From Thermodesulfobacteriota bacterium (GTDB taxonomy: Bacteria; Desulfobacterota; DSM-4660; Desulfatiglandales; HGW-15): a DNA stretch of 64,000 bases. Numbering within the stretch: the first letter of the stretch is position 1; each line of letters opens with the position of its first letter. Positions 1 through 64,000 of this stretch are shown piece by piece. The DNA lies in contig JBHPCX010000006.1 of the NCBI GenBank assembly GCA_042573485.1, forward strand, positions 255-64,254. The letters run 5' to 3'. The translations under genes were made by a program, and so were the position numbers. A model generated the notes under the pieces. It ran no database searches. It was not told where the DNA came from and was given only the letters and a program-made list of their open reading frames with translations.

Positions 1-2
1 TC

Positions 3-368
3 AAAGAAACTGAAGGGACAGGTATCATAGCGACATCTGATGATAAAGGAAGGGTCAATATGGCTGTATATTCAAAACCTCATTTTATGAATAACGGGGA
101 AATAGCCTTTATAATGATGGAAAAATTGACCCATCATTACCTGCAGTCAAATGATCACGCGGCGTATCTCTTTAAAGAAGAAGGTAACGGTTACAATGGA
201 AAACGCATGTACCTGACAAAACTCAGGGAAGAAAAGGATACAGAGCTTCTATACAGCATAAGGAGCAAAAAATATCAGTCAGGCGAGGATGACGGAAGAC
301 CCAGGTTCCTTGTATTCTTTAAAATTGATAAAGTTTTACCCCTTATTGGCACTGGCGAAGAAAATTAA
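3..368 (+). CDS. Pyridoxamine 5'-phosphate oxidase family (FMN split-barrel) protein, 5'-truncated by the window edge
   Basis: Frame is open from position 3 (KETEGTGIIATSDDKGRVNMAVYSKPH). The ATSD..G.VN.A.Y..P pattern is typical of the family. Confidence 0.6.
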   Translation, partial: KETEGTGIIATSDDKGRVNMAVYSKPHFMNNGEIAFIMMEKLTHHYLQSNDHAAYLFKEEGNGYNGKRMYLTKLREEKDTELLYSIRSKKYQSGEDDGRPRFLVFFKIDKVLPLIGTGEEN

Positions 369-378
369 TAAACACCCC

Positions 379-1548
379 TCAATTTCTGCTATTGAAATTT
401 TGAACCAGGGATGTTGTTGATGATATGTAAGATCCGATATTAAAAATAAGGTTTTTAAATGTTCTTGATAATGCGTCGTATTCTTCCCTTACTTTTTGTA
501 TGTCTATCATTTCTGTTTTCATATCTCCTGAAGGGATTATTGAGGCAGCCTTGGGCTCATGCCCAAAATCTATAAAAGGGATATGCCCCATAACATCGTT
601 TTCTTCAAGAGATAAAAGGTATTTCTTGTCCTTTGAGTCTTTGGTAACAAGCTGAGCGTTTCCTTCAAGTATTCTGTAGAGATCTTTTTCCATGTTTAGA
701 TTTTGATTCATGGAACCGGAAGAAAATGACCGGTCATGCTCTTTTCCTTCTGAAAGACACAGGTCAGCGGCCCTTTCGTTTAATTTTCTCAATCGCTGAT
801 CGATGCTGAGCAGCAGGTGTCTGAAATCAATAGAGAGTTTTGAATATTCACGGTAAAAGGGCTCCGCGTCAAGGAGACAGAGCCTCACGTCACCTTCGGC
901 AGTAACAGTCGCGTTTCTCTCATATTCACCGTAAAGAAGCGCTCTCAATGTGCCGATAAAACATCCTTCGCCGAGCCTTGCTATTGTCAAAGGACCGTTT
1001 TGAGTATTTTTTGTTACCTTTACTGTCCCTTCATATACCGACCATATCCATTTCCCGTGCATACCTTCCTCTACAATACATTCACCGTCTTTGAAGAAGT
1101 CTTCCCTGACGACATACAGGTAATCTGTCAGTGGACCTTTTAATATTGTTCTGTCATCATCACTATTACTGTCAGGAACAGCAGCAGATGCAGAATCAAG
1201 CGGCCCGATCTTTTTTATTTTACCGTCATCAAGCATCCTGAGGGCATCAAGGACAATTTCCATACGGCTTTTTTTAATTGCATCACCAATGGACCCGACA
1301 TTATCTTCATAAAAAAGATATTCACCCTCGGTCCAGCCGAAGAGGTTATATAATGCTTTTAATCCTTTTAAGGAACCGTGTTCGGCATTAATCGGATTAC
1401 CCTGGGATATATATATTATGCCCGTTTGCGGTGAATACTGTGTTGTCAGTTTTAATACACCAGTGGAATTGTTACCTCCGAGTATCTGGAATATATCCGG
1501 GAGGGTAACAAACTTTAGACTTCCTGAGAGTGCTATTCTATCTTTCAT
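379..1548 (-). CDS. DUF4388 (PATAN-like) plus two cyclic-nucleotide-binding domains
   Basis: N-terminus LSGSLKFVTLPDIFQIL...TGVLKL...GIIYISQGNPINA is DUF4388-like. EEGMHGKWIWSVYEGTVKV...LGEGCFIG...ERNATVTA is a cNMP domain. A second, degenerate cNMP domain lies at the C-terminus. Confidence 0.75.
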   Translation of the reverse strand: MKDRIALSGSLKFVTLPDIFQILGGNNSTGVLKLTTQYSPQTGIIYISQGNPINAEHGSLKGLKALYNLFGWTEGEYLFYEDNVGSIGDAIKKSRMEIVLDALRMLDDGKIKKIGPLDSASAAVPDSNSDDDRTILKGPLTDYLYVVREDFFKDGECIVEEGMHGKWIWSVYEGTVKVTKNTQNGPLTIARLGEGCFIGTLRALLYGEYERNATVTAEGDVRLCLLDAEPFYREYSKLSIDFRHLLLSIDQRLRKLNERAADLCLSEGKEHDRSFSSGSMNQNLNMEKDLYRILEGNAQLVTKDSKDKKYLLSLEENDVMGHIPFIDFGHEPKAASIIPSGDMKTEMIDIQKVREEYDALSRTFKNLIFNIGSYISSTTSLVQNFNSRN

Positions 1549-1565
1549 TTTGTAACCTCCTTTCT

Positions 1566-2171
1566 TTAATTAAGTTGTTTTTTTAAGTTCGCCATTGTCA
1601 ATGAAAGGCATTTTTTTAAACTGTCTGCAACCCCATTTCCTTTTATCGCGCTTGCTTCAAATGACGGGGCTTTCAGTTTCAGGTTCATTTCTTTCTGCAT
1701 GAGTGATACGGGCATTACAGGCATTCCTTCGTCCGCAAGGTCTCTTTTGTTGAACTGAAGTATCAGCGGGATATCGAAGATATTCAAACCCTGTTCTGCC
1801 AGGTTTTCCTGAAGATTCTGCAGTGAAAGTAGGTTCGCCTTTCTTCTTATGTTAAATGAATCCGCGACGAATACTATCCCGTCAACATTCTTTAAAACCA
1901 TCTTTCTTGTGGAATTATATTTTGCCTGGCCCGGGACAGTATATAGCTGGACCTTTACATCAAAACCTTTTATTTTCCCGACACCCATCGGCAGGAAATC
2001 AAAGAACAGGGTCCTGTCGCCTTTGGTCTTTATGGAAACCATTTCGCTTGTCGTGTATTTTTTACCGGCCCTGTATATATACTCCAGGTTTGTAGTCTTC
2101 CCGCCTCTACCGGGTCCGTAGTAAACCAGCTTGCATTCTATAAATCTTTCTCTAATATTTATTAACGCCAT
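1566..2171 (-). CDS. mglA: MglA-family small Ras-like GTPase
   Basis: KLVYYGPGRGGKTTNL, RTLFFDFLP, LYTVPGQ, NKRD and EASA motifs. Confidence 0.9.
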   Translation of the reverse strand: MALINIRERFIECKLVYYGPGRGGKTTNLEYIYRAGKKYTTSEMVSIKTKGDRTLFFDFLPMGVGKIKGFDVKVQLYTVPGQAKYNSTRKMVLKNVDGIVFVADSFNIRRKANLLSLQNLQENLAEQGLNIFDIPLILQFNKRDLADEGMPVMPVSLMQKEMNLKLKAPSFEASAIKGNGVADSLKKCLSLTMANLKKQLN

Positions 2172-2225
2172 TTTTTTAATCCTTTAGTTCTTTTCAAATT
2201 TCTTAATTCCTGTAATCTAAATTAA

Positions 2226-3161
2226 TTACTGCCAATCCTGGGAGGCAGAATAAAATGGATCCTCAAGTAAAAAATCATAGGTATAGCAGTCTTTTAAAGG
2301 GCCGTTCGCTATCCTCGATTTTTTTAAAATTACCGCGCTCGTATAAAAGACAGATTCTCTTGAGAAACACAGCACTTTAGACAGGTTGACCCCCGGTAAA
2401 AGAACATCTGCTAATCTTTTTTGATCTTCATCCAGGACAAAACTAATTTTATTTTCTTCCTGCCGGGTAACCTTCATCTCGGCTTTTTTTATCTTCTTAA
2501 GACCATTTTTCATAAAAAGGCAAATAGAGTAAACCTCCAGGTAATCAGATTGATTATCGTAATAAATTACATTGTTGCCTTCTGTTTCTATCTCTTCACT
2601 GCCTGAAAGCAAACCGGAATTCTCTCCCAGTATCGATGAAAGAAAACCCTTTAGTTCCTCCAGTTCCCGGGACGTAAATCTTCCTTCCGTGCCCCATTCA
2701 TTATATTGAGATACAGCTTTTTCCGGCGAGGAAAGCATCACATGGCACCTCAGGATATTTTTCGCTGAAATCGATGGAAAGCATCCTGCTTCAAACAGGT
2801 TGGTGAACTCATTAAGCGCTCTTCCGTATTGCCCGAATTTCGCCAGGGCAACAGCACTCTCCATTGCCGCCATTTCCCCTTCGTCCGAAAAACTGAAAAG
2901 ATCACCTATTAATTCCTGCGTTTCATAATCGAGCAGCGGTGTGTCCATTTCATCGTCATTTACTGCATCCAAATCGATATTAACGAGATTGATCTTATCT
3001 TTTAAATACCTGTTAAGTGCTTCATCTTTTGAATACTTATCGCTTTTTGCTGCCAGATTCCTTAAAACCAGGTATTTTTCCTTTGCCTGTTCCAGCAGTC
3101 CCTGGCTGTGATATATTTCCGCTTCTTTTTTTAGGGCCATAATCTGTTTTTCTTCAGTCAT
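2226..3161 (-). CDS. Hypothetical protein with TPR-like helical N-terminus and possible PilZ-like C-terminal barrel
   Basis: 311-aa ORF with TPR-like motifs (EAEIYHSQGLLEQAKEKY; AVALAKFGQYGRALNEF) and a beta-rich C-terminus. First gene of the mglA operon. Confidence 0.5.
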   Translation of the reverse strand: MTEEKQIMALKKEAEIYHSQGLLEQAKEKYLVLRNLAAKSDKYSKDEALNRYLKDKINLVNIDLDAVNDDEMDTPLLDYETQELIGDLFSFSDEGEMAAMESAVALAKFGQYGRALNEFTNLFEAGCFPSISAKNILRCHVMLSSPEKAVSQYNEWGTEGRFTSRELEELKGFLSSILGENSGLLSGSEEIETEGNNVIYYDNQSDYLEVYSICLFMKNGLKKIKKAEMKVTRQEENKISFVLDEDQKRLADVLLPGVNLSKVLCFSRESVFYTSAVILKKSRIANGPLKDCYTYDFLLEDPFYSASQDWQ

Positions 3162-3238
3162 GGTCTTGCCTCTCTGTTATTCAATTTTAAAAATGTGCAT
3201 GAAAACCTTTAAAAGCCCTGCTCTTGATAACTATATAT

Positions 3239-3254
3239 AGCAAAAAGGATGCCT
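3239..3254 (-). promoter_or_regulatory. Sigma-54 (-24/-12) promoter of the TPR-mglA-DUF4388 operon
   Basis: Minus strand reads AGGCATCCTTTTTGCT: GG-N10-GC, close to TGGCAC-N5-TTGC, ~80 bp upstream of the ATG at 3161. Confidence 0.65.
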
Positions 3255-3552
3255 AAAATTGAAATATCCATATATTAGCTATAATATCAGTTAGATAGGT
3301 GAGAAGGGTGAAAAAAGAGGAATGCTGAATGTGCATTTAATAATACAGTGCGTATATGTGTTTGCACTAAAAGATAACAGGTGGGGTTCAGTTAAGTTGT
3401 CCAATATATTAAAATAGTGTATTAACATTTAAGACGGGATATCCGGGTAAAAAAGCAGCTTAGTTTTATATGGTTTTATAATTTACAGAAAGGATTTACC
3501 GGCATTCATCCTGAGAACATTTAAAATGAAATTATTAATAAAAGGAGATTAT

Positions 3553-5163
3553 ATGAAACGGCTGGTGATGCTTTATTCTGTTTTGCTACTTTGTCTTTTC
3601 TGCTTTTCTTCATTTACCTATGCAAAAACAGTTACAGGGATTGTCTATAATGACAAAAACAAAAACGGGAACCTTGACAGGTATGAAAAAGGAATAAGGA
3701 GTGTTGCCGTAAGCAATGGAAGTACCGTTACACTAACAGACAGAAAAGGCAGATACAGCCTGGAGTTAAAAGACGGTGATACACTTTTTATATCAAAACC
3801 ATCAGGATATTTTCTCCCGCTGGATCAAAACAACCTGCCGCAGTTTTATTTCAACTACGCGCCCGGGGGTACACCCGATGATATAAAGCTGCGTTATCCC
3901 GGTTTAAAACCTTCGGGAGAGATAGAAGGCGATCTGAATTTTCCTCTCTACAGGCAGAAAGAGCCGGATAGATATGACGTTATCCTGATTTCAGACCCGC
4001 AGACAACAACAAATGAGGAACTGGATTATTTTCGCGACAGGGTAGTTGCCGAACTGGCAGGAAGGAAGGCCGCGTTCGGCATTACTACGGGGGATATTAT
4101 GAATGATGATCTGTCATTATTTCCCCGGTATAGTGGCATTATCGGGCAGCTTGGAATCCCCTGGTTCAATGTGCCGGGAAATCATGATATTAATTACCTT
4201 GCCGCTGATGACTCCCGTTCCCTTGATACATTCCGGAGGCATTTCGGACCGGCCTACTACTCATTCAACTGGGGAAAGGTCCACTATGTAATCCTGGATA
4301 CAATACTTTACAAGGGCACTGATCCTGAAAAAAGAAACGGTTCGGGAGGATATATTACAAAACTGGATGAAAAACAGCTTAGATGGCTGAAGGCGGACCT
4401 GTCCTATGTCAAAAAGAATAAACTGATTTTCCTGGCAATGCATGCTCCTATAAAATCAGCCGGATCGGATATGCCTGAGCTCAACATGGTTAATCCCGAT
4501 GAACTCTTTGAGGCCCTTTCAGGTTTTGACAGGGTGTTTTCTATAGCAGGCCACCTGCACGGAACCCAGCATATCTACTTTGATGCTGATGACGGGTATA
4601 AAGGAAAAAATCCGCTGCACCATCATGTTATAACAACCGCCTCGGGCACCTGGTGGAGCGGTGCAAAGGATGTAGACGGCATTCCCCACAGCCTGCAGCC
4701 CGATGGAACCCCGAAAGGATATCACATCATGAGTGTGAGGGGAAATAAGTGCACACTGAAGTACAAAGCCGCGGGCAAATCGGATGACTACCAGATGAGA
4801 ATTACACTTGAGGAAACGCCTAATAAAGAGCTGGTTTCAAGTGTGCCATTATCCCGGATTGACAGAATAAGAATATTTGTAAATCTTTTTGACGGGGGAG
4901 AGAAATCGGTTGTTTCCTTAAAAATTGATGATGGTAAACCTTATTTTTTAAAAAATGAAATGAGGGTCGATACTTTTGCTTTTAATATCTATCTGGACGC
5001 GAATACATTTATAAGCGGCAGGGAGATTATCTCTCCTCATATCTGGATCGGATCATTGGAAGGAGAGATTAAACTCGGAATACATACGATTACAGTAAAG
5101 GCCAGGGATGAATATGGCCAGGAGCATACAGGCAGAAAGATATTTGAGGTAGTAACAGATTGA
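3553..5163 (+). CDS. Exported calcineurin-like metallophosphoesterase
   Basis: AAGGAG RBS, signal peptide, VSNG...TDRKGRY N-terminal domain, and the motifs SDPQ, GDI, GNHD, AGHLH. Confidence 0.85.
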   Translation: MKRLVMLYSVLLLCLFCFSSFTYAKTVTGIVYNDKNKNGNLDRYEKGIRSVAVSNGSTVTLTDRKGRYSLELKDGDTLFISKPSGYFLPLDQNNLPQFYFNYAPGGTPDDIKLRYPGLKPSGEIEGDLNFPLYRQKEPDRYDVILISDPQTTTNEELDYFRDRVVAELAGRKAAFGITTGDIMNDDLSLFPRYSGIIGQLGIPWFNVPGNHDINYLAADDSRSLDTFRRHFGPAYYSFNWGKVHYVILDTILYKGTDPEKRNGSGGYITKLDEKQLRWLKADLSYVKKNKLIFLAMHAPIKSAGSDMPELNMVNPDELFEALSGFDRVFSIAGHLHGTQHIYFDADDGYKGKNPLHHHVITTASGTWWSGAKDVDGIPHSLQPDGTPKGYHIMSVRGNKCTLKYKAAGKSDDYQMRITLEETPNKELVSSVPLSRIDRIRIFVNLFDGGEKSVVSLKIDDGKPYFLKNEMRVDTFAFNIYLDANTFISGREIISPHIWIGSLEGEIKLGIHTITVKARDEYGQEHTGRKIFEVVTD

Positions 5164-5222
5164 TTGGAAAGGAATATGTTAGATAGATATCCACACAAAA
5201 GCAGTATTTCTTGTCGATGGGT

Positions 5223-5687
5223 TTATCGTTCAATATAAATAATTTCCGGGTGCAGGTCATTTTTGTCTACTACTATTTTCCCTGCTGAAACCGGCTTGGG
5301 GTATTTCCTGGGGCCGGAACTTCCCGGATTCATGTAAAGTACCGTTTCCTTTTCAAGTATTTCAGGCATATGGGTATGTCCGTAGATAACCGCGTCGATA
5401 CCGGCGGAGGAGGGATCCAGGTCTATATTATCGAGTATATGGGTTATATAGAAATATTTTCCCGCGATTTCCACAAGATCATTAAAAGGCAGTTTCTTTG
5501 CCCAGGGTTCCCAGTCAACATTTCCTTTCACCGCGTGGGTTGGAGCGATTGAAATAAGTTTTTTATACAGATCCTCTGTTTCGATGTCACCAGCATGAAT
5601 GATAGCGTCGCATGTTTCAAGAAACTGTTCTATCTCCGGCCTGAGAAGACCGTGAGAATCGGAAATAACACCTATAGTAAAAGTCAT
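5223..5687 (-). CDS. YfcE/MJ0936-family metallophosphoesterase
   Basis: ISDSHG, HAGD, GNVD, GHTH and NPGS motifs. Confidence 0.9.
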   Translation of the reverse strand: MTFTIGVISDSHGLLRPEIEQFLETCDAIIHAGDIETEDLYKKLISIAPTHAVKGNVDWEPWAKKLPFNDLVEIAGKYFYITHILDNIDLDPSSAGIDAVIYGHTHMPEILEKETVLYMNPGSSGPRKYPKPVSAGKIVVDKNDLHPEIIYIER

Positions 5688-5740
5688 GTAATAATCTCTG
5701 TTAAGATTGGCACACTATACCAATTTTGAGGGTCAGCATT

Positions 5741-5768
5741 GTAAGGGCACGATGCATCGTGCCCCTAC
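5741..5768 (-). repeat. GTAG-type REP palindrome, identical to the copy at 10052-10079
   Basis: Reverse complement is GTAGGGGCACGATGCATCGTGCCCTTAC. Confidence 0.85.
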
Positions 5769-5839
5769 CTTAGGTAACTGGTTTTAATTAAACCAATAAA
5801 GATTTCTCCCATAGGTCGAAATTTCGACAGGAGAGAAAA

Positions 5840-5925
5840 GTAGGGTCGGGATTTATTCCTGACCGTTCTACATCGGCAAATAACTCAACATTATAAAATA
5901 GGTGGTGTATAAAACACCACCCTAC
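5840..5925. repeat. REPIN-like doublet of two inverted GTAG REPs
   Basis: GTAGGGTCGGGATTTATTCCTGACC ... GGTGGTGTATAAAACACCACCCTAC. Homologous inverted copy at 28157-28274. Confidence 0.8.
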
Positions 5926-6204
5926 TTAATATTTTTCAGCTATCATCTCAAAATGACTAGCTACTCCAAATTGTTATCAATACAATAACATTCATACACT
6001 TCTACTATATTTAGTCAACGGTAAAAGTCGGTTATTATTTGCCCTGCGCCCTGCGCCCTGGGCCCTGAGCCATCAGGTAAAACTTACTACGATCAAAATA
6101 CAAATGCAGGTTTTAAAATCCCTGATTTTATTGAATTTGATACATGTCCTTTACTTATTTTTGATATGACACTAGAATAAAAGAATTTTAAGGGAGGTTT
6201 GTAA

Positions 6205-6636
6205 ATGGATGAAACGAAGTATGGCAAGTATATAGTAAGTGACCTGAAAATGCCTGAATCAAAACAGAAAATTGAAGCAGATTATAACAAATACGCGAAA
6301 CGCGTCCTCTGGCTTGATGACCAGGTCGTCGAAGGCGCATTCCACATGAACACGGCATGGTATCTTAATGAAGCTGAAACCCTGGAGGATGTACCCCATG
6401 TTCATGGTGCTGATGAGATTATAGGATTTTTCGGTAATAACCCGGATAATCCCTATGATCTCGGGGGTGAAATAGAAATATGGCTGGAAGATGAGAAGCA
6501 TATTATAACAAAGACATCCATGCTTTTTGTGCCCGCGGGAATGAATCACTGCCCATTGATATTAAAGCGGGTTGACAGGCCTATATTCCATTTTACAGTT
6601 GTCCCCGGGGGGCAATATATAAAGGATGAAAAATAA
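6205..6636 (+). CDS. Cupin-fold protein
   Basis: PHVH..DEIIGFFG, GGEIEIWL and FVPAGMNHCPL cupin metal-binding motifs; GGAGG RBS. Confidence 0.7.
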   Translation: MDETKYGKYIVSDLKMPESKQKIEADYNKYAKRVLWLDDQVVEGAFHMNTAWYLNEAETLEDVPHVHGADEIIGFFGNNPDNPYDLGGEIEIWLEDEKHIITKTSMLFVPAGMNHCPLILKRVDRPIFHFTVVPGGQYIKDEK

Positions 6637-6656
6637 ATAGTAATGGAGGATCATTC

Positions 6657-7355
6657 ATGAATAAAGACTGGCGAAAGAGTCTTAAGCTGTTTTTTCAGGG
6701 CTGGATCTTTTCCCTGTTTGTCGCAGTCTTAATAGCAACATCCATTAAATCAGCAATCGCTGAATGGAATACTGTCCCTACAGGCTCCATGAAGCCTACC
6801 ATTGTTGAAGGTGACAGGATATATGTAAATAAACTGGCCTATGATCTTAAAATCCCCTATACAACTTTTCACATAGCTGAATGGGGAAATCCGCTCAGGG
6901 GTGAAATCGTTGTTTTCTATTCACCGGAGGACGGAGAGAGGCTGGTAAAGAGGGTTGTCGGTCTGCCGGGAGATATTGTCGCCATGAAAGACTCACGGCT
7001 TTATATAAATGGTGCCGAGTTAAAATATGAACAACCCGGCCGGGACAGGTTAGAAAAGTTTTTAATAGATGACGAATACACGCAGATAACAATTATCGAA
7101 AACCTTGATGGAAAGGAACACCCTGTCATGATCATATCCCACAGCCGGGACTCGAGTTCATTCGGCCCCATAACTGTACCCGAGGGAAAATATTTCATGA
7201 TGGGTGACAATAGGTATGACAGCCATGACTCCAGGTATTTTGGATTTGTTGAAAGGGACAGTATTATTGGTAAGGCAACAGCAGTAGTCATTTCACTCGA
7301 TATCAATAATATGTATAAACCCCGCTTTGAACGGTTTTTTACAAACCTGCCATAG
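6657..7355 (+). CDS. lepB: Signal peptidase I
   Basis: VPTGSMKPT (catalytic Ser), LVKRVVGLPGD (catalytic Lys), MMGDNRYDSHDSRYFG. Confidence 0.93.
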   Translation: MNKDWRKSLKLFFQGWIFSLFVAVLIATSIKSAIAEWNTVPTGSMKPTIVEGDRIYVNKLAYDLKIPYTTFHIAEWGNPLRGEIVVFYSPEDGERLVKRVVGLPGDIVAMKDSRLYINGAELKYEQPGRDRLEKFLIDDEYTQITIIENLDGKEHPVMIISHSRDSSSFGPITVPEGKYFMMGDNRYDSHDSRYFGFVERDSIIGKATAVVISLDINNMYKPRFERFFTNLP

Positions 7356-7371
7356 AGGTGAAATTTGGAAT

Positions 7372-7641
7372 ATGCCGGAAAGATCTATTGATAATCCAGC
7401 GAAAATCAACCTTACGGAAGATCGAAGAGATGGCCTTCTTAGATCCTTCATAGCCTTTTATAAGACTGAATTCGATGAGGAACTGAGCCAGTTTCGGGCT
7501 GAACAGATTTTTGATTTTTTCATAAAAGCCCTGGGGCCCGCCGTTTATAACCAGGCAGTTCAGGACGCGAGGGCTTTTATGATGGAAAAGCTGGAAGACC
7601 TTGACGCTGATTTTTATTTTGATGATTCAAATGACGTATAG
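7372..7641 (+). CDS. DUF2164 family protein
   Basis: EFDEELSQFRAEQIFDFFIKALGPAVYNQAVQDA pattern; GAGG RBS before ATG 7372. Confidence 0.8.
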   Translation: MPERSIDNPAKINLTEDRRDGLLRSFIAFYKTEFDEELSQFRAEQIFDFFIKALGPAVYNQAVQDARAFMMEKLEDLDADFYFDDSNDV

Positions 7642-7718
7642 CTTTGTTCGCCTTCGCCTGAATACCCTACAACTTGCTGCGGGGAGCTTCATTATTAAAC
7701 CTCTTATCAGGAACAAAT

Positions 7719-9185
7719 ATGGCTGAATATGATTTTGATATCGGGGTAATAGGAGGGGGCGCCGCGGGGCTGACAGTATCAGCCGGGTCATCCCAGTTCG
7801 GAGCAAAAACTCTTCTTGTTGAAAAGGAAAAAATCCTTGGCGGTGACTGCCTGCATTACGGGTGCGTCCCCAGTAAAACACTCATAAAATCAGCAAAAGT
7901 CTACCACCTGCTCAAAAACACGCTTAAGTACGGCTTGCCGGAGATTAAAGTGCCGCCGGTCGAATACAGTAAAATTGGTGAAAGAATAAAAAGCGTTATC
8001 GATACTATTCAAAAACATGACTCCGAGGATAGGTTCTGTTCCCTTGGCGTCCAGGTAGTCTACGGTCTTCCGTCATTTCTGGATTCCCATACCATTGAAC
8101 TCGAAGGAAAAAGATATAGCGCTAAAAAATGGGTAATAGCCACCGGATCATCTCCCGCTATACCGAAGCTGAATGGCCTTGAAACCATACCATTTATCAC
8201 CAACAAGGAAATTTATTCACTGAGTGAATTGCCGGAAGAAATTATAATTCTCGGTGCCGGACCAATTGCCGTGGAGATGGCCCAGGCCTTCTGCCGCCTG
8301 GGAAGTAAGGTCATTGTTATTCAAAGGAGCGGTCAGATATTAAGTAAAGAAGATAAAGATATGGCAGATACCGTTATGGATATCCTTGCCTCGGAAGGAG
8401 TTGAGTTTTATCTGAATTCTTCTGTTCTAAATGTAAACAGGATAGGTAATGAGGTTGAGATAACTATAAAGAATAAGGATGGTGAAGAAAGTAAACTAAA
8501 GGCGGAAAAACTTCTTGTAGCTATGGGAAGGTCTCCCAACCTTGATGGACTTAAACTGGAAAAAGCCGGAGTTGAGTATGATAAAAAAGGAGTAAAAGTA
8601 GACAGCCGTTTGAGGACTTCCCGGAAGCATATTTACGCGGCAGGTGACGTTACAGGAAAATACCAGTTCACCCATGCTGCCGGCTATGAGGGCAGTATTG
8701 TCATAAGTAACGCGATTTTCCATCTTCCAAGAAAAACCGATTACGCCTTTCTACCCTGGTGCACATACACTGACCCTGAACTGGCCAGTATAGGCTTAAA
8801 TGAAAAACGGGCGGGTGACGCCGGTATTAAATACAGTGTATGGACGGAAGAATTTAAAAATAATGACAGGAGTCTTGCCGAGGGAGAAGAATCGGGCAGG
8901 ATCAAGATGATTCTCGATGAGAAGGAAAAACCAATCGGTGTACAAATTCTGGGTCAAAACGGTGGTGATCTAATAGGAGAATGGGTGGCGGTATTAAACA
9001 GTAAAATGAAGCTTATGAACCTCGGTTCAGCAGTACACCCATACCCTACACTGGTAGAGATCAATAAACGTGTCGCGGGAAATTTTCTTTCAACCAAATT
9101 GTTTTCTAAAAAAGTTCAAAAGGGGTTAAAATTCATCTTTCACCTCAAGGGAAGGGCCTGCGAACCCGGGGGTGAATATAGATGA
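7719..9185 (+). CDS. Dihydrolipoamide dehydrogenase/mercuric-reductase-like flavoprotein disulfide reductase
   Basis: GGGAAG, GGDCLHYGCVPSK redox disulfide, ATGS, AAGD, HPYPT. No NmerA domain and no C-terminal Cys-Cys pair. Confidence 0.88.
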   Translation: MAEYDFDIGVIGGGAAGLTVSAGSSQFGAKTLLVEKEKILGGDCLHYGCVPSKTLIKSAKVYHLLKNTLKYGLPEIKVPPVEYSKIGERIKSVIDTIQKHDSEDRFCSLGVQVVYGLPSFLDSHTIELEGKRYSAKKWVIATGSSPAIPKLNGLETIPFITNKEIYSLSELPEEIIILGAGPIAVEMAQAFCRLGSKVIVIQRSGQILSKEDKDMADTVMDILASEGVEFYLNSSVLNVNRIGNEVEITIKNKDGEESKLKAEKLLVAMGRSPNLDGLKLEKAGVEYDKKGVKVDSRLRTSRKHIYAAGDVTGKYQFTHAAGYEGSIVISNAIFHLPRKTDYAFLPWCTYTDPELASIGLNEKRAGDAGIKYSVWTEEFKNNDRSLAEGEESGRIKMILDEKEKPIGVQILGQNGGDLIGEWVAVLNSKMKLMNLGSAVHPYPTLVEINKRVAGNFLSTKLFSKKVQKGLKFIFHLKGRACEPGGEYR

Positions 9186-9886
9186 TCGGGGAGAAACCTC
9201 CCATGTCAGGTGAATCAAACAGAAAAAGAGCTGCCTTAAAGGCCTTTATTTTTCTCCTTTTCATTATTGCATCTATTACTGTTATTAAGTTTTCACCTTT
9301 AAAAGAATACATTACAATAGATTTCCTCAGTGATTGTATTGACAGGGCGGGTATCTGGGCGCCTGTGGTGTATATTCTTGTATATTCCATCGGTGTATGC
9401 CTTTTTCTGCCTGGAACTCTCCTGACTTTAATAGGCGCGGCAATATTCGGACCCTATTACGGATTCCTGTATGTATGGATCGGCGCGATGCTTGGTGCGA
9501 CAGGAGCTTTTTTTATCGGCAGGACTCTGGGCAGAGAATTCGCGGCTTCAATGATTGGTGATAAATTACAGAAATATGATGACGCCATCGAGCGAAACGG
9601 GTTCGCGGCAGTATTATACCTGAGACTCGTATATTTCCCTTTTACACCCATGAATTTTGGAATGGGACTTACCAGGGTAAGGTTCCTTGATTATTTTTTT
9701 GGTACAGGGATCGGCATTATTGTCGGAACATTCGTTTTCACATTTTTTTTCGGCTCTTTAAAGGAAGTATGGGCATCAGGTGACTGGAGTCAGATAATAT
9801 CTCTGAAGGTATTCGGCGCGCTTTCCCTGTTTATTTTTTCTTTCTTTATCCCGAAAATAGTGAAGAAAATCAGGAAAGAGGATTAA
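9182..9886 (+). CDS. TVP38/TMEM64 (DedA/SNARE-associated) membrane protein
   Basis: LPGTLLTLIGAAIFG, FFIGRTLGR, LRLVYFPF..MNFGMGLT. ATGA overlap with the upstream gene. Confidence 0.88.
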   Translation: MIGEKPPMSGESNRKRAALKAFIFLLFIIASITVIKFSPLKEYITIDFLSDCIDRAGIWAPVVYILVYSIGVCLFLPGTLLTLIGAAIFGPYYGFLYVWIGAMLGATGAFFIGRTLGREFAASMIGDKLQKYDDAIERNGFAAVLYLRLVYFPFTPMNFGMGLTRVRFLDYFFGTGIGIIVGTFVFTFFFGSLKEVWASGDWSQIISLKVFGALSLFIFSFFIPKIVKKIRKED

Positions 9887-10051
9887 AAGGATAGAGGACA
9901 GAAATCAGAGGAGTCTTTAACTTCAGGCTGAAGGCTATTAGGCTGCCGCCTTTGCTTAGAGCTTCGGTGTGCCAGGGAAGGCTGTTAGGAAAAGCTTGAA
10001 GAATATATTAGAACTAAAATTGTTTCTTAATGTCATTTCGAGGTAATCTCT

Positions 10052-10079
10052 GTAGGGGCACGATGCATCGTGCCCTTAC
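10052..10079 (+). repeat. GTAG-type REP palindrome
   Basis: GTAGGGGCACGATGCATCGTGCCCTTAC. Confidence 0.85.
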
Positions 10080-10125
10080 GCTTGCTGAATGGTTTATTAT
10101 AGGTTTAAATAGGAGCATAATTGCT

Positions 10126-11127
10126 ATGCTAAACAATAAAGACATCATCCTTGCCGGTGATATAGGCGGTACAAAAACCAGTATCGGTATTTTTTCAATG
10201 GGGAAAAAACGGCCCTCTTTAAAATATAAGGTCAGTTATCCCAGCGCCGATTATAATAACCTCGAAGATATTATTGATAAATTCCTTGCAGGCAGCAGGA
10301 TAAAACCGGTTCAGGCCTGCTTTGGAGTGGCCGGACCTGTAAAAAACGGTAACTGCAAAACGACAAATCTCCCCTGGAATATATCTGAAAAGAAGATACA
10401 AAAATATTTCAAATTGAAAAAAACGGTTTTGATAAATGACTTAAGGGCCATGGCTTGTTCTGTCCCCTTTTTAACCGGATCGGAAGTCAGCCGGTTAAAC
10501 TCAATAAGGTCTCCGGGAAATGGCAATATTTCTCTTATTGCTCCCGGTACAGGACTGGGGGTGGCCTTGCTTATATATAATAATGGGGAGTATTTACCCG
10601 TGTCTTCTGAAGGAGGGCATGTAGATTTCGCGCCTAATAATGATCTTGAATCAGGATTGCTCAGGTACCTGGGTAAAAAATACGACCACGTAAGTATAGA
10701 AAGAATATTGTCGGGAGAGGGATTGTATAGCATCTTTAATTACCTTATATCAATTGGGGCCTATAAATCTCCCAAATGGCTATTGAAAAAGATAGAAGAA
10801 GGTGATCCGGCCAAGGTCATCAATGAAGCGGCCGGTACCAGGAGACAGAAACTGTGCCTGAAAACCATAGATATTTTTATTTCAATACTGGGGGCTGCCG
10901 CGGGTAATCTTACCCTGACAGGTATGACAACAGGAGGAGTATACCTGGGTGGCGGTATCCCGCCTAATCTGTTGTGGCGTCTGAAGAAGGGGATATTCAT
11001 GAAATCTTTTACTGAAAAGGGAAGATTTAAGAGTATTTTGGATAGAATACCGGTGAAGGTCATTCTGAATGATAATGCCGCTCTGCTGGGCGCCGCGATA
11101 GCCGGATTTAATATCCCGGATGATTAG
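10126..11127 (+). CDS. glk: Glucokinase
   Basis: LAGDIGGTKT, GVAGPV, TNLPW, IND, APGTGLG, SEGGH, YLGGGI. AGGAG RBS places the start at 10126. Confidence 0.92.
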   Translation: MLNNKDIILAGDIGGTKTSIGIFSMGKKRPSLKYKVSYPSADYNNLEDIIDKFLAGSRIKPVQACFGVAGPVKNGNCKTTNLPWNISEKKIQKYFKLKKTVLINDLRAMACSVPFLTGSEVSRLNSIRSPGNGNISLIAPGTGLGVALLIYNNGEYLPVSSEGGHVDFAPNNDLESGLLRYLGKKYDHVSIERILSGEGLYSIFNYLISIGAYKSPKWLLKKIEEGDPAKVINEAAGTRRQKLCLKTIDIFISILGAAAGNLTLTGMTTGGVYLGGGIPPNLLWRLKKGIFMKSFTEKGRFKSILDRIPVKVILNDNAALLGAAIAGFNIPDD

Positions 11128-11199
11128 TGTCCCTCTCGGAGATTGTTGAAACTCCTTGCATTTAGGCGAGGAAAATTTTGTATTGTCGCATAGCGACTT

Positions 11200-11340
11200 G
11201 TCATTCCCCGACTAGATCGGGGAATCCAGGTTCTTAGTTTTTTCCAAATTGGGCCAAATAGATGCTATCCCAGATGAATCATGGCTACAAAATAATCAAG
11301 GAGAAAATTAAAATGGATTCCCGCCTGCGCGGGAATGACG
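11200..11340. repeat. Inverted pair of CGTC/GTCATTCC-type palindromic repeats
   Basis: GTCATTCCCCGACTAGATCGGGGAATCCA (11200) and TGGATTCCCGCCTGCGCGGGAATGACG (11314). Relatives at 14237, 41864 and 41985. Confidence 0.8.
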
Positions 11341-11471
11341 TTTAATTGGTTTTTCCTAGTATAGTTGATTTTATTCAACTTGCTTTTAAACCTCTCCTCT
11401 TACAGACGAGGATTGTTCAGTAAAAGGGCTTATATTTCTATTGACACTCTGTCACCCTTTTCGATAGGTTA

Positions 11472-11650
11472 AACCTGAATTTTACACCACATATCTATTA
11501 CGGCTTGAAGTGCCTTATCTTTAAAGGTTGTTTCATGATTTTAATCCTCACCATATGCATAATATGCTTGCGGATAAAAATCATTCCAACTTCCCTTTAA
11601 ACACAAGGCTTTCGGCGCCTCATAACGATATCCGGTGTAAAATTCAGGTT
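11472..11650. mobile_element. MITE-like element with 17-bp perfect terminal inverted repeats and an internal rod hairpin
   Basis: AACCTGAATTTTACACC (11472-11488) / GGTGTAAAATTCAGGTT (11634-11650). Internal pairings TTTAAAGG/CCTTTAAA and ATGATTTT/AAAATCAT. Confidence 0.7.
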
Positions 11651-11719
11651 AAAACCCGGTTGTAAAGTTTATTTTTTTAATTTGTTTCAGTATAATTGAT
11701 TGCCGAGGAGGACTGTTCT

Positions 11720-12649
11720 GTGGAAAAGAAAATACTAATTGCTGTAGATGGAGGAATTCATTCCAGAAAAGCTATAGAATATTGCATTAACATCTGTTCT
11801 CTAATTAAAGATGTGCACTATACCCTTATTAATATCAGGCCGAAAATTTCCGATTTTCTTATTAAAGATTCCCAGTTGGACTCAAAGGCAAGTCAGGCAT
11901 TAAAGGATGTAGTTGAAAGAAATAAGGGAAATTCCATGAACATTCTTGATGAATCCATGGAGATTATGGTGAAATTAGGAATGGATGAAAACCTGATTGA
12001 AAAGGTGTCTCTACCGGTAATAAAGGGTACTGCCAAGGGAATTCTTGATTACGCCAAACAGCAGATTTGTGACGCGATAGTAGTCGGAGACAGGGGCAAA
12101 TCAAAACTGGCGGAGGCCTTTACAGGCAGTATCGCCAATAATCTTCTTGAGCACACTGACATAACACCGGTATGGGGGATAGGGGGCGACATAAAATCCC
12201 AGAAAATAATGATCGCGGTCGACGGATCGGAAAGCGCCCTGAAGGCGGTTGACCATGTGGCTTTTATGATTGAGGGAAATCCTGACATTAAAGTAACCCT
12301 GCTGCATGTTACACCTAAATTAAGGGATTATTGCACCATAGAGTTTGATGAAGAAGGTGAAATGATTGAAGAAGTCATAACAAGCGGTGACAAAAAGTGT
12401 GTTGACAGGTTTTACACTCATGCCCAGCAGAAATTTACTGAAGTGGGCCTGAGTGAGAGCCAGTTTGAAGTTAAGGAAGTGGAAAGCAAGTTAAATATTG
12501 GTAAAACCATAGTTGACGCCGCGAAAAAAGAAGGGTGCGGCACCCTGGTTATAGGTAGAAGAGGTGCGAATGAATCTTTCTTTATGGGCAGTGTTTCCAG
12601 ATATGTTCTTACAAACGCAAAAGACTGCGCCGTATGGCTTGTTCCATGA
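11720..12649 (+). CDS. Tandem-domain universal stress protein
   Basis: Two KI(L/M)IAVDG motifs; IVVGDRG..GSIA and LVIGRRG..GSVS; GAGGAGG RBS before GTG. Confidence 0.9.
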   Translation: MEKKILIAVDGGIHSRKAIEYCINICSLIKDVHYTLINIRPKISDFLIKDSQLDSKASQALKDVVERNKGNSMNILDESMEIMVKLGMDENLIEKVSLPVIKGTAKGILDYAKQQICDAIVVGDRGKSKLAEAFTGSIANNLLEHTDITPVWGIGGDIKSQKIMIAVDGSESALKAVDHVAFMIEGNPDIKVTLLHVTPKLRDYCTIEFDEEGEMIEEVITSGDKKCVDRFYTHAQQKFTEVGLSESQFEVKEVESKLNIGKTIVDAAKKEGCGTLVIGRRGANESFFMGSVSRYVLTNAKDCAVWLVP

Positions 12650-12847
12650 TGATAAAACAGAAGATAAGTTGCCGTCGCTGAAAGCTATGGCGGGCCAGGG
12701 AAGATGAGAGGGTAAGAGGTTGAGAAGTTGCGAGGTTCAGATTAATCCTGTTTTAGATTCCTCATTTTCTCAATTTCTAACCTTCTTAATTTCTCATCCT
12801 CTCACGTTTTACGGTCTTTCAACCCCATCAATAAAAACCATACCCCG

Positions 12848-14158
12848 ATGATATCCTCTGAAAAAATAGTTGTCTTCACCAGGTACCCTGTCCCGGGTAA
12901 AACCAAAACAAGGTTGATACCTTCCCTGGGGCCTGTAGGCTCTGCAAACATCCATCGAAAGCTGGCTGAGAATACTTTTAACAATGTAATGCAGTTTTCA
13001 AAAGAACATGCAAAAGGGATCGAAGTGTCCTATACCGGCGGAAGGCTAACCCGGATGAAAGCATGGCTGGGAAAAGATACAGAATTACACCGGCAGTGTC
13101 CCGGTGACCTGGGACAGAGAATGTATAACGATATTAAACAGAGTATCAGGAAGGGAAGCAAGGCTGTTGTTTTAATCGGAACAGATGTCCCTGATATTAA
13201 ACACGAGCATCTTGAAAAGGCCTTTTATGATCTTCATGATTATGATCTTGTGCTCGGTCCAAGCGCCGATGGCGGGTACTGGCTAATTGGAATGAAACAG
13301 CCGCACAATGTGTTCAGAGGTGTTTCATGGGGCAGTGAGAAGGTGCTCGATCAAACCCTGGATCTTGCGTCAGAGAATAACCTTAGAGTTTCACTGTTGC
13401 CTCCTTTAAAAGACATCGATACGATTGATGATTTGTATGAGTGGAAACCGGATGGTCAATGGGAGAATCCCTGGCTCTCTGTCATAATTCCGGTTTTTAA
13501 TGAAGAAGATGTAATCAAAAAGGTTTTAAATAATGTTAATAATAGAGATTCGGAGATAATCGTGGTGGATGGCGGAAGTAATGACAGGACGGTCATAACC
13601 GCCCGTGAACTGGGTGTAAAAGTCATAAACAGTGACAGAGGGAGGGCTGTTCAGCAGAACAAAGGGGCTTCAACCGCCAGAGGAGACGCACTCCTTTTTT
13701 TACACGCGGATACATACCTGCCCCATGATTACCCGTCTATTATTTTCAACACACTCCTAAATAAACAGGCGACTATTGGTGCCTTTAAATTCAAGACAGA
13801 TCTGCAAGCACCTTTTATGAGATTTATTGAATTAATGGTAAATTTCCGGTCTCAATATTTACATATGCCCTATGGAGACCAGGGCCTGTTTATGACAAGA
13901 TCATTTTTTGAATCAGCAGGAGGGTTTCCACAGGTCCCGATAGCCGAAGATTTGTTTTTTCTGAAAAAGAATTATAAAAGAGCATCTGTTAAAATCGTAC
14001 CCGGATACGCCATGACCTCTGCAAGGAGATGGCAGACAATCGGGCTTTTAAAAACTACACTTGTAAATATTATTATACTTGCAGGCTGTTATGCCGGTAT
14101 TTCCCCTGAAAGACTGCATAGATTTTACAATGCTTCAGGTAATTTAGAGAAATCTTAA
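12848..14158 (+). CDS. Fusion of a DUF2064/TIGR04282 (CofC-like) domain and a TIGR04283-like GT2 glycosyltransferase
   Basis: FTRYPVPGKTKTRL, GDLGQRM, IGTDVP, LGPSADGGYWLIG, DIDT; then SVIIPVFNEE, VVDGGS, LFLHAD, YGDQGLF, TSARRW. Confidence 0.85.
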   Translation: MISSEKIVVFTRYPVPGKTKTRLIPSLGPVGSANIHRKLAENTFNNVMQFSKEHAKGIEVSYTGGRLTRMKAWLGKDTELHRQCPGDLGQRMYNDIKQSIRKGSKAVVLIGTDVPDIKHEHLEKAFYDLHDYDLVLGPSADGGYWLIGMKQPHNVFRGVSWGSEKVLDQTLDLASENNLRVSLLPPLKDIDTIDDLYEWKPDGQWENPWLSVIIPVFNEEDVIKKVLNNVNNRDSEIIVVDGGSNDRTVITARELGVKVINSDRGRAVQQNKGASTARGDALLFLHADTYLPHDYPSIIFNTLLNKQATIGAFKFKTDLQAPFMRFIELMVNFRSQYLHMPYGDQGLFMTRSFFESAGGFPQVPIAEDLFFLKKNYKRASVKIVPGYAMTSARRWQTIGLLKTTLVNIIILAGCYAGISPERLHRFYNASGNLEKS

Positions 14159-14236
14159 AATCTATTTGACAGGATTAACAGGATATACAGGATGAAGGAG
14201 CGCGGAGCTTGGAGGTCAGAATCATTTTAACATTTT

Positions 14237-14266
14237 CGTCATTCCCCGGCTGGACCGGGGAATCCA
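14237..14266 (+). repeat. CGTC-type palindromic repeat
   Basis: CGTCATTCCCCGGCTGGACCGGGGAATCCA. Confidence 0.75.
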
Positions 14267-14689
14267 GTAGTTTTATACAATTTTCTCCAGCTAAACGGGA
14301 TTGTCGAAATCCTTCTTAAATCCGCAGATTACACAGATTAACGCAGATTTTTTTATAACAAGCATAAGTATGTATATTTCTTAAATGATACAAGAATGGC
14401 ACTGATAAAAAATGAATGAATTCAATTTTTACAAAGCGCCATTCTATGTTTAATCCCTGATGTGATTACCTGCTCTGCAGGTAGTTAAGAAATATAACTT
14501 TGCACTTTAACCCTTAATCCTGTCTAAAAGGTTTTAAATGTTTTTCTATGTTTACTCTGTGCCTCGAATGAGCATAGCGAATGGGTGTGAGATAAAGTTT
14601 TTATGAAATCTGGAACCTGAAACCTGGAATCCGAAACACTAACAAAGTTGGCAATCCGGAAAAAGTGATAACAGGGTAACCCAAAGATC

Positions 14690-15193
14690 CTACTCAACTG
14701 CCTTAAATTTAGTGCTGACGGCCCCGCACACAGGACAGTTCTCGGGAACTGTATCTTCACTTATATAACCGCATATCTGACATACGTAATAATCGGTTTC
14801 CCTGTCTTCAATCATGTTATTGAGCATCTTTTTATACAGTTCTGCGTGACGGTCTTCAACGTCCCTTGATTCAGTAAATGCCTTAATTATAACCTTACTC
14901 GAGTTTTCTTCTTCAGCTTCTTTTATTAATTGAGGGTATTCATCCGCGTTTGCCTTAATTTCATTTTCAAAGGCAGTTGTTAGATTCTCTTCCGTTGAAC
15001 CTATCTTCCCCCGCATCAGCAGCAAGAAACGGTTGGCATGCACTGATTCTGAGTCGGCAACAGCCTTGAAAAGTTTTGCAACAGCCTGAAATTCCTCTTT
15101 TTCCGCTTTTAGCGCAAAAGCGGCATTGCGTATGGACGCCTTGGATTCAGCAGCAAATGCCTTTGCCAGATTTTTCTCTGTCTTTTCTCCCAT
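14690..15193 (-). CDS. Rubrerythrin family protein
   Basis: AFAAESKA, ESVHA and EDRH diiron motifs; C-terminal CQICG...CPVCG rubredoxin domain. Confidence 0.92.
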   Translation of the reverse strand: MGEKTEKNLAKAFAAESKASIRNAAFALKAEKEEFQAVAKLFKAVADSESVHANRFLLLMRGKIGSTEENLTTAFENEIKANADEYPQLIKEAEEENSSKVIIKAFTESRDVEDRHAELYKKMLNNMIEDRETDYYVCQICGYISEDTVPENCPVCGAVSTKFKAVE

Positions 15194-15367
15194 TTAATAT
15201 CCCTTTCCTTCAGTTAAATTTGTTCCTGTCTTTTAAGAGATGAATAGAAAAATTAACACATTGAATTAACGGCCGCAATATTATAATAGTTATTAACCTG
15301 ATTACACATTTTTGCTTGACCTGAATTGATGATTTTGTTAAAAACTGCACTTTCCTAATCAAAATAT

Positions 15368-15443
15368 TCCCCGGTAGCTCAGCTGGTAGAGCAGGTGGCT
15401 GTTAACCACCCTGTCGGCGGTTCGAGTCCGTCCCGGGGAGCCA
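15368..15443 (+). tRNA. tRNA-Asn(GTT)
   Basis: TCCCCGG/CCGGGGA acceptor stem, GGTGG-CTGTTAA-CCACC anticodon arm, TTCGAGT T-loop, encoded CCA. Confidence 0.97.
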
Positions 15444-15625
15444 ATTTTTTTCTTATTAATTACAAATAGTTAAAGCGTGACCAGTTCATACACCTGCTAA
15501 ATTTTTACTATTTTCAGTCAACATCCTTTGATTGAAGATCAAATTCGGAATTCATATATTATAGTTATCAGCAAAAATTTCATCACTTCATTAGCAATTT
15601 AATATTGAATCAGATGGTACCTCGG

Positions 15626-15800
15626 TTATTCGTCTTCAATGCTCTTAACCAACTCATTCGCGATGTTGGTGCTTTCAATCCTCATAATGCTCTCCCGAGA
15701 ACTACCATAACTCAATAAGTTGATGCTGCCGTACCAAACAATTTTCTGATCCATGATTGCAAATTTTTGATGAATATTGGATTTAAAGACAACACTTATG
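15626..15800 (-). pseudogene. C-terminal fragment of a PLD-like (HKD) domain, as found on helicase/primase fusion proteins
   Basis: IHQKFAIMDQKIVWYGSINLL (HxKxxxxD...GSxN). No start of its own; abuts the stop of the ATPase gene. Confidence 0.6.
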
Positions 15801-15806
15801 GGAAGA

Positions 15807-17039
15807 TTAAGTCCACAACATACCGAAAGGAATAGCCCACATGTCATTGCCAAAAGAAGCTGAATGTTCTCCTGTATAAAGAATAACACCTACAAATAAT
15901 CGGTTTTTTGCTATATTATTCTTGAACCATGCCATATGCTTAAAATCATTTTTATTAATAGCTGATCCGGCTTTAATCTCTATTCCAAGCAATGCATTAT
16001 CTTCCCTTTCTATTAAAAAATCGATTTCCCGTTTTTCCCTGTCACGATAATGGAAAAGCTTATAAATACCGTCACCAGCATCTATTTGTGCCATTATTTC
16101 ATTAAAAGCAAAAGTTTCCACCAATTTGCCTGAACGATCTGAGTCTAAACGTACCTGATCTATCTGCCATCTGAGTAAAGATGTCATTAAACCACTATCG
16201 ACCATAAATAGCTTACTTTGTTTGCCTACTCGATCATAATCTGTTTTTGTCCATGGTGATACACGTTCTATCAGATAGAGTGTCTCTAACGCATTAATAT
16301 AGCTTTCAATCGTCGGTCGCTTAATAGATAATCCTGAACCTATAGCTGAAATATCCATAAATTTACCTGACCATGCTGCAAGTACATTTACCAACTCTTG
16401 CATGTCATTTTTCCGATGAATTCTAGCGATATCTTTCAGGTCTCGTTCCAGTATGGCGTTTATATAGTCAGCGTGCCATCGCTTCCGGGCACGATCCTGG
16501 AGTGCCATCGCTTCCGGAAAACCGCCTCTGAAAGCAATTTCTAGGAGGGCATCACGGTCACAGTTAATATGACTGCGTGAAAACGATTGTTCAAAAGCAG
16601 ACTCAATGAACAGGGGAGCAATTTTTTTCATTTCTCCTTGCGCAAGTGGACGTAAGCGAATTTTGGCAATTCGCCCGGCAAGGGATTCTCTAACAGTAGG
16701 GAGAGATTGAATATTGGCTGAACCTGTTAATAGATATTGACCTGGGCTTGTGTCTTCATCCACGGCTTTTTTAATCGCAGGAAGCAACGAAGGGCTACGC
16801 TGAGCTTCATCAATAATCAGTGTTTTCGTTCTACGCTTTATAAACCCTTTTGGATCGTTTTCAGCAGCCTCTCTAAGAGTGCTGTCATCAAGGGTCCGGT
16901 ATTCTATCTGATCGGACTCCAACTCACGGGCAAGAGTGGTTTTGCCGCTTTGTCTAGGGCCATTCAGAAGCAGTACCCGTCTTTCTAACATCAGATGGTT
17001 TATTGTAGTTTTTTGCCATCTTGGGTAGAGTTTTGTCAT
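15807..17039 (-). CDS. AAA_14 ATPase with DUF4143 (winged helix and PD-(D/E)XK-like C-terminus)
   Basis: GPRQSGKTT, IIDEAQ, LLTGS, ESLAGR, GGFPE, K.FMVDSGL, G.LVETF, YRD..KREIDFLIE, IEIK. Confidence 0.9.
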   Translation of the reverse strand: MTKLYPRWQKTTINHLMLERRVLLLNGPRQSGKTTLARELESDQIEYRTLDDSTLREAAENDPKGFIKRRTKTLIIDEAQRSPSLLPAIKKAVDEDTSPGQYLLTGSANIQSLPTVRESLAGRIAKIRLRPLAQGEMKKIAPLFIESAFEQSFSRSHINCDRDALLEIAFRGGFPEAMALQDRARKRWHADYINAILERDLKDIARIHRKNDMQELVNVLAAWSGKFMDISAIGSGLSIKRPTIESYINALETLYLIERVSPWTKTDYDRVGKQSKLFMVDSGLMTSLLRWQIDQVRLDSDRSGKLVETFAFNEIMAQIDAGDGIYKLFHYRDREKREIDFLIEREDNALLGIEIKAGSAINKNDFKHMAWFKNNIAKNRLFVGVILYTGEHSASFGNDMWAIPFGMLWT

Positions 17040-17054
17040 GCCTAATTTTCCTTA

Positions 17055-17146
17055 CGCGATATGATTATTATTTATGTCGCTATTTTTATAATTTAAATGC
17101 CGCGATTTTGCAAGTTTTATATCCGCAATTTTTATAATTTAAATCA
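17055..17146. repeat. Four imperfect 23-bp tandem repeats upstream of the ATPase
   Basis: Units start with CGC at 17055, 17078, 17101 and 17124. Units 2 and 4 both read CGC(T/A)ATTTTTATAATTTAAAT. Confidence 0.75.
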
Positions 17147-17689
17147 TTTTCTGGTAAACCTATTTCTTAAAGATTCAGGTTGATTTTTTAGCATTTGTAA
17201 AATTTTTTTGATCTTCATGTCATCAGAATCCAATAAAGTCAAAGGTCTGAGTTTCCTCTCTGTAAAATATCGAATCTCGTCAGACAAATCTCCTCTTAGA
17301 AAACAATCAATAATTTTCTCTGGAAGCTTTTTCACGATGGCAACCATCTGGCTTACTCTTGCTTTACTCACTCCAAACTCATCAGCCACATCCTTGTATT
17401 TGAAATCAGGATTACTATCCCAGTATTCGAGATATCTTTGCCCTTCAAAAATAGGATTTTTCCAGTTCCTTTTACTCAAAGCAGATTGCCAATCCCGCTC
17501 AGTGATCGCCCTATTTTTAGAAAAACCTGAAGGTTTCTTGCCTGCAAAAAGGTGCTTCTGTTTCTTAAAACACCTGTAATAACAGGGGATTATCTCAGAA
17601 ACTGTCTTTCCACGATTTGTTAGCTGAGTGTCACGGTTTGGGAGCCATTTCGACTCAAAAAGGGCACAACTCGTGCCCTTTTCGCTCAA
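17144..17689 (-). CDS. HTH protein resembling recombinase-associated C-terminal domains; frame runs through a tRNA 3'-end copy
   Basis: KDVADEFGVSKARVSQMV HTH and FTERKLRPL. Codons WLP are the reverse complement of GGGAGCCA at 17640-17647. The TTG start is uncertain. Confidence 0.55.
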   Translation of the reverse strand: MSEKGTSCALFESKWLPNRDTQLTNRGKTVSEIIPCYYRCFKKQKHLFAGKKPSGFSKNRAITERDWQSALSKRNWKNPIFEGQRYLEYWDSNPDFKYKDVADEFGVSKARVSQMVAIVKKLPEKIIDCFLRGDLSDEIRYFTERKLRPLTLLDSDDMKIKKILQMLKNQPESLRNRFTRK

Positions 17690-17763
17690 GGTCTCCGACC
17701 GAAGAGTGAATAGAGGAGAAATGGTCCTGAGCCTGTCGAAGGGCTGAAAACATATCTTCTTTC

Positions 17764-18033
17764 ATGTCAATATTTATCTATATATTAAGATTGAAATCCG
17801 GGAACATTTATATAGGGTCAACTACTAACCTGGAGAACCGCTATGCTGAGCATATTAAGGGTACAGCAAGTAGAATGACAAAGCTGGACCCACCTGTCAG
17901 GATAGCATACACTGAAACATACGAAACTCAGCTTGAAGCCCGACAGCGCGAAGCCCAAATAAAACGGTGGTCACGGGCAAAAAAGGAAGCATTAATATCT
18001 AAGAATATGAGCAAACTAAAAAGCCTGAAGTAA
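17764..18033 (+). CDS. Stand-alone GIY-YIG nuclease (UPF0213/YhbQ-like)
   Basis: FIYILR...IYIGSTTNLENRYAEH...ARQREAQIKRWSRAKKEALI. Confidence 0.9.
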   Translation: MSIFIYILRLKSGNIYIGSTTNLENRYAEHIKGTASRMTKLDPPVRIAYTETYETQLEARQREAQIKRWSRAKKEALISKNMSKLKSLK

Positions 18034-18203
18034 TTAATTCCTTGCAAAATCAAGTAGAATGGAGTTACCATGCTTCAAATAAATCTTGTCAATTTAAGGC
18101 TATTCAAACTAACTTAATTTCTAATATTTTCTTTAATTGTGTATTTCTAACTCCTGTGTTACATCAACCGAACGGGTTGTTTTGTTAGGAGGGGTGAGAC
18201 ATT

Positions 18204-18881
18204 ATGAAAATTGCTATTTTACTCATTTTGCTGTTTATATCGCAAAACTTATACGCGGATGATACAAACCACTGCCCTTTTTTAGAAAATGAAAATGGTG
18301 CTGTGATAATTGGCTGGATAACTAATTACAGGACGACTATTCAATCCGGCGATGATTCAAGAAGTGTTAAAACCAGGGTCGGCAATTTCAGGCCGGTTGC
18401 GGGAATTGTAGGATCAAAAATATCTGAAACAACAGGGGCCGCTATTAAAAATGACCAGACATTTTGGCCAGTACTTGATACTGCTCATCCGGTAAAACTA
18501 ACGCAAGTGAAATCTTTTTGGAACAAACTTGGAATAGACCATTGTGTTTACCATGGAACAATTGAGAATACAAAATTGAAAAATTGGACTTTATTATCCA
18601 GTAAACCGATTGATGTTTTTCATAAACCATCGGCTGATGAAATATCCTTCTTTAATAAATTGAATACGGATTGTTTGAAAAAGGGGAGTGAACACGAGGG
18701 TAATTATACACCACCCTGCACAAAAGGTTTGTTGCTGGCAGTATCAGACATAGATAAAAATGGTAGTCCCGAGTATTGGGCAACAGAACCCTATACATGG
18801 GATACCGGTCTTACTGTTTATGAATTGAAAAACAATACACTAAAGCCAATTCTTCGTGTTTGTGTCGGTTGCAGCGATTAG
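18204..18881 (+). CDS. Exported hypothetical protein, probable gene cassette
   Basis: Signal peptide, six Cys, DIDKNGSPEY Ca-binding-like motif. Preceded by GTTAGGA and followed by an attC-like site. Confidence 0.7.
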   Translation: MKIAILLILLFISQNLYADDTNHCPFLENENGAVIIGWITNYRTTIQSGDDSRSVKTRVGNFRPVAGIVGSKISETTGAAIKNDQTFWPVLDTAHPVKLTQVKSFWNKLGIDHCVYHGTIENTKLKNWTLLSSKPIDVFHKPSADEISFFNKLNTDCLKKGSEHEGNYTPPCTKGLLLAVSDIDKNGSPEYWATEPYTWDTGLTVYELKNNTLKPILRVCVGCSD

Positions 18882-18895
18882 ACATATATAAATTT

Positions 18896-18968
18896 TTCTA
18901 ACAAATGGCTTTACACGGAATTGCGTTCCGGCGTGCTCTATACAATTCTGTAAGCTTGGTCGTTATTC
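18896..18968 (+). mobile_element. Integron attC-like site (73 bp)
   Basis: TTCTAAC (R'') ... CTTTACACGGAATTG / CAATTCTGTAAG imperfect stem with unpaired bases ... GTTATTC (R'). Lies 14 bp after a stop codon and 11 bp before the next start. Confidence 0.65.
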
Positions 18969-18979
18969 GAGGGGAAAAG

Positions 18980-19822
18980 ATGAAAAGAAACGATAAATCA
19001 AAATCACCACTGCCGGAAGATGTGATAACCCATTACGCTTCAGGGTACGAAGCAAATCGATTGGAAATCAGTGATGGTAAAATTGACCGTGAGCGTACCC
19101 GCGAGCTGCTGGAACGCTTTCTGCCTCCGGTTCCTGCGACGGTATATGATATCGGCGGCGGGACCGGAAAGCATGCCTGCTGGCTAGCCCGGCGCGGTTA
19201 CGAAGTTCATCTGATTGACATTGTGCCCCTTCATGTTGAATTGGCCAGGCAGGAATCAGCACGACAGCCGGAACATCAATTGGCCAGCGCGGAGGTTGGT
19301 GATGCCTGTTCTCTTGACTGGGATGACAGCAGCGCTGATGCTGCCTTGCTGTTCGGACCTCTCTATCACCTTACTGAAAAAGGGGATCGTCTAAAAGCAT
19401 TATCAGAGGCTTACCGGGTTTTAAAAACAGGCGGTGTTCTCCTGGCTGTCGGTATATCCCGCTTTGCGTCGACACTTGACGGATTGCGTTCTGAATTTCT
19501 TAAGGATCCGAAATTTGTTGAAATTGTGAACGGAGACCTTAAAAACGGGCTTCATCGAAATCCGACAGGTAATCAGGATTATTTTATGGAGACCTTCTTT
19601 CACCATCCGGATGAACTGAAAGCCGAAATAACCGGGGCGGGATTTTTAGACGGCCGTGTATATGGTGTTGAAGGGCCTTCCTGGCTGGCCCCGAATCTGG
19701 ATGAATGGTGGGATGATGAGGAGCAACGAAAGGTACTGCTCTGGATCGCAAGGGAATTGGAATCGGAATCCGCTCTTTCAGGTATCAGTGCCCATCTGAT
19801 AGCGGTTGGTGTGAAAGGATGA
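18980..19822 (+). CDS. Class I SAM-dependent methyltransferase
   Basis: VYDIGGGTG, LIDIV, GDA, LLFGPLYHL, RVLKTGG; GAGGGG RBS before ATG 18980. Confidence 0.88.
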   Translation: MKRNDKSKSPLPEDVITHYASGYEANRLEISDGKIDRERTRELLERFLPPVPATVYDIGGGTGKHACWLARRGYEVHLIDIVPLHVELARQESARQPEHQLASAEVGDACSLDWDDSSADAALLFGPLYHLTEKGDRLKALSEAYRVLKTGGVLLAVGISRFASTLDGLRSEFLKDPKFVEIVNGDLKNGLHRNPTGNQDYFMETFFHHPDELKAEITGAGFLDGRVYGVEGPSWLAPNLDEWWDDEEQRKVLLWIARELESESALSGISAHLIAVGVKG

Positions 19823-19854
19823 TAGCATTAAAGGATGTTAGAATTGATTCGAAA

Positions 19855-20008
19855 ATGGAAAAATTGAGAACCAGAAAATAGATTCCATTAGCGCGTTACG
19901 ATTATTCAGAGAACGGATTTTATTTCGCAACCATCTGTTCCAACAACAGACAAAACATATTTACCGAACACAAAATATCTGTAGGGGCGGCCAGCCGGTC
20001 GCCCCTAC
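19855..20008 (+). pseudogene. N-terminal remnant of a REP-associated tyrosine transposase (RAYT) ending in a GTAG REP
   Basis: MEKLRTRK*IPLARYDYSENGFYFATICSNNRQNIF resembles the RAYT N-terminus (R..RL.GYDYS..G.YF.TIC..NR...F). In-frame REP GTAGGGGCGGCCAGCCGGTCGCCCCTAC at 19981-20008. Confidence 0.7.
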
Positions 20009-20048
20009 TAACAATATTAAAAGGTTTTTAACACGACCCAGGAGGTAT

Positions 20049-20717
20049 ATGACAGATAATAAATTTGTTCCACTCAGATCATACAATAAGTATTCGCCGT
20101 CAGTCATGACGGAGCGCGCCGCTTCTTTCCGTAACAATATGCAGTGCAGGCGTAGTGTGCGCGAGTTTTCCAATGAACCTGTACCACGAGAAGTGATCGA
20201 AGACTGCATACTAACGGCTGGTTCCGCACCGAGCGGCGCGAACCGGCAACCGTGGCATTTCGTGGTGGTGAGTGACCATAAAATAAAGCGGCGAATCCGG
20301 GAAGCTGCCGAAAAAGAGGAATATGATTTCTATCACGGCCTGGCGGGAGATGAGTGGCTGAAAGATCTATCGCAGCTTGAAACCAACCATGAAAAACCTT
20401 TCCTGGAGGAAGCCCCCTGTTTAATTGTGATATTCGGGCAGAGCTGGGGAGTATTGGAGAACGGAGATAAAAAGAAGCATTACTATGTAAGCAAGTCGGC
20501 AGGAATAGCCACAGGAATGTTGATAGCCGCGATCCATAATGCGGGACTTGTGTGTTTACCATACACACCGAGCCGAATGTCATTTCTGAGGAAATTGCTG
20601 GGACGGGGGAAGAACGAAAAACCATTTCTGGTCCTGGTGGTTGGGTATCCAGCCGAAGATGCTATGGTCCCGGCTCTTGAGAAAAAGACACTGAATCTTA
20701 TTTCGACATTCCTATAA
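20049..20717 (+). CDS. Nitroreductase family, iodotyrosine deiodinase-like
   Basis: RRSVREFS, APSGANRQPWHFVVV, IREAAEKEEYDFY, KPFLEEAP, HYY, VGYP. Confidence 0.82.
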   Translation: MTDNKFVPLRSYNKYSPSVMTERAASFRNNMQCRRSVREFSNEPVPREVIEDCILTAGSAPSGANRQPWHFVVVSDHKIKRRIREAAEKEEYDFYHGLAGDEWLKDLSQLETNHEKPFLEEAPCLIVIFGQSWGVLENGDKKKHYYVSKSAGIATGMLIAAIHNAGLVCLPYTPSRMSFLRKLLGRGKNEKPFLVLVVGYPAEDAMVPALEKKTLNLISTFL

Positions 20718-20797
20718 CTTTCGGAGCAATCGGGAAAGCGCAGTAAAATAATATGGGAACCTGTAAGCCTTGCCGTTAGCGGTAAGAAGAGGGCGTT

Positions 20798-21322
20798 GTG
20801 AAATTTAGAAATTCAAAAAGTGATGATATTGAATCTATATGTGATCTTCATGTTGATGCATTTGATGATACTGAAGGCCCTGTAATCGCTGAATTAGTTA
20901 GGGCTATTTTAAATACCCAAATGGATAAACCTGTATATTCCTTTGTGATTGAAGGTAAAAAAAGAATTATCGGCCACATAGTGTTCAGTCCGGTATTGAT
21001 CCAGGGTTCTGAAAAAATTAAGGCATATATACTGGCTCCCCTGGCGATATCAACAGGTCATCAGAAGCAGGGGCTGGGTACCAGGCTGATAAGTTACAGT
21101 ATCAATGAATTAAAAGAGCATGGCGTTGAAGTGTTATTTGTCTACGGCGATCCGGCTTACTACAGCCGAAGCGGGTTTAAAACTGAAAAGAATGTATCTG
21201 CCCCCTATGACTTAGAGTATCCTGAAGCATGGATGACAATGGAATTAATAAATGGATCGCTTTCAAATGTCCATGGCACGGTTAAATGTATGCTGCCGCT
21301 TATGTCAGGGGTGTACTGGTAA
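20798..21322 (+). CDS. GNAT acetyltransferase (YhbS-like)
   Basis: IGHIVFSPV, LAPLAI...HQKQGLG, VYGDPAYYSRSGF. Confidence 0.88.
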   Translation: MKFRNSKSDDIESICDLHVDAFDDTEGPVIAELVRAILNTQMDKPVYSFVIEGKKRIIGHIVFSPVLIQGSEKIKAYILAPLAISTGHQKQGLGTRLISYSINELKEHGVEVLFVYGDPAYYSRSGFKTEKNVSAPYDLEYPEAWMTMELINGSLSNVHGTVKCMLPLMSGVYW

Positions 21323-21361
21323 TACACTGAGATTTATCATCATTCATGTTGGAAATAAGCT

Positions 21362-21844
21362 ATGGAAATTAGAAAGAGTAATCAAAACGATCTTGAGGGA
21401 ATTCTTAAGGTATATGAATCGGCCAGGCAGTATATGCTGGAAAATGGCAATCCGGACCAGTGGAGAGATGGTTACCCCGATGAAAAAATAATTATGGCGG
21501 ACATTGAAAATAACCATCATTTTGTCTGTGTTGATGGCAGCAGGGTAGTCGGCTGCTTCGCGTTTATTGAAGGGGATGATCCGACATATGAAGAAATTTT
21601 CAAAGGAGAATGGCTTGACAATAATCCATACGCGGTAATTCACCGGATAGCTGTCTTTAAACATGGAAAAGGAACCGGATCCTTCTGTCTTGAGTGGTGT
21701 TTCAGACAGTACAATAATATAAGAATAGATACACATAGAGATAATATTCCAATGCAAAGGCTTCTAAAAAAAAGAGGATTCCAGTATTGCGGTGTGATAT
21801 ATAACTGGCAGGGTGATGAAAGGCTGGCTTTTCAGAGAGCATAA
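21362..21844 (+). CDS. GNAT acetyltransferase
   Basis: GNPDQW..GYP, YAVIHRIAV, RIDTHRDNIPMQRLLKKRGF.CG. Confidence 0.88.
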   Translation: MEIRKSNQNDLEGILKVYESARQYMLENGNPDQWRDGYPDEKIIMADIENNHHFVCVDGSRVVGCFAFIEGDDPTYEEIFKGEWLDNNPYAVIHRIAVFKHGKGTGSFCLEWCFRQYNNIRIDTHRDNIPMQRLLKKRGFQYCGVIYNWQGDERLAFQRA

Positions 21845-21891
21845 ATATAGTATAAAATGAGTACAAAATGAACTTTAAGTGAGAATACGCC

Positions 21892-22353
21892 TTGAAAGAA
21901 AATATATACATTGAAGTGCTGCAAAATATTGAATCTCAGATCGAAGGTGAAACGGATCTGATAACAGTGATGTCAACAGTATCCGGTGAGTTGTATCATA
22001 CCTTTGATCATTTCAGCTGGGTGGGATTTTACAGACTGGTGGATGATAAAACATTGAAAGTAGGCCCCTTCCAGGGGACGCATGGGTGTTTGACAATTGA
22101 TATTGAAAAAGGTGTATGTGGAAAATGCGCCAGGGAGGGTAAGACCCAGGTAGAGAATGATGTGAGTGCTATACCCCATCATATAGCCTGTTCGATTGAT
22201 ACGAAATCTGAAATTGTTATACCGGTAAAGGATAATGAAAATAATGTCAGGGCAGTACTGGATATTGACTCAACGGAAATTAACAGTTTTGACGAAGCAG
22301 ACCAAAGGTATCTGGAGAAGATATGTGGATACATATCAGAGAGATACACATAA
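21892..22353 (+). CDS. msrC: GAF-domain free methionine-R-sulfoxide reductase-like protein
   Basis: WVGFY, GPFQG..GC, GVCG, HIAC, SEIVIP, LDIDS. Confidence 0.8.
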   Translation: MKENIYIEVLQNIESQIEGETDLITVMSTVSGELYHTFDHFSWVGFYRLVDDKTLKVGPFQGTHGCLTIDIEKGVCGKCAREGKTQVENDVSAIPHHIACSIDTKSEIVIPVKDNENNVRAVLDIDSTEINSFDEADQRYLEKICGYISERYT

Positions 22354-22685
22354 CTAAGGAAGGTGGCTGACCCCTATTTTGACACCTATACTTGCCTGAT
22401 CCGCTTCCCTGAAGATCAATGAAATCAATAAGTTGTTTATAGGTAATTCTCAGCTTGCAGAGATCTTTGGATGTTAAATGAAGAAATTCCATTAGTAATA
22501 TTCCAGTAAAAAATATCCGTCTCGACTCTTTATTTGTAATACCCTGTTTGGCTTAAATTACTTGATTTTTTATACGCATTTAATATGCTGTCTTTTATAG
22601 GAATTTCTTTAATGGGCAATCCCGGTACTGAATTGTCTAATATTGGTTGTATCTTCTTTACTTTGAGCGAGAAATTAAATAAAAA

Positions 22686-23288
22686 ATGTCCATGAAATGT
22701 TTAAATCATCGCAATGCAAATGCTATTGGTCAATGTTCAAAATGCGGGATTCCTGTTTGTGAAATCTGCAATAGGTCTGAAGATGAAGATGTATTGATGT
22801 GTGAAGCCTGCGGTATGTTTTCAACCTTCTCTGCCATGACTCAAAAAAAAGTGAGCATTGATGAAAAACGGATACAAAAGGAATTAGAAGATTCAAGTAA
22901 AAAAATAAAGCGAAGATCAGTAATGCTTACAGCATCGGTTGTAATGGCATTAATTATAGTTATAATAGAGGTAATATGGTATCTTAGTCTTTCCGATACG
23001 GAATTTAATCAATCTAATCCTTCGGAAGATTATGTTACATCGATCATAATGATAAATAATGCTATTCGTGAATACAGGGAGAATCATGATAGTAAAGCTC
23101 CTGACTCGCTGGAGACTTTATTAGGTGATTACCTGCCTGATAACGAGATTTGGAAGAAAAACCTTTTGGACTATCATTATAAGAAAATAACTCCTTACAA
23201 ATATGAACTTATACCACCCCTAAAAAAAGATGATAGTATTCCCGATATTTTGTTTTCAGATGAAGGCCCAGGGATTGTGGGGATATGA
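22686..23288 (+). CDS. B-box zinc finger, one transmembrane helix and a pilin/GspG-like extracellular domain
   Basis: C..H......CSKCG..VCEIC...CEAC; hydrophobic SVMLTASVVMALIIVIIEVIWYL; INNAIREYR...PDSLETL. Confidence 0.6.
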   Translation: MSMKCLNHRNANAIGQCSKCGIPVCEICNRSEDEDVLMCEACGMFSTFSAMTQKKVSIDEKRIQKELEDSSKKIKRRSVMLTASVVMALIIVIIEVIWYLSLSDTEFNQSNPSEDYVTSIIMINNAIREYRENHDSKAPDSLETLLGDYLPDNEIWKKNLLDYHYKKITPYKYELIPPLKKDDSIPDILFSDEGPGIVGI

Positions 23289-23289
23289 T

Positions 23290-23799
23290 ATGGCTTTAGT
23301 AATAATTCGGGATAAAAAAGGATTTACTTTAGTTGAACTGATTGTATCAATGGGTATTCTATTCGTGTTGATTTCAACAACCATCCCTGTTGTTAGTGCT
23401 TACAGAATGAAGGCTCAATCTCTTGAATTGGATTTAACAATAAAACACCTGATGGATGGAATGGAAGTCTGTTATGTTGAAAATGATGAGTTCTATCCTG
23501 AAGTAACAGGCTCGTGGTTTATTCAAACGGGTGAAATAACTGTAGAGAGCGGAGAAACAGCTGATATACCGGATATCCTTTATGAATTCCCAGCAGGACA
23601 TAGGCATAAATATATCTTTAGGAGGTGGAAGCTTGATTGGGGCGAGATATTAGACCTCGTATGGATCGAGATATGGGCTGATTTTGATTTTAACAGAAAT
23701 GGTGTAAATGATAGATACACGATATATATGTGGATGAGAGATGGTCAACCATATTCGAGTGACCGATACAGACACTATGAATTAGTAAATGGTTATTAA
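23290..23799 (+). CDS. Type IV pilin-like protein
   Basis: Class III signal KKG|FTLVELIV with Glu5 and a hydrophobic alpha-1 helix. Confidence 0.85.
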   Translation: MALVIIRDKKGFTLVELIVSMGILFVLISTTIPVVSAYRMKAQSLELDLTIKHLMDGMEVCYVENDEFYPEVTGSWFIQTGEITVESGETADIPDILYEFPAGHRHKYIFRRWKLDWGEILDLVWIEIWADFDFNRNGVNDRYTIYMWMRDGQPYSSDRYRHYELVNGY

Positions 23800-24163
23800 T
23801 AGATGAACCCTCTAATTGCTTTCAAACCTACCTTTAGATTCTGAGTGATTCAACATATCCCAAAGTAAAAACTATATAGCTGGATTTTCATTTTATTGTT
23901 TTTCATTGAAGCAGCAATTAAAATTACAGATAAAATCTAAATACCAATGACTTGCCCGATCTCAATCAATCATGCGTACTATGGGAGAAAATCCTAGAGT
24001 AAACAAGATATGAAAATGGAAATCTGATTCATAAGGTTTGAAAAAATTCTGCTAACCATACTAATCAAAAATGCATATTCACTTACGCATTTGATAAAAT
24101 ATCTATAAATAAATATTTATAAAAGAGTGAAGGCTTAAATTCGACTTTTCAAAAAGGCGCGAT

Positions 24164-24994
24164 TCAAAAAACTTTTTCAAGCAAACCTTTCGCATCAGAC
24201 CTGCACCTGGTACAGTGGTGCATCTGGGGTACAAATGCCCCGGCAGTTTTTCTCAATTTATGCATGATTTTTTTGCCGGGTGGTTGGACGTTTTCCATGT
24301 CCGTACCTTTAACAGGAATAACCGGGATAAAGTTCATTAAGTCAACACCCAGACTGCCCATCTTCCCGGCAAGGAAAATGAGATGATCTTCATTGATTCC
24401 CGGGATAACGACAGAATTCACTTTAACTGTGAAGTTATTGCTCTTTAAAATTGATATTGCTTCAAGCTGCCTTTCAATAAGTGTTCCGGCAGCCTCGATA
24501 CTTTTCAATTTGATGCCGTCCATCTTGACCCATTTATATATATGCGCGCCCATAACCGGATCAATGCAGTTTACTGTTATGGTTACATACCTCACATTTA
24601 AATCAGAGAGCTGCCTAATATAGTCCTTAATATTTAATCCGTTTGTGGATACACACAGGGATATTCCACTGTTTTTAGTCCGGATTAGCTCAAAAGTCTT
24701 CAAAGTAAGCTCAGGTTTACTGAAGGCGTCACCGGGACCGGCAATTCCGGCAACTGAAATAAAAGGCATCTTTTGTAGTGTTCTTTCAAAGTGGTTAAAT
24801 GCTTGTTCCGGGCTTATCACTCCCTTTGTCACACCCGGCCTGTTTTCATGCAGGCAGTCATAGTCCCTTCTGCAGTAGGCACACTGGATATTACAGGCAG
24901 GGGCCACCGGGAGATGTATCCTGCCGTATTTGTTTTTTGCCTCTGAAAAAAAACAGGGGTGATGATTTGCTTTTGTCTGGAATTTATTGAACAT
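24164..24994 (-). CDS. nifB: NifB-family radical SAM carbide synthase, stand-alone (no NifX domain)
   Basis: All six NifB signature motifs: HPC, CNIQCAYC (CxxxCxxC), ENRP, AGPG, TITVN and CTRCRSDAKG. Confidence 0.88.
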   Translation of the reverse strand: MFNKFQTKANHHPCFFSEAKNKYGRIHLPVAPACNIQCAYCRRDYDCLHENRPGVTKGVISPEQAFNHFERTLQKMPFISVAGIAGPGDAFSKPELTLKTFELIRTKNSGISLCVSTNGLNIKDYIRQLSDLNVRYVTITVNCIDPVMGAHIYKWVKMDGIKLKSIEAAGTLIERQLEAISILKSNNFTVKVNSVVIPGINEDHLIFLAGKMGSLGVDLMNFIPVIPVKGTDMENVQPPGKKIMHKLRKTAGAFVPQMHHCTRCRSDAKGLLEKVF

Positions 24995-25005
24995 TTTATT
25001 TACCT

Positions 25006-25794
25006 TCAGGGGCGACCAATCTTTATGGCATCCCGGGGGCAGGCTTCTAAGCATTCACAGCAATTTGTACAATTTGACTCAGCAGGGAGTGTTCCCATGC
25101 AACAGATTTCAAGGCATTTATTACAGCCATCGCATGCTTCTGTTTTATATACCTTGAAAAGAGAAATTGGTTTTAATAGATCGAGTAGTCCGCCAGCCGG
25201 GCACGCAAATCTGCACCACATATTGGAGATTAGCAGGCACAGGACCAGGAACCCAAGTACGATGAATGTCCTTATCAGCCAGAGCATGTTGGCGTGTTCA
25301 AAGGTAAGGTATACTGAGTTGAAAAAATCACCTGCGCGTATTGGTATAGCTTCCCTGGGTTGACCTATGATGAAGTAGGCATAAAGGGAGAGTATGAGTG
25401 CCAGGTATTTAAAGTATGGTAAAATCCTGTTAAAATCGTTTTTTACTTTCAGTTTTAGAGGGGAGAGTATTCCGCATAACTGATTGATAAGTCCCCCGGG
25501 ACATGCCCAGCCGCAAAATGCCCTTCCGAATAAAATAATTGAAAGTGGTAGCAGCAGCCAGAATCCCCAGAACATTGTAACCAATCTGCCGTGACATGTA
25601 ATGACAGGACAATTCTGGCAACTCACATAGGGCACAATGAACGGGCAGCGGAAAATGCCGTAAAATGACCATTGGCCCATTATGATCAGGAATGCCACCT
25701 GGATTAGCCTTCTCCACCAGGTCAATAACTTCAATTTAGATTTTTTGTCAGTTAATATCTCTTCCTGTATTACTATCCGGCCAGTGTCAGACAT
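25006..25794 (-). CDS. NapH/MauN-like membrane protein with 4Fe-4S ferredoxin domain
   Basis: Several TM helices; GRAFCGWACP and WCRFACP (CxxxCP); two CxxCxxCxxxC motifs; extra N-terminal CP...CQNCP...C. Confidence 0.82.
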   Translation of the reverse strand: MSDTGRIVIQEEILTDKKSKLKLLTWWRRLIQVAFLIIMGQWSFYGIFRCPFIVPYVSCQNCPVITCHGRLVTMFWGFWLLLPLSIILFGRAFCGWACPGGLINQLCGILSPLKLKVKNDFNRILPYFKYLALILSLYAYFIIGQPREAIPIRAGDFFNSVYLTFEHANMLWLIRTFIVLGFLVLCLLISNMWCRFACPAGGLLDLLKPISLFKVYKTEACDGCNKCLEICCMGTLPAESNCTNCCECLEACPRDAIKIGRP

Positions 25795-26656
25795 CCTTTA
25801 CTCCCAGTTTTTCTGCCATCTCTCTACCCTTATCAGATATGGCAGGGATGAAACCAGCCTTCAGGAAAAAGCTCTGGCCTTTATCACTTCGAATAAAATC
25901 AATGTAATGGGCTGCCAGCTTCGGATCTTTCGCGTGTTTCATTATGCCGATTGTGAATGTAAGAGGCGGGGGAGGAAAGAATTTTTCAGGTATTGGAATT
26001 ATTTCTGATTTATCTTTGAACAGCGGCATCCTTGTCAATCTTTTTTCTACGACAGACACTTCACCTTTCCCGTCTACAAGGTCTTCCATGGCCCTTTGCA
26101 CACAGCTGCTTTTTATAACACAGTTTTCCATCGCTTTTTCAGCAACTCCCGCATTTTTCAGGAGCAGGGTTACGGCGCCCCCTCCGGGGGCGGATGCTTC
26201 AGGAGAAAGAATTACCTTTATTCCCGGTTTTGCAATGTCCTGAATCTTTGTGATTCCGGCCGGATTGCCCTTTGGAGTTACAAGTACATAGCTTGTAAAA
26301 CAGAGGGGTTTAAATGAAACCATTTTTCCGGCTTTCCGGAGTTTTTTTGCAAGGGCGAGTACTCTGCCTGCGAATATTTCTGTGCTGGCGCTGCCTAAAA
26401 GTGATTTGCCGAGTGCTGCAGCAAAGGCGCCAGTATAGGCAATATCGACACCTGTTTCTTCCTTGAACACCTCGTTGGCAGGGATAAAGGCTTCCGCCAG
26501 TCCTCCGCATGACCAGACCTGAAGTGTCATTTGTGTGGATTGTTCGCCCGCTGAAAGACCGGAGGGTAAGGCGGTGCCAATCGCTGCTCCTGCTGCAACG
26601 GACAGGAAAGCCCTGCGGCTGTATTTGTTTTCTTTTTCCCCTTCATATTCTTTCAT
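25787..26656 (-). CDS. Tat-exported ModA-fold (SBP_bac_11-like) solute-binding protein
   Basis: SRRAFL Tat motif; PKGNPAGITKIQDIAKPG and FIRSDKGQSFFLKAGF are ModA-like; WSCGGLAEA replaces the usual AAASL. Confidence 0.78.
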   Translation of the reverse strand: MKEYEGEKENKYSRRAFLSVAAGAAIGTALPSGLSAGEQSTQMTLQVWSCGGLAEAFIPANEVFKEETGVDIAYTGAFAAALGKSLLGSASTEIFAGRVLALAKKLRKAGKMVSFKPLCFTSYVLVTPKGNPAGITKIQDIAKPGIKVILSPEASAPGGGAVTLLLKNAGVAEKAMENCVIKSSCVQRAMEDLVDGKGEVSVVEKRLTRMPLFKDKSEIIPIPEKFFPPPPLTFTIGIMKHAKDPKLAAHYIDFIRSDKGQSFFLKAGFIPAISDKGREMAEKLGVKDV

Positions 26657-26781
26657 GTGATTACTCCAATTTTTTAATTACTCATACTATGGCGTTCAAA
26701 AACAAGTCAAACTGGAATAATCGATAAAACTTTTGAGATAATTCGGAAAAACCAATAGGTGAGAAATGAAAGATATGCTGA

Positions 26782-27348
26782 TTATTTGCTTATCTGCAGC
26801 TTTTGTCCTACTTGTATTACTGATTGGGGGCCAATATTATTCAACCTGCGTAACTCATTCACGGGTATATTATAATTTACACTTATTCTGTACAGGGTTT
26901 CCCCCGGGGCCACTACATGATATTTTTCGATATCTGAAACTGGTTCCTTCGTCACTTCTTTTATCTTAACAGGTTCTTTTATTGCTTCACTGTGAAGAGT
27001 GTCGTCCACTTTTTTACTGTTCTTCATATCAATAAGGGCTTCAAGACTGTCTATCCTATTCATCAAAGATATTTCCAGTCTTGTTCTTTGTTCATCGATA
27101 ATTGAATTACTTTTATTAACACTCTCTATCCTGGTAAGCCTGTCTTCAATCTTCAACAACCTGGAATCCAGTGAGTAAAGACTTTTTCTAATGGATTTTT
27201 CTGATTTTAAGAGGAGGTAGAAGGACAGTCCGATCAGGCATATGACAATAACAGCAAGAGATGCCGCGATAATAGAATACCGCCTGCTCCCTGAATGTGA
27301 TTCAGGAGCGGTGCCTTTAATCTCTTTTGCCATCTCCAGATTTCTCAT
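26782..27348 (-). CDS. Membrane-anchored coiled-coil LysM protein
   Basis: One TM helix, coiled coil, YHVVAPGETLYRIS..Y....LRRLNNI....IQVGQKL. Confidence 0.88.
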   Translation of the reverse strand: MRNLEMAKEIKGTAPESHSGSRRYSIIAASLAVIVICLIGLSFYLLLKSEKSIRKSLYSLDSRLLKIEDRLTRIESVNKSNSIIDEQRTRLEISLMNRIDSLEALIDMKNSKKVDDTLHSEAIKEPVKIKEVTKEPVSDIEKYHVVAPGETLYRISVNYNIPVNELRRLNNIGPQSVIQVGQKLQISK

Positions 27349-27516
27349 AATGGGCTACTCTTGAAAATTGGTGTTAAGATTAAAAGCAAAACGGACGCTC
27401 TCTATAACCTGTTAAAAAATGAGGAATATTTATGCTAGACAAAATATTTTTATCATGTATTAATTCAAAAGGTCAAATGGTAAACCTTGTTAATTATATC
27501 TCAAAGGGAGTCCAGT

Positions 27517-28026
27517 ATGAAACCCAAAAAAATGAGGGAATCTTTTACCGAAAAATCATCCATTATACTGCCGCCTGATACGAATAATCATGGTACTATT
27601 TTTGGCGGCAAAACAATGTCCTATATTGATGAGGTGGCAGGTCTTTCGGCAGTCAGGCACGCCAGGATGATGGTTGTCACGGCCTCCACAGACTCTGTTG
27701 ATTTTTTAAACCCCATAAGGACCAGCCAGGCTATTTGTCTTGAATCATTTGTAACGTGGACCAACAGGACTTCAATGGAAGTATTTGTAAAAGTGGAAGG
27801 AGAAGATCTGTTATCAGGGGAGCGCACCATATGCGCCACGGCTTTTTTGACTTTCGTCGCCCTGGATAAAGATGGCAAGCCCCATGTCGTACCCCCTGTC
27901 GTCCCCGAGAGTGAACTGGAAAAAAGGCTTCACGAAACAGCGCCCGAACGGGCGAAACTCAGGCAGGAAAGGCGTGACCGTTCAAAGGCACTGGCGAAAG
28001 AGATCAGCTTTAATAATTCCAATTAA
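27517..28026 (+). CDS. Acyl-CoA thioesterase (hotdog fold, YciA-like)
   Basis: PPDTNNHGTIFGG, DEVA, VVTAS.DSVDF..PI, RTSMEV. Confidence 0.92.
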   Translation: MKPKKMRESFTEKSSIILPPDTNNHGTIFGGKTMSYIDEVAGLSAVRHARMMVVTASTDSVDFLNPIRTSQAICLESFVTWTNRTSMEVFVKVEGEDLLSGERTICATAFLTFVALDKDGKPHVVPPVVPESELEKRLHETAPERAKLRQERRDRSKALAKEISFNNSN

Positions 28027-28156
28027 TAGCTCAAATGCCACAACACTGTTATCCGTCTGCTGTATGTTAACTTCTTATGTAATGATATCGTTACGATTTC
28101 AACATAAAAGGTTGTTTCGTAATGTATCTTCAAGGTGATAGCCGAGAAAATTATTA

Positions 28157-28274
28157 GTAGGGTGGTGTTTTATACACCACCAGATTTAAAATACTGATTT
28201 ATTTGCCGACATAGGTCGGTCGGGAATATCCTCCTTCGTATAAGGCTGCGGCGGGATAAGAATCCCGACCCTAC
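28157..28274. repeat. REPIN-like doublet carrying a nested 32-bp insertion (28229-28260)
   Basis: Inverted homolog of 5840-5925; length 118 = 86 + 32. Confidence 0.8.
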
Positions 28275-28377
28275 TCTTGATAGCTGAAATTTTCAGCCTC
28301 GACTTTTTCTCCCGCTAACCTTTGGCAGTAACCATTGAACGATCTATGAATAAACCACATTAAGTGACACTGTAGAT

Positions 28378-30636
28378 TTATTTTTTCGCGTCAATTCCCA
28401 TTTCATCCAACAGGTAATCCGAGTTTTCAACTTTATCCAGAATCCAGAGAATATACCGTACATCCACATGTATGGCCCTGGTTAGATCGGGTAAAAACAC
28501 CAGGTCACTCGCGACTCCTTCGATGTTGCCGTCAAACGCTATTCCGGCAAACTCGCCTTTACTGTTTAATGTGGGGGAACCGGAATTCCCGCCCGTAATA
28601 TCCAGGTCTGTCAATAGATTTACCGGGACCTGGCCGATATCTTCAGGCACATATCCATCATACCGTTCTTCCTTTACAGCATCGATGATCGAATCCGGCG
28701 CGTCAAATGGATGTTCGCCATGATGTTTTTCCCATTTTTCAAACATTTCAGATATTTTTGTAAAGGGATAATACTTCTCTGCTTCCGGAGTCGGCTTGAA
28801 TCCACGCACGGTACCAAAAGAGATACGAATCGTGTTGTTCGCGTCAGGCGCTATATTACCGGATTTGAATTCATTCAGTGCTTCAAAATAAAGAGGCCGG
28901 AGCAGTACCAGCGCACCTGATAGACGTTTGCCGCGCTCTTTAATTTCTTCCAGTATGGGGCTGAGTTTCAGGGTGAGTCGTATTATACTGTCATCACTCT
29001 TCAGCAGGTCTTCCATGGAGGCATTTTTTAAAAGCTGTTTCCTTACTTCCACATCTTCCAGTTTGGATTTGCTGAATAAATCATTCAGGTAGTTTTCGAT
29101 TTTCACTTCAGAAATATCGCCTTTACCGAACATATGAGGCAGGATTTCAGGGCGTTTTTCTTCAGGGAACTTTATGCTTTCAGACAACAGCAGTTTCAGA
29201 ATGGATATATCCAGTTCCCGGGCGTATGATTGCTGCTTCTGTACCTGTTGTTGTTCCAGGCGCTGCCAGTTACGTTCCTGATAGTCGGGGTCACGTTCCA
29301 GGTCAGGTTTGGGCCTTTCTTCAGCCATTCGAACAATATCCACACCGGAACCCAGTAGTGAAATTCCGTCTATCAAGCGGGTCAAAAGATCCTTTTCCCG
29401 GGATTGATAGTATTCTTTAAACAGTACATTGATTTCATCAATTACGGAAATATATTTGATCTTCCGTTCGCTGTCTGAATTTATCCATTCCTGAAGCTTC
29501 TTTTCATCCTTGAATTTTCCTGTAACCATGTCCTTTTTCTTTGCACCGTCCAGAACACCGATATAATTTTTCTTTGTATTCTCGAGGCCGGCCAGCAGGC
29601 TTGCAGCCTTGATGTTTAAGGTTTCATCATCACCGGCGGCTTCATGTAAGGAGTCTATGAGCTTTTGATATAACCGGACGCGATAGGGCATGTTCCAGTC
29701 TACGTCAAACTCGGTTTCCAGGGCAGTTGTCAGGCGCTCGGTGCTGCCTGGATAACCTACAACAAAAGCAAGATCCCCCTGTTTAAAGCCATCTTGGGCG
29801 ATTTTTAAATATGCCTTTGGTTTGAATGGAACATTTTCTTCAGAATACTCAGCAGGTGTTCCATCCGGTGCAACATAGGCCCGCAGAAAAGAAAAGTCGC
29901 CTGTATGGCGTGGCCACATCCAGTTATCAATATCGCCTCCAAACTCGCCGATACCCCTGTGCGGTGAATATACAAGGCGAACGTCCTTAATCTCCAGGCG
30001 GGTAATGACATAGAATTCTCCCCCGCCGTAAAATGAAACCACATCACAGCGGGAATCCGGATTGGCCTCTTCAAATTCTTTAGTCAGTTCTTTTTTGCGC
30101 TGCTCGATGACTTTGTATCTTTCCAGATCATCCTCGATTTTCGCGATTCCTTCCAGCACGCGGTCAGTTACATCAGTGACGGCTGTTGTGACATAGATCC
30201 TGGCAGCCGGTCCCGCTGATACTTCTTCTTCCTGGTTTCCTGCCTTGAATCCTGTATGCAAAAGATTGCTGCCTTCCGATGAGTTGTATTGCAGGTATCC
30301 TCTTACACAATGGTAGTTAGTGATAGCAAGCCCTTCCGGTGAAACAAAAGAGGCTGAACATCCTCCCAGGTGCACGATCGCGTTCAGCGGGAACTCAAGC
30401 GGGTCCGCGAAAACCTGTGGGTCGATTTCCAGGCCCATCTCTTTCAGCGTTTCAGCATGGGTGGTCGCGATTTGCTGAGGCATCCACATTCCCCCTGGTT
30501 CATACACTAACTCATTATCAACCGGTTTAACCGAGTTCTCTTCCGGTTTTTCTACTGCAGTATTATTCTCCTGTGGCTGGCAGGAAAGCAGACAGATGAG
30601 CAATAGCGACAATACAAAAGTAATTATAGATTTCAT
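28378..30636 (-). CDS. S46 family dipeptidyl peptidase (DPP7-like), lipoprotein
   Basis: LLSC lipobox, GMWMP, GCSASFVS..GL.ITNYHC, DNWMWPRHTGDF, TGGNSGSP, FDGN. Confidence 0.92.
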   Translation of the reverse strand: MKSIITFVLSLLLICLLSCQPQENNTAVEKPEENSVKPVDNELVYEPGGMWMPQQIATTHAETLKEMGLEIDPQVFADPLEFPLNAIVHLGGCSASFVSPEGLAITNYHCVRGYLQYNSSEGSNLLHTGFKAGNQEEEVSAGPAARIYVTTAVTDVTDRVLEGIAKIEDDLERYKVIEQRKKELTKEFEEANPDSRCDVVSFYGGGEFYVITRLEIKDVRLVYSPHRGIGEFGGDIDNWMWPRHTGDFSFLRAYVAPDGTPAEYSEENVPFKPKAYLKIAQDGFKQGDLAFVVGYPGSTERLTTALETEFDVDWNMPYRVRLYQKLIDSLHEAAGDDETLNIKAASLLAGLENTKKNYIGVLDGAKKKDMVTGKFKDEKKLQEWINSDSERKIKYISVIDEINVLFKEYYQSREKDLLTRLIDGISLLGSGVDIVRMAEERPKPDLERDPDYQERNWQRLEQQQVQKQQSYARELDISILKLLLSESIKFPEEKRPEILPHMFGKGDISEVKIENYLNDLFSKSKLEDVEVRKQLLKNASMEDLLKSDDSIIRLTLKLSPILEEIKERGKRLSGALVLLRPLYFEALNEFKSGNIAPDANNTIRISFGTVRGFKPTPEAEKYYPFTKISEMFEKWEKHHGEHPFDAPDSIIDAVKEERYDGYVPEDIGQVPVNLLTDLDITGGNSGSPTLNSKGEFAGIAFDGNIEGVASDLVFLPDLTRAIHVDVRYILWILDKVENSDYLLDEMGIDAKK

Positions 30637-30838
30637 AAGACCTCCTTTGATTGGGATCAGAATTGGTAAGTTTTCATTTTGTGAGGATTATATTGAAAAC
30701 GTATGATATTGCTGCTGTAGATTGTTGTCAAGAACGGGGTACCTTTTCGTTGGTAGTTATCTGTGGCCATGGACGCTCATTAAAAGGAATGATGTGAAGG
30801 AGGAGTTATAGGGCAGTTCCTGTATAAAGTAGAAATAA

Positions 30839-30868
30839 AAGCGGGAAAGCCATACGGCTAACCCGCTT
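30839..30868. repeat. 30-bp direct repeat / terminator-like hairpin, second copy at 32131-32160
   Basis: AAGCGGGAAAGCCAT(A/T)CGGCTAACCCGCTT; 29 of 30 bases identical. Confidence 0.85.
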
Positions 30869-30977
30869 TTTTTAGAGACAGGAGATCCGGTATGACTTGA
30901 CCTGGCAGGAGGATGAGCTTATATTCGTCGCTTCATTAACCAGGGAAGATAGTTTTCAGGCAAAGGATAGATGAAAG

Positions 30978-31886
30978 GTGTCCAGGATATACATCAAACT
31001 CACACTCACCATGATATTCTGGGGAGGGACTTTTATTTCAGGCCGAATGCTGGCAGGCCATGTCTCTCCTTTTAGCGCCGCTTTTTTGCGCTTCGTAACA
31101 GCAGCCGCGATTTTGCTGATTGTCCTTTATCGACAAAACCGTGGCTTTCCGCATGTGCCAGGGCGTCTTTTCCTGCCGATTTTTTGCCTCAGTATTACGG
31201 GTGTATTCAGCTATAATATTTTATTTTTCTGGGGTCTGCAATCGGTTGATGCGAGTCGGGCATCAGTGATCATTGCCAATAATCCGATTTTCATCGCTGT
31301 GTTTGCAAGTCTTATTTTCCGGGAACGGTTGGGCTTGATCAAATCACTGGGAGTCCCAGTTTCAGTGATGGGTGCTGTTATTGCCATATCAAAAGGAGAC
31401 GTGGCAGGGCTGTTGGGAGGTGCTTTCGGCTGGGGCGATGTGATGATTTTTGGGTGCGTATTAAGCTGGGTGGCGTTTTCGTTAATTGGTAAGACAGTGA
31501 TCGCCCATATATCGCCATTGGCAGCCATTACCTATGCATCAACTGTGGGAGCGTTATTACTTCTCTTTCCAGCCATCATGGATGGCGTCTTTGAAAATAT
31601 TAACAGCTATACATTCCTCGACTGGGGCAATATCTTATTCCTCGGCATTTTTGGAACTGCGCTTGGATTTGTCTGGTACTACCAGGGCATCGAATATATA
31701 GGTGCTACCCGGGCAAGCCTCTTCATCAACCTGGTTCCCATAAGTGCCATCTTCATGGCGTTCCTTCTCCTCGGTGAACCCATAACTGTCTCGCTACTGG
31801 TCGGCACGGTCCTGGTCCTGTCCGGTGTTTACCTGACTAACTACGGACTTGTACACTTCTATAAACTCACAGGTGCCCTCAGGTAA
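30978..31886 (+). CDS. EamA/DMT family transporter
   Basis: IFWGGTF, FLRF, about 10 TM helices, FINLVP, LLGE. Confidence 0.9.
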   Translation: MSRIYIKLTLTMIFWGGTFISGRMLAGHVSPFSAAFLRFVTAAAILLIVLYRQNRGFPHVPGRLFLPIFCLSITGVFSYNILFFWGLQSVDASRASVIIANNPIFIAVFASLIFRERLGLIKSLGVPVSVMGAVIAISKGDVAGLLGGAFGWGDVMIFGCVLSWVAFSLIGKTVIAHISPLAAITYASTVGALLLLFPAIMDGVFENINSYTFLDWGNILFLGIFGTALGFVWYYQGIEYIGATRASLFINLVPISAIFMAFLLLGEPITVSLLVGTVLVLSGVYLTNYGLVHFYKLTGALR

Positions 31887-31928
31887 ACGGTGAAGGTTGT
31901 TTTCAATATTATGTAATTCACAAAGGAT

Positions 31929-32099
31929 AGTCATATGATTATGAGAGGCGCATCCCTTAAAGAAGTGCAGGATATCCCTGGTCATAAAACTATGATAATG
32001 ACTCTCCGATATGCCCATCTTTCCCAGGAAACCAAAAAGAAAGCAGTTAATCTCTTAAACGGATTAACTGCTCCTGTCAACATTCCAAATTGTAACTGA
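31929..32099 (+). pseudogene. C-terminal fragment of a tyrosine integrase
   Basis: SHMIMRGASLKEVQDIPGHKTMIMTLRYAHLSQE contains the box II GH...Y; points toward the tRNA-Pro 3' end. Confidence 0.85.
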
Positions 32100-32177
32100 A
32101 ATGGTCACAATTTTTTAAAACCCAAAAAATAAGCGGGAAAGCCATTCGGCTAACCCGCTTATTTTATTAGTTAAATT

Positions 32178-32254
32178 TGGTCGGGACGAGAAGATTTGAA
32201 CTTCCGGCCCCCTGAACCCCATTCAGGTGCGCTACCAGACTGCGCCACGTCCCG
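32178..32254 (-). tRNA. tRNA-Pro(GGG)
   Basis: CGGGACG/CGTCCCG acceptor stem, CCTGA-ATGGGGT-TCAGG anticodon arm, TTCAAAT T-loop, CCA. Confidence 0.97.
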
Positions 32255-32701
32255 ATAAAATGAGTCTTATATTAATTAGTACAGCGGTGTCAACTTATTT
32301 TCATTATCAAATTATCACTCCCAGACACAGCAGTCAGCTGCTTGTCGCGCCGAAGCCTCGGCGAAGGCGGATCAGCCTTCAGCCTTCAGCTAAACCGATA
32401 TTATAAGAACTTCACTGCTTGAGAACATTATATCCTCACAATTTACAGAAAACAGCTTTGAGCTAAAATAGGCAAACTTTTTATTTTCCTGTGATCAGGA
32501 TATTTGGGTTGTTATGAATGACTCTACCTATTTCATGAACTGTAAGTTTTTACCCAAATGTGCCCAAGGCAAAAATGGGTAAAAATTCCAATTAGTCATA
32601 TTTATTAAATACGCATGATAAACTATGCAGACATGAATATTTTAATGTGCACTTAGGTGCCAGCAATTATAAATTTGATGGTAAATCAAGCAGATATCCT
32701 G

Positions 32702-32717
32702 TGGCATGTGCATTGCA
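32702..32717 (+). promoter_or_regulatory. Sigma-54 promoter of the cyclase gene
   Basis: TGGCATGTGCATTGCA = TGGCAY-N5-TTGCA, 35 bp before ATG 32753. Inverted repeat TTTTTACCCA/TGGGTAAAAA at ~32547-32585 is a candidate enhancer. Confidence 0.75.
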
Positions 32718-32752
32718 CTATTATCTTTTCATCAACTTTAACAGGGACAGCA

Positions 32753-34606
32753 ATGAGTAAAGCAGACTGTATCAGTAACAGGAACATCCTGATTATAGCC
32801 AAGTATCTTTTAAGCAGGAAAGGCAGCTATGAATCATTGTTTCATAACCTGCCATACCCTCATGAAAGATTCGACACTCCTGAAAACTTTTTTATGAATG
32901 AGGATGAATGGACTACCTTTGATAATTTTCACAGGATAATCAGGCGGGCCAGGGACCTGTCAGGTGAGGAGCATTTCTTTTTCAAATGCGGATCTTCGCC
33001 GCAAATTCTCCGTTCATGGGGCAGGTTCGGCTACATGAAGCAATATTCGGCAGGCCCGGATGATGGCTATAAAAGACTGCCTTTTTTTAACAGTAATATT
33101 AATGATACCAAGGAAATAGATATAGTTCTTCCGCCTGCGTACGATAAATCCATTAAAAAAGTAAGAGTAATACTTAGAGTGAAATATCATGATGATATTG
33201 ATGTGGAAAAGGAATATATAGTCGATTCATACCGCAGAGGTATTATCTCATCAATTCCAACAGTATGGTCACTGCCCCCTGCCGATATCAAGCAGCCCCT
33301 GAATCCCTACGATCCAGTAAAACTATTTAATAATGATCCTGAATTTAAGGACTACAGGTTGGGTGCAAGGATGGAAAAGGATTTTTTTACAATATATGAT
33401 CAGTTTAATGACGTCAGGAAGACAGCCGGAAGAAGGGTGAAACTTGAGCCGGAAATTATAAACGGTAAAAAAATATTTATGGGGAAATATTCTGAAGCGG
33501 ACACCGGAATTGACGATAGATCTGATGCCATTGCTGTTCTTATGACTGAAACAGTAAAGATCAAAGATAGAATTCTCTTCAGAAAGGGAGAGATTTTTAA
33601 GGCTCCCTACTTTATTCTCAATGTTACCTATGTGAAATTTTCATGGTTCAGGCGAATCTTCAGCCTTTTTAAAAATATCGGGAGGAAAGCAGATCCTGAA
33701 AAACAGTTGATAGATACTATTAATGAGCTGCGAATTAACATAAAAGCAAGAAATAAGGCATATGAGGATTTGAAATCAGCACATGAGGAGCTTGCGGAAG
33801 CCAAGGAAAGGCTTGAAGAATACAGCATCAATCTGGAGCAGAAAGTTGATGAGAGGACAATAGAATTAAGAAAGGCACGGGAAGATTTGCTGCAGCTCAA
33901 CGGGGATCTTGAGAAGAAGTTAAAAAAACAGTTAAAAGAACTTAATAAATATAACAGCCTGAGACGATATCTGTCACCAAAGGTGGCTGAAAAAATATTG
34001 TCAAACGGAAACACAATTTGGGCTGCACCCAGAAGAAAAATGATGACTGTTATGTTCACAGATATCAGGAATTTTTCAACATTTACTGATATTCTTGAAC
34101 CTGAGGAACTATTCAATCTTCTCCATAATTATATTTCAGAAATGACCAGAATCGTATATGATTTTGACGGCACACTGAATAAAATAATCGGTGACGGGAT
34201 GCTTGTTTTTCTGGGTGATCCTGTCCCGATGGATGACCATGCAAAAAGGGCGGTATTGATGGGTCTGGAAATGCAGAAAAAAACAGATGAACTAAAAAAA
34301 GACTGGCAATATTTCGGCCATGATTTTGGTGTGGGTATCGGTATAAATACCGGTTATATGACTGTAGGGAATATCGGTTCTGACATGCAGCTAGATTACA
34401 CAGTAATAGGAAACCAGGTAAATGTTGCATCGAGACTCGAATCAAAGGCAAAAGCAGGGGAGATACTTGTAAGCCAGAGGACCTTCAGTAATGTAAGTAA
34501 TATTGTAGAAGCTGATGAGATCGGAGAAATCACTGTAAAGGGGATACATAATCCTGTCTTGACATATAATGTGCTGGGTTTAATAAATTCACGAAACTCT
34601 GTATAG
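32753..34606 (+). CDS. Class III adenylate cyclase with an unrecognised N-terminal domain and a coiled coil
   Basis: MFTDIRNFS, NKIIGDGML, GIGINTG, GNIGS..LDYTVIGNQVNVASRLE. The Lys and Asp specificity residues indicate ATP. Confidence 0.9.
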   Translation: MSKADCISNRNILIIAKYLLSRKGSYESLFHNLPYPHERFDTPENFFMNEDEWTTFDNFHRIIRRARDLSGEEHFFFKCGSSPQILRSWGRFGYMKQYSAGPDDGYKRLPFFNSNINDTKEIDIVLPPAYDKSIKKVRVILRVKYHDDIDVEKEYIVDSYRRGIISSIPTVWSLPPADIKQPLNPYDPVKLFNNDPEFKDYRLGARMEKDFFTIYDQFNDVRKTAGRRVKLEPEIINGKKIFMGKYSEADTGIDDRSDAIAVLMTETVKIKDRILFRKGEIFKAPYFILNVTYVKFSWFRRIFSLFKNIGRKADPEKQLIDTINELRINIKARNKAYEDLKSAHEELAEAKERLEEYSINLEQKVDERTIELRKAREDLLQLNGDLEKKLKKQLKELNKYNSLRRYLSPKVAEKILSNGNTIWAAPRRKMMTVMFTDIRNFSTFTDILEPEELFNLLHNYISEMTRIVYDFDGTLNKIIGDGMLVFLGDPVPMDDHAKRAVLMGLEMQKKTDELKKDWQYFGHDFGVGIGINTGYMTVGNIGSDMQLDYTVIGNQVNVASRLESKAKAGEILVSQRTFSNVSNIVEADEIGEITVKGIHNPVLTYNVLGLINSRNSV

Positions 34607-34761
34607 ATAACAAAAAAAGACCCAAAAATGCGCTATAATAACACTTCTTTTTTTCAAGATGTATTTCTTAATAATTCCCATGCAATATACTTGAATTTAT
34701 TGGCAAATTTTGATTGAATATCTTAATTTTTCATTTTCTATACAGGATAGGTACAAATAAC

Positions 34762-36201
34762 ATGGGCAGCGATATTACCTTTGATGTTGTCGGAAATACC
34801 AGCGCTTTTTCCATGATGGGTGAAAGCAGCGGTTACATGATAAACGTTAACGATCATGTATATCTGCTTGAATGCGGCTCCCCTGTATTTCCTTTTCTCG
34901 GGTATAAAGGCATTGCCGGAATTAAGGGTATTTTTGGTACCCATTCCCATGAAGATCATAAAAGATGGCTAACCGATATAATTCTATTCACATTTTATAA
35001 CCCCCTTCTCAAACATAAACTCAGAATAATATCTTCTGAACCGGTACTCGAGGAGTTCTCCAAGAATTCCAAGGGCGCGCTTGAGCGGTCTCTGTCAGTA
35101 GATTCAAAAACAATAGTAGATATTCCATATGACATGATGGTTGAAGAGCGTATAATCGGTCCCAGGGGAAGGTATTGTATAAAACTGAAGGATAATAAAG
35201 ACGGATCTTTTCAATACTGTGTGGAGGACAGGCAGGGCAACATTATCGGCCCTGAACGTGCAAAAATCTTCATTAACCCGAAAGCAAACCGGCCGCGGCT
35301 TCTTTTTAAGGATGAAGAAACAGGAGAATGGGTGGAACCGGAGAGTTACTATCCCTTCAGTTCGACATCCTTTTATGAAGAGGAAAGAAATGACTTTTAT
35401 GATGATGAAGCCGGGTTGACTGTAAGGGCCGTCAAATCATCAGTATGGCATGGACTGCCGACAATCGCCTTTAAATTCATGACTGAGGGGAACAGCATGT
35501 TTTTCAGCGCGGATACGGTATGGAAACCATCACTATGGAAAGAACTGTATGAGACATGCCGTCCTCAAAATTTTGAAGATATCAGCAGGGACGACTTTGA
35601 AGAGGCTTCTATTATTTATGGTAATATCAATAATTTTATTGAACGGACATGGAGCCGGGAAAGATATGAGAGGGCAATTTCAGCCTATGATGGCTCTGTT
35701 GTTATCCATGATATTGCCCGAAAAAACAGCATTGTTCATACTGATTATGCTGATATCGCAAACGCCCCCTTTGATAAGATGATTTACACCCATAACCCCG
35801 ATAACCTGATTTCCACAAGACCTGTTCTCAGCTCAGGGAAAAAGCTCGTGGTAAAAGACGGAGAGATGTATGAGTCGGTTAAAGGACAGCTTTACCCCTT
35901 TGATGCCGATGTCTATATCCGCCACTGGACAGCGGATCTTGTCGGGTATAAATCGGAAAATGGAGGCTACAGAGTTATTGAACGGGACGGACTTCTTGGA
36001 CTGGTTGAAAGCGATAGTTCTGAAGAGGGCTTGATGGATGTTGATTTGTATGAAGATGTTGGCGGAGAATATTTCCCGATAATAACCAACCCGGATAAAT
36101 ACTATAAAGTAAGGCCGGACGGAAGAGTAGAGAAAATTTCCATGAACCGTGATTCGACTTCCGGCAGGATTGTTGAAAGTGTGAGGGGTGCTATCAAGTA
36201 G
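34762..36201 (+). CDS. Enlarged MBL-fold metallohydrolase (RNase Z/Apyc1-like, putative cNMP phosphodiesterase)
   Basis: GNTSAFS, LLECG, THSHEDH (HxHxDH), WHG, FSADT, IHD...VHT. Confidence 0.7.
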   Translation: MGSDITFDVVGNTSAFSMMGESSGYMINVNDHVYLLECGSPVFPFLGYKGIAGIKGIFGTHSHEDHKRWLTDIILFTFYNPLLKHKLRIISSEPVLEEFSKNSKGALERSLSVDSKTIVDIPYDMMVEERIIGPRGRYCIKLKDNKDGSFQYCVEDRQGNIIGPERAKIFINPKANRPRLLFKDEETGEWVEPESYYPFSSTSFYEEERNDFYDDEAGLTVRAVKSSVWHGLPTIAFKFMTEGNSMFFSADTVWKPSLWKELYETCRPQNFEDISRDDFEEASIIYGNINNFIERTWSRERYERAISAYDGSVVIHDIARKNSIVHTDYADIANAPFDKMIYTHNPDNLISTRPVLSSGKKLVVKDGEMYESVKGQLYPFDADVYIRHWTADLVGYKSENGGYRVIERDGLLGLVESDSSEEGLMDVDLYEDVGGEYFPIITNPDKYYKVRPDGRVEKISMNRDSTSGRIVESVRGAIK

Positions 36202-36988
36202 AATAATATAATTCCGGTCTCCTGTCCTTAAACCTGTCATTGGAGGATGTGATTGATTTATCCCGGGCCCTTTTTACATCAATCTGAACAACTGATATTT
36301 CTTCTTTTCCCTTACTTAAACCCAGCAACCTTTCACCACCAGGGGAGAGCACCTGGCTTTCTCCAGTGAAAACAAGTTTCTCCTTGCCTCCTCTTGATTC
36401 AGAACCGATCCTGTTGGCAGTTGCAGTATAAACAGCATTTTCAAGAGACCTTGTGACCATAGCCCTCTGGCAGCCTTGGAGTACAAGGTTTGCCGGATGA
36501 CAAATAATATCAGTACCCTTGAGGGCAAGTGTCCTTGCCGCTTCAGGAAACCACCAGTCAAAACATATCATGATGCCTATTCTGGTTATCCCAATATCAT
36601 ATACTTTGAAGCCCGTGTCCCCGGGACTGAAAAATAATTTCTCCTCAAAAAAGAGATGGGCCTTCCTGTATTTCCCGATGAAACCCTCTGGCCCAATGAG
36701 TGCCGCTGAATTGAATAGTTTATCCTCGTCTTTTTCAGCAATACCAAAAACCAGGAATATTTTTTTTGATTTTGCGTATTCAATCAGTGTGCGGCAGGTT
36801 GGGCCTGCGGGAACTTCTTCAGCCAGTTCCATGGCCTCTTCACCTGATATAAACTGATAGCCTGTTGAAAATAATTCAGGCAGAACAACAAGATCTGCCT
36901 GGATTGTATCAATTTTATCTATCGCCTGCTCAAGGTTTTTTTCAACTTCACCGAATTCAGGGTTGTTCTGATAAATACCTATCCGCAT
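36194..36988 (-). CDS. Carbon-nitrogen hydrolase (nitrilase family)
   Basis: Glu-Lys-Cys triad in LPELF, YRKAHLF and ICFDWWFPE; ANRIG. Confidence 0.92.
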   Translation of the reverse strand: MRIGIYQNNPEFGEVEKNLEQAIDKIDTIQADLVVLPELFSTGYQFISGEEAMELAEEVPAGPTCRTLIEYAKSKKIFLVFGIAEKDEDKLFNSAALIGPEGFIGKYRKAHLFFEEKLFFSPGDTGFKVYDIGITRIGIMICFDWWFPEAARTLALKGTDIICHPANLVLQGCQRAMVTRSLENAVYTATANRIGSESRGGKEKLVFTGESQVLSPGGERLLGLSKGKEEISVVQIDVKRARDKSITSSNDRFKDRRPELYYST

Positions 36989-37297
36989 AATCCTGCCTCT
37001 TTAATTTAAAAATATTAGATAACATGTCAGTAGATCGTTTTTTCTCTCTGCAGAACATTATTAACTTGAGAAAAATGCCGTAATAGTCTAAACATTCCTG
37101 ACGCAGGTAATTTCAAACAAATATTATATCCTATGCTTTATTGCTGTCAAGTAATGATAGGCTGATATATTTTAGCTAAATTTAATTAAAATTATTTTTA
37201 AGCTTTTTCGACTGATGTTGGATCCTGTCCTTATCTCCGGAGGTAGTATCATTTAATAAGAGAAAATATTTATTGATTATACGAGAGATCTGAGAGT

Positions 37298-38677
37298 ATG
37301 AACGAAAAGAGACTACCTGCCTCACTGATCCACAGCTATGGTATGGCCACCATGGGTTTCAATCTCATGATGATGGTGGCAATAAACTACTATACCTACT
37401 TTATGACAGATGTGGCGCTTATCGCAGCAGCCCATCTGGCGATATACATGCCTCTTACCCACTTAGTGGACGCGGTGTCTATTCCCATAGGCGGAATCAT
37501 CATTCAGAAAACACAGTTTAGGTGGGGCCAGTTCCGATCATGGCTTTTGGTTATGCCACTTTCTACTTTCATTTTTTTTACTCTTACCTTTACGAATATA
37601 CCTTCATTTGATTACTGGACAAAACTAATCTTCTTCGGTGTTGCATATTTAATTTCTCATCTAAGTCTCAATTTTGCATTCAACGCTCACCTGGGTCTTA
37701 TATCTGTCCTCTCCGGTCATGTTGATGACAGGGCAAGGCTTTCAGCGAGAAATATTCAATATCTCTATGCAGGTCAAATTTTATTCAGCATAGCAGCTAT
37801 CCCGGCTCTTAACTACCTGAGAACTAATTACAGCGAATCCCTGGGTTTTTTCTGTATCGTACTTATACTTGCCGGAGTTCAGGTTTTAGGTTACTGGAAC
37901 CTGTTTTTGCAGACTAAAGAATATGACCCCTATGATCCTGATAAAAAATTGAAGGATTCCTTTAATCTGCCCTGGTTTGAAATGGTTAAGCAGATATTCG
38001 GGAACAAACATCTGATAATAATTATGATATCCGACACTGTGAGGGATGTGGGTCTATTCGGTCTTGTTTCAGTCGCTGTTTATTATTTCAAGTATATTAC
38101 CGGCGATGATTCATGGATGCGGCAATATATATTTTTCGTGGCATTCACGACACTTATAGGTACAATTATAGGCCCTCCTATTATTAAGCTGGTTGGCAGA
38201 AAAGAGATTTGCATTTACACAGCCTTTATCGGTGTTATCGGTTATCTCTTCTTACGCAAATACGGCGCGTCAGGCCCAATAACTTACATGGCAATTATCT
38301 GCGGTACGAATTTTTTAATTAATATCGCTTCGCCCATAAGGCAGGCAATGTATATGGATACGGCAGAATACGGGTATTATAAAACAGGCAAGAATGCCAG
38401 CGCCTTGATAATGTCCATGTATACTATGCCTGTAAAAATCGGCGTTGCTATTACCCTGACAATAATACCCTTGTATCTTGACAGGGTGATAGGATATGTG
38501 CCTAACATGGAAGTAACACCTCAATTTGTAAGCAGTCTAATGGACCTGATAGCATATATGCCTGCAATATGCTATTTCATTGCAGGATTTATCATGATCT
38601 TTTATGGCCTGAATGATAAAAAAGTAGCATTTTACATGGAGGCGAACGCGAAAAAACGGGCTGAGGTAAATGGGTAA
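37298..38677 (+). CDS. MFS transporter, GPH/MelB-like (paralog 1)
   Basis: About 12 TM helices; YFMTDV, T.FRWGQFRSWL, YYFKY, MYMDTAEYGYYKTG. Confidence 0.88.
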   Translation: MNEKRLPASLIHSYGMATMGFNLMMMVAINYYTYFMTDVALIAAAHLAIYMPLTHLVDAVSIPIGGIIIQKTQFRWGQFRSWLLVMPLSTFIFFTLTFTNIPSFDYWTKLIFFGVAYLISHLSLNFAFNAHLGLISVLSGHVDDRARLSARNIQYLYAGQILFSIAAIPALNYLRTNYSESLGFFCIVLILAGVQVLGYWNLFLQTKEYDPYDPDKKLKDSFNLPWFEMVKQIFGNKHLIIIMISDTVRDVGLFGLVSVAVYYFKYITGDDSWMRQYIFFVAFTTLIGTIIGPPIIKLVGRKEICIYTAFIGVIGYLFLRKYGASGPITYMAIICGTNFLINIASPIRQAMYMDTAEYGYYKTGKNASALIMSMYTMPVKIGVAITLTIIPLYLDRVIGYVPNMEVTPQFVSSLMDLIAYMPAICYFIAGFIMIFYGLNDKKVAFYMEANAKKRAEVNG

Positions 38678-38737
38678 AATATTGCTTTGGTAAATTTTTG
38701 TTAAAAAAATATTTTTAAAAATGGAGATTACATTCTA

Positions 38738-40108
38738 ATGGAAAAAAGACTTCCCGGTTCCCTGGTGCACAGCTATGGTTTGGCCACTATGACATTCAAT
38801 CTTATGATGATGTTGGCTTTAAACTATTATACCTACTTTCTTACGGATGTGGTAATGATTGCTGCAATTCATCTTGCCATATTCATGCCTCTTACACATG
38901 TAATAGATGCGGTGTCCATTCCAATTGGCGGGGCCATAATTCAAAAGACCCAGTTCCGGTGGGGGCAATTCCGATCATGGCTTTTGTTTTTACCTGTATC
39001 CACTTTTGCCTTTTTTACCATAACATTTACCAATATCCCTTCGGCAGGTTATGGTGTTAAATTATTCTATTTAGGAATGGCATATATAATATCCCATATT
39101 AGTCTTAATTTTGCATTTAATGCCCACCTGGGATTGATTTCAGTGCTTTCAGGTCGTATTGAGGACAGGGCATCACTTTCAATATGGAATACCAGGTATA
39201 CATACGGAGCCCAGCTAGTATTCAGTTTAGCTGCAATACCGGCACTTGAATTTTTCAATGGTAAATATGGTGAATCTATGGGCTTTTTCCTGACAGTAAT
39301 TTTACTCGCAGGAATTCAGATGTTTGGCTACTGGAACCTTTTTATAAGAACCAAGGACTATGACCGCTATGATCCTGATAAAAAATTAAAGCCGGCACAT
39401 AATTTAACTCTGGTTGAAATGGTTTACCAAATATTGGGGAACACTCACCTGATATTAATAATGATAGCTGATACTTTAAAAGATGTGGCCATATTCGGGC
39501 TTGTGTCCATTGCAGTCTATTATTTTAAATATGTTACTGGTGATTCTTCATGGATGACGGTCTATACCTTTACATCAGCTGTTTCAATCCTTACGGCCAC
39601 CGTGATAGCACCACATGTTATTAAAAGGATCGGCAGAAAAGAAACATGTGTTTATACAGCCTTTCTTGGTATCATAGGGTATTTATTACTGCGTAAATTC
39701 GGAACAAATGGTCCAATAACCTATACATTAATAATTGCATGTACAAATCTTGTTGTTTACCTGCCTATGCCCATTAGACAGGCAATGTATATGGATGCCT
39801 GTGAATATGGTTTTTACAAGACAGGCAAGAATGCCAGCGCATTTATAATGTCCATGTACACAATGCCTGTTAAAATCGGAATTGCCGGCGCCCTGGCTAT
39901 AATCCCTTTATTCCTTGCCTATATAGGATATGTTCCCAATATGGAGTCGACGCCCGAATTCGTCACTAATTTGATGAATCTTATTGCATTTTTACCCATC
40001 GCATGCTACCTCTTGGCGGGGTTTGTCTTTATATTCTATGGCCTTACTGAAGAAAAAGTAGCCTTTTACATGGAGGAAAACGCAAAAAGAAGGGCTGAAG
40101 AAGAATAG
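38738..40108 (+). CDS. MFS transporter, GPH/MelB-like (paralog 2)
   Basis: Same motifs; colinear with paralog 1. Confidence 0.88.
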   Translation: MEKRLPGSLVHSYGLATMTFNLMMMLALNYYTYFLTDVVMIAAIHLAIFMPLTHVIDAVSIPIGGAIIQKTQFRWGQFRSWLLFLPVSTFAFFTITFTNIPSAGYGVKLFYLGMAYIISHISLNFAFNAHLGLISVLSGRIEDRASLSIWNTRYTYGAQLVFSLAAIPALEFFNGKYGESMGFFLTVILLAGIQMFGYWNLFIRTKDYDRYDPDKKLKPAHNLTLVEMVYQILGNTHLILIMIADTLKDVAIFGLVSIAVYYFKYVTGDSSWMTVYTFTSAVSILTATVIAPHVIKRIGRKETCVYTAFLGIIGYLLLRKFGTNGPITYTLIIACTNLVVYLPMPIRQAMYMDACEYGFYKTGKNASAFIMSMYTMPVKIGIAGALAIIPLFLAYIGYVPNMESTPEFVTNLMNLIAFLPIACYLLAGFVFIFYGLTEEKVAFYMEENAKRRAEEE

Positions 40109-40203
40109 ACTATTAGTGTTGGAAACCATCCGGAAATTGGTGCTCTGCAGCAATTAACGGTCACCATTCCGGATGAAAATTAATATAAAAGGAGAATTAT
40201 AAA

Positions 40204-41598
40204 TTGGAAAAAAGACTCCCGAGTTTATTGGGCCACAGCTATGGTTTCGCAAATTTTACCTTCACATTGATGATGATGCTGGCGATGCAGCAGTATACAT
40301 TTTTTATGACTGATATTGCATTGATAACTGCCGCCCATTTGACCATAATCACATTCATAACCCATGTAGCGGATGGTTTGTCGGTCCCTTTTTCAGGCGT
40401 CATAATTCAAAAGACCCAGTCCCGCTGGGGGCAGTTCAGGGGATGGCTCCTGTTTATTCCAATTTCAACATGCATCTTTTTCACCGCTACCTTCACAAAT
40501 CTGCCCATTGGATATAACATAAAAATGGTTTATTTGAGTGTGGTCTATATATTAGCCCATGTCAGCCTCAATTTTGCCTTTAACGCGCATCTGGGTATGA
40601 TTTCAGTATTGTCAAAAGATACCGGGGGAAGGCTTATACTATCAAGCAGGAATGTCCAGTGGGGCATGGCCAGCCAGATCCTGTACGCTCTTGCTATAAT
40701 ACCAATGCTTAACTATACCACTACAAATATAAGTGGAACATGGGGGTACTTCTATACTGTCGGCCTCCTGGCAGTTATTCAGATCGTTGGTTACTGGGCC
40801 CTTTTCTTCCAGACCAAGGAATATGACAAATATGATCCCAATAAAAAACTCACTCCTGCCAATAATTTAACTGTGCCTGAGATGATAGCCCAGGTGCTTG
40901 GTAACAAACACCTGATAACCCTGTCGCTTGCTGAGTGCGCCAACAATTTAGGTCTTTTCAGCATTCAGGTAACAGCAATGTACTATTTTACAAAAATAGC
41001 AGGTGACGCGTTATGGATGGCTCCCTTCACACTGGCACTGGGTATTGCCACATTTGCAAGTACGATCCTTGGCCCCATGGTTGAGAAATTTATCGGGAAG
41101 AGAAACGTTTATTTAGTTGCTGCTGCCTATGGCAGCCTTGGATACATTGTTCTGCGTATGTATGGCGCTGACAGTCCCTATATATATATCGGCATAGTCT
41201 GTGTGACAGTCCTTGGTCACGGGATGTCCGCTCCTATTCGCCAGGCCATGTTCATGGATACTGCAGAGTACGGCTATTATAAAACAGGTAAAAATGCGAG
41301 TGCCTTTATCATGTCTATGCTTACTCTGCCGGTAAAGATAGGAATCACCTTTGCCGCTACTCTGGTCTCCTGGGGCCTTGATCTTATCCATTATGATCCA
41401 AATATGGAGATAACCGATCAGGTTGTAAACGGCCTGATGGATATTATCTGTTATATTCCTATTGCTTGTGGTGTGATAACCTTCGTAATAATGCTTTTTT
41501 ACTCACTCACTAATGATAAAGTCGCTAAGTACATGGAAGCGAATAAAATAAAAAGGGGTGAAGCAGAAAACCAGGAAGGACATTCTATTTTATCATAG
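40204..41598 (+). CDS. MFS transporter, GPH/MelB-like (paralog 3)
   Basis: Same motifs; AAGGAG RBS with TTG start. Confidence 0.88.
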   Translation: MEKRLPSLLGHSYGFANFTFTLMMMLAMQQYTFFMTDIALITAAHLTIITFITHVADGLSVPFSGVIIQKTQSRWGQFRGWLLFIPISTCIFFTATFTNLPIGYNIKMVYLSVVYILAHVSLNFAFNAHLGMISVLSKDTGGRLILSSRNVQWGMASQILYALAIIPMLNYTTTNISGTWGYFYTVGLLAVIQIVGYWALFFQTKEYDKYDPNKKLTPANNLTVPEMIAQVLGNKHLITLSLAECANNLGLFSIQVTAMYYFTKIAGDALWMAPFTLALGIATFASTILGPMVEKFIGKRNVYLVAAAYGSLGYIVLRMYGADSPYIYIGIVCVTVLGHGMSAPIRQAMFMDTAEYGYYKTGKNASAFIMSMLTLPVKIGITFAATLVSWGLDLIHYDPNMEITDQVVNGLMDIICYIPIACGVITFVIMLFYSLTNDKVAKYMEANKIKRGEAENQEGHSILS

Positions 41599-41623
41599 AT
41601 GTATTTTAATTAATGCTAATAAA

Positions 41624-41667
41624 AAATGGAGGCCGGCGAGTTAATTCCCGGCCTCCATTTGTTTTTT
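41624..41667 (+). terminator. Intrinsic terminator after the MFS triplet
   Basis: AAATGGAGGCCGG...CCGGCCTCCATTT followed by GTTTTTT. Confidence 0.8.
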
Positions 41668-41863
41668 AAGCTTTTTACTGAGTCATCCAGAATGATGGCT
41701 GATAAAAGCTGAAGGCTGCTTGGTTGGATTTCACAACAAAGCTGCCAAATTCGGGATATTATAATTCGGTGGGATATAATCCGCCTTCACCTGTCAACTC
41801 TGGCAGGACAAGAATTAAAAATTGTTGACTTAGAGCTGTGGCATTTCTCGTTCTTAAAACGAC

Positions 41864-42014
41864 TGGATTCCGCGGTCAAGCCGCGGAATGACGCCTATGA
41901 ATAAGGTTAAAGACTGACAATTCCGCGGCTTGACAGTCAGGCCGTAGCTTCTAACGAAGGCTGAATCGGGGAATTCTCCAACACCGTCATTCCCCGACTT
42001 GATCGGGGAATCCA
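41864..42014. repeat. Cluster of CGTC-type palindromes, the last overlapping the tilS stop codon
   Basis: TGGATTCCGCGGTCAAGCCGCGGAATGACG (41864); an interrupted copy at ~41920-41974; CGTCATTCCCCGACTTGATCGGGGAATCCA (41985). Confidence 0.8.
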
Positions 42015-43429
42015 GAAAGGTTGCGGTGGGGTATACCTGTCCCCAAAATATTACACTTTAAAATGGTCTTTGTGTCCGGTGTCATTTTAAAACGGTCATC
42101 AATCCTGTGTCCGCATATCCATACAATTTTATCATCAAACAATAATATGGGTGCTAATTTTCGATCTCTCAGCGGGACTTTCATATCAATAAAATAGTCC
42201 TTCACCTTTTTGCGCCCTTTCATGCCGAGGGGGATAAACCTGTCCCCGGGTTCATAATTTCTGACGGTAAGTGGAAATTGTATCCTGTCTCCGTTAATCA
42301 ACTCGGTCCCGGGTTCTGTCTTTTTAATATTTTTTTCTTTTGGCCTGCCTGTAGTTTCTATAGAAATTTTTTGTCCCGTTTCCTCTATGTAAACAGTACC
42401 GGGTTCCCGGATAATATAATTGAACGGTTTTAATTGATCTTCATCAAGGGAGAAGACTAAATTATTATACTCCTTTTTTACGATCAGTCCCTTCGGCAGG
42501 TGAATAGACGCGTTTGGATTTGGATTCTTCGATAGTTTGATAATCGAATCGATGTGACCTGCATCCACTCCATGTAAATATTTAATAAACCTGCTGATTA
42601 TAAGCCTTAATACTCTTCTTGAAAAAACATTGGGTAGCTTATTGAAAACAGTTAATCCAATATGAAATCCGTCGGAACGTTCTGTCCGCAGCTCTTCTTC
42701 TACCCATTTTTCTGCCTGCAAATTGATAAATTCATTTTCTTCTCTCAAATGTGAGGACAAATTGCCGAGATTTTCTACCAGGTTCGGCTGATATTTAATC
42801 AATTCAGGAATAAGTTCCAGGCGAATCCTGTTTCTGAGAAATTTTTTGTCTGAGTTTGAGCTGTCAATCGTGTATTCTATTTGATGGCAATCCAGGTAAT
42901 CCAGTATTTCCTCCCGGCCTGTTTCAATTAAAGGCCTGATAAATACCTCATCACGAACCGGGGGAATGCCTGAAAGACCTGTCATACCGCTTCCTCTCAA
43001 CAACCTCATAAGGAATGTTTCTGCCTGATCGTTCAGGTTATGTCCCAGGGAGATTTTATCAGCCTTGTGCTTAGACTTTACTTTTTTCAGGAAGGCATAT
43101 CGTGAATCCCTGGCCATTTCCTCGAGTGATGCCATGCTGCTTTCAAGGTCAGAAGCCCTTTCACATTCGATTGGCAGTCCATATTTTGCAGCCAGTTTTT
43201 CAACAAGCCTGTTTTCATTATCGTCTTCAGAATTTCTCAACCCATGATTATAATGAGCAATTATCAGGTCAATATCCATTGAGGCTGAAAGTTCTACCAT
43301 TATATCCAGGAGGCATACTGAATCGGGACCGCCGGAAACAGCCACAACCACCCGGTCGCCAGGCCGGAGCATTTTAAATTTTAATATTGTATTTTTAACT
43401 CTATTTTTTGTTTTATTATCTTTTTGCAT
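41987..43429 (-). CDS. tilS: tRNA(Ile)-lysidine synthetase
   Basis: AVSGGPDS, NHGLR, ARDSRY, GHNLNDQAET.LMRL.RG, RPL, DSSN..RNRIR, and the C-terminal GDRF.PLG domain. Confidence 0.95.
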   Translation of the reverse strand: MQKDNKTKNRVKNTILKFKMLRPGDRVVVAVSGGPDSVCLLDIMVELSASMDIDLIIAHYNHGLRNSEDDNENRLVEKLAAKYGLPIECERASDLESSMASLEEMARDSRYAFLKKVKSKHKADKISLGHNLNDQAETFLMRLLRGSGMTGLSGIPPVRDEVFIRPLIETGREEILDYLDCHQIEYTIDSSNSDKKFLRNRIRLELIPELIKYQPNLVENLGNLSSHLREENEFINLQAEKWVEEELRTERSDGFHIGLTVFNKLPNVFSRRVLRLIISRFIKYLHGVDAGHIDSIIKLSKNPNPNASIHLPKGLIVKKEYNNLVFSLDEDQLKPFNYIIREPGTVYIEETGQKISIETTGRPKEKNIKKTEPGTELINGDRIQFPLTVRNYEPGDRFIPLGMKGRKKVKDYFIDMKVPLRDRKLAPILLFDDKIVWICGHRIDDRFKMTPDTKTILKCNILGTGIPHRNLSGFPDQVGE

Positions 43430-43581
43430 AGGGCTGTAATAGATAGAAAAAAGCGGAACACCTCAGAAAATCAGGTGCAGGAAATAAATTGCCCCGAAGC
43501 CATAAAGAGCGTTGTTCTATTCCGCTCCGGCCACGAGGCATTTTTTGATTTTTTATAAAACCTAAAAAGTGATAAGATATA

Positions 43582-43863
43582 TCAATCACTGTTAAATTTT
43601 TCTCTTAAAACTGATGAACAGTTAAATGTAACTACTTTTCGACTGCCCAGGATAAGGTCATCGCCCGTCGCCGGATTTCTTCCTCTGCGTTCTCTCTTTT
43701 CCTTTACACAGAATTTTCCAAATCCTGAAATCAATACATCCTCACCATTTTCAAGACTTTTTTTGATTGCTTCCAGAAGGTTTTCGAGTAAATCGACTGA
43801 TTTATTCCGATTGAACCCTATTTTTGATAAATTTTCCACAATGTCTGTTTTTGTTAGTGACAT
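43582..43863 (-). CDS. ihfA: Integration host factor alpha subunit
   Basis: LTKTDIVE, ISGFGKF.VKEKRERRGRNPATG. Confidence 0.92.
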   Translation of the reverse strand: MSLTKTDIVENLSKIGFNRNKSVDLLENLLEAIKKSLENGEDVLISGFGKFCVKEKRERRGRNPATGDDLILGSRKVVTFNCSSVLREKFNSD

Positions 43864-44204
43864 CTCTTCTCCTGAAATTCAAACTGTTATTATAAAGGAT
43901 ATTCTGATATGTTCGAAGCCTTAGTAAGGCTTAACGGTAGATTTATATCTGTTAACATATTGCTTTTATGATGTAAATAATACATTTATATTTTTTAAAT
44001 AATCATTTTACAACTATTTTTTATAAAAAAAATTGTGGTATAAAAATATGAACGGTGAAAGGAAGGAGTATTAGAGTAATTATTTAGCAGCCATCAGTCC
44101 CTGTTCCCAGCCAAACAGACCTGATATTTCATCAATAGACTTTTCAGTAATAATTTTGATAAAAGAAAAATAATAATTCAAAACACCCAGGGAGTGTTGA
44201 AAAC

Positions 44205-44846
44205 ATGATTGCCATAATAGACTATAAAGCAGGGAACCTCACAAGTGTAAAAAGAGCACTTGATTTTCTTGGTCAGGATTCAGTAATCACATCCGATTAT
44301 TCAACCATTGTTGGTGCTGAAAGGGTTATTTTCCCTGGTGTCGGGGCAGCAGGAAAAGCTGTCGCGGACCTGAAGAACCAAAAACTTGATCTCGCCCTTA
44401 AAGAAGCCGTAAATGATAGAAAACCTGTACTTGGAATATGTCTGGGTATTCAGATTATTATGGACAAAAGTATTGAAAACAATACAGAGTGTCTCGGACT
44501 GGTAAAGGGCGAGGCGGTTAAGTTCTCTGATAACCTTGTGGATCCTGAGGGAAGGAAACTCAAAGTCCCCCATATGGGATGGAACAGTGTGAAATTAAAA
44601 AAAGCGCATCCCCTGTTCGAGGGTGTTCCGCCAGAAAGTGAGTTTTATTTTGTCCATTCATATTATCCCGTGCCTGAAATACCGGATAATGTTCTTGGTG
44701 AAACATTTTACGGCATTTCTTTCACATCGGTAATTACATCCGATAACCTTGCAGCGATGCAGTTTCACCTGGAAAAAAGCGGTAGACCCGGATTAAAGAT
44801 TCTCGAAAATTTTTGTAACTGGAGTGGAAAAGGCGATGTTAAGTAA
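44205..44846 (+). CDS. hisH: Imidazole glycerol phosphate synthase glutaminase subunit
   Basis: [37 protein letters not shown]. Confidence 0.96.
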
Positions 44847-45615
44847 AAGAATTATTCCCTGCCTTGATGTGAGGGATGGAAAACTGACCAAGGGAATCAA
44901 ATTTAAGGGAAACGTTGATATCGGGGACCCGGTTGAAACAGCTTATCAGTATTACCTTGAAGGTGCCGATGAAATTGTATTCTACGATATTACGGCCTCA
45001 AGTGAAAAACGGGACATAATGATTGAGACAGTAAGAAAAGTCGCTGAGAAGATTTTTATTCCCTTTTCAGTGGGAGGAGGAATAAAGACCGTTGAAGACA
45101 TGAGAAAGGTCCTTCTCGCGGGGGCGGAAAAAATTAGTGTAAATTCAGCTGCTGTTCGAAATCCTGACATAATTTCTCAAGGCGCCGAGGCCTTTGGAAG
45201 TCAGTGTGTGGTACTGGGCATGGATGTCAAGAAAGTTTCTGTGTCCGATAAAATCCCCAGCGGATATGAAATTGTTGTAGACGGAGGCAGGAGCTTTATG
45301 GGAATAGATGCCCTTGAATGGGCCGAAAGGGGTGAAAGACTTGGTGCGGGAGAAATATGTCTCAATTCAATTGACGCGGATGGTACTAAGGAAGGGTATG
45401 AATTGAATTTAAACAGGCTGATCTCATCAAACGTAAACATCCCTGTTATTGCTTCAGGAGGCGCGGGTACTCCGGAGCATATTTTCCAGGTACTTGATGA
45501 TGATAAAGCGGATGCGGCCCTTATAGCCTCAATGACTCATTATGGAGAATACACGATCAGGGAAATAAAGGAATATCTTTTCAAAAAGGGAATCAAGGTC
45601 CGCATGAAGTGGTGA
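44836..45615 (+). CDS. hisF: Imidazole glycerol phosphate synthase cyclase subunit
   Basis: [36 protein letters not shown]. Confidence 0.96.
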
Positions 45616-45628
45616 TTTTATTCTTGAT

Positions 45629-45818
45629 AGCAGGCAGCACATCATTTTTCAGGATGAGATCAAACACCTTTTCAGGATTTGTTTCAATTTTTAAGGGCTA
45701 AACAGATATCTGAGGTGGGCATAGTTTTAGTACAATCAGTCCTTAAAAATTAAATCACTGCGAACCAAGTCCCCAGTTATCCGATGATCTCATCCTGAAA
45801 AACAATCCGTTGCCTGCT
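45629..45818. repeat. ~190-nt nested inverted repeat (rod-like hairpin; MITE or ncRNA)
   Basis: AGCAGGCAGC/GTTGCCTGCT, TTTTTCAGGATGAGATCA/TGATCTCATCCTGAAAAA and AATTTTTAAGGGCT/AGTCCTTAAAAATT. Confidence 0.75.
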
Positions 45819-46124
45819 GTGTGCAAATCAGGGGAAAGGGCATTCTGAGCCAAAATTTTTGAACAAAAATATAACATAATCCGCATTTGTGTTTGATATA
45901 TAAGAATTATGTTATTGTATCCCGATTATAAATATCACCATAAAAATGGATCGGCATCATGGGCTTAAACTATTTGCACCTTTTAAAGAATTATGGTAAA
46001 AATATAGCCTGTTTTTAACAACATGTTTTAATAATTTAGATTTTCTTGCTGTTCCGATATAATATCTTTCAGGTTCCAATCTAGCAAAACTCCATTTTAA
46101 GACAATTGTCAGGGAGATAATCTG

Positions 46125-46490
46125 ATGGCTAAAATACTTATAGTTGATGATGAAGAACATATCCGCTTTCTTTATTCCGAAGAGCTGACTGAAGCAGGAT
46201 ATGAAGTAATAACCGCTGAAAACGGTCATAAATTGGTTGAAAGAATAGAAGAAGAAAAGCCGGATCTGGTTGTACTGGATATTAAGATGGTTGATTATAA
46301 CGGGCTGGACCTGCTTCAGGATATCCGTAATAAATTTTATGAACTCCCTGTTGTGCTTTGTACAGCATATGACACATTCAAGGAGGATATGAAGTCCATA
46401 GCCGCGGACTTTTATGTCATTAAATCATTTGATTTGACGGAACTGAAGAACAAAATAAAGATAGCTTTGGAAGCAAGCTCAACCACTTAA
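46125..46490 (+). CDS. Single-domain response regulator receiver
   Basis: ILIVDDE, LVVLDIKM, CTAY, VIKS. Confidence 0.92.
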   Translation: MAKILIVDDEEHIRFLYSEELTEAGYEVITAENGHKLVERIEEEKPDLVVLDIKMVDYNGLDLLQDIRNKFYELPVVLCTAYDTFKEDMKSIAADFYVIKSFDLTELKNKIKIALEASSTT

Positions 46491-46537
46491 AAGAACTCAT
46501 TTAATCCTTTTTTTTCATTTAGCAGGCCTTCCCATCC

Positions 46538-47011
46538 TCATTTGTGATATTTGTGCCCCTCAATAATTGTAAAAGCCCTGTATATCTGCTCCATGAGAAG
46601 CAGCCGGCACATCTCATGTGTCATTGTCATTTTTGACAGAGAAAAGACACTGTTGGCGTTTTTCAGGACATCTTCGGATAATCCAACAGGTCCGCCAATC
46701 GTAAAACATACGCTGCCCCGGACATCAAGTGATAACCTTTTTAACCATGAAGCAAAATTTCTGGAGTTATATTGTTTCCCCGACCTGTCCAGGGCAATAA
46801 GATAGTCACCTTTTTCCAGCTTTGACAGAATCCTTTTGCCTTCCTTACCCGCTATTTCCAGGTCGGATTTCCCTTTTACTATCTTTTCCGGTTTTACTTC
46901 CGTGTATCTGTACTGAACAAATCTCTTAAGCCGTTTAAGATATTTCTCTTCTCCTTTTCTCAAATAGGAAGCCTTTGTACGATCTACAACAATAAAATTT
47001 ATTTTAAGCAT
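46538..47011 (-). CDS. rlmH: 23S rRNA pseudouridine-1915 N3-methyltransferase
   Basis: IGGPVG, SLSKMTMTHEMCRLLLMEQIYRAFTI...HKYHK. Confidence 0.95.
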   Translation of the reverse strand: MLKINFIVVDRTKASYLRKGEEKYLKRLKRFVQYRYTEVKPEKIVKGKSDLEIAGKEGKRILSKLEKGDYLIALDRSGKQYNSRNFASWLKRLSLDVRGSVCFTIGGPVGLSEDVLKNANSVFSLSKMTMTHEMCRLLLMEQIYRAFTIIEGHKYHK

Positions 47012-47477
47012 TTAAGGTGGCACCGGAAGAAATAATCTTAAAAAGATTGGACACAGCCAGGGTTATCTGAGACTGTGCGGCACGATAGTGATATGTCGAT
47101 TGGCCGTAGGGATCCGGGATATCATCTTCAGTCTGGTCGAGGGCAACATATTTCCCCAGTTTCTGGACTTTTCCATCCGCCTCGAGCCAGGATTCCATAA
47201 TAAAATCATAATGAAAGTCTTCCATAACCAGAATAATGTCTGCCCATGTTATTTCATCGCCGGTTAATATTCTGGAGATGTGATTTTCCGCGGGAATATC
47301 TTTATCAAGAAGAAAATTCATCATTTCACTGTCTGCCGGAGTGCCCGGAAACGCGCTGGTTCCGGCTGATGATACCTGAATTTCTGAAAAACGGTTTTTT
47401 CTTAATTCATTTTTCAGAAGCATTTCCGCCAGAAAACTCCTGCTGATATTTCCGGTGCACACAAAAAGGATATTCAT
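47004..47477 (-). CDS. Low-molecular-weight protein Tyr/Arg phosphatase
   Basis: ILFVCTGNISRS P-loop, SSAGT, DIPDPYG. Confidence 0.9.
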   Translation of the reverse strand: MNILFVCTGNISRSFLAEMLLKNELRKNRFSEIQVSSAGTSAFPGTPADSEMMNFLLDKDIPAENHISRILTGDEITWADIILVMEDFHYDFIMESWLEADGKVQKLGKYVALDQTEDDIPDPYGQSTYHYRAAQSQITLAVSNLFKIISSGATLNA

Positions 47478-48980
47478 CTATTTTTTTTCCAGTTCCAGAA
47501 TTTTGGCAATTTCAGAGCTCATGATTTCTACAAACCTTTCCATGTCCTTTCCCTGGAGAGGTCTTCCGGGTTCAGGATACTTGTCAAGTCTTTCCGGCCT
47601 GACGAGAGACGGCAGATTTTTCAGCTCCTCCCTGGGTATTACTTTAAATTCAGGCTCAAAGGTATTATTGAAATATTTTTCCTGGAAGCTTAAAAATTTG
47701 AGCATATGAGCGGTAGAATCAAGGACTCCTGTCTCATGGTTTTCAATCAGCCCCGTATCCACTGCTTTTTTCATTCCGGCCAGTGACTCCCCGCCCTGGG
47801 TACATACCACATTCCCGTTTCTATTGGCGATTATCATGGAGTCCATGATTTCTTGCTCCGTTACCTGTACTACAAATATCCTTTTTTCAGGAGAGGTTTT
47901 GTTGTACTCATCCGCAATTTTAATTACCCTGGGCATAGATACCGGGTTGCCTATCATGGCTGCCTGGGCAACACTGGATTTTACATTTACAGGCTGCCAC
48001 ACTCTTTTATCAGGATCCTTTTCAAGGTAATACCTGTACACAGGGTCTGCGTGTTCAGACTGTACTCCTATTATTTTCGGCAGGCTTTTTATGACCCCGG
48101 CCTTATAAAATTTTAAAAAGCCGCTCATTACAGCAGTAATGTTTCCGGCGTTTCCAATTGGCAGGATTATAACCTTGTCGCTTACATCATAGTCAAAGTC
48201 CTGGGCGATTTCGTATGAATATGATTCCTGTCCGAGAATCCTCCAGCTGTTTTTCGAGTTCAGGAGGGCTACATGATAATTTTCCGTCAGGGATTCCACA
48301 ATTTTCATGCAGTCATCAAAGACCCCGGGAATCTCAAGCACTTTTGCCCCGCTTCCGAGAGGCTGTGCAAGCTGCTGGGCGGTTACTTTTCCCTCTGGCA
48401 AAAGAACAGCGGATTTCAAAAAATCCTTCAGGTAACTGGCGTATAAGGCTGCGGCAGCTGATGTGTCTCCTGTTGAAGCACATATGGCCAGGATTTTGTC
48501 TATTTTATTTTTTGAGGCAAAATAGTTGATAAAGCTTAGGGCACAGGCCATGCCCCTGTCTTTAAATGAAGCACTCGGATTGAGGCCGTCATCCTTAAAG
48601 TAGAAATCCCGTCCCACCATCTTCTTAAGCCTGTCATTTGCCTGAACAACAGGAGTATGACCTTCCCCGAGGTAAATTATATATTCGAGAGGTATTACAG
48701 GGGCTATGAACTCATAGTACCTGAAAATACCCTTGACAGGCTGGTTGTTTAACATCTTCCTGTAATCAAATATCTTTTGCCACGTGGGGCCGTCAATATG
48801 ATCGTAACGTTCAAAACCTGTATCTTCCAGAAGGAGAACAGTACCGCATTCAGGACAAGTGTAAAGCAGTTCATTAATATCAAAAAGATTATTGCAGCCG
48901 AGGCACCTGTAGTACATTTGCCCCGCTGCCTCCGGCTGGATGTAAGATCGTATATCTTCTGGAAACTGATCTATTTTCAT
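47478..48980 (-). CDS. thrC: Threonine synthase
   Basis: GEGHTP, NPSASFKDRG (PLP Lys), CASTGDTSAA, PIGNAGN; N-terminal Zn-ribbon. Confidence 0.93.
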   Translation of the reverse strand: MKIDQFPEDIRSYIQPEAAGQMYYRCLGCNNLFDINELLYTCPECGTVLLLEDTGFERYDHIDGPTWQKIFDYRKMLNNQPVKGIFRYYEFIAPVIPLEYIIYLGEGHTPVVQANDRLKKMVGRDFYFKDDGLNPSASFKDRGMACALSFINYFASKNKIDKILAICASTGDTSAAAALYASYLKDFLKSAVLLPEGKVTAQQLAQPLGSGAKVLEIPGVFDDCMKIVESLTENYHVALLNSKNSWRILGQESYSYEIAQDFDYDVSDKVIILPIGNAGNITAVMSGFLKFYKAGVIKSLPKIIGVQSEHADPVYRYYLEKDPDKRVWQPVNVKSSVAQAAMIGNPVSMPRVIKIADEYNKTSPEKRIFVVQVTEQEIMDSMIIANRNGNVVCTQGGESLAGMKKAVDTGLIENHETGVLDSTAHMLKFLSFQEKYFNNTFEPEFKVIPREELKNLPSLVRPERLDKYPEPGRPLQGKDMERFVEIMSSEIAKILELEKK

Positions 48981-49123
48981 TATATAATCCCCTGGTTGAA
49001 TTTTTTGGTATAATAACCGAAAGGTTTTCTTAACACAAGCCTGATCCACTATCAAAGTGTCATCCGCCTTCGCTTAAAGCTATGGAGGGACAAGTTTACT
49101 CCACTACGTTATTTGAGATTTTC

Positions 49124-49259
49124 GTAGGGTGGTATTTTATATGCCACCGGAAAGATCAATTTGATGCAGAATTGTGATTTATTCCTGACCAATAATAATT
49201 TAAAATGCTGGACTGCTAGTATAAATCATTATGTGGTGGGGTATAAAACCCCACCCTAC
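49124..49259. repeat. REPIN-like inverted GTAG REP doublet
   Basis: GTAGGGTGGTATTTTATATGCCACC ... GGTGGGGTATAAAACCCCACCCTAC. Confidence 0.75.
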
Positions 49260-49478
49260 ATTGTAAAAAGGGTCATAAACGAAGGATCGGATTCATGTCC
49301 TGCCATAGCCTTGGCGACAGTGGATTACACCCAACCGAATAAAGGACGGTCCGGTCCGGCGGTGCTGCTTGCATCTAACACCTTGATGGCGTCCAGGGGT
49401 TATTTGAAACCTTTAGCTTTCATTGCCTATTAAGGCGTTTGATGGTAGCTTTTCGAGAACAAGATCAGGAAAATAAAA

Positions 49479-49865
49479 ATGAAAAGCAATATTTCCAAAA
49501 AAGTAATAATCAGATATTCATTGCTGCAGCTGCCAGGTCTCCTGTTTTTAGTTGTTATACTCTTATTTATTCAGCGCTGGATAGTTATTCCGGATATAAT
49601 TTTCTGGGGAATTATATTAGCCTGGGTTGCCAAGGATGTTATACTTTTCTTTTATACATGGAAGGCCTATGAATGGAAAAAGAAAGACAAAATGGTCGGT
49701 ATGCAGGGAGTCGCGATGGAGAAAATAATTGAATCAGGATACATCTTTGTTAATAATGAGAAATGGCTTGCTGTGAATCATGGTGATGAACCTGTTGAAG
49801 AAGGAGAAACGGCCCATATCCATGATAGAAAAGGCCTGACCCTGTTTATAAAGAAGATAACATAA
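49479..49865 (+). CDS. NfeD-like membrane protein
   Basis: Two TM helices, then MVGMQG..., GYIFVNNEKW.A and GLTLFI OB-fold. Confidence 0.8.
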   Translation: MKSNISKKVIIRYSLLQLPGLLFLVVILLFIQRWIVIPDIIFWGIILAWVAKDVILFFYTWKAYEWKKKDKMVGMQGVAMEKIIESGYIFVNNEKWLAVNHGDEPVEEGETAHIHDRKGLTLFIKKIT

Positions 49866-49963
49866 ATGATTTTGGTATAATCCTGGACACCAGTAAGGTG
49901 TCAGATGAAATATAATTCAGGATATTTCTCTAAAACGACGCATTACCTGGAAAGGACCCTCCT

Positions 49964-52309
49964 TTGAAAAAGAAGATTACTGTTTCGGTTGGAAACCTGG
50001 TAGATTACTCATCCCGGTCGGGTGATTTATCCTTTGATTCCTTTTCCCAGAGCAATCCCAGAGAAGCAATATTAGCACACCAGAAAATCCAGAAATCCAG
50101 GCCCGGTGAATATACGGGAGAAGTTCCGATATCCTATCAGTTTGAGATAGAAAATTATCTTCTGGAGGTAAACGGCAGGATGGATGGTATTTACCGGTAC
50201 CCGGACCGAATAGTTATTGAAGAGATTAAGACAACAACTAAAGATATTGATGCTGTTATAAAAAATCCCAATCCCGGCCACTGGGCGCAATTAAAGATCT
50301 ACTGCTATATTTGCACACTCCTGGAAGGTAAAGATGAAATAGAAGGTCAGCTGGTTTATTTTCAGCTTGAGTCTGAGGAAATAGAAGAAATTAAGGCACA
50401 TTTTACAAAAAAGGAGCTGGAGTTATTTTTTGATGAATTCATCTCCCGCTATATAAAAAGAATCGAAACAATAGATAAATGGCTGACACTGCGCGACCGT
50501 TCCATAAAGGAGTTGGAATTTCCCTTCAAAGAGTATCGCCCCGGTCAGAGAGGAATGGCCGTGGAGGTTTACGCCGCAATAAAAAATGAAAAAGAAGTTC
50601 TTATACAGGCTGCCACGGGTATAGGGAAAACCATGTCCACTATCTTTCCCGCTGTTAAAGCAATGGGTGAAGATCTTTCTTCAAAGACATTTTTCCTTAC
50701 TGCCAGGACCACCGGAAAGGAAGCAGCTGAAACAGCCATCGGGGAAATGCGGAAAAAAGGGCTGAGAATTAAATCATTAACATTAACCGCGAAAGACAAA
50801 ATATGTTTTAAAAAGGAAAGTGCGTGTTCTCCGGAGGAGTGTGAATTTGCGAGAGGATATTTTGATCGAGTAGATGAAGCGGTTGAGAGTTTTTTTAGAG
50901 AAGATTCTTTTTCAAGGACAGAGATCGAAAACAAGGCCAGGCATTTTAAGGTCTGCCCTTTTGAATTCAGCCTTGAACTCTCCCTGATGGCCGATGTGAT
51001 AATCTGTGATTATAATTACGCTTTTGATCCCAGGGTATATTTAAAACGGTTCTTTCTGGAAGATAACAGGGATTACATACTGCTTATTGATGAAGCTCAT
51101 AACCTCGTCGAAAGATCAAGGGAAATGTTCTCGGCTGAAATATCAAAGCAGGACTTTCTTGATACCAGAAGGCTTTTGAAAAAGAAATTGCCGGGACTTT
51201 TTAAAAAAATAGGCAAGGTCAATTCCCGGATGTTGAAATACAGAAAAAATTGTGACGAAAAAGGCAGCTTCATCGCTGAAGAGGTATCTCCAGAAGATAT
51301 AACACCAATACTGAGATCATTTTTAAGATCATCTGAAAACTGGCTCGTCCGGAATATCGCTTCAGAGTTCAGAGAGTCATTGATGGAACTCTATTTTAAA
51401 GTGCGTGCCTTCGTAAGAATACTAGAGGAGTATGATGATAATTACAGAACGATATATGAAAGGGACGGGAAAGATCTAAGGTTAAAGCTTTTTTGCATTG
51501 ATCCTTCAACCTGCCTGAAAAGTGCGCTGAAGAAAATAAGGTCCGCTGTCTTCTTTTCGGCTACCATGTCTCCCCAGCACTATTTTAAAAGCCTGTTCGG
51601 CTGCGGTGAAGATTCCAGAACAATTGATATCCCTTCCCCCTTTCCGCCGGAAAATCTTTGCCTGGTAATATTTGAAGGTATATCAACTTTATATAAACAT
51701 AGAGAAAAAACAAAGGGGAGTGCAGCCAGCCTGGTTGATCCTATTGTCAAATCAAAAAAAGGTAATTATCTGATCTTTTTCCCTTCCTATGCCTATATGA
51801 ATATGATTCTTGGTGCTTATGATTCCGATAAATCCGGTTATGAAACCATAATCCAGAACCCGGGTATGAGCGAAGATGAAAGGGATGATTTTCTCAATAG
51901 TTTCAGCAGGGACAATAAAGGAACCCTGGTCGGGTTTGCTGTAATGGGCGGAGTTTTTGGTGAAGGAATTGATCTTGAGGGTGAAAGACTGTCCGGGGCT
52001 GTAATATATGGAGTCGGTCTTCCGGGAATATCTCCTGAAAGGGATATCATACGGGATTTTTTCAATAGAAAAGATAACACGGGATTTGAATATGCCTATC
52101 TGTATCCCGGTATAAACAGGGTTCTGCAGGCTGCTGGAAGGGTCATCCGCTCTGAAAAGGACAGGGGTGCTGTAATTTTAATTGACGACCGTTATAAAAG
52201 TTATCGCTACAAATCTTTACTCCCGGCAGGGTGGCAGCCTGTTACAATGAACAAATCCAGGGACGTGAATAAAGTGCTGACAGATTTCTGGGAAGGACAG
52301 ATTAATTAG
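49964..52309 (+). CDS. Rad3/XPD/DinG-family Fe-S helicase with N-terminal PD-(D/E)XK nuclease-like domain
   Basis: GRMDG...EEIKTT and AQLKIY; Q-motif RPGQ, ATGIGKT, Cys cluster ..CPFE, DEAHN, SAT, FFPSY, QAAGRVIR. Confidence 0.9.
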   Translation: MKKKITVSVGNLVDYSSRSGDLSFDSFSQSNPREAILAHQKIQKSRPGEYTGEVPISYQFEIENYLLEVNGRMDGIYRYPDRIVIEEIKTTTKDIDAVIKNPNPGHWAQLKIYCYICTLLEGKDEIEGQLVYFQLESEEIEEIKAHFTKKELELFFDEFISRYIKRIETIDKWLTLRDRSIKELEFPFKEYRPGQRGMAVEVYAAIKNEKEVLIQAATGIGKTMSTIFPAVKAMGEDLSSKTFFLTARTTGKEAAETAIGEMRKKGLRIKSLTLTAKDKICFKKESACSPEECEFARGYFDRVDEAVESFFREDSFSRTEIENKARHFKVCPFEFSLELSLMADVIICDYNYAFDPRVYLKRFFLEDNRDYILLIDEAHNLVERSREMFSAEISKQDFLDTRRLLKKKLPGLFKKIGKVNSRMLKYRKNCDEKGSFIAEEVSPEDITPILRSFLRSSENWLVRNIASEFRESLMELYFKVRAFVRILEEYDDNYRTIYERDGKDLRLKLFCIDPSTCLKSALKKIRSAVFFSATMSPQHYFKSLFGCGEDSRTIDIPSPFPPENLCLVIFEGISTLYKHREKTKGSAASLVDPIVKSKKGNYLIFFPSYAYMNMILGAYDSDKSGYETIIQNPGMSEDERDDFLNSFSRDNKGTLVGFAVMGGVFGEGIDLEGERLSGAVIYGVGLPGISPERDIIRDFFNRKDNTGFEYAYLYPGINRVLQAAGRVIRSEKDRGAVILIDDRYKSYRYKSLLPAGWQPVTMNKSRDVNKVLTDFWEGQIN

Positions 52310-52485
52310 AATATAAAGACAGTATGACTTGCTGCTGGAAGAAGTGCAGGTGAAATTTTTATGGGTATCGACACGGCAAAATTATTCCTTGTGAAGCAAT
52401 AGTTAAAGTGGTAATAGTTCAAATTGTATACATAAGGACAACTGATTGAAAATTGTGAAATAATTGGTATTAAGGCAAATAGAAT

Positions 52486-53475
52486 ATGATCTTGGAACAG
52501 GCTAAAGAAGTATTAAAAATTGAGGCGCAGGGTATACTTGACCTTATTGACCGGGTCGGGGCCGAATTTGATAAGGCAGTACAGATAATAGTCAAGTCAA
52601 AGGGCAGGGTTATAATAACCGGAATAGGGAAATCAGGCCTTGTAGGCCGAAAGATATCATCTACCCTCAGCAGTACCGGTACACCTTCGATATTTCTGCA
52701 TCCAGCCGAGGCGCTTCACGGCGACCTGGGGATGGTCACAAGAGATGATGTCATACTCGCCATATCAAATGGAGGGCACACACAGGAGATAAATAAAATA
52801 CTGCCCATGATAAAAAAAGACATGGGAGCGAAAATTATATCCCTAACAGGGAATATAGACTCACCTATGGCCAGGATGAGCGATGTGACCATTGATGTCG
52901 GTGTTGAGAGGGAAGCCTGCCCCGTAACAATGGCTCCAACAACAAGTACTACCGCTACTCTTGCCATGGGGGACGCCATGGCTGTTGTTCTTATGAAACT
53001 CAGAAGATTCGGGCAGAAGGATTTCAAGCGTTTTCACCCCGGCGGCACACTAGGGGAGAGGCTGGAGACAAGCGTAAGAGAAGTGATGTTTGCCGGTGAC
53101 AACATCCCTGTAGTTAAACTTGGGACAAAGATATATGATGCTATAGTTGAAATCGATTCAAAGGGTATAGGTGTTACTGTTGTTGTTGATGGAGATAATA
53201 GAGTAGCCGGTATTCTGACAGATGGAGATATCAGAAGGGCGCTCATGAAGCAGGAAAGAATATATTCCATGATAGTGGATGATGTAATGACGCCCTCACC
53301 CAGGACTATTGATGAAAATATTTCGGCAGCTGAAGCATTGGGAATAATGGAATTATATCAGATAACACACCTTGTTATTATTGATAATAACAAACGCCTG
53401 AAGGGCATTTTACATCTCCATGACATTTTAGGCAAAGAGGAATTCAGATTGAATGGAAGGTTTCAATCTACCTAG
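52486..53475 (+). CDS. kdsD: Arabinose-5-phosphate isomerase (KpsF/GutQ; SIS plus 2 CBS domains)
   Basis: TGIGKSG, HPAEALHGDLG, APTTST, FHPGG.LG, TDGD.RR. Confidence 0.94.
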   Translation: MILEQAKEVLKIEAQGILDLIDRVGAEFDKAVQIIVKSKGRVIITGIGKSGLVGRKISSTLSSTGTPSIFLHPAEALHGDLGMVTRDDVILAISNGGHTQEINKILPMIKKDMGAKIISLTGNIDSPMARMSDVTIDVGVEREACPVTMAPTTSTTATLAMGDAMAVVLMKLRRFGQKDFKRFHPGGTLGERLETSVREVMFAGDNIPVVKLGTKIYDAIVEIDSKGIGVTVVVDGDNRVAGILTDGDIRRALMKQERIYSMIVDDVMTPSPRTIDENISAAEALGIMELYQITHLVIIDNNKRLKGILHLHDILGKEEFRLNGRFQST

Positions 53476-54394
53476 AGGTTTAATTGTTGACCTGATCACT
53501 CCGATTATGGAGGACGGGTCCATAGATGGCAGGGGGCTTGGTCAGCACCTTGATCTTTTACTCCCCCATGTCCAGGGAGTCCTTGTCCTGAGCCCCATAA
53601 TCGGTGAGGGGATAAGACTCAGTATTGAACAGAAAATCGATCTCTTTGATAAAACCCTTGTTGTTGTAAGGGGTGCCGCTCCTGTCCTGGTATGGATTAC
53701 CGGACAAAGTTCTGAAGAAACAATTGAGATATTAGATAGTTTAAAGAAACAAAAAGGTGAACGGAAATACAATGGACCTGTGTTCTGGGTAGATACTCCC
53801 CTTTACTATCACAGCAACAGGGGATTATCTGAACACTATACTGAACTGTGTTCACTGATTGATGAATCCTTGATACTCCATAATGCTCCCAACCTGATAC
53901 AATCCCTTGAAAAATCATTAAAAAGAAAAAATATCCGGACCAGTATTCTCAAGGAACTTGTTTTAAATAAAAAAATCAAAGGCCTGATATTTTCAGGTTC
54001 TCTTGACAGGGTATATAATTATGGAAAAGCAGTTAGAAGCCGTTCAGACTTTAAGATATTTGACGGGGATGAATCCCGTTTTCTTGACTATCCGGGTCAT
54101 AACGGTGTTGTTTCAGCAGGCGCGAACATTGCGTGTATGGAGTGGGCAAAAATAACATCCTCATCACTTAACCCGGAGGATGAAAACAGATACCCGGATC
54201 AGCAGAAGCAAACCTGGGAGGTATGGTCATATCTTTCCTACCTGAATACAGCCTATGCTGAAAATAGTGTTGATATTATTAAGAAAGTCCTTGAAGAGAG
54301 AGAGATTATAAACGGCCCGGTTAAATGTGAAGATGAAAACTCTTTGACGGTTGCCAGGGAAATAATTGAAGTTAGTACTGGGTACAAGGCTTAG
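53453..54394 (+). CDS. DapA/DHDPS-fold protein lacking the catalytic residues
   Basis: DLITP..DGSID, GEG..LS..K, PLYY, LHNAP, FDGDE, GVVSAGAN. GLIFS occupies the GIK(D/E)S position. Confidence 0.75.
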   Translation: MEGFNLPRGLIVDLITPIMEDGSIDGRGLGQHLDLLLPHVQGVLVLSPIIGEGIRLSIEQKIDLFDKTLVVVRGAAPVLVWITGQSSEETIEILDSLKKQKGERKYNGPVFWVDTPLYYHSNRGLSEHYTELCSLIDESLILHNAPNLIQSLEKSLKRKNIRTSILKELVLNKKIKGLIFSGSLDRVYNYGKAVRSRSDFKIFDGDESRFLDYPGHNGVVSAGANIACMEWAKITSSSLNPEDENRYPDQQKQTWEVWSYLSYLNTAYAENSVDIIKKVLEEREIINGPVKCEDENSLTVAREIIEVSTGYKA

Positions 54395-54461
54395 AGCGCA
54401 AGTTAAAAGATTGCTATGATTACCTTGCACCCTGCACCTTGTACCGTGCACCTTTCTTTCA

Positions 54462-55202
54462 TCACATCTTCCTTATTCTTACCTCTATATCCTTTATGTC
54501 CTTTAAAAGCTCTACAAGTTTTGATGTGTCTGTCTGCCCATAGTGGTAAGGGTAAAGTATTTCAGGTTTAAATGCCTTCGCAGCATCGGCAACCATTTCA
54601 GGTGTCATGGTATAGGGGAGGTTCATTGGCAGAAAGGCAATATCAATATCCTTCAGCATCTTCATCTCAGGGATGTTTTCTGTGTCCCCTGCCACATACA
54701 CTTTTTTATCTCCAAATGTTATTATATAGCCGTTACCATTTCCTTTCGGATGAAAGGGATTGTTCCCGCTACGCATGTGAACTATATTGTAGGCCGGTAC
54801 TGCTTCAATTTTAAGTCCTGATATACTTTTCACATCACCATTTTTCATTACAATGCCGCCTTCCATCTGTTTGGAGCAGGCTTCGTTAATAATAATTTCA
54901 GTACTGTCCTTTCTTAGAGTCGCTATTGCCTTTTTGTCAAAATGATCCATATGTTCATGGGTTATAAGAATAATATCAGCCCTGGGCATGTTCTTGTAAT
55001 CGGTAAACCTGGTCCATGGATCAACATGAATAATCTTTTTATTATGAGAGAACATAAGAGTCGCATGCCCTATAAAGGTTATTTCAAGATTTCCCTGTGA
55101 TGTTTTTATCATATCTTTTTTAAATCCTCCTTCCTGGGCATTAATAGATAATGATAATTGAATAATAAAAAACAGTATCAGGTAAGTAAACGGTTTTTTC
55201 AT
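54462..55202 (-). CDS. Exported MBL-fold metal-dependent hydrolase (UPF0173/UlaG-like)
   Basis: Signal peptide, FIGHAT, VDP, THEHMDH, AGDT, YPYHY. Confidence 0.88.
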   Translation of the reverse strand: MKKPFTYLILFFIIQLSLSINAQEGGFKKDMIKTSQGNLEITFIGHATLMFSHNKKIIHVDPWTRFTDYKNMPRADIILITHEHMDHFDKKAIATLRKDSTEIIINEACSKQMEGGIVMKNGDVKSISGLKIEAVPAYNIVHMRSGNNPFHPKGNGNGYIITFGDKKVYVAGDTENIPEMKMLKDIDIAFLPMNLPYTMTPEMVADAAKAFKPEILYPYHYGQTDTSKLVELLKDIKDIEVRIRKM

Positions 55203-55228
55203 GACATCCCTCCATTTATAATGGTGTT

Positions 55229-57436
55229 TTATGGTTCAAGATTTTTCAACCTGGATGAAAGGTTCGTATATCTTTCAGTAATTCTATCATTTTTTATTCC
55301 CATTGACAGAGCTTTTTTACTGCCGATTATTACAACCAGTTTTTTTCCTCTAGTCACAGCGGTGTATATCAGGTTTCTCTGAAGAAGAATATAATGCTGG
55401 GTGAGTATCGGTATTATGACAGCAGGATACTCACTTCCCTGCGCCTTGTGGACAGAAATCGCGTAGGCAAGTGTAAGTTCATCCATTTCACTATACTCAT
55501 AATCAACAATTCTGTGATCGCAGGATATGGTTACTTTCTGAGTTTCCGGATTTATATCTGTAATTTTACCTATGTCACCATTGTATACATCCTTATCATA
55601 ATTATTCTTAAGCTGCATTACCTTATCATTGATCCTGAAACTCCTTTCCCCCTTAATAAGTTTTGCCTCTCCCGGGTTAAGTGTCTCCTGCAAATTCATG
55701 TTCAGGTTGCTTGTCCCTACAATACCTTTATGCATTGGCGACAGGACCTGAATATCGTGGAAAGGATCGAATCCGAATCTATCAGGAATGCGCCTGCAGG
55801 CAAGCTCAACGATAATGTCTGAAACCCTCTCAGGATCATCCTGTTCTATGAAAAAGAAATCACTGCTTTGCCTGTCATTATTTATTTCAGGCATATATCC
55901 GTTATTGATATTATGGGCGTTTACAATAATCTCACTCTCTTCCGACTGCCGGAAAATTTCATCCAGTTCAATGCAGGGGGTCCTTTGTGAATTTATAATG
56001 TCCTTTAATACATTTCCTGCTCCAACCGAGGGAAGCTGATTTATATCACCAACCATAATTAAGACCGCGTTGTCGGGAACGGCATTGAGAAAGTGGCTCA
56101 TGAGTATGGTATCTATCATTGAAACTTCATCCACTATGAGGACATTTTCCTCAAACGGTTTGTCCTGATTCTTTTGAAAGGTTCCCAGCGCGGGAGTATA
56201 TTCAAGTGCCCTGTGTATTGTCTTTGCAGGATATGAGGCCGCTTCACTCATTCGCTTGGCAGCCCTTCCGGTTGGAGCGGAAATCTGAATTTTCGCACCC
56301 AGTTCTTTGTATATTTTGATAATGGCGTTAATTACGGTAGTTTTTCCTGTTCCGGGTCCTCCGGTTATTATCATTAACTTGGATGACGCGGCGGTTTTTA
56401 CAGCTTCTTTCTGCCCGGGAGCAAAACGGATTTTAATTCTGTCCTGTACCCAGTTGAGTGCCTTTTCAAAATTAATTTCGGGGAAAGGAGAATCGGCATT
56501 CATAATCCTGGTCAGGTGACTGGCAATACTGACCTCTGATTCATAGTATCTTTTCAGATAGACAGGCTGATTTCTTTTATCGATTTTTCCGGGGCCAGGC
56601 TGGTCGTCTCCAATAATAATTTCATTTCTTTGCCTAAGTTTTTCAAAAGCATCGGTTATGTCTTCAAGGGGATTTTTAAGTGTATCCATACATTTATATG
56701 CAAGTTGATCATATGGAAAATATACATGGCCATCTTCTGTGAGTTGATTTAAAACAAAAAGCACACCCGCTTCCACTCTTACCGGGGCACTTTTCTTAAA
56801 GCCCAGTTTTTCAGCTATATTGTCAGCTGTAAGAAAACCGATACCAAATATATCGCTGGCGAGTTTATAGGGGTTCCTGGTTAAAATTGAAATAGCGTTA
56901 TGCCCGTACCTGCGGAAAATTTTTACAGCAGGGCCAGGACCGATACCATGGGATTGCAAAAACAGCATCAGGTCTCTGACATCCCTTTGCTCCTTCCATG
57001 CGTTTTTTATAGTATCAACCCGCTTCGGTCCAATACCCTCAACTTCGCATAATGCATCAGGGATTTGTTCTATAATATCCAGGCTTTTTTTACCGAACTT
57101 CTCAACTATCCGGGATGCCATTACTGAACCGATGCCTTTAATAAGTCCTGATCCCAGGTAATTTTTAATGCCCTGGATAGTGACTGGATTTTTTAAGGAA
57201 TATGATTCTACCTTGAATTGTTTTCCAAACTTCGGATGGGTTGTCCAGCTACCACTCACCTTTAATGTTTCACCCGGTGACGGGGCTAGTATATTCCCCA
57301 CTATGGTAACAGGAGAGGGGTTCCCTTTTACTTTCATTCGGGCAACAGTATATCCTGTCTCTTCACTGGAATATGTTACCCTCCGGATCTCACCCTCAAT
57401 ATCAATGTGTGGATCGTTTTCCGTCATTGCATTCAA
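55229..57436 (-). CDS. recD2: RecD2-like ATP-dependent helicase
   Basis: HPKFGKQF, HhH GIG motifs, TGGPGTGKTT, APTGRAAKR, DEVSM, GDINQLPSVG, VHKAQGSE, YTAVTRGK. Confidence 0.94.
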   Translation of the reverse strand: MNAMTENDPHIDIEGEIRRVTYSSEETGYTVARMKVKGNPSPVTIVGNILAPSPGETLKVSGSWTTHPKFGKQFKVESYSLKNPVTIQGIKNYLGSGLIKGIGSVMASRIVEKFGKKSLDIIEQIPDALCEVEGIGPKRVDTIKNAWKEQRDVRDLMLFLQSHGIGPGPAVKIFRRYGHNAISILTRNPYKLASDIFGIGFLTADNIAEKLGFKKSAPVRVEAGVLFVLNQLTEDGHVYFPYDQLAYKCMDTLKNPLEDITDAFEKLRQRNEIIIGDDQPGPGKIDKRNQPVYLKRYYESEVSIASHLTRIMNADSPFPEINFEKALNWVQDRIKIRFAPGQKEAVKTAASSKLMIITGGPGTGKTTVINAIIKIYKELGAKIQISAPTGRAAKRMSEAASYPAKTIHRALEYTPALGTFQKNQDKPFEENVLIVDEVSMIDTILMSHFLNAVPDNAVLIMVGDINQLPSVGAGNVLKDIINSQRTPCIELDEIFRQSEESEIIVNAHNINNGYMPEINNDRQSSDFFFIEQDDPERVSDIIVELACRRIPDRFGFDPFHDIQVLSPMHKGIVGTSNLNMNLQETLNPGEAKLIKGERSFRINDKVMQLKNNYDKDVYNGDIGKITDINPETQKVTISCDHRIVDYEYSEMDELTLAYAISVHKAQGSEYPAVIIPILTQHYILLQRNLIYTAVTRGKKLVVIIGSKKALSMGIKNDRITERYTNLSSRLKNLEP

Positions 57437-57455
57437 CCGTTTAACAGAGTGTTGC

Positions 57456-58160
57456 TCAATATCTTTCTAAATTGAAAGGTATCGGTCTGTTGATAGAGAT
57501 ACTCCTTGTATTTATTTTTACGTCATATACAAGAATTTCAACTCCGTTTTCATATGCTTTTTTTAATTCAGCGGCATACGCGGGATCAATATGCGCGGCC
57601 GGTTCAAACCTGCTGACATCCATCCTTTGCACAAGATAAAACATAAATGCCCTGTTGCCGGAATGTACTTCTCTCTGGAGTTCCTGGAGATGTTTCAAAC
57701 CTCTTAAAGTGACCGCATCAGGAAAATAACATACATTGTTTTCCATCAGGGTACAGTTTTTTATTTCAATAAAATATTTATTGTTATTTTTTTCAAGAAG
57801 TAAATCAATACGGGAATTGCTTCCATATTTTACTTCTGATTTTATCGAATCAAAATCGGAAAACTGAGGTATTTTTCCCCGGATAATGGATTCCTTCACA
57901 AGTTTGTTTGGTATACCCGTGTTGATGCCAACCAGTGAAGTCGGCATTTCAATCATTTCCCATGTATATTTCAGCTTTCTTTCGGGGCGGAAATGCCTTG
58001 ACAGGTAAACTCTTCTTCCAGGTTCGGAACAACTTGTCATACTGCCCGTGTTGGGGCACAGCGCTGTTACCATATGACCGTTTCTCAACTTGACATCAGC
58101 TTTGAAACGCTTATACCGTTTTAGTAATTTTCCTTCTATTAATGGCTGCCATTTTATCAT
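57456..58160 (-). CDS. sfsA: DNA/RNA nuclease SfsA
   Basis: KRYKRF.ADV, CPNTGSM, SRIDLLL, EIKNCT, FPDAVT.RG.KHL.EL. Confidence 0.94.
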   Translation of the reverse strand: MIKWQPLIEGKLLKRYKRFKADVKLRNGHMVTALCPNTGSMTSCSEPGRRVYLSRHFRPERKLKYTWEMIEMPTSLVGINTGIPNKLVKESIIRGKIPQFSDFDSIKSEVKYGSNSRIDLLLEKNNNKYFIEIKNCTLMENNVCYFPDAVTLRGLKHLQELQREVHSGNRAFMFYLVQRMDVSRFEPAAHIDPAYAAELKKAYENGVEILVYDVKINTRSISINRPIPFNLERY

Positions 58161-58246
58161 TTTGATACTAAATAATAAAAGGTGTTTAAGGATATGCTGC
58201 CTTCCTGTAAACACCTTTTATTGATCAGAAAATTGATTGTTCTAAA

Positions 58247-60739
58247 TCAGCACTTTGAATAACCGCAAAAATGGCAGGTCATACATCCTTCTTCAAAGCT
58301 TATGACCTGGTCGCATTCAGGACACTTTTCACCCATTAAGCTGTTATTGGTTTTTGATTTGCTCGATTTATTATCGCCGTTCATATACCTGTTCTTGAGA
58401 ACACGGCTTATGGCATCAGGAATTGAAAGCACAAGGCCGTCCTTCATGAAAATAGGATACTCGCCACCAATTCCTTCAAGCTGCGAGACTATCTTTTCCA
58501 CATTTACTCCTGATCTGAGTGCTAGAGAAACAAGGCGTCCGATTGCTTCTGTTTTGGCTGTTGTTGATCTTCCGGATTTTCCGATTGTCGCGAATATCTC
58601 AAAGGGTCTTCCATCGTACTCTGTAACAGTTACATAAAGATTGCCCATGCCTGTCATCATTTTTGATGTAAACCCTTCAAGGATTTCCGGACGATCCAGT
58701 TCCCTTATGGATGGTATTGACACTTCCGTTCCTTCTTCACTATCACTGAAACTTAATACCTGGTTCTCCTTGCTGCCATCACGGTAAATTGTTACACCCT
58801 TGCAGCCAAGCTCATAGGCCATGTCATAGACCTTAGAAACATCATTTATTGTAGCGTCTTTAGGTAAGTTCACTGTTTTTGAAACAGCATTGTCCGTGTA
58901 CTTCTGAAAGGCGGCCTGCATCCTGATATGCCATTCCGGGGTAATGTCATGTGCTGTTACGAATATTTCCCTGATATCTTCAGGGATCTCATAGAGATCA
59001 TGGATACTTCCTTTCTTTGCAATGGCATCCATCAGTTCATGACTGTAGAAACCCATCTCTTTTGCGACTGTTTCAAAATGAGGGTTCACCTCGGCGAGTA
59101 TGTTATCGTCCATTACTCTCCTGACAAAGCTTAGGGCAAACAGAGGTTCTATTCCGCTGGAACAGCCGGCCAGGATGCTCAGTGTTCCTGTAGGAGCGAT
59201 TGTGGTAGTGGTAGCATTTCTGTATTCCTGGCCCTCCTGGTCTTTGAAGATGCTGCATTCGTAATTATCAAAAACGCCTCTTTCTTCCGCCAGGTATTTT
59301 GATGCATCATGTGACTCCTCTTGAATAAAGGACATGACCTCTTCTGCTATTTCAAGCGCCCTTTCCGAATTGTAGGGGATCCTTAACTGGTAAAGCATAT
59401 CAGCGAAGCCCATGATCCCGAGGCCTATTTTTCTATTGCTCTTGACCATGGCATCTATTTCCGGAAGTGGATATTTCGACATGTCAATTGTATTATCCAG
59501 AAACCTTACACTCCACCAGATCAGTTCCTTAAGCCCTTCATAATCAATCGCGGGTTCTTCCTGATTCTCAATTACATATTTTGAAAGATTTATTGAACCC
59601 AGGTTGCATGCCTCCATGGGGAGCAGGGGCTGTTCGCCGCATGGATTAGTACTTTCAATTTCACCCAATTCAGGAGTAGGGTTGTCCACATTTATTTTAT
59701 CAAGAAAAACTATCCCGGGGTCCCCATTATCCCACGCCTGGCTGACAAGTGCTTTGTAGACTTCAGTACTGTTTGCTTCTCCAACCGTTCTATCGTCCCT
59801 GGGATCTATAAGATCATAATTATTACCTGTCTTGACTGCTTCCATAAAGGTATCGGTGACACCGACAGATATATTAAAGTTATTCAACTCTTTATTATCC
59901 CTTTTACAGTAAATAAATTCCAGTATATCGGGGTGGTCAATTCTCAGTATTCCCATATTGGCGCCCCTGCGGGTGCCTCCCTGCTTTACCTGCTCTGTTG
60001 CAGTATTGAATATCTTCATGAATGATATAGGGCCTGAAGCGACACCGCCTGTCGTTCCAACCCTGCTCTTACTGGGCCTTAAGCGGGAAAAGGAAAAACC
60101 TGTACCGCCCCCTGATTTATGTATAAGGGCCGCGTTTTTAAGTGAGTCAAATATGCCTTCCATGCTGTCATCAACCGGGAGTACAAAACAGGCCGCGAGC
60201 TGTCCCAGGCGTCTCCCCGCGTTCATAAGTGTGGGTGAATTCGGCAGAAATCTGAATTCTGTCATCATTTTATAAAAAGTGTCTTCAACCTTTTCAATGG
60301 AGTCTTCATCGCCGTATTTTTTTTCAGCCAGGGCGATGTGGTGGGCTACTCTCCTGAACATTTGCTCAGGATTTTCAATAACGTTACCTTTGCTGTCCTT
60401 TTTCAAGTATCTGTTTTTTAATACAGTAAGGGCATTTTCGGACAGGTGCAGTTCTTCCTTAAGAAATATCGAACTGTCCAATTTTATCGGCGCGGTTTTG
60501 GTCAATCCGTATTCCAGTAATTTTGCCTCGACAATCTCCTCGAGTAGGGGGATGGTAATTGTTTTCAACTCCATCTTGAGAATATCTTCTCTCAGGGCCC
60601 TGCTGATATCCATGGCCTGACTGCTGTCTATGGGATTCTCCCTTACCAGTAAATCTGAAAAAAGAGTATCATCCCACCTGTATGAAGCAAGATCGAATGT
60701 ACCGTCATCCGTAACAAGAAGTTTACCCTGCTGCGCCAT
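58247..60739 (-). CDS. nrdJ: Vitamin B12-dependent class II ribonucleotide reductase
   Basis: NSPTLMNAG, LAACF, GGGTG, QGGTRRGANM, TNPCGEQP, TIAPTGT; TSCPD-like domain and Zn-ribbon C-terminus; degenerate ATP cone. Confidence 0.94.
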   Translation of the reverse strand: MAQQGKLLVTDDGTFDLASYRWDDTLFSDLLVRENPIDSSQAMDISRALREDILKMELKTITIPLLEEIVEAKLLEYGLTKTAPIKLDSSIFLKEELHLSENALTVLKNRYLKKDSKGNVIENPEQMFRRVAHHIALAEKKYGDEDSIEKVEDTFYKMMTEFRFLPNSPTLMNAGRRLGQLAACFVLPVDDSMEGIFDSLKNAALIHKSGGGTGFSFSRLRPSKSRVGTTGGVASGPISFMKIFNTATEQVKQGGTRRGANMGILRIDHPDILEFIYCKRDNKELNNFNISVGVTDTFMEAVKTGNNYDLIDPRDDRTVGEANSTEVYKALVSQAWDNGDPGIVFLDKINVDNPTPELGEIESTNPCGEQPLLPMEACNLGSINLSKYVIENQEEPAIDYEGLKELIWWSVRFLDNTIDMSKYPLPEIDAMVKSNRKIGLGIMGFADMLYQLRIPYNSERALEIAEEVMSFIQEESHDASKYLAEERGVFDNYECSIFKDQEGQEYRNATTTTIAPTGTLSILAGCSSGIEPLFALSFVRRVMDDNILAEVNPHFETVAKEMGFYSHELMDAIAKKGSIHDLYEIPEDIREIFVTAHDITPEWHIRMQAAFQKYTDNAVSKTVNLPKDATINDVSKVYDMAYELGCKGVTIYRDGSKENQVLSFSDSEEGTEVSIPSIRELDRPEILEGFTSKMMTGMGNLYVTVTEYDGRPFEIFATIGKSGRSTTAKTEAIGRLVSLALRSGVNVEKIVSQLEGIGGEYPIFMKDGLVLSIPDAISRVLKNRYMNGDNKSSKSKTNNSLMGEKCPECDQVISFEEGCMTCHFCGYSKC

Positions 60740-60910
60740 TAACTCCCCCCCTAAAATAAATTGACTGTAATTCTATTTGATACTAATAAATTGTAATTAC
60801 TTTATATAACCGAAATGACATAGGAATGACGAAATAACCAGTAAATAAAATAAATTTTGAATAGTCGCGGTTAATTACCAAAGCTAATACCAGATATAAT
60901 ATATTAATAA

Positions 60911-60957
60911 TAACATTATATAGCAATTCGGCTATTCTAAAGTACAACATATTGTAT
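60911..60957. promoter_or_regulatory. Tandem NrdR boxes upstream of nrdJ
   Basis: TAACATTATATAGCAA (60911) and GTACAACATATTGTAT (60942) fit acaCwAtATaTwGtgt, with starts 31 bp apart. Confidence 0.7.
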
Positions 60958-61039
60958 GTCAACAAGAATGATTATTTTTATTGCACTTTATGCCGGGAGA
61001 CGCCGGATTGCCTGCGCGATCTGCAAGTTTGATGATAAA

Positions 61040-61342
61040 ATTGATGGCCTCCCGGATAAAATTGGGAAGATCAAGATGGAGAGGTTGAGTAAATAAGAAA
61101 CGGAGGACACAAAAAGATATGTCCCGGGCAGTGAGGCCGATGGATATCTGACAAATTTTAATCAGATCATTCAAATGGCCCTTGATGAGGTGCAGGGTAT
61201 GGGGTATGATCACAGGAAAAACTATCCTGAAGATATAAAGAATGTTATTGTGAAAAATATAAACCCTGCGGCGAAAGAGTATTTTATTCCCGGGGTAGAT
61301 AACAGCCGTACCGGGACCGAAATCCTGAAATCCAAATGGTAG
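61040..61342 (+). pseudogene. Degenerate C-terminal fragment of an M16 (pitrilysin-like) peptidase
   Basis: KIGKIKMERLSK*ETEDTKRYVPGSEADGYLTNFNQIIQMALDEVQGMGYDHRKNYPEDIKNV...AAKEYF resembles M16 C-termini; contains an internal stop. Confidence 0.45.
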
Positions 61343-61905
61343 AAATTATGACAGATGACCTGAGCCCTGAAGAGGAAAAGAAGATTAAAGAACAGGAAGA
61401 ACTCATGCTGAAAGATCTTTCCGAAAGACTTGAGTTATTCGGAAAGTCGGGAAGTGACCTTATCCCCATTCTTCAGATGATTCAGAATAAATATGCCTAC
61501 CTATCACCCGAGACAATCGATCTGGTAGCGAAACATCTGGGAACCACTTCAAGCAATGTATATGGTGTCGCTACATTCTATAACCAGTTTCGGTTCAGTC
61601 CTCCTGGCAAACATCAGATAAAGGTATGTCTCGGTACAGCCTGCCATGTGAGGGGAGGGGACATAATCCTTGAAAATTTTGAAAGAAAGCTCGGTATTAA
61701 ATACGGAGAAACAACTCCGGACAGGGAATTCAGTATAGAGAGAGTCGCCTGTGTGGGCTGCTGCGCGCTTGCCCCCGTAGCAATAATTGATGAAGGCACA
61801 CAGGGGAAGATGGCTCCAAGCAAGGTGGAGGGTGTGCTCCTCGGTTTTCAGATAGAAAAGGAACGGGAGGAACGGGCCGGCAGAAAAGAGGGTTCAAATG
61901 AATAG
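61336..61905 (+). CDS. nuoE: NuoE/HydC-like [2Fe-2S] subunit
   Basis: LIPILQ.IQ..Y.YL, VATFY, VCLGTACH, ACVGCCALAP. The true start may be 61348. Confidence 0.9.
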   Translation: MVEIMTDDLSPEEEKKIKEQEELMLKDLSERLELFGKSGSDLIPILQMIQNKYAYLSPETIDLVAKHLGTTSSNVYGVATFYNQFRFSPPGKHQIKVCLGTACHVRGGDIILENFERKLGIKYGETTPDREFSIERVACVGCCALAPVAIIDEGTQGKMAPSKVEGVLLGFQIEKEREERAGRKEGSNE

Positions 61906-63823
61906 AGAAAACCTCATTCAGACATTCGATAGAATACATGAACAGGCAACCCTGGATGTGACGAATGAATCGAAGGGTGAGAAGATTAAGATATATATCG
62001 GCAAAGGCACTTGCGGTATAGCCGCGGGAGCCCTTGAAACCCTTAAGGCGATTGAAGAAACTCTCTCCGGGGAGGGCATAAAGGCGGATATAAAATCAAT
62101 TGGATGTATTGGTCATTGTTATGCCGAGCCGGTTGTGATCATTGATAATCCGGATTCCGGATTCCCACCAATTTTCTACCATCAGGTCTCTCCGGGAAAG
62201 GCCAGAATGATATTAAAATCCTTCCTGAACGATGGAGATCCTCTTTTCGAGCATATGATGGGGGCAATGGTTGAGAATGATCTCATTCCAGGCATTATGG
62301 ACTTTCCAAGATTCAACAGTGAAAAACGTATTGTTATGGAAAAATGCGGGTACCTGGATCCTGATAATATTTCAGATTTTATAACAAAGGAAGGTTATTC
62401 ATCACTTGTGAAGGCCCTCCAGATGGAACCTGATGAGATTTTAAATGAGATATTGTCATCGGGTTTGAGGGGAAGAGGGGGCGCAGGATTTCCAACTGGT
62501 GAGAAATGGAAACTGGTAAAATCGGCTGACAGCCGGGATAAGGTTATCATATGCAACGCTGATGAAGGTGATCCGGGCGCCTATATGGACCGTAATATAC
62601 TTGAGAGCAATCCGCACCAGCTTCTCGAGGGGATCGCAATATGCGCCTATACAGTCGGAGCTGAAAAAGCTGTGATATACATCCGGTCGGAATATCCCCT
62701 TGCTGTTGAGACTGTTAAGAACGCCATTGATCAGGCAGAAAAACTGGGTGTTCTTGGTGAAGACGTCCTGGGGACCGGTCTGAATATCAACGTTTCTGTT
62801 TTTGAAGGTTCAGGGGCATTTGTATGTGGTGAGGAGACCGCTCTCATTCAATCCATTGAAGGGAAAAGGGGAATGCCCAAATTCAGACCCCCATATCCTC
62901 CCGAGACCGGATTATGGGGACTGCCTACTGTTATAAACAATGTAAAGACCTTTTGTTCCATCCCTTCGATCATCAGTAAAGGTGCCGGGTGGTATTCTGC
63001 TATAGGGACGGAGAACAGTCCGGGTACCGCCATTTTTTCCATTGTCGGTAATGTGATTCATTCCGGCCTGGTGGAAATCCCCATGGGGGTGAAGTTGAGG
63101 GACCTTATTTTCAGTATCTGTGGCGGAGTTCCTGACAAAAAGGCATTTAAAGCAGTCCAGATAGGAGGGCCGTCAGGAGGCTGCCTCCCTGAAGATTTTC
63201 TTGATGTCCCCATCGATTTCGAGTCCCTGAAAGGGGCGGGCGCGATGATGGGGTCAGGCGGTATGGTTGTAATGGATGAGGACACGTGCATGGTCAATAT
63301 CGCGCGCTACTTCCTGGATTTCACCCAGCAGGAATCCTGCGGAAAATGTACATTTTGTAGAATAGGTACCAGACATCTGCTTGAAATACTTGAGAGGATA
63401 ACCACAGGCGAAGGCACTGATAAGGATTTGAACAGGCTTGATGAATTATGTGAAGACATAAAAAACGGCTCTTTGTGCAATCTTGGAAAAACCGCTCCCA
63501 ATCCTGTCATAACAACGCTAAAGTATTTCAGGGAGGAATATGAGGCGCATGTAAAGGAAAAACGGTGCCCGGCAAAAATGTGCCGTAAACTGACAGCCTT
63601 TTACATTGATCTTGAAAAGTGTGCCCGGGGATGTGATGCCTGCGTGGGGTCATGTCCTGTGGAGGCAATTTTTACCACCAAGGAAAGAAAGAAAGGTGTA
63701 GACCTGGAGTTATGTGTAAAATGCGGTGAATGCATGGTTGCCTGCCCGGAAGAATACAGCGCGGTTATGAAGGTCTCACCGCCGGAAAAGGCCCCTTTTA
63801 TTAAACGACCTGAATCAGAATAA
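61898..63823 (+). CDS. nuoF: NuoF/HydB-like FMN/NAD-binding subunit with extra Fe-S domains
   Basis: N-terminal thioredoxin-like 2Fe-2S domain, GLRGRGGAGFPTG, NADEGDPG, GEETAL, ESCGKCTFCR, C-terminal 2x[4Fe-4S]. Confidence 0.92.
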   Translation: MNRENLIQTFDRIHEQATLDVTNESKGEKIKIYIGKGTCGIAAGALETLKAIEETLSGEGIKADIKSIGCIGHCYAEPVVIIDNPDSGFPPIFYHQVSPGKARMILKSFLNDGDPLFEHMMGAMVENDLIPGIMDFPRFNSEKRIVMEKCGYLDPDNISDFITKEGYSSLVKALQMEPDEILNEILSSGLRGRGGAGFPTGEKWKLVKSADSRDKVIICNADEGDPGAYMDRNILESNPHQLLEGIAICAYTVGAEKAVIYIRSEYPLAVETVKNAIDQAEKLGVLGEDVLGTGLNINVSVFEGSGAFVCGEETALIQSIEGKRGMPKFRPPYPPETGLWGLPTVINNVKTFCSIPSIISKGAGWYSAIGTENSPGTAIFSIVGNVIHSGLVEIPMGVKLRDLIFSICGGVPDKKAFKAVQIGGPSGGCLPEDFLDVPIDFESLKGAGAMMGSGGMVVMDEDTCMVNIARYFLDFTQQESCGKCTFCRIGTRHLLEILERITTGEGTDKDLNRLDELCEDIKNGSLCNLGKTAPNPVITTLKYFREEYEAHVKEKRCPAKMCRKLTAFYIDLEKCARGCDACVGSCPVEAIFTTKERKKGVDLELCVKCGECMVACPEEYSAVMKVSPPEKAPFIKRPESE

Positions 63824-63828
63824 TAAAT

Positions 63829-64000
63829 ATGGATAAAAAAATAAGAATAAAAGCAGATGGTAAAGAGATCGAGGTAAAAGAAGGGGATAATCTTCTCCGG
63901 GCTTGTCTTGATAATAATATTTTTATACCGAACCTTTGTTATATGGGAGGTATGGATTCTCCCCCGGTTTCATGCAGGCTCTGTTTTGTTGAAATAGAGG
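63829..64000 (+). CDS. NuoG-N-terminus-like [2Fe-2S] protein, 3'-truncated by the window edge
   Basis: MDKKIRIKADGKEIEVKEGDNLLRACLDNNIFIPNLCY...PVSCRLCFVEIE. Confidence 0.8.
   Translation, partial: MDKKIRIKADGKEIEVKEGDNLLRACLDNNIFIPNLCYMGGMDSPPVSCRLCFVEIE

Follow-up and report, generated by a model that had tools for sequence, protein, structure and literature searches.

The locus is a compact array of three genes on the minus strand (positions 24164-26656 of the window, that is, of the whole 64,000-nucleotide stretch of DNA that was analysed), and the open reading frame listing bears out the original prediction that these genes are real and tightly coupled. The first gene encodes a 289-aa binding protein of the ModA fold with a Tat-type signal (25787..26656), the second a 262-aa membrane ferredoxin resembling NapH/MauN (25006..25794), and the third the radical SAM core of NifB without a NifX domain (24164..24994; 276 aa from the ATG at 24994). 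The first two genes overlap by 8 bp, as given directly by their coordinates. The predicted 11-bp gap between the second and the third gene is correct for a NifB start at position 24994, where an ATG follows the ferredoxin stop codon after 11 bases; it is not correct for the longest frame (24164-25054), which opens at an alternative upstream ATG at 25054 and would overlap the ferredoxin gene by 49 bp.

The operon likely starts in the intergenic region upstream of the trio (26657..26810, minus strand), which contains a GGAG 7 nt ahead of the ATG as the ribosome-binding site for the first gene, together with a single weak site resembling a promoter, a sigma-70-like match at 26809-26781 (9 of 12 positions). 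Because such matches are no more common in the upstream region than in shuffled sequences (7 found, against a mean of 9.2), this site is reported as a position only and was rejected as a marker of the operon start.

The three gene products

The product of the third gene matches the Radical_SAM profile with 63.3 bits and TIGR01290 with 287.8 bits over model positions 5-276 of 441, missing the cut-off of 343.65 because the NifX domain is absent. This domain is optional in the NifB family and archaeal NifBs typically lack it, according to a preprint (bioRxiv 10.1101/2023.10.20.563283). Residues 9-272 align with the solved NifB structure 6y1x (E 1.4e-66), and 7bi7 (E 3.5e-57), 7jmb and 7jma (both about 4e-57) are matched as well, the protein being about half identical to solved archaeal NifB across the whole core. 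This end-to-end alignment with characterized NifB takes in the HPC, CxxxCxxC, AGPG, TxTxN and CxxCRxDA motifs from which the enzyme had been recognized, and residues H12, C14, H27, C34, C38, C41, C114, C261 and C264, which include the CxxxCxxC, HPC and C-terminal CxxC positions, are invariant in 37 of 37 alignment rows. HPC and the C-terminal CxxC presumably provide the ligands of the two auxiliary clusters. This NifB is the sole NifB match in the assembly.

The binding protein matches SBP_bac_11 (PF13531) with 146.9 bits and is the only protein of this family found in the assembly. The best Foldseek matches of its AlphaFold model (pLDDT 84.8) are ModA structures (E about 1e-18, TM-scores by target 0.75-0.87, identity 14-20%), which assigns it to the class II ModA-type binding-protein fold; the sulfate-binding protein 1sbp and an engineered double-cysteine ModA, 3axf (A11C/R153C), are also among the matches. 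Source databases label the protein as molybdate transport substrate-binding protein. Its score against the modA model TIGR01256 is nevertheless 47.5 bits, under the cut-off of 62.5, cysteines occupy the first and fourth anion loops, and linkage to modB and modC is missing, with no adjoining permease or ATPase gene; among the 80 loci described below, an ABC ATPase is encoded within 6 kb in just 6.

Four cysteines had originally been singled out in this protein. Three of them, C50 (WSCGG), C119 (PLCF) and C185 (SCVQR), are invariant in 65 of 65 rows; in the alignment with solved ModA proteins, C50 and C185 fall into two anion-binding loops (the first and the fourth). The remaining one, C179, is present in 11 of the 65 rows only and drops out of the set. 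From the alignment, C50, C119 and C185 can be inferred to converge in the cleft. The conservation of these residues, two of them in the oxyanion loops of ModA, speaks against a plain molybdate or tungstate binder with variable cysteines, the finding that the original prediction had named as counting against it. The proposed Tat signal fares well as a motif, since SRRAFL is present at residues 13-18 with a hydrophobic stretch after it and all 47 rows keep R14, R15 and F17, but not as a profile match, the Pfam TAT_signal model scoring residues 12-31 with 17 bits against a threshold of 22.7.

The membrane ferredoxin matches Fer4_5 with 41.5 bits. It has four predicted transmembrane helices, two CxxxCP motifs (C94/C98 and C194/C198) and a C-terminal tail with two 4Fe-4S motifs, all of which agree with the NapH/MauN family, but its scores of 56.8 bits against NapH/MauN TIGR02163 (cut-off 213.05) and 49 bits against a second NapH equivalog (cut-off 234) fall far short of membership, and no nap, nos or mau genes were found near the trio. 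A family-specific loop between TM1 and TM2 contains four invariant cysteines (C50, C59, C62 and C67). As the original description of two CxxxCP motifs, two ferredoxin motifs and an extra cysteine group had suggested, all 16 cysteines of the motifs and the loop are conserved, being invariant in 48 of 48 rows. Hydropathy and K+R counts predict that the four-cysteine loop faces outside and that the CxxxCP motifs and the ferredoxin tail lie inside. The structural model of this protein has a pLDDT of 64.5, with the loop below 50; the solved-structure matches of its profile are ferredoxin domains only, and ferredoxin paralogues in related genomes can be aligned only from about residue 80 on.

The stated lack of nif, mar and modBC genes in the window extends to the whole 84%-complete assembly, in which PF00148, the nitrogenase family, has 0 matches, McrC (PF04609) was not found and the best modB score is 35.4 bits against a cut-off of 182.6; the nif, mar or cfb-type cluster that would have argued for a conventional role of this NifB is thus absent from the assembled genome, as judged by PF00148. 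A NifH-like partner was considered and rejected because the five PF00142 matches are short and partial (the best with 34.1 bits over model positions 1-44). Four small NifX-like (PF02579) open reading frames are located elsewhere in the genome.

Conservation and co-occurrence with NifB

The pair of binding protein and ferredoxin was confirmed in 287 stretches from several phyla, of which 80 loci were kept for the neighbourhood counts. The NapH-like gene is next after the binding-protein gene in all 74 loci with room for it, the contig ending too early in 6 of the 80. Of the 69 decidable loci, 51 have NifB as a neighbour of the pair, on the downstream side in 42 and on the upstream side in 9, which confirms that the trio is conserved beyond the source genome. 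Where a decidable locus lacks an adjacent NifB, the enzyme is encoded elsewhere in the genome in 18 of 18 cases, or in 18 of 19 if L061, a locus whose upstream side is missing, is counted, and nitrogenase-family genes are present in 19 of 19 of these genomes, that of L061 included. No NifB was found in the latter genome (G059), whose nif genes are fragmented on short contigs. PF00148 matches are absent from 21 of the 49 genomes with an adjacent NifB. Among 301 genomes of the phylum, the binding protein is encoded in 6, all of which have NifB, compared with 65 of the 295 others, so that 6 of 71 NifB-positive genomes in this sample have the pair; in a second phylum, it is encoded in 2 of 301 genomes, one of which, 1.8 Mb in size, has the complete trio and lacks PF00148 matches. 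Because NifB is found either adjacent or elsewhere, because 21 of the 49 genomes are free of nitrogenase and because the background frequency of NifB is 65 in 295, the pair, to judge from gene content, goes with NifB and not with nitrogenase. The central idea of the original prediction, a NifB-linked module outside nitrogenase, is thereby supported, the pair coming with either an adjacent or a nif-cluster NifB.

In a phylogenetic tree, the adjacent NifBs form three clades, which mirror the clades of the binding proteins, while one row (L127) belongs to the canonical clade, its adjacent NifB being of the 439-aa NifB-NifX type; judged by this tree, no fewer than three lineages of NifB are represented among the adjacent enzymes. 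In L108 and P0123, NifB and the binding protein are joined in one continuous open frame. Within the genus, the trio is kept in three nitrogenase-free genomes, and the adjacent NifB is gone in G003 and truncated in G010, both of which hold a nif cluster with NifB-NifX. It appears that a NifB of the nif-cluster type can take the place of the adjacent enzyme. In a Fisher test in which kin are not independent, loss of the adjacent NifB is associated with the presence of nitrogenase (p = 2.8e-4); for phylogenetically independent pairs, of which there are only 4 on well-supported branches, p ranges from 0.125 to 1.

The carriers of the pair include sulfate reducers, syntrophs, cable bacteria, Geobacteraceae, Acidobacteriota and Negativicutes and, by database names, Campylobacter. 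Members are also present in Colibacter. Among the cultured carriers are Desulfocarbo indianensis, Megasphaera cerevisiae, Fundidesulfovibrio agrisoli and Desulfovibrio sp. DV, of which D. indianensis and M. cerevisiae (DSM 20462) possess genes of the nitrogenase family. In sequencing runs, the sequence was matched by no RNA data set and, with small shares only, by two DNA data sets.

The recurrence of the arrangement across phyla makes the trio far more than a product of chance, and chance adjacency of the three genes was rejected on the basis of the conservation data. These data bear on the most trivial explanation, in which a molybdate or tungstate binder, a stray NapH paralogue and a nifB left behind by a nif cluster that was lost or not assembled are chance neighbours. 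Such an origin would agree with the database name of the binding protein and with the fact that no second SBP_bac_11 protein was found in the assembly, and a nif cluster could be missing because the genome is 84% complete. We consider it highly improbable, however, given that the binding protein scores under the modA cut-off, has cysteines at the anion site of ModA and is accompanied by no modB, that several phyla keep the arrangement, which occurs in two gene orders and includes NifBs of different lineages, and that the single-chromosome assemblies of L116 (8.2 Mb) and L135 (4.0 Mb) carry the trio without PF00148. At the level of sequence comparison, this explanation is already contradicted by the conservation data.

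Neighbouring genes

Within the 80 loci, genes for YeeE/YedE (8 loci), rhodanese (10), TusA (5) and cysteine desulfurase (4) are found nearby, with cysteine desulfurase and YeeE/YedE flanking the trio in loci of Acidobacteriota and Negativicutes; the Megasphaera locus has a Se/S-carrier protein and an AIRS-domain (SelD-type) protein in its vicinity. A gene for a porin-like protein of the outer membrane adjoins the module in 9 of the 80 loci; in 5 of these it is located immediately upstream and on the same strand. No conserved permease was found next to the pair among the 80 loci.

These neighbours, including the porin-like gene, and the oxyanion-binder fold (ModA, with 1sbp among the matches) would suit a pair that works upstream of NifB, capturing and reducing periplasmic sulfur, iron or molybdenum species for cluster synthesis, for example sulfite or thiosulfate as the source of the cluster sulfur. 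The ninth sulfur of NifB-co can derive from sulfite. Yet this supply role appears improbable: it would leave NifB in 21 of the 49 genomes, those free of nitrogenase, still without a client, there is no conserved permease beside the pair, most diazotrophs lack the pair, which only 6 of the 71 NifB-positive genomes of the phylum sample have, and a protein in such a role would not need Tat export.

A possible periplasmic redox module

The genome comparison indicates that the two genes are always together and that, with the exception of G059, they reside in genomes with an own or a nif-cluster NifB. The explanation that we prefer, and to which we would give close to an even chance, is that the trio forms one functional unit, a periplasmic redox module that depends on NifB and is independent of nitrogenase. 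In this module, cytoplasmic NifB would fuse two 4Fe-4S units into an [8Fe-9S-C]-type cluster (NifB-co or L-cluster-like), which would be put into the interdomain cleft of the folded ModA-like protein, where cysteines replace oxyanion-binding positions; with C50 and C185, which belong to opposite lobes, the cluster might be ligated at its two ends, and C119, close to the hinge, might add a third ligand. After loading, the holo-protein would be exported by Tat and, in the periplasm, would dock on the four-cysteine outer loop of the NapH-like protein, which may link it to electrons from quinol or cytoplasmic ferredoxin in a layout like that of NapG/NapH or NosZ/NosR. The periplasmic substrate might, as one guess, be an anion that enters via an outer-membrane porin.

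More tentatively, we propose as a possibility clearly short of an even chance that the ModA-fold protein, Tat-exported and wired through the NapH-like protein, is a third class of host for the NifB-made [8Fe-9S-C] cluster, after the nitrogenase family and McrC/Mmp7; such a protein might be a catalytic centre for a small anion entering through an outer-membrane porin. The candidate clients, SBP_bac_11 and Fer4_5 proteins, have no homology to the PF00148 and PF04609 families of the known hosts. In the activation complex of methyl-coenzyme M reductase (MCR), one [8Fe-9S-C] cluster is held by two terminal cysteines, with a third cysteine possibly at the belt (PMC12176620). The cysteine desulfurase and YeeE/YedE genes that flank the trio in Acidobacteriota and Negativicutes would fit a local source of sulfur for the preferred module. 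Against our proposal it can be said that the ModA cleft is built for a small oxyanion, so an eight-iron cluster would need an open cleft, and that the PF02579 open reading frames could be the real acceptors of NifB-co. The subthreshold TAT_signal score, the low model confidence of the four-cysteine loop and the lack of NifB in G059 count against it as well.

The role of acceptor leads to a competing account, in which the module depends on NifB but the client of the cluster is the NapH-like ferredoxin or an unlinked protein, such as a NifX-like carrier, and not the binding protein. As part of the same account, the cysteines of the binding protein would be redox-active thiols or a site for a soft metal, persulfide or selenotrisulfide, and the four-cysteine loop of the ferredoxin would keep thiols reduced or oxidized, like DsbB/VKOR or DsbD-type relays. 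The outer loop, with C59-x-x-C62 and two more invariant cysteines, is consistent with this, as are the rhodanese, TusA and YeeE/YedE genes near some loci, the Megasphaera Se/S-carrier and AIRS-domain proteins and the four PF02579 frames. Furthermore, the remote relative P0136 keeps C50 and C185 and has a lipoprotein-type signal, and P0156 keeps both without C119, which suggests, as far as sequences can tell, that this cysteine pair can serve a function with no need of cytoplasmic loading and so also counts against the preferred module. The mutated positions of 3axf (A11C/R153C) presumably neighbour C50 and C185, a match that is a lead only. We regard the account as rather unlikely. It offers no reason for a thiol relay to need NifB in every genome or for the family-wide invariance of the twin-arginine motif, and a loop inserted by Sec or YidC is unable to take up a cytoplasmic cluster directly. 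Moreover, organisms lacking NifB have canonical NapH, NosR and CcoG-type proteins, whose CxxxCP and ferredoxin sites therefore do not depend on this enzyme.

The preferred module, with the ModA-fold protein as the cluster host, can be compared with several known systems. In nitrogenase cofactor assembly (NifB to NifX/NifEN to NifDK, and MarB), NifB has the same radical SAM core, and every cysteine and histidine compared is kept in the trio enzyme; in contrast, the latter has no NifX domain and is encoded beside an exported binding protein and a membrane ferredoxin, and the genome has no NifH, NifD, NifK, NifE, NifN or other PF00148 protein. The MCR activation complex of methanogens, in which McrC/Mmp7 carries three [8Fe-9S-C] clusters used for electron transfer outside the nitrogenase family, is the one use of the carbide cluster beyond the Nif family reported in more recent work and is archaeal (PMC12176620). 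A NifB without NifX domain is typical there too, according to the preprint cited above (bioRxiv 10.1101/2023.10.20.563283), but this complex is cytoplasmic, its host proteins are unrelated to those of the trio, and none of the 6 trio genomes examined for McrC has a homologue. In the NapGH quinol dehydrogenase and in NosR-NosZ, a NapH-type membrane protein serves a Tat-exported periplasmic redox partner; the trio ferredoxin resembles these proteins in its four transmembrane helices, two CxxxCP and two C-terminal 4Fe-4S motifs and in having a Tat-signal partner encoded directly upstream, but differs in scoring far under the NapH/MauN cut-offs, in its additional four-cysteine outer loop and in being paired with a ModA-fold protein where the known systems have a ferredoxin or a copper enzyme. 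Finally, the binding protein shares its fold and Pfam family with ModA, WtpA and Sbp of ABC importers, and differs from them in its anion-loop cysteines, its Tat signal and the lack of modBC next to it or in the assembly. A search of the openly accessible literature found no paper on a NifB with a Tat, binding-protein or NapH partner, and the Atlas gave only generic names.

Because a NifB operon with non-Nif partners is found in bacteria that often lack nitrogenase, the trio points to a second, bacterial use of the NifB-made cluster. If the binding protein is indeed an [8Fe-9S-C] host, it would be the first bacterial example beyond the Nif family and also the first periplasmic one, and the carbide cluster would gain both another role in bacteria and a new type of protein scaffold. 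With its three genes in 2.5 kb, the system is small and suited to the study of how NifB-co is handed over, bound and exported. The module would also account for nifB in genomes unable to fix nitrogen, which bears on the use of nifB as a marker of diazotrophy.

Architecture of the operon and its proteins

Three open reading frames (ORFs) are arranged in tandem on the minus strand: the gene of a 289-aa binding protein (25787-26656), with a GGAG upstream, that of a 262-aa membrane ferredoxin (25006-25794), which overlaps it by 8 bp, and that of a radical SAM protein (24164-24994; 276 aa), for which the longest ORF begins at 25054, versus an ATG at 24994 that is 11 bases past the ferredoxin stop. 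These coordinates bear out the tight coupling of the three genes, and because the flanking genes (encoding a LysM protein, a pseudopilin-like protein, a thioesterase, an S46 peptidase, an EamA transporter and an adenylate cyclase) are unrelated, the trio forms its own operon in this window. Elsewhere in the window, an 89-aa ORF (17764-18033) has an N-terminus that, by eye, resembles the GIY-YIG nuclease motif.

Judging from its sequence, the radical SAM protein represents the core of NifB. It can be aligned with solved NifB chains from one end to the other (6y1x, E 1.4e-66) and covers positions 5-276 of the 441-position NifB model TIGR01290, where the lack of the NifX-like domain alone keeps its score of 287.8 bits below the cut-off. 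Across the family, H12, C14, H27, C34, C38, C41, C114, C261 and C264 are invariant (37 of 37 rows).

The binding protein is ModA-like, yet not ModA. It matches SBP_bac_11 (146.9 bits) and does not reach the modA cut-off; the structures nearest to its AlphaFold model (pLDDT 84.8, residues 1-40 disordered) are those of ModA, at 14-20% identity and with TM, by target, up to 0.87. The proposed Tat signal and four cysteines were sustained in part: R14, R15 and F17, within SRRAFL, do not vary (47/47 rows), whereas the Pfam TAT_signal model gives only a sub-threshold match, and all 65 rows share C50, C119 and C185, whereas C179 is found in 11 of them. Profile alignments to solved ModA place C50 in the first anion-binding loop and C185 in the loop reading ‘geNV’ in ModA, therefore on opposite lobes at the ligand site, and we infer from this alignment that the two face each other. 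A family search of 1.84 billion representatives yielded no more than about six full-length clusters (50% identity) with scores over 330 bits. Because a score gap parts these from remote relatives (about 200 bits) and ordinary ModA-like proteins (below about 150 bits), the three-cysteine family is compact. Remote relatives keep C50 and C185, and have a lipoprotein signal or lack C119.

The membrane protein is likewise NapH-like, yet not NapH (Fer4_5, 41.5 bits; TIGR02163, 56.8 bits versus a cut-off of 213). Hydropathy indicates four helices; from lysine and arginine counts, the N-terminus, both CxxxCP motifs and the two-cluster ferredoxin tail are predicted to be inside and loop 49-70 outside. 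The four cysteines of this loop (C50, C59, C62 and C67) are invariant in 48 of 48 rows, and the loop marks the family, since ferredoxin paralogues in related genomes are alignable only from about residue 80 onward.

Genomic context and association with NifB

The reported absence of nitrogenase and modBC genes extends from the window to its whole assembly (4.02 Mb, 236 contigs, 84% complete): PF00148 has no match, so the assembly encodes no NifD/K/E/N, Mar, Cfb or other nitrogenase-like protein, and no modB is above the cut-off. The same assembly has a single NifB, only short P-loop matches to the NifH family, no McrC and no second SBP_bac_11 protein. In the source databases, the binding protein is named a molybdate transport protein. 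Four small NifX-like ORFs are located on other contigs, including two PF02579 ORFs on C191 (19736-21816), beside two MinD/ParA-type ATPase-like ORFs (292 and 295 aa) with partial NifH-family matches, and one on C157 (8671-8940); those on C191 and C157 are possible cluster carriers.

Within the genus (Desulfatiglandales), 5 of 10 other genomes encode the binding protein (70-75% identity), in all five adjoined by the ferredoxin. Three (G004, G005 and G008) contain the full trio; in G010 the adjacent NifB (L039:1447-2271) is cut after about residue 178 and followed by an unrelated hydrophobic tail, and in G003 (L041) it is absent, with a signal-peptidase-like gene on the other strand in its place. 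Both G003 and G010 hold a nif cluster with NifB-NifX; PF00148 has no match in G005, G008 or the window's genome. In another genome, G007 (96% complete), the first 59 residues of an orthologue (53% identity) are encoded at the very end of contig C129 (13475-13648), probably an assembly break; G007 yielded neither a NifB nor an orthologous ferredoxin.

A one-genome-per-species collection gave 498 pattern matches, of which 287 encode a relative, and the best 80 loci were kept. Judged by their labels, these represent many Thermodesulfobacteriota orders, Acidobacteriota, a Zixibacteria-labelled MAG, SAR324, Nitrospirota and Megasphaera cerevisiae; further members, from Campylobacter, Colibacter, Sporomusa and Anaerospora, are present in protein databases. 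Among these best 80 of 287, the ferredoxin follows the binding protein in all 74 loci with room (the contig ends in 6), and the surveyed neighbourhoods place NifB next to the pair in 51: downstream in 42, among which three copies stop at a contig end and that of G010 is truncated, and upstream in 9, including L137. Adjacent NifB is missing from 18 loci with room on both sides; L061 has room downstream only, and 4 further loci are undecidable. The explanation that ordinary parts are adjacent by chance is, we believe, highly improbable. No conserved fourth gene accompanies the trio in these 80 loci. The closest trio, in the Zixibacteria-labelled L135 (binding protein 77% and NifB 73% identical), lies in a locus where an ORF (2959-4809) begins like the window's adenylate cyclase ORF (32657-34606), and the label may be out of step with true kinship.

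Among the 19 genomes without adjacent NifB, 18 encode NifB elsewhere (16 above the equivalog cut-off), the one behind L061 being the sole exception, and all 19 have PF00148 genes. Adjacent NifB was assessed in 49 genomes (the 51 loci without L073 and L079, which are short contigs). PF00148 genes are present in 28 of these and absent from 21, including the single-chromosome records behind L116 and L135, which upholds the idea of a NifB unit independent of nitrogenase. McrC was found in none of five genomes tested from this PF00148-free set. Of 301 genomes sampled evenly across the phylum, 6 encode the binding protein, and all of these have NifB, against 65 of the remaining 295. In the phylum of Megasphaera, 2 of 301 genomes encode the binding protein. 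One of them, 1.8 Mb in size, contains all three genes, with genes for a cysteine desulfurase and YeeE/YedE alongside, and gives no match to PF00148. The probability of finding NifB in at least 18 of 19 by chance (2e-11, assuming a 22% background) and the Fisher p of the adjacency-by-nitrogenase table (2.8e-4) both overstate the case, because kin are not independent. Independent pairs on the binding-protein tree (4 on well-supported branches, 9 on all) never run against the rule, but the sign test cannot reach significance (p 0.125-1); the rule thus holds in every decidable case, yet falls short of a proven correlation. The comparative data show a functional unit that requires NifB activity and not nitrogenase.

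Lineages of the dedicated NifB

In a quick NifB tree with SH-aLRT support only (74 rows, after removal of 9 repeat copies of genes already included and one row below 250 aa), NifBs of nif clusters form one clade (support 99). Downstream-adjacent NifBs fall into a main clade with 35 members (support 88) and another with 5 (Geobacteraceae, Megasphaera, Syntrophales, Desulfomonilia and Syntrophaceae), and upstream-adjacent NifBs form a clade of 9. The adjacent NifB of locus L127, a 439-aa NifB-NifX protein, is nested among canonical NifBs. Both the second downstream group and the upstream group have matching clades in the binding-protein tree (65 rows; support 99 and 95, respectively), so the binding protein and its NifB diverged in step. 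Loci that lack an adjacent NifB are dispersed over this tree (9 parsimony changes, at least 5 forced by well-supported branches); the dedicated NifB was therefore lost several times, always where another NifB is present.

The upstream clade groups (support 99) with NifX-less NifBs of other families, those beside a nitrogenase-like gene. Its sister lineage is found in a different orphan cluster (L033-L037, in the genomes G037, G040, G030, G025 and G033 of the same order as the window's genome), which encodes a TonB-dependent receptor, a NifX-less NifB 33-38% identical to that of the window, a SAM methyltransferase of about 250 aa and a nitrogenase-like (NifD/K-type) protein; these five genomes have no binding-protein orthologue. 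In L108 (463-2337) and protein P0123, a single frame of 562-625 aa runs from NifB through the Tat motif into the binding protein, which could reflect either a genuine fusion or the loss of a stop codon.

Possible destination of the NifB product

NifB would make an [8Fe-9S-C]-type product, which the folded ModA-like protein could take between its lobes via C50 and C185, with C119 as a possible third ligand; the holo-protein would be exported by Tat and linked by the NapH-like protein, via its outer four-cysteine loop, to quinol or cytoplasmic electrons. This layout of exported cofactor protein, NapH-type membrane partner and maturase resembles NapGH and NosR/NosZ. The MCR activation complex offers a precedent for such a cysteine-held cluster: three NifB-type clusters serve electron transfer, one on two terminal cysteines with a third cysteine near the belt (PMC12176620). 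Methylthio-alkane reductase also uses nitrogenase-type clusters, but is a Nif-family member (10.1101/2024.10.19.619033). Full-text searches of the main articles available found no description of NifB with a Tat, binding-protein or NapH partner.

Against this scheme, the ModA-like ligand cleft is small, C50 and C185 persist in remote relatives that have a lipoprotein signal or lack C119, and it could be the NifX-like ORFs on other contigs that really accept the cluster. The cysteines might instead form a thiol, persulfide or soft-metal site served by a CxxC relay, NifB having another client, which we regard as unlikely but worth keeping in view; we doubt that the pair serves as a feeder upstream of NifB. 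The commonest neighbours among the 80 loci are rhodanese (10), 2-hydroxyacyl-CoA dehydratase-like proteins (9), YeeE/YedE (8), TusA (5), cysteine desulfurase (4) and porin-like outer-membrane proteins (9; the L063 representative matches Alginate_exp with 101 bits), five of the latter directly upstream on the module's strand (L111:2842-4407, L114:3667-5145, L137:3698-5164, L110:1573-3075 and L120:4288-5856). Negativicutes trios (L133 of M. cerevisiae, 3116-5886 and 8525-9670; L158 of G591, 8884-11191) are flanked by a YeeE/YedE-type transporter and a class-V aminotransferase of the cysteine desulfurase type, and L133 also by Se/S-carrier-like and AIRS-domain (SelD-type) proteins, hinting at sulfur or selenium trafficking. 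Transfer of a NifB cluster to a ModA-like cleft, Tat export and NapH-like wiring is a tentative reading of these sequences, to which we give somewhat less than even credence, and would be the simplest mechanism that uses every conserved feature.
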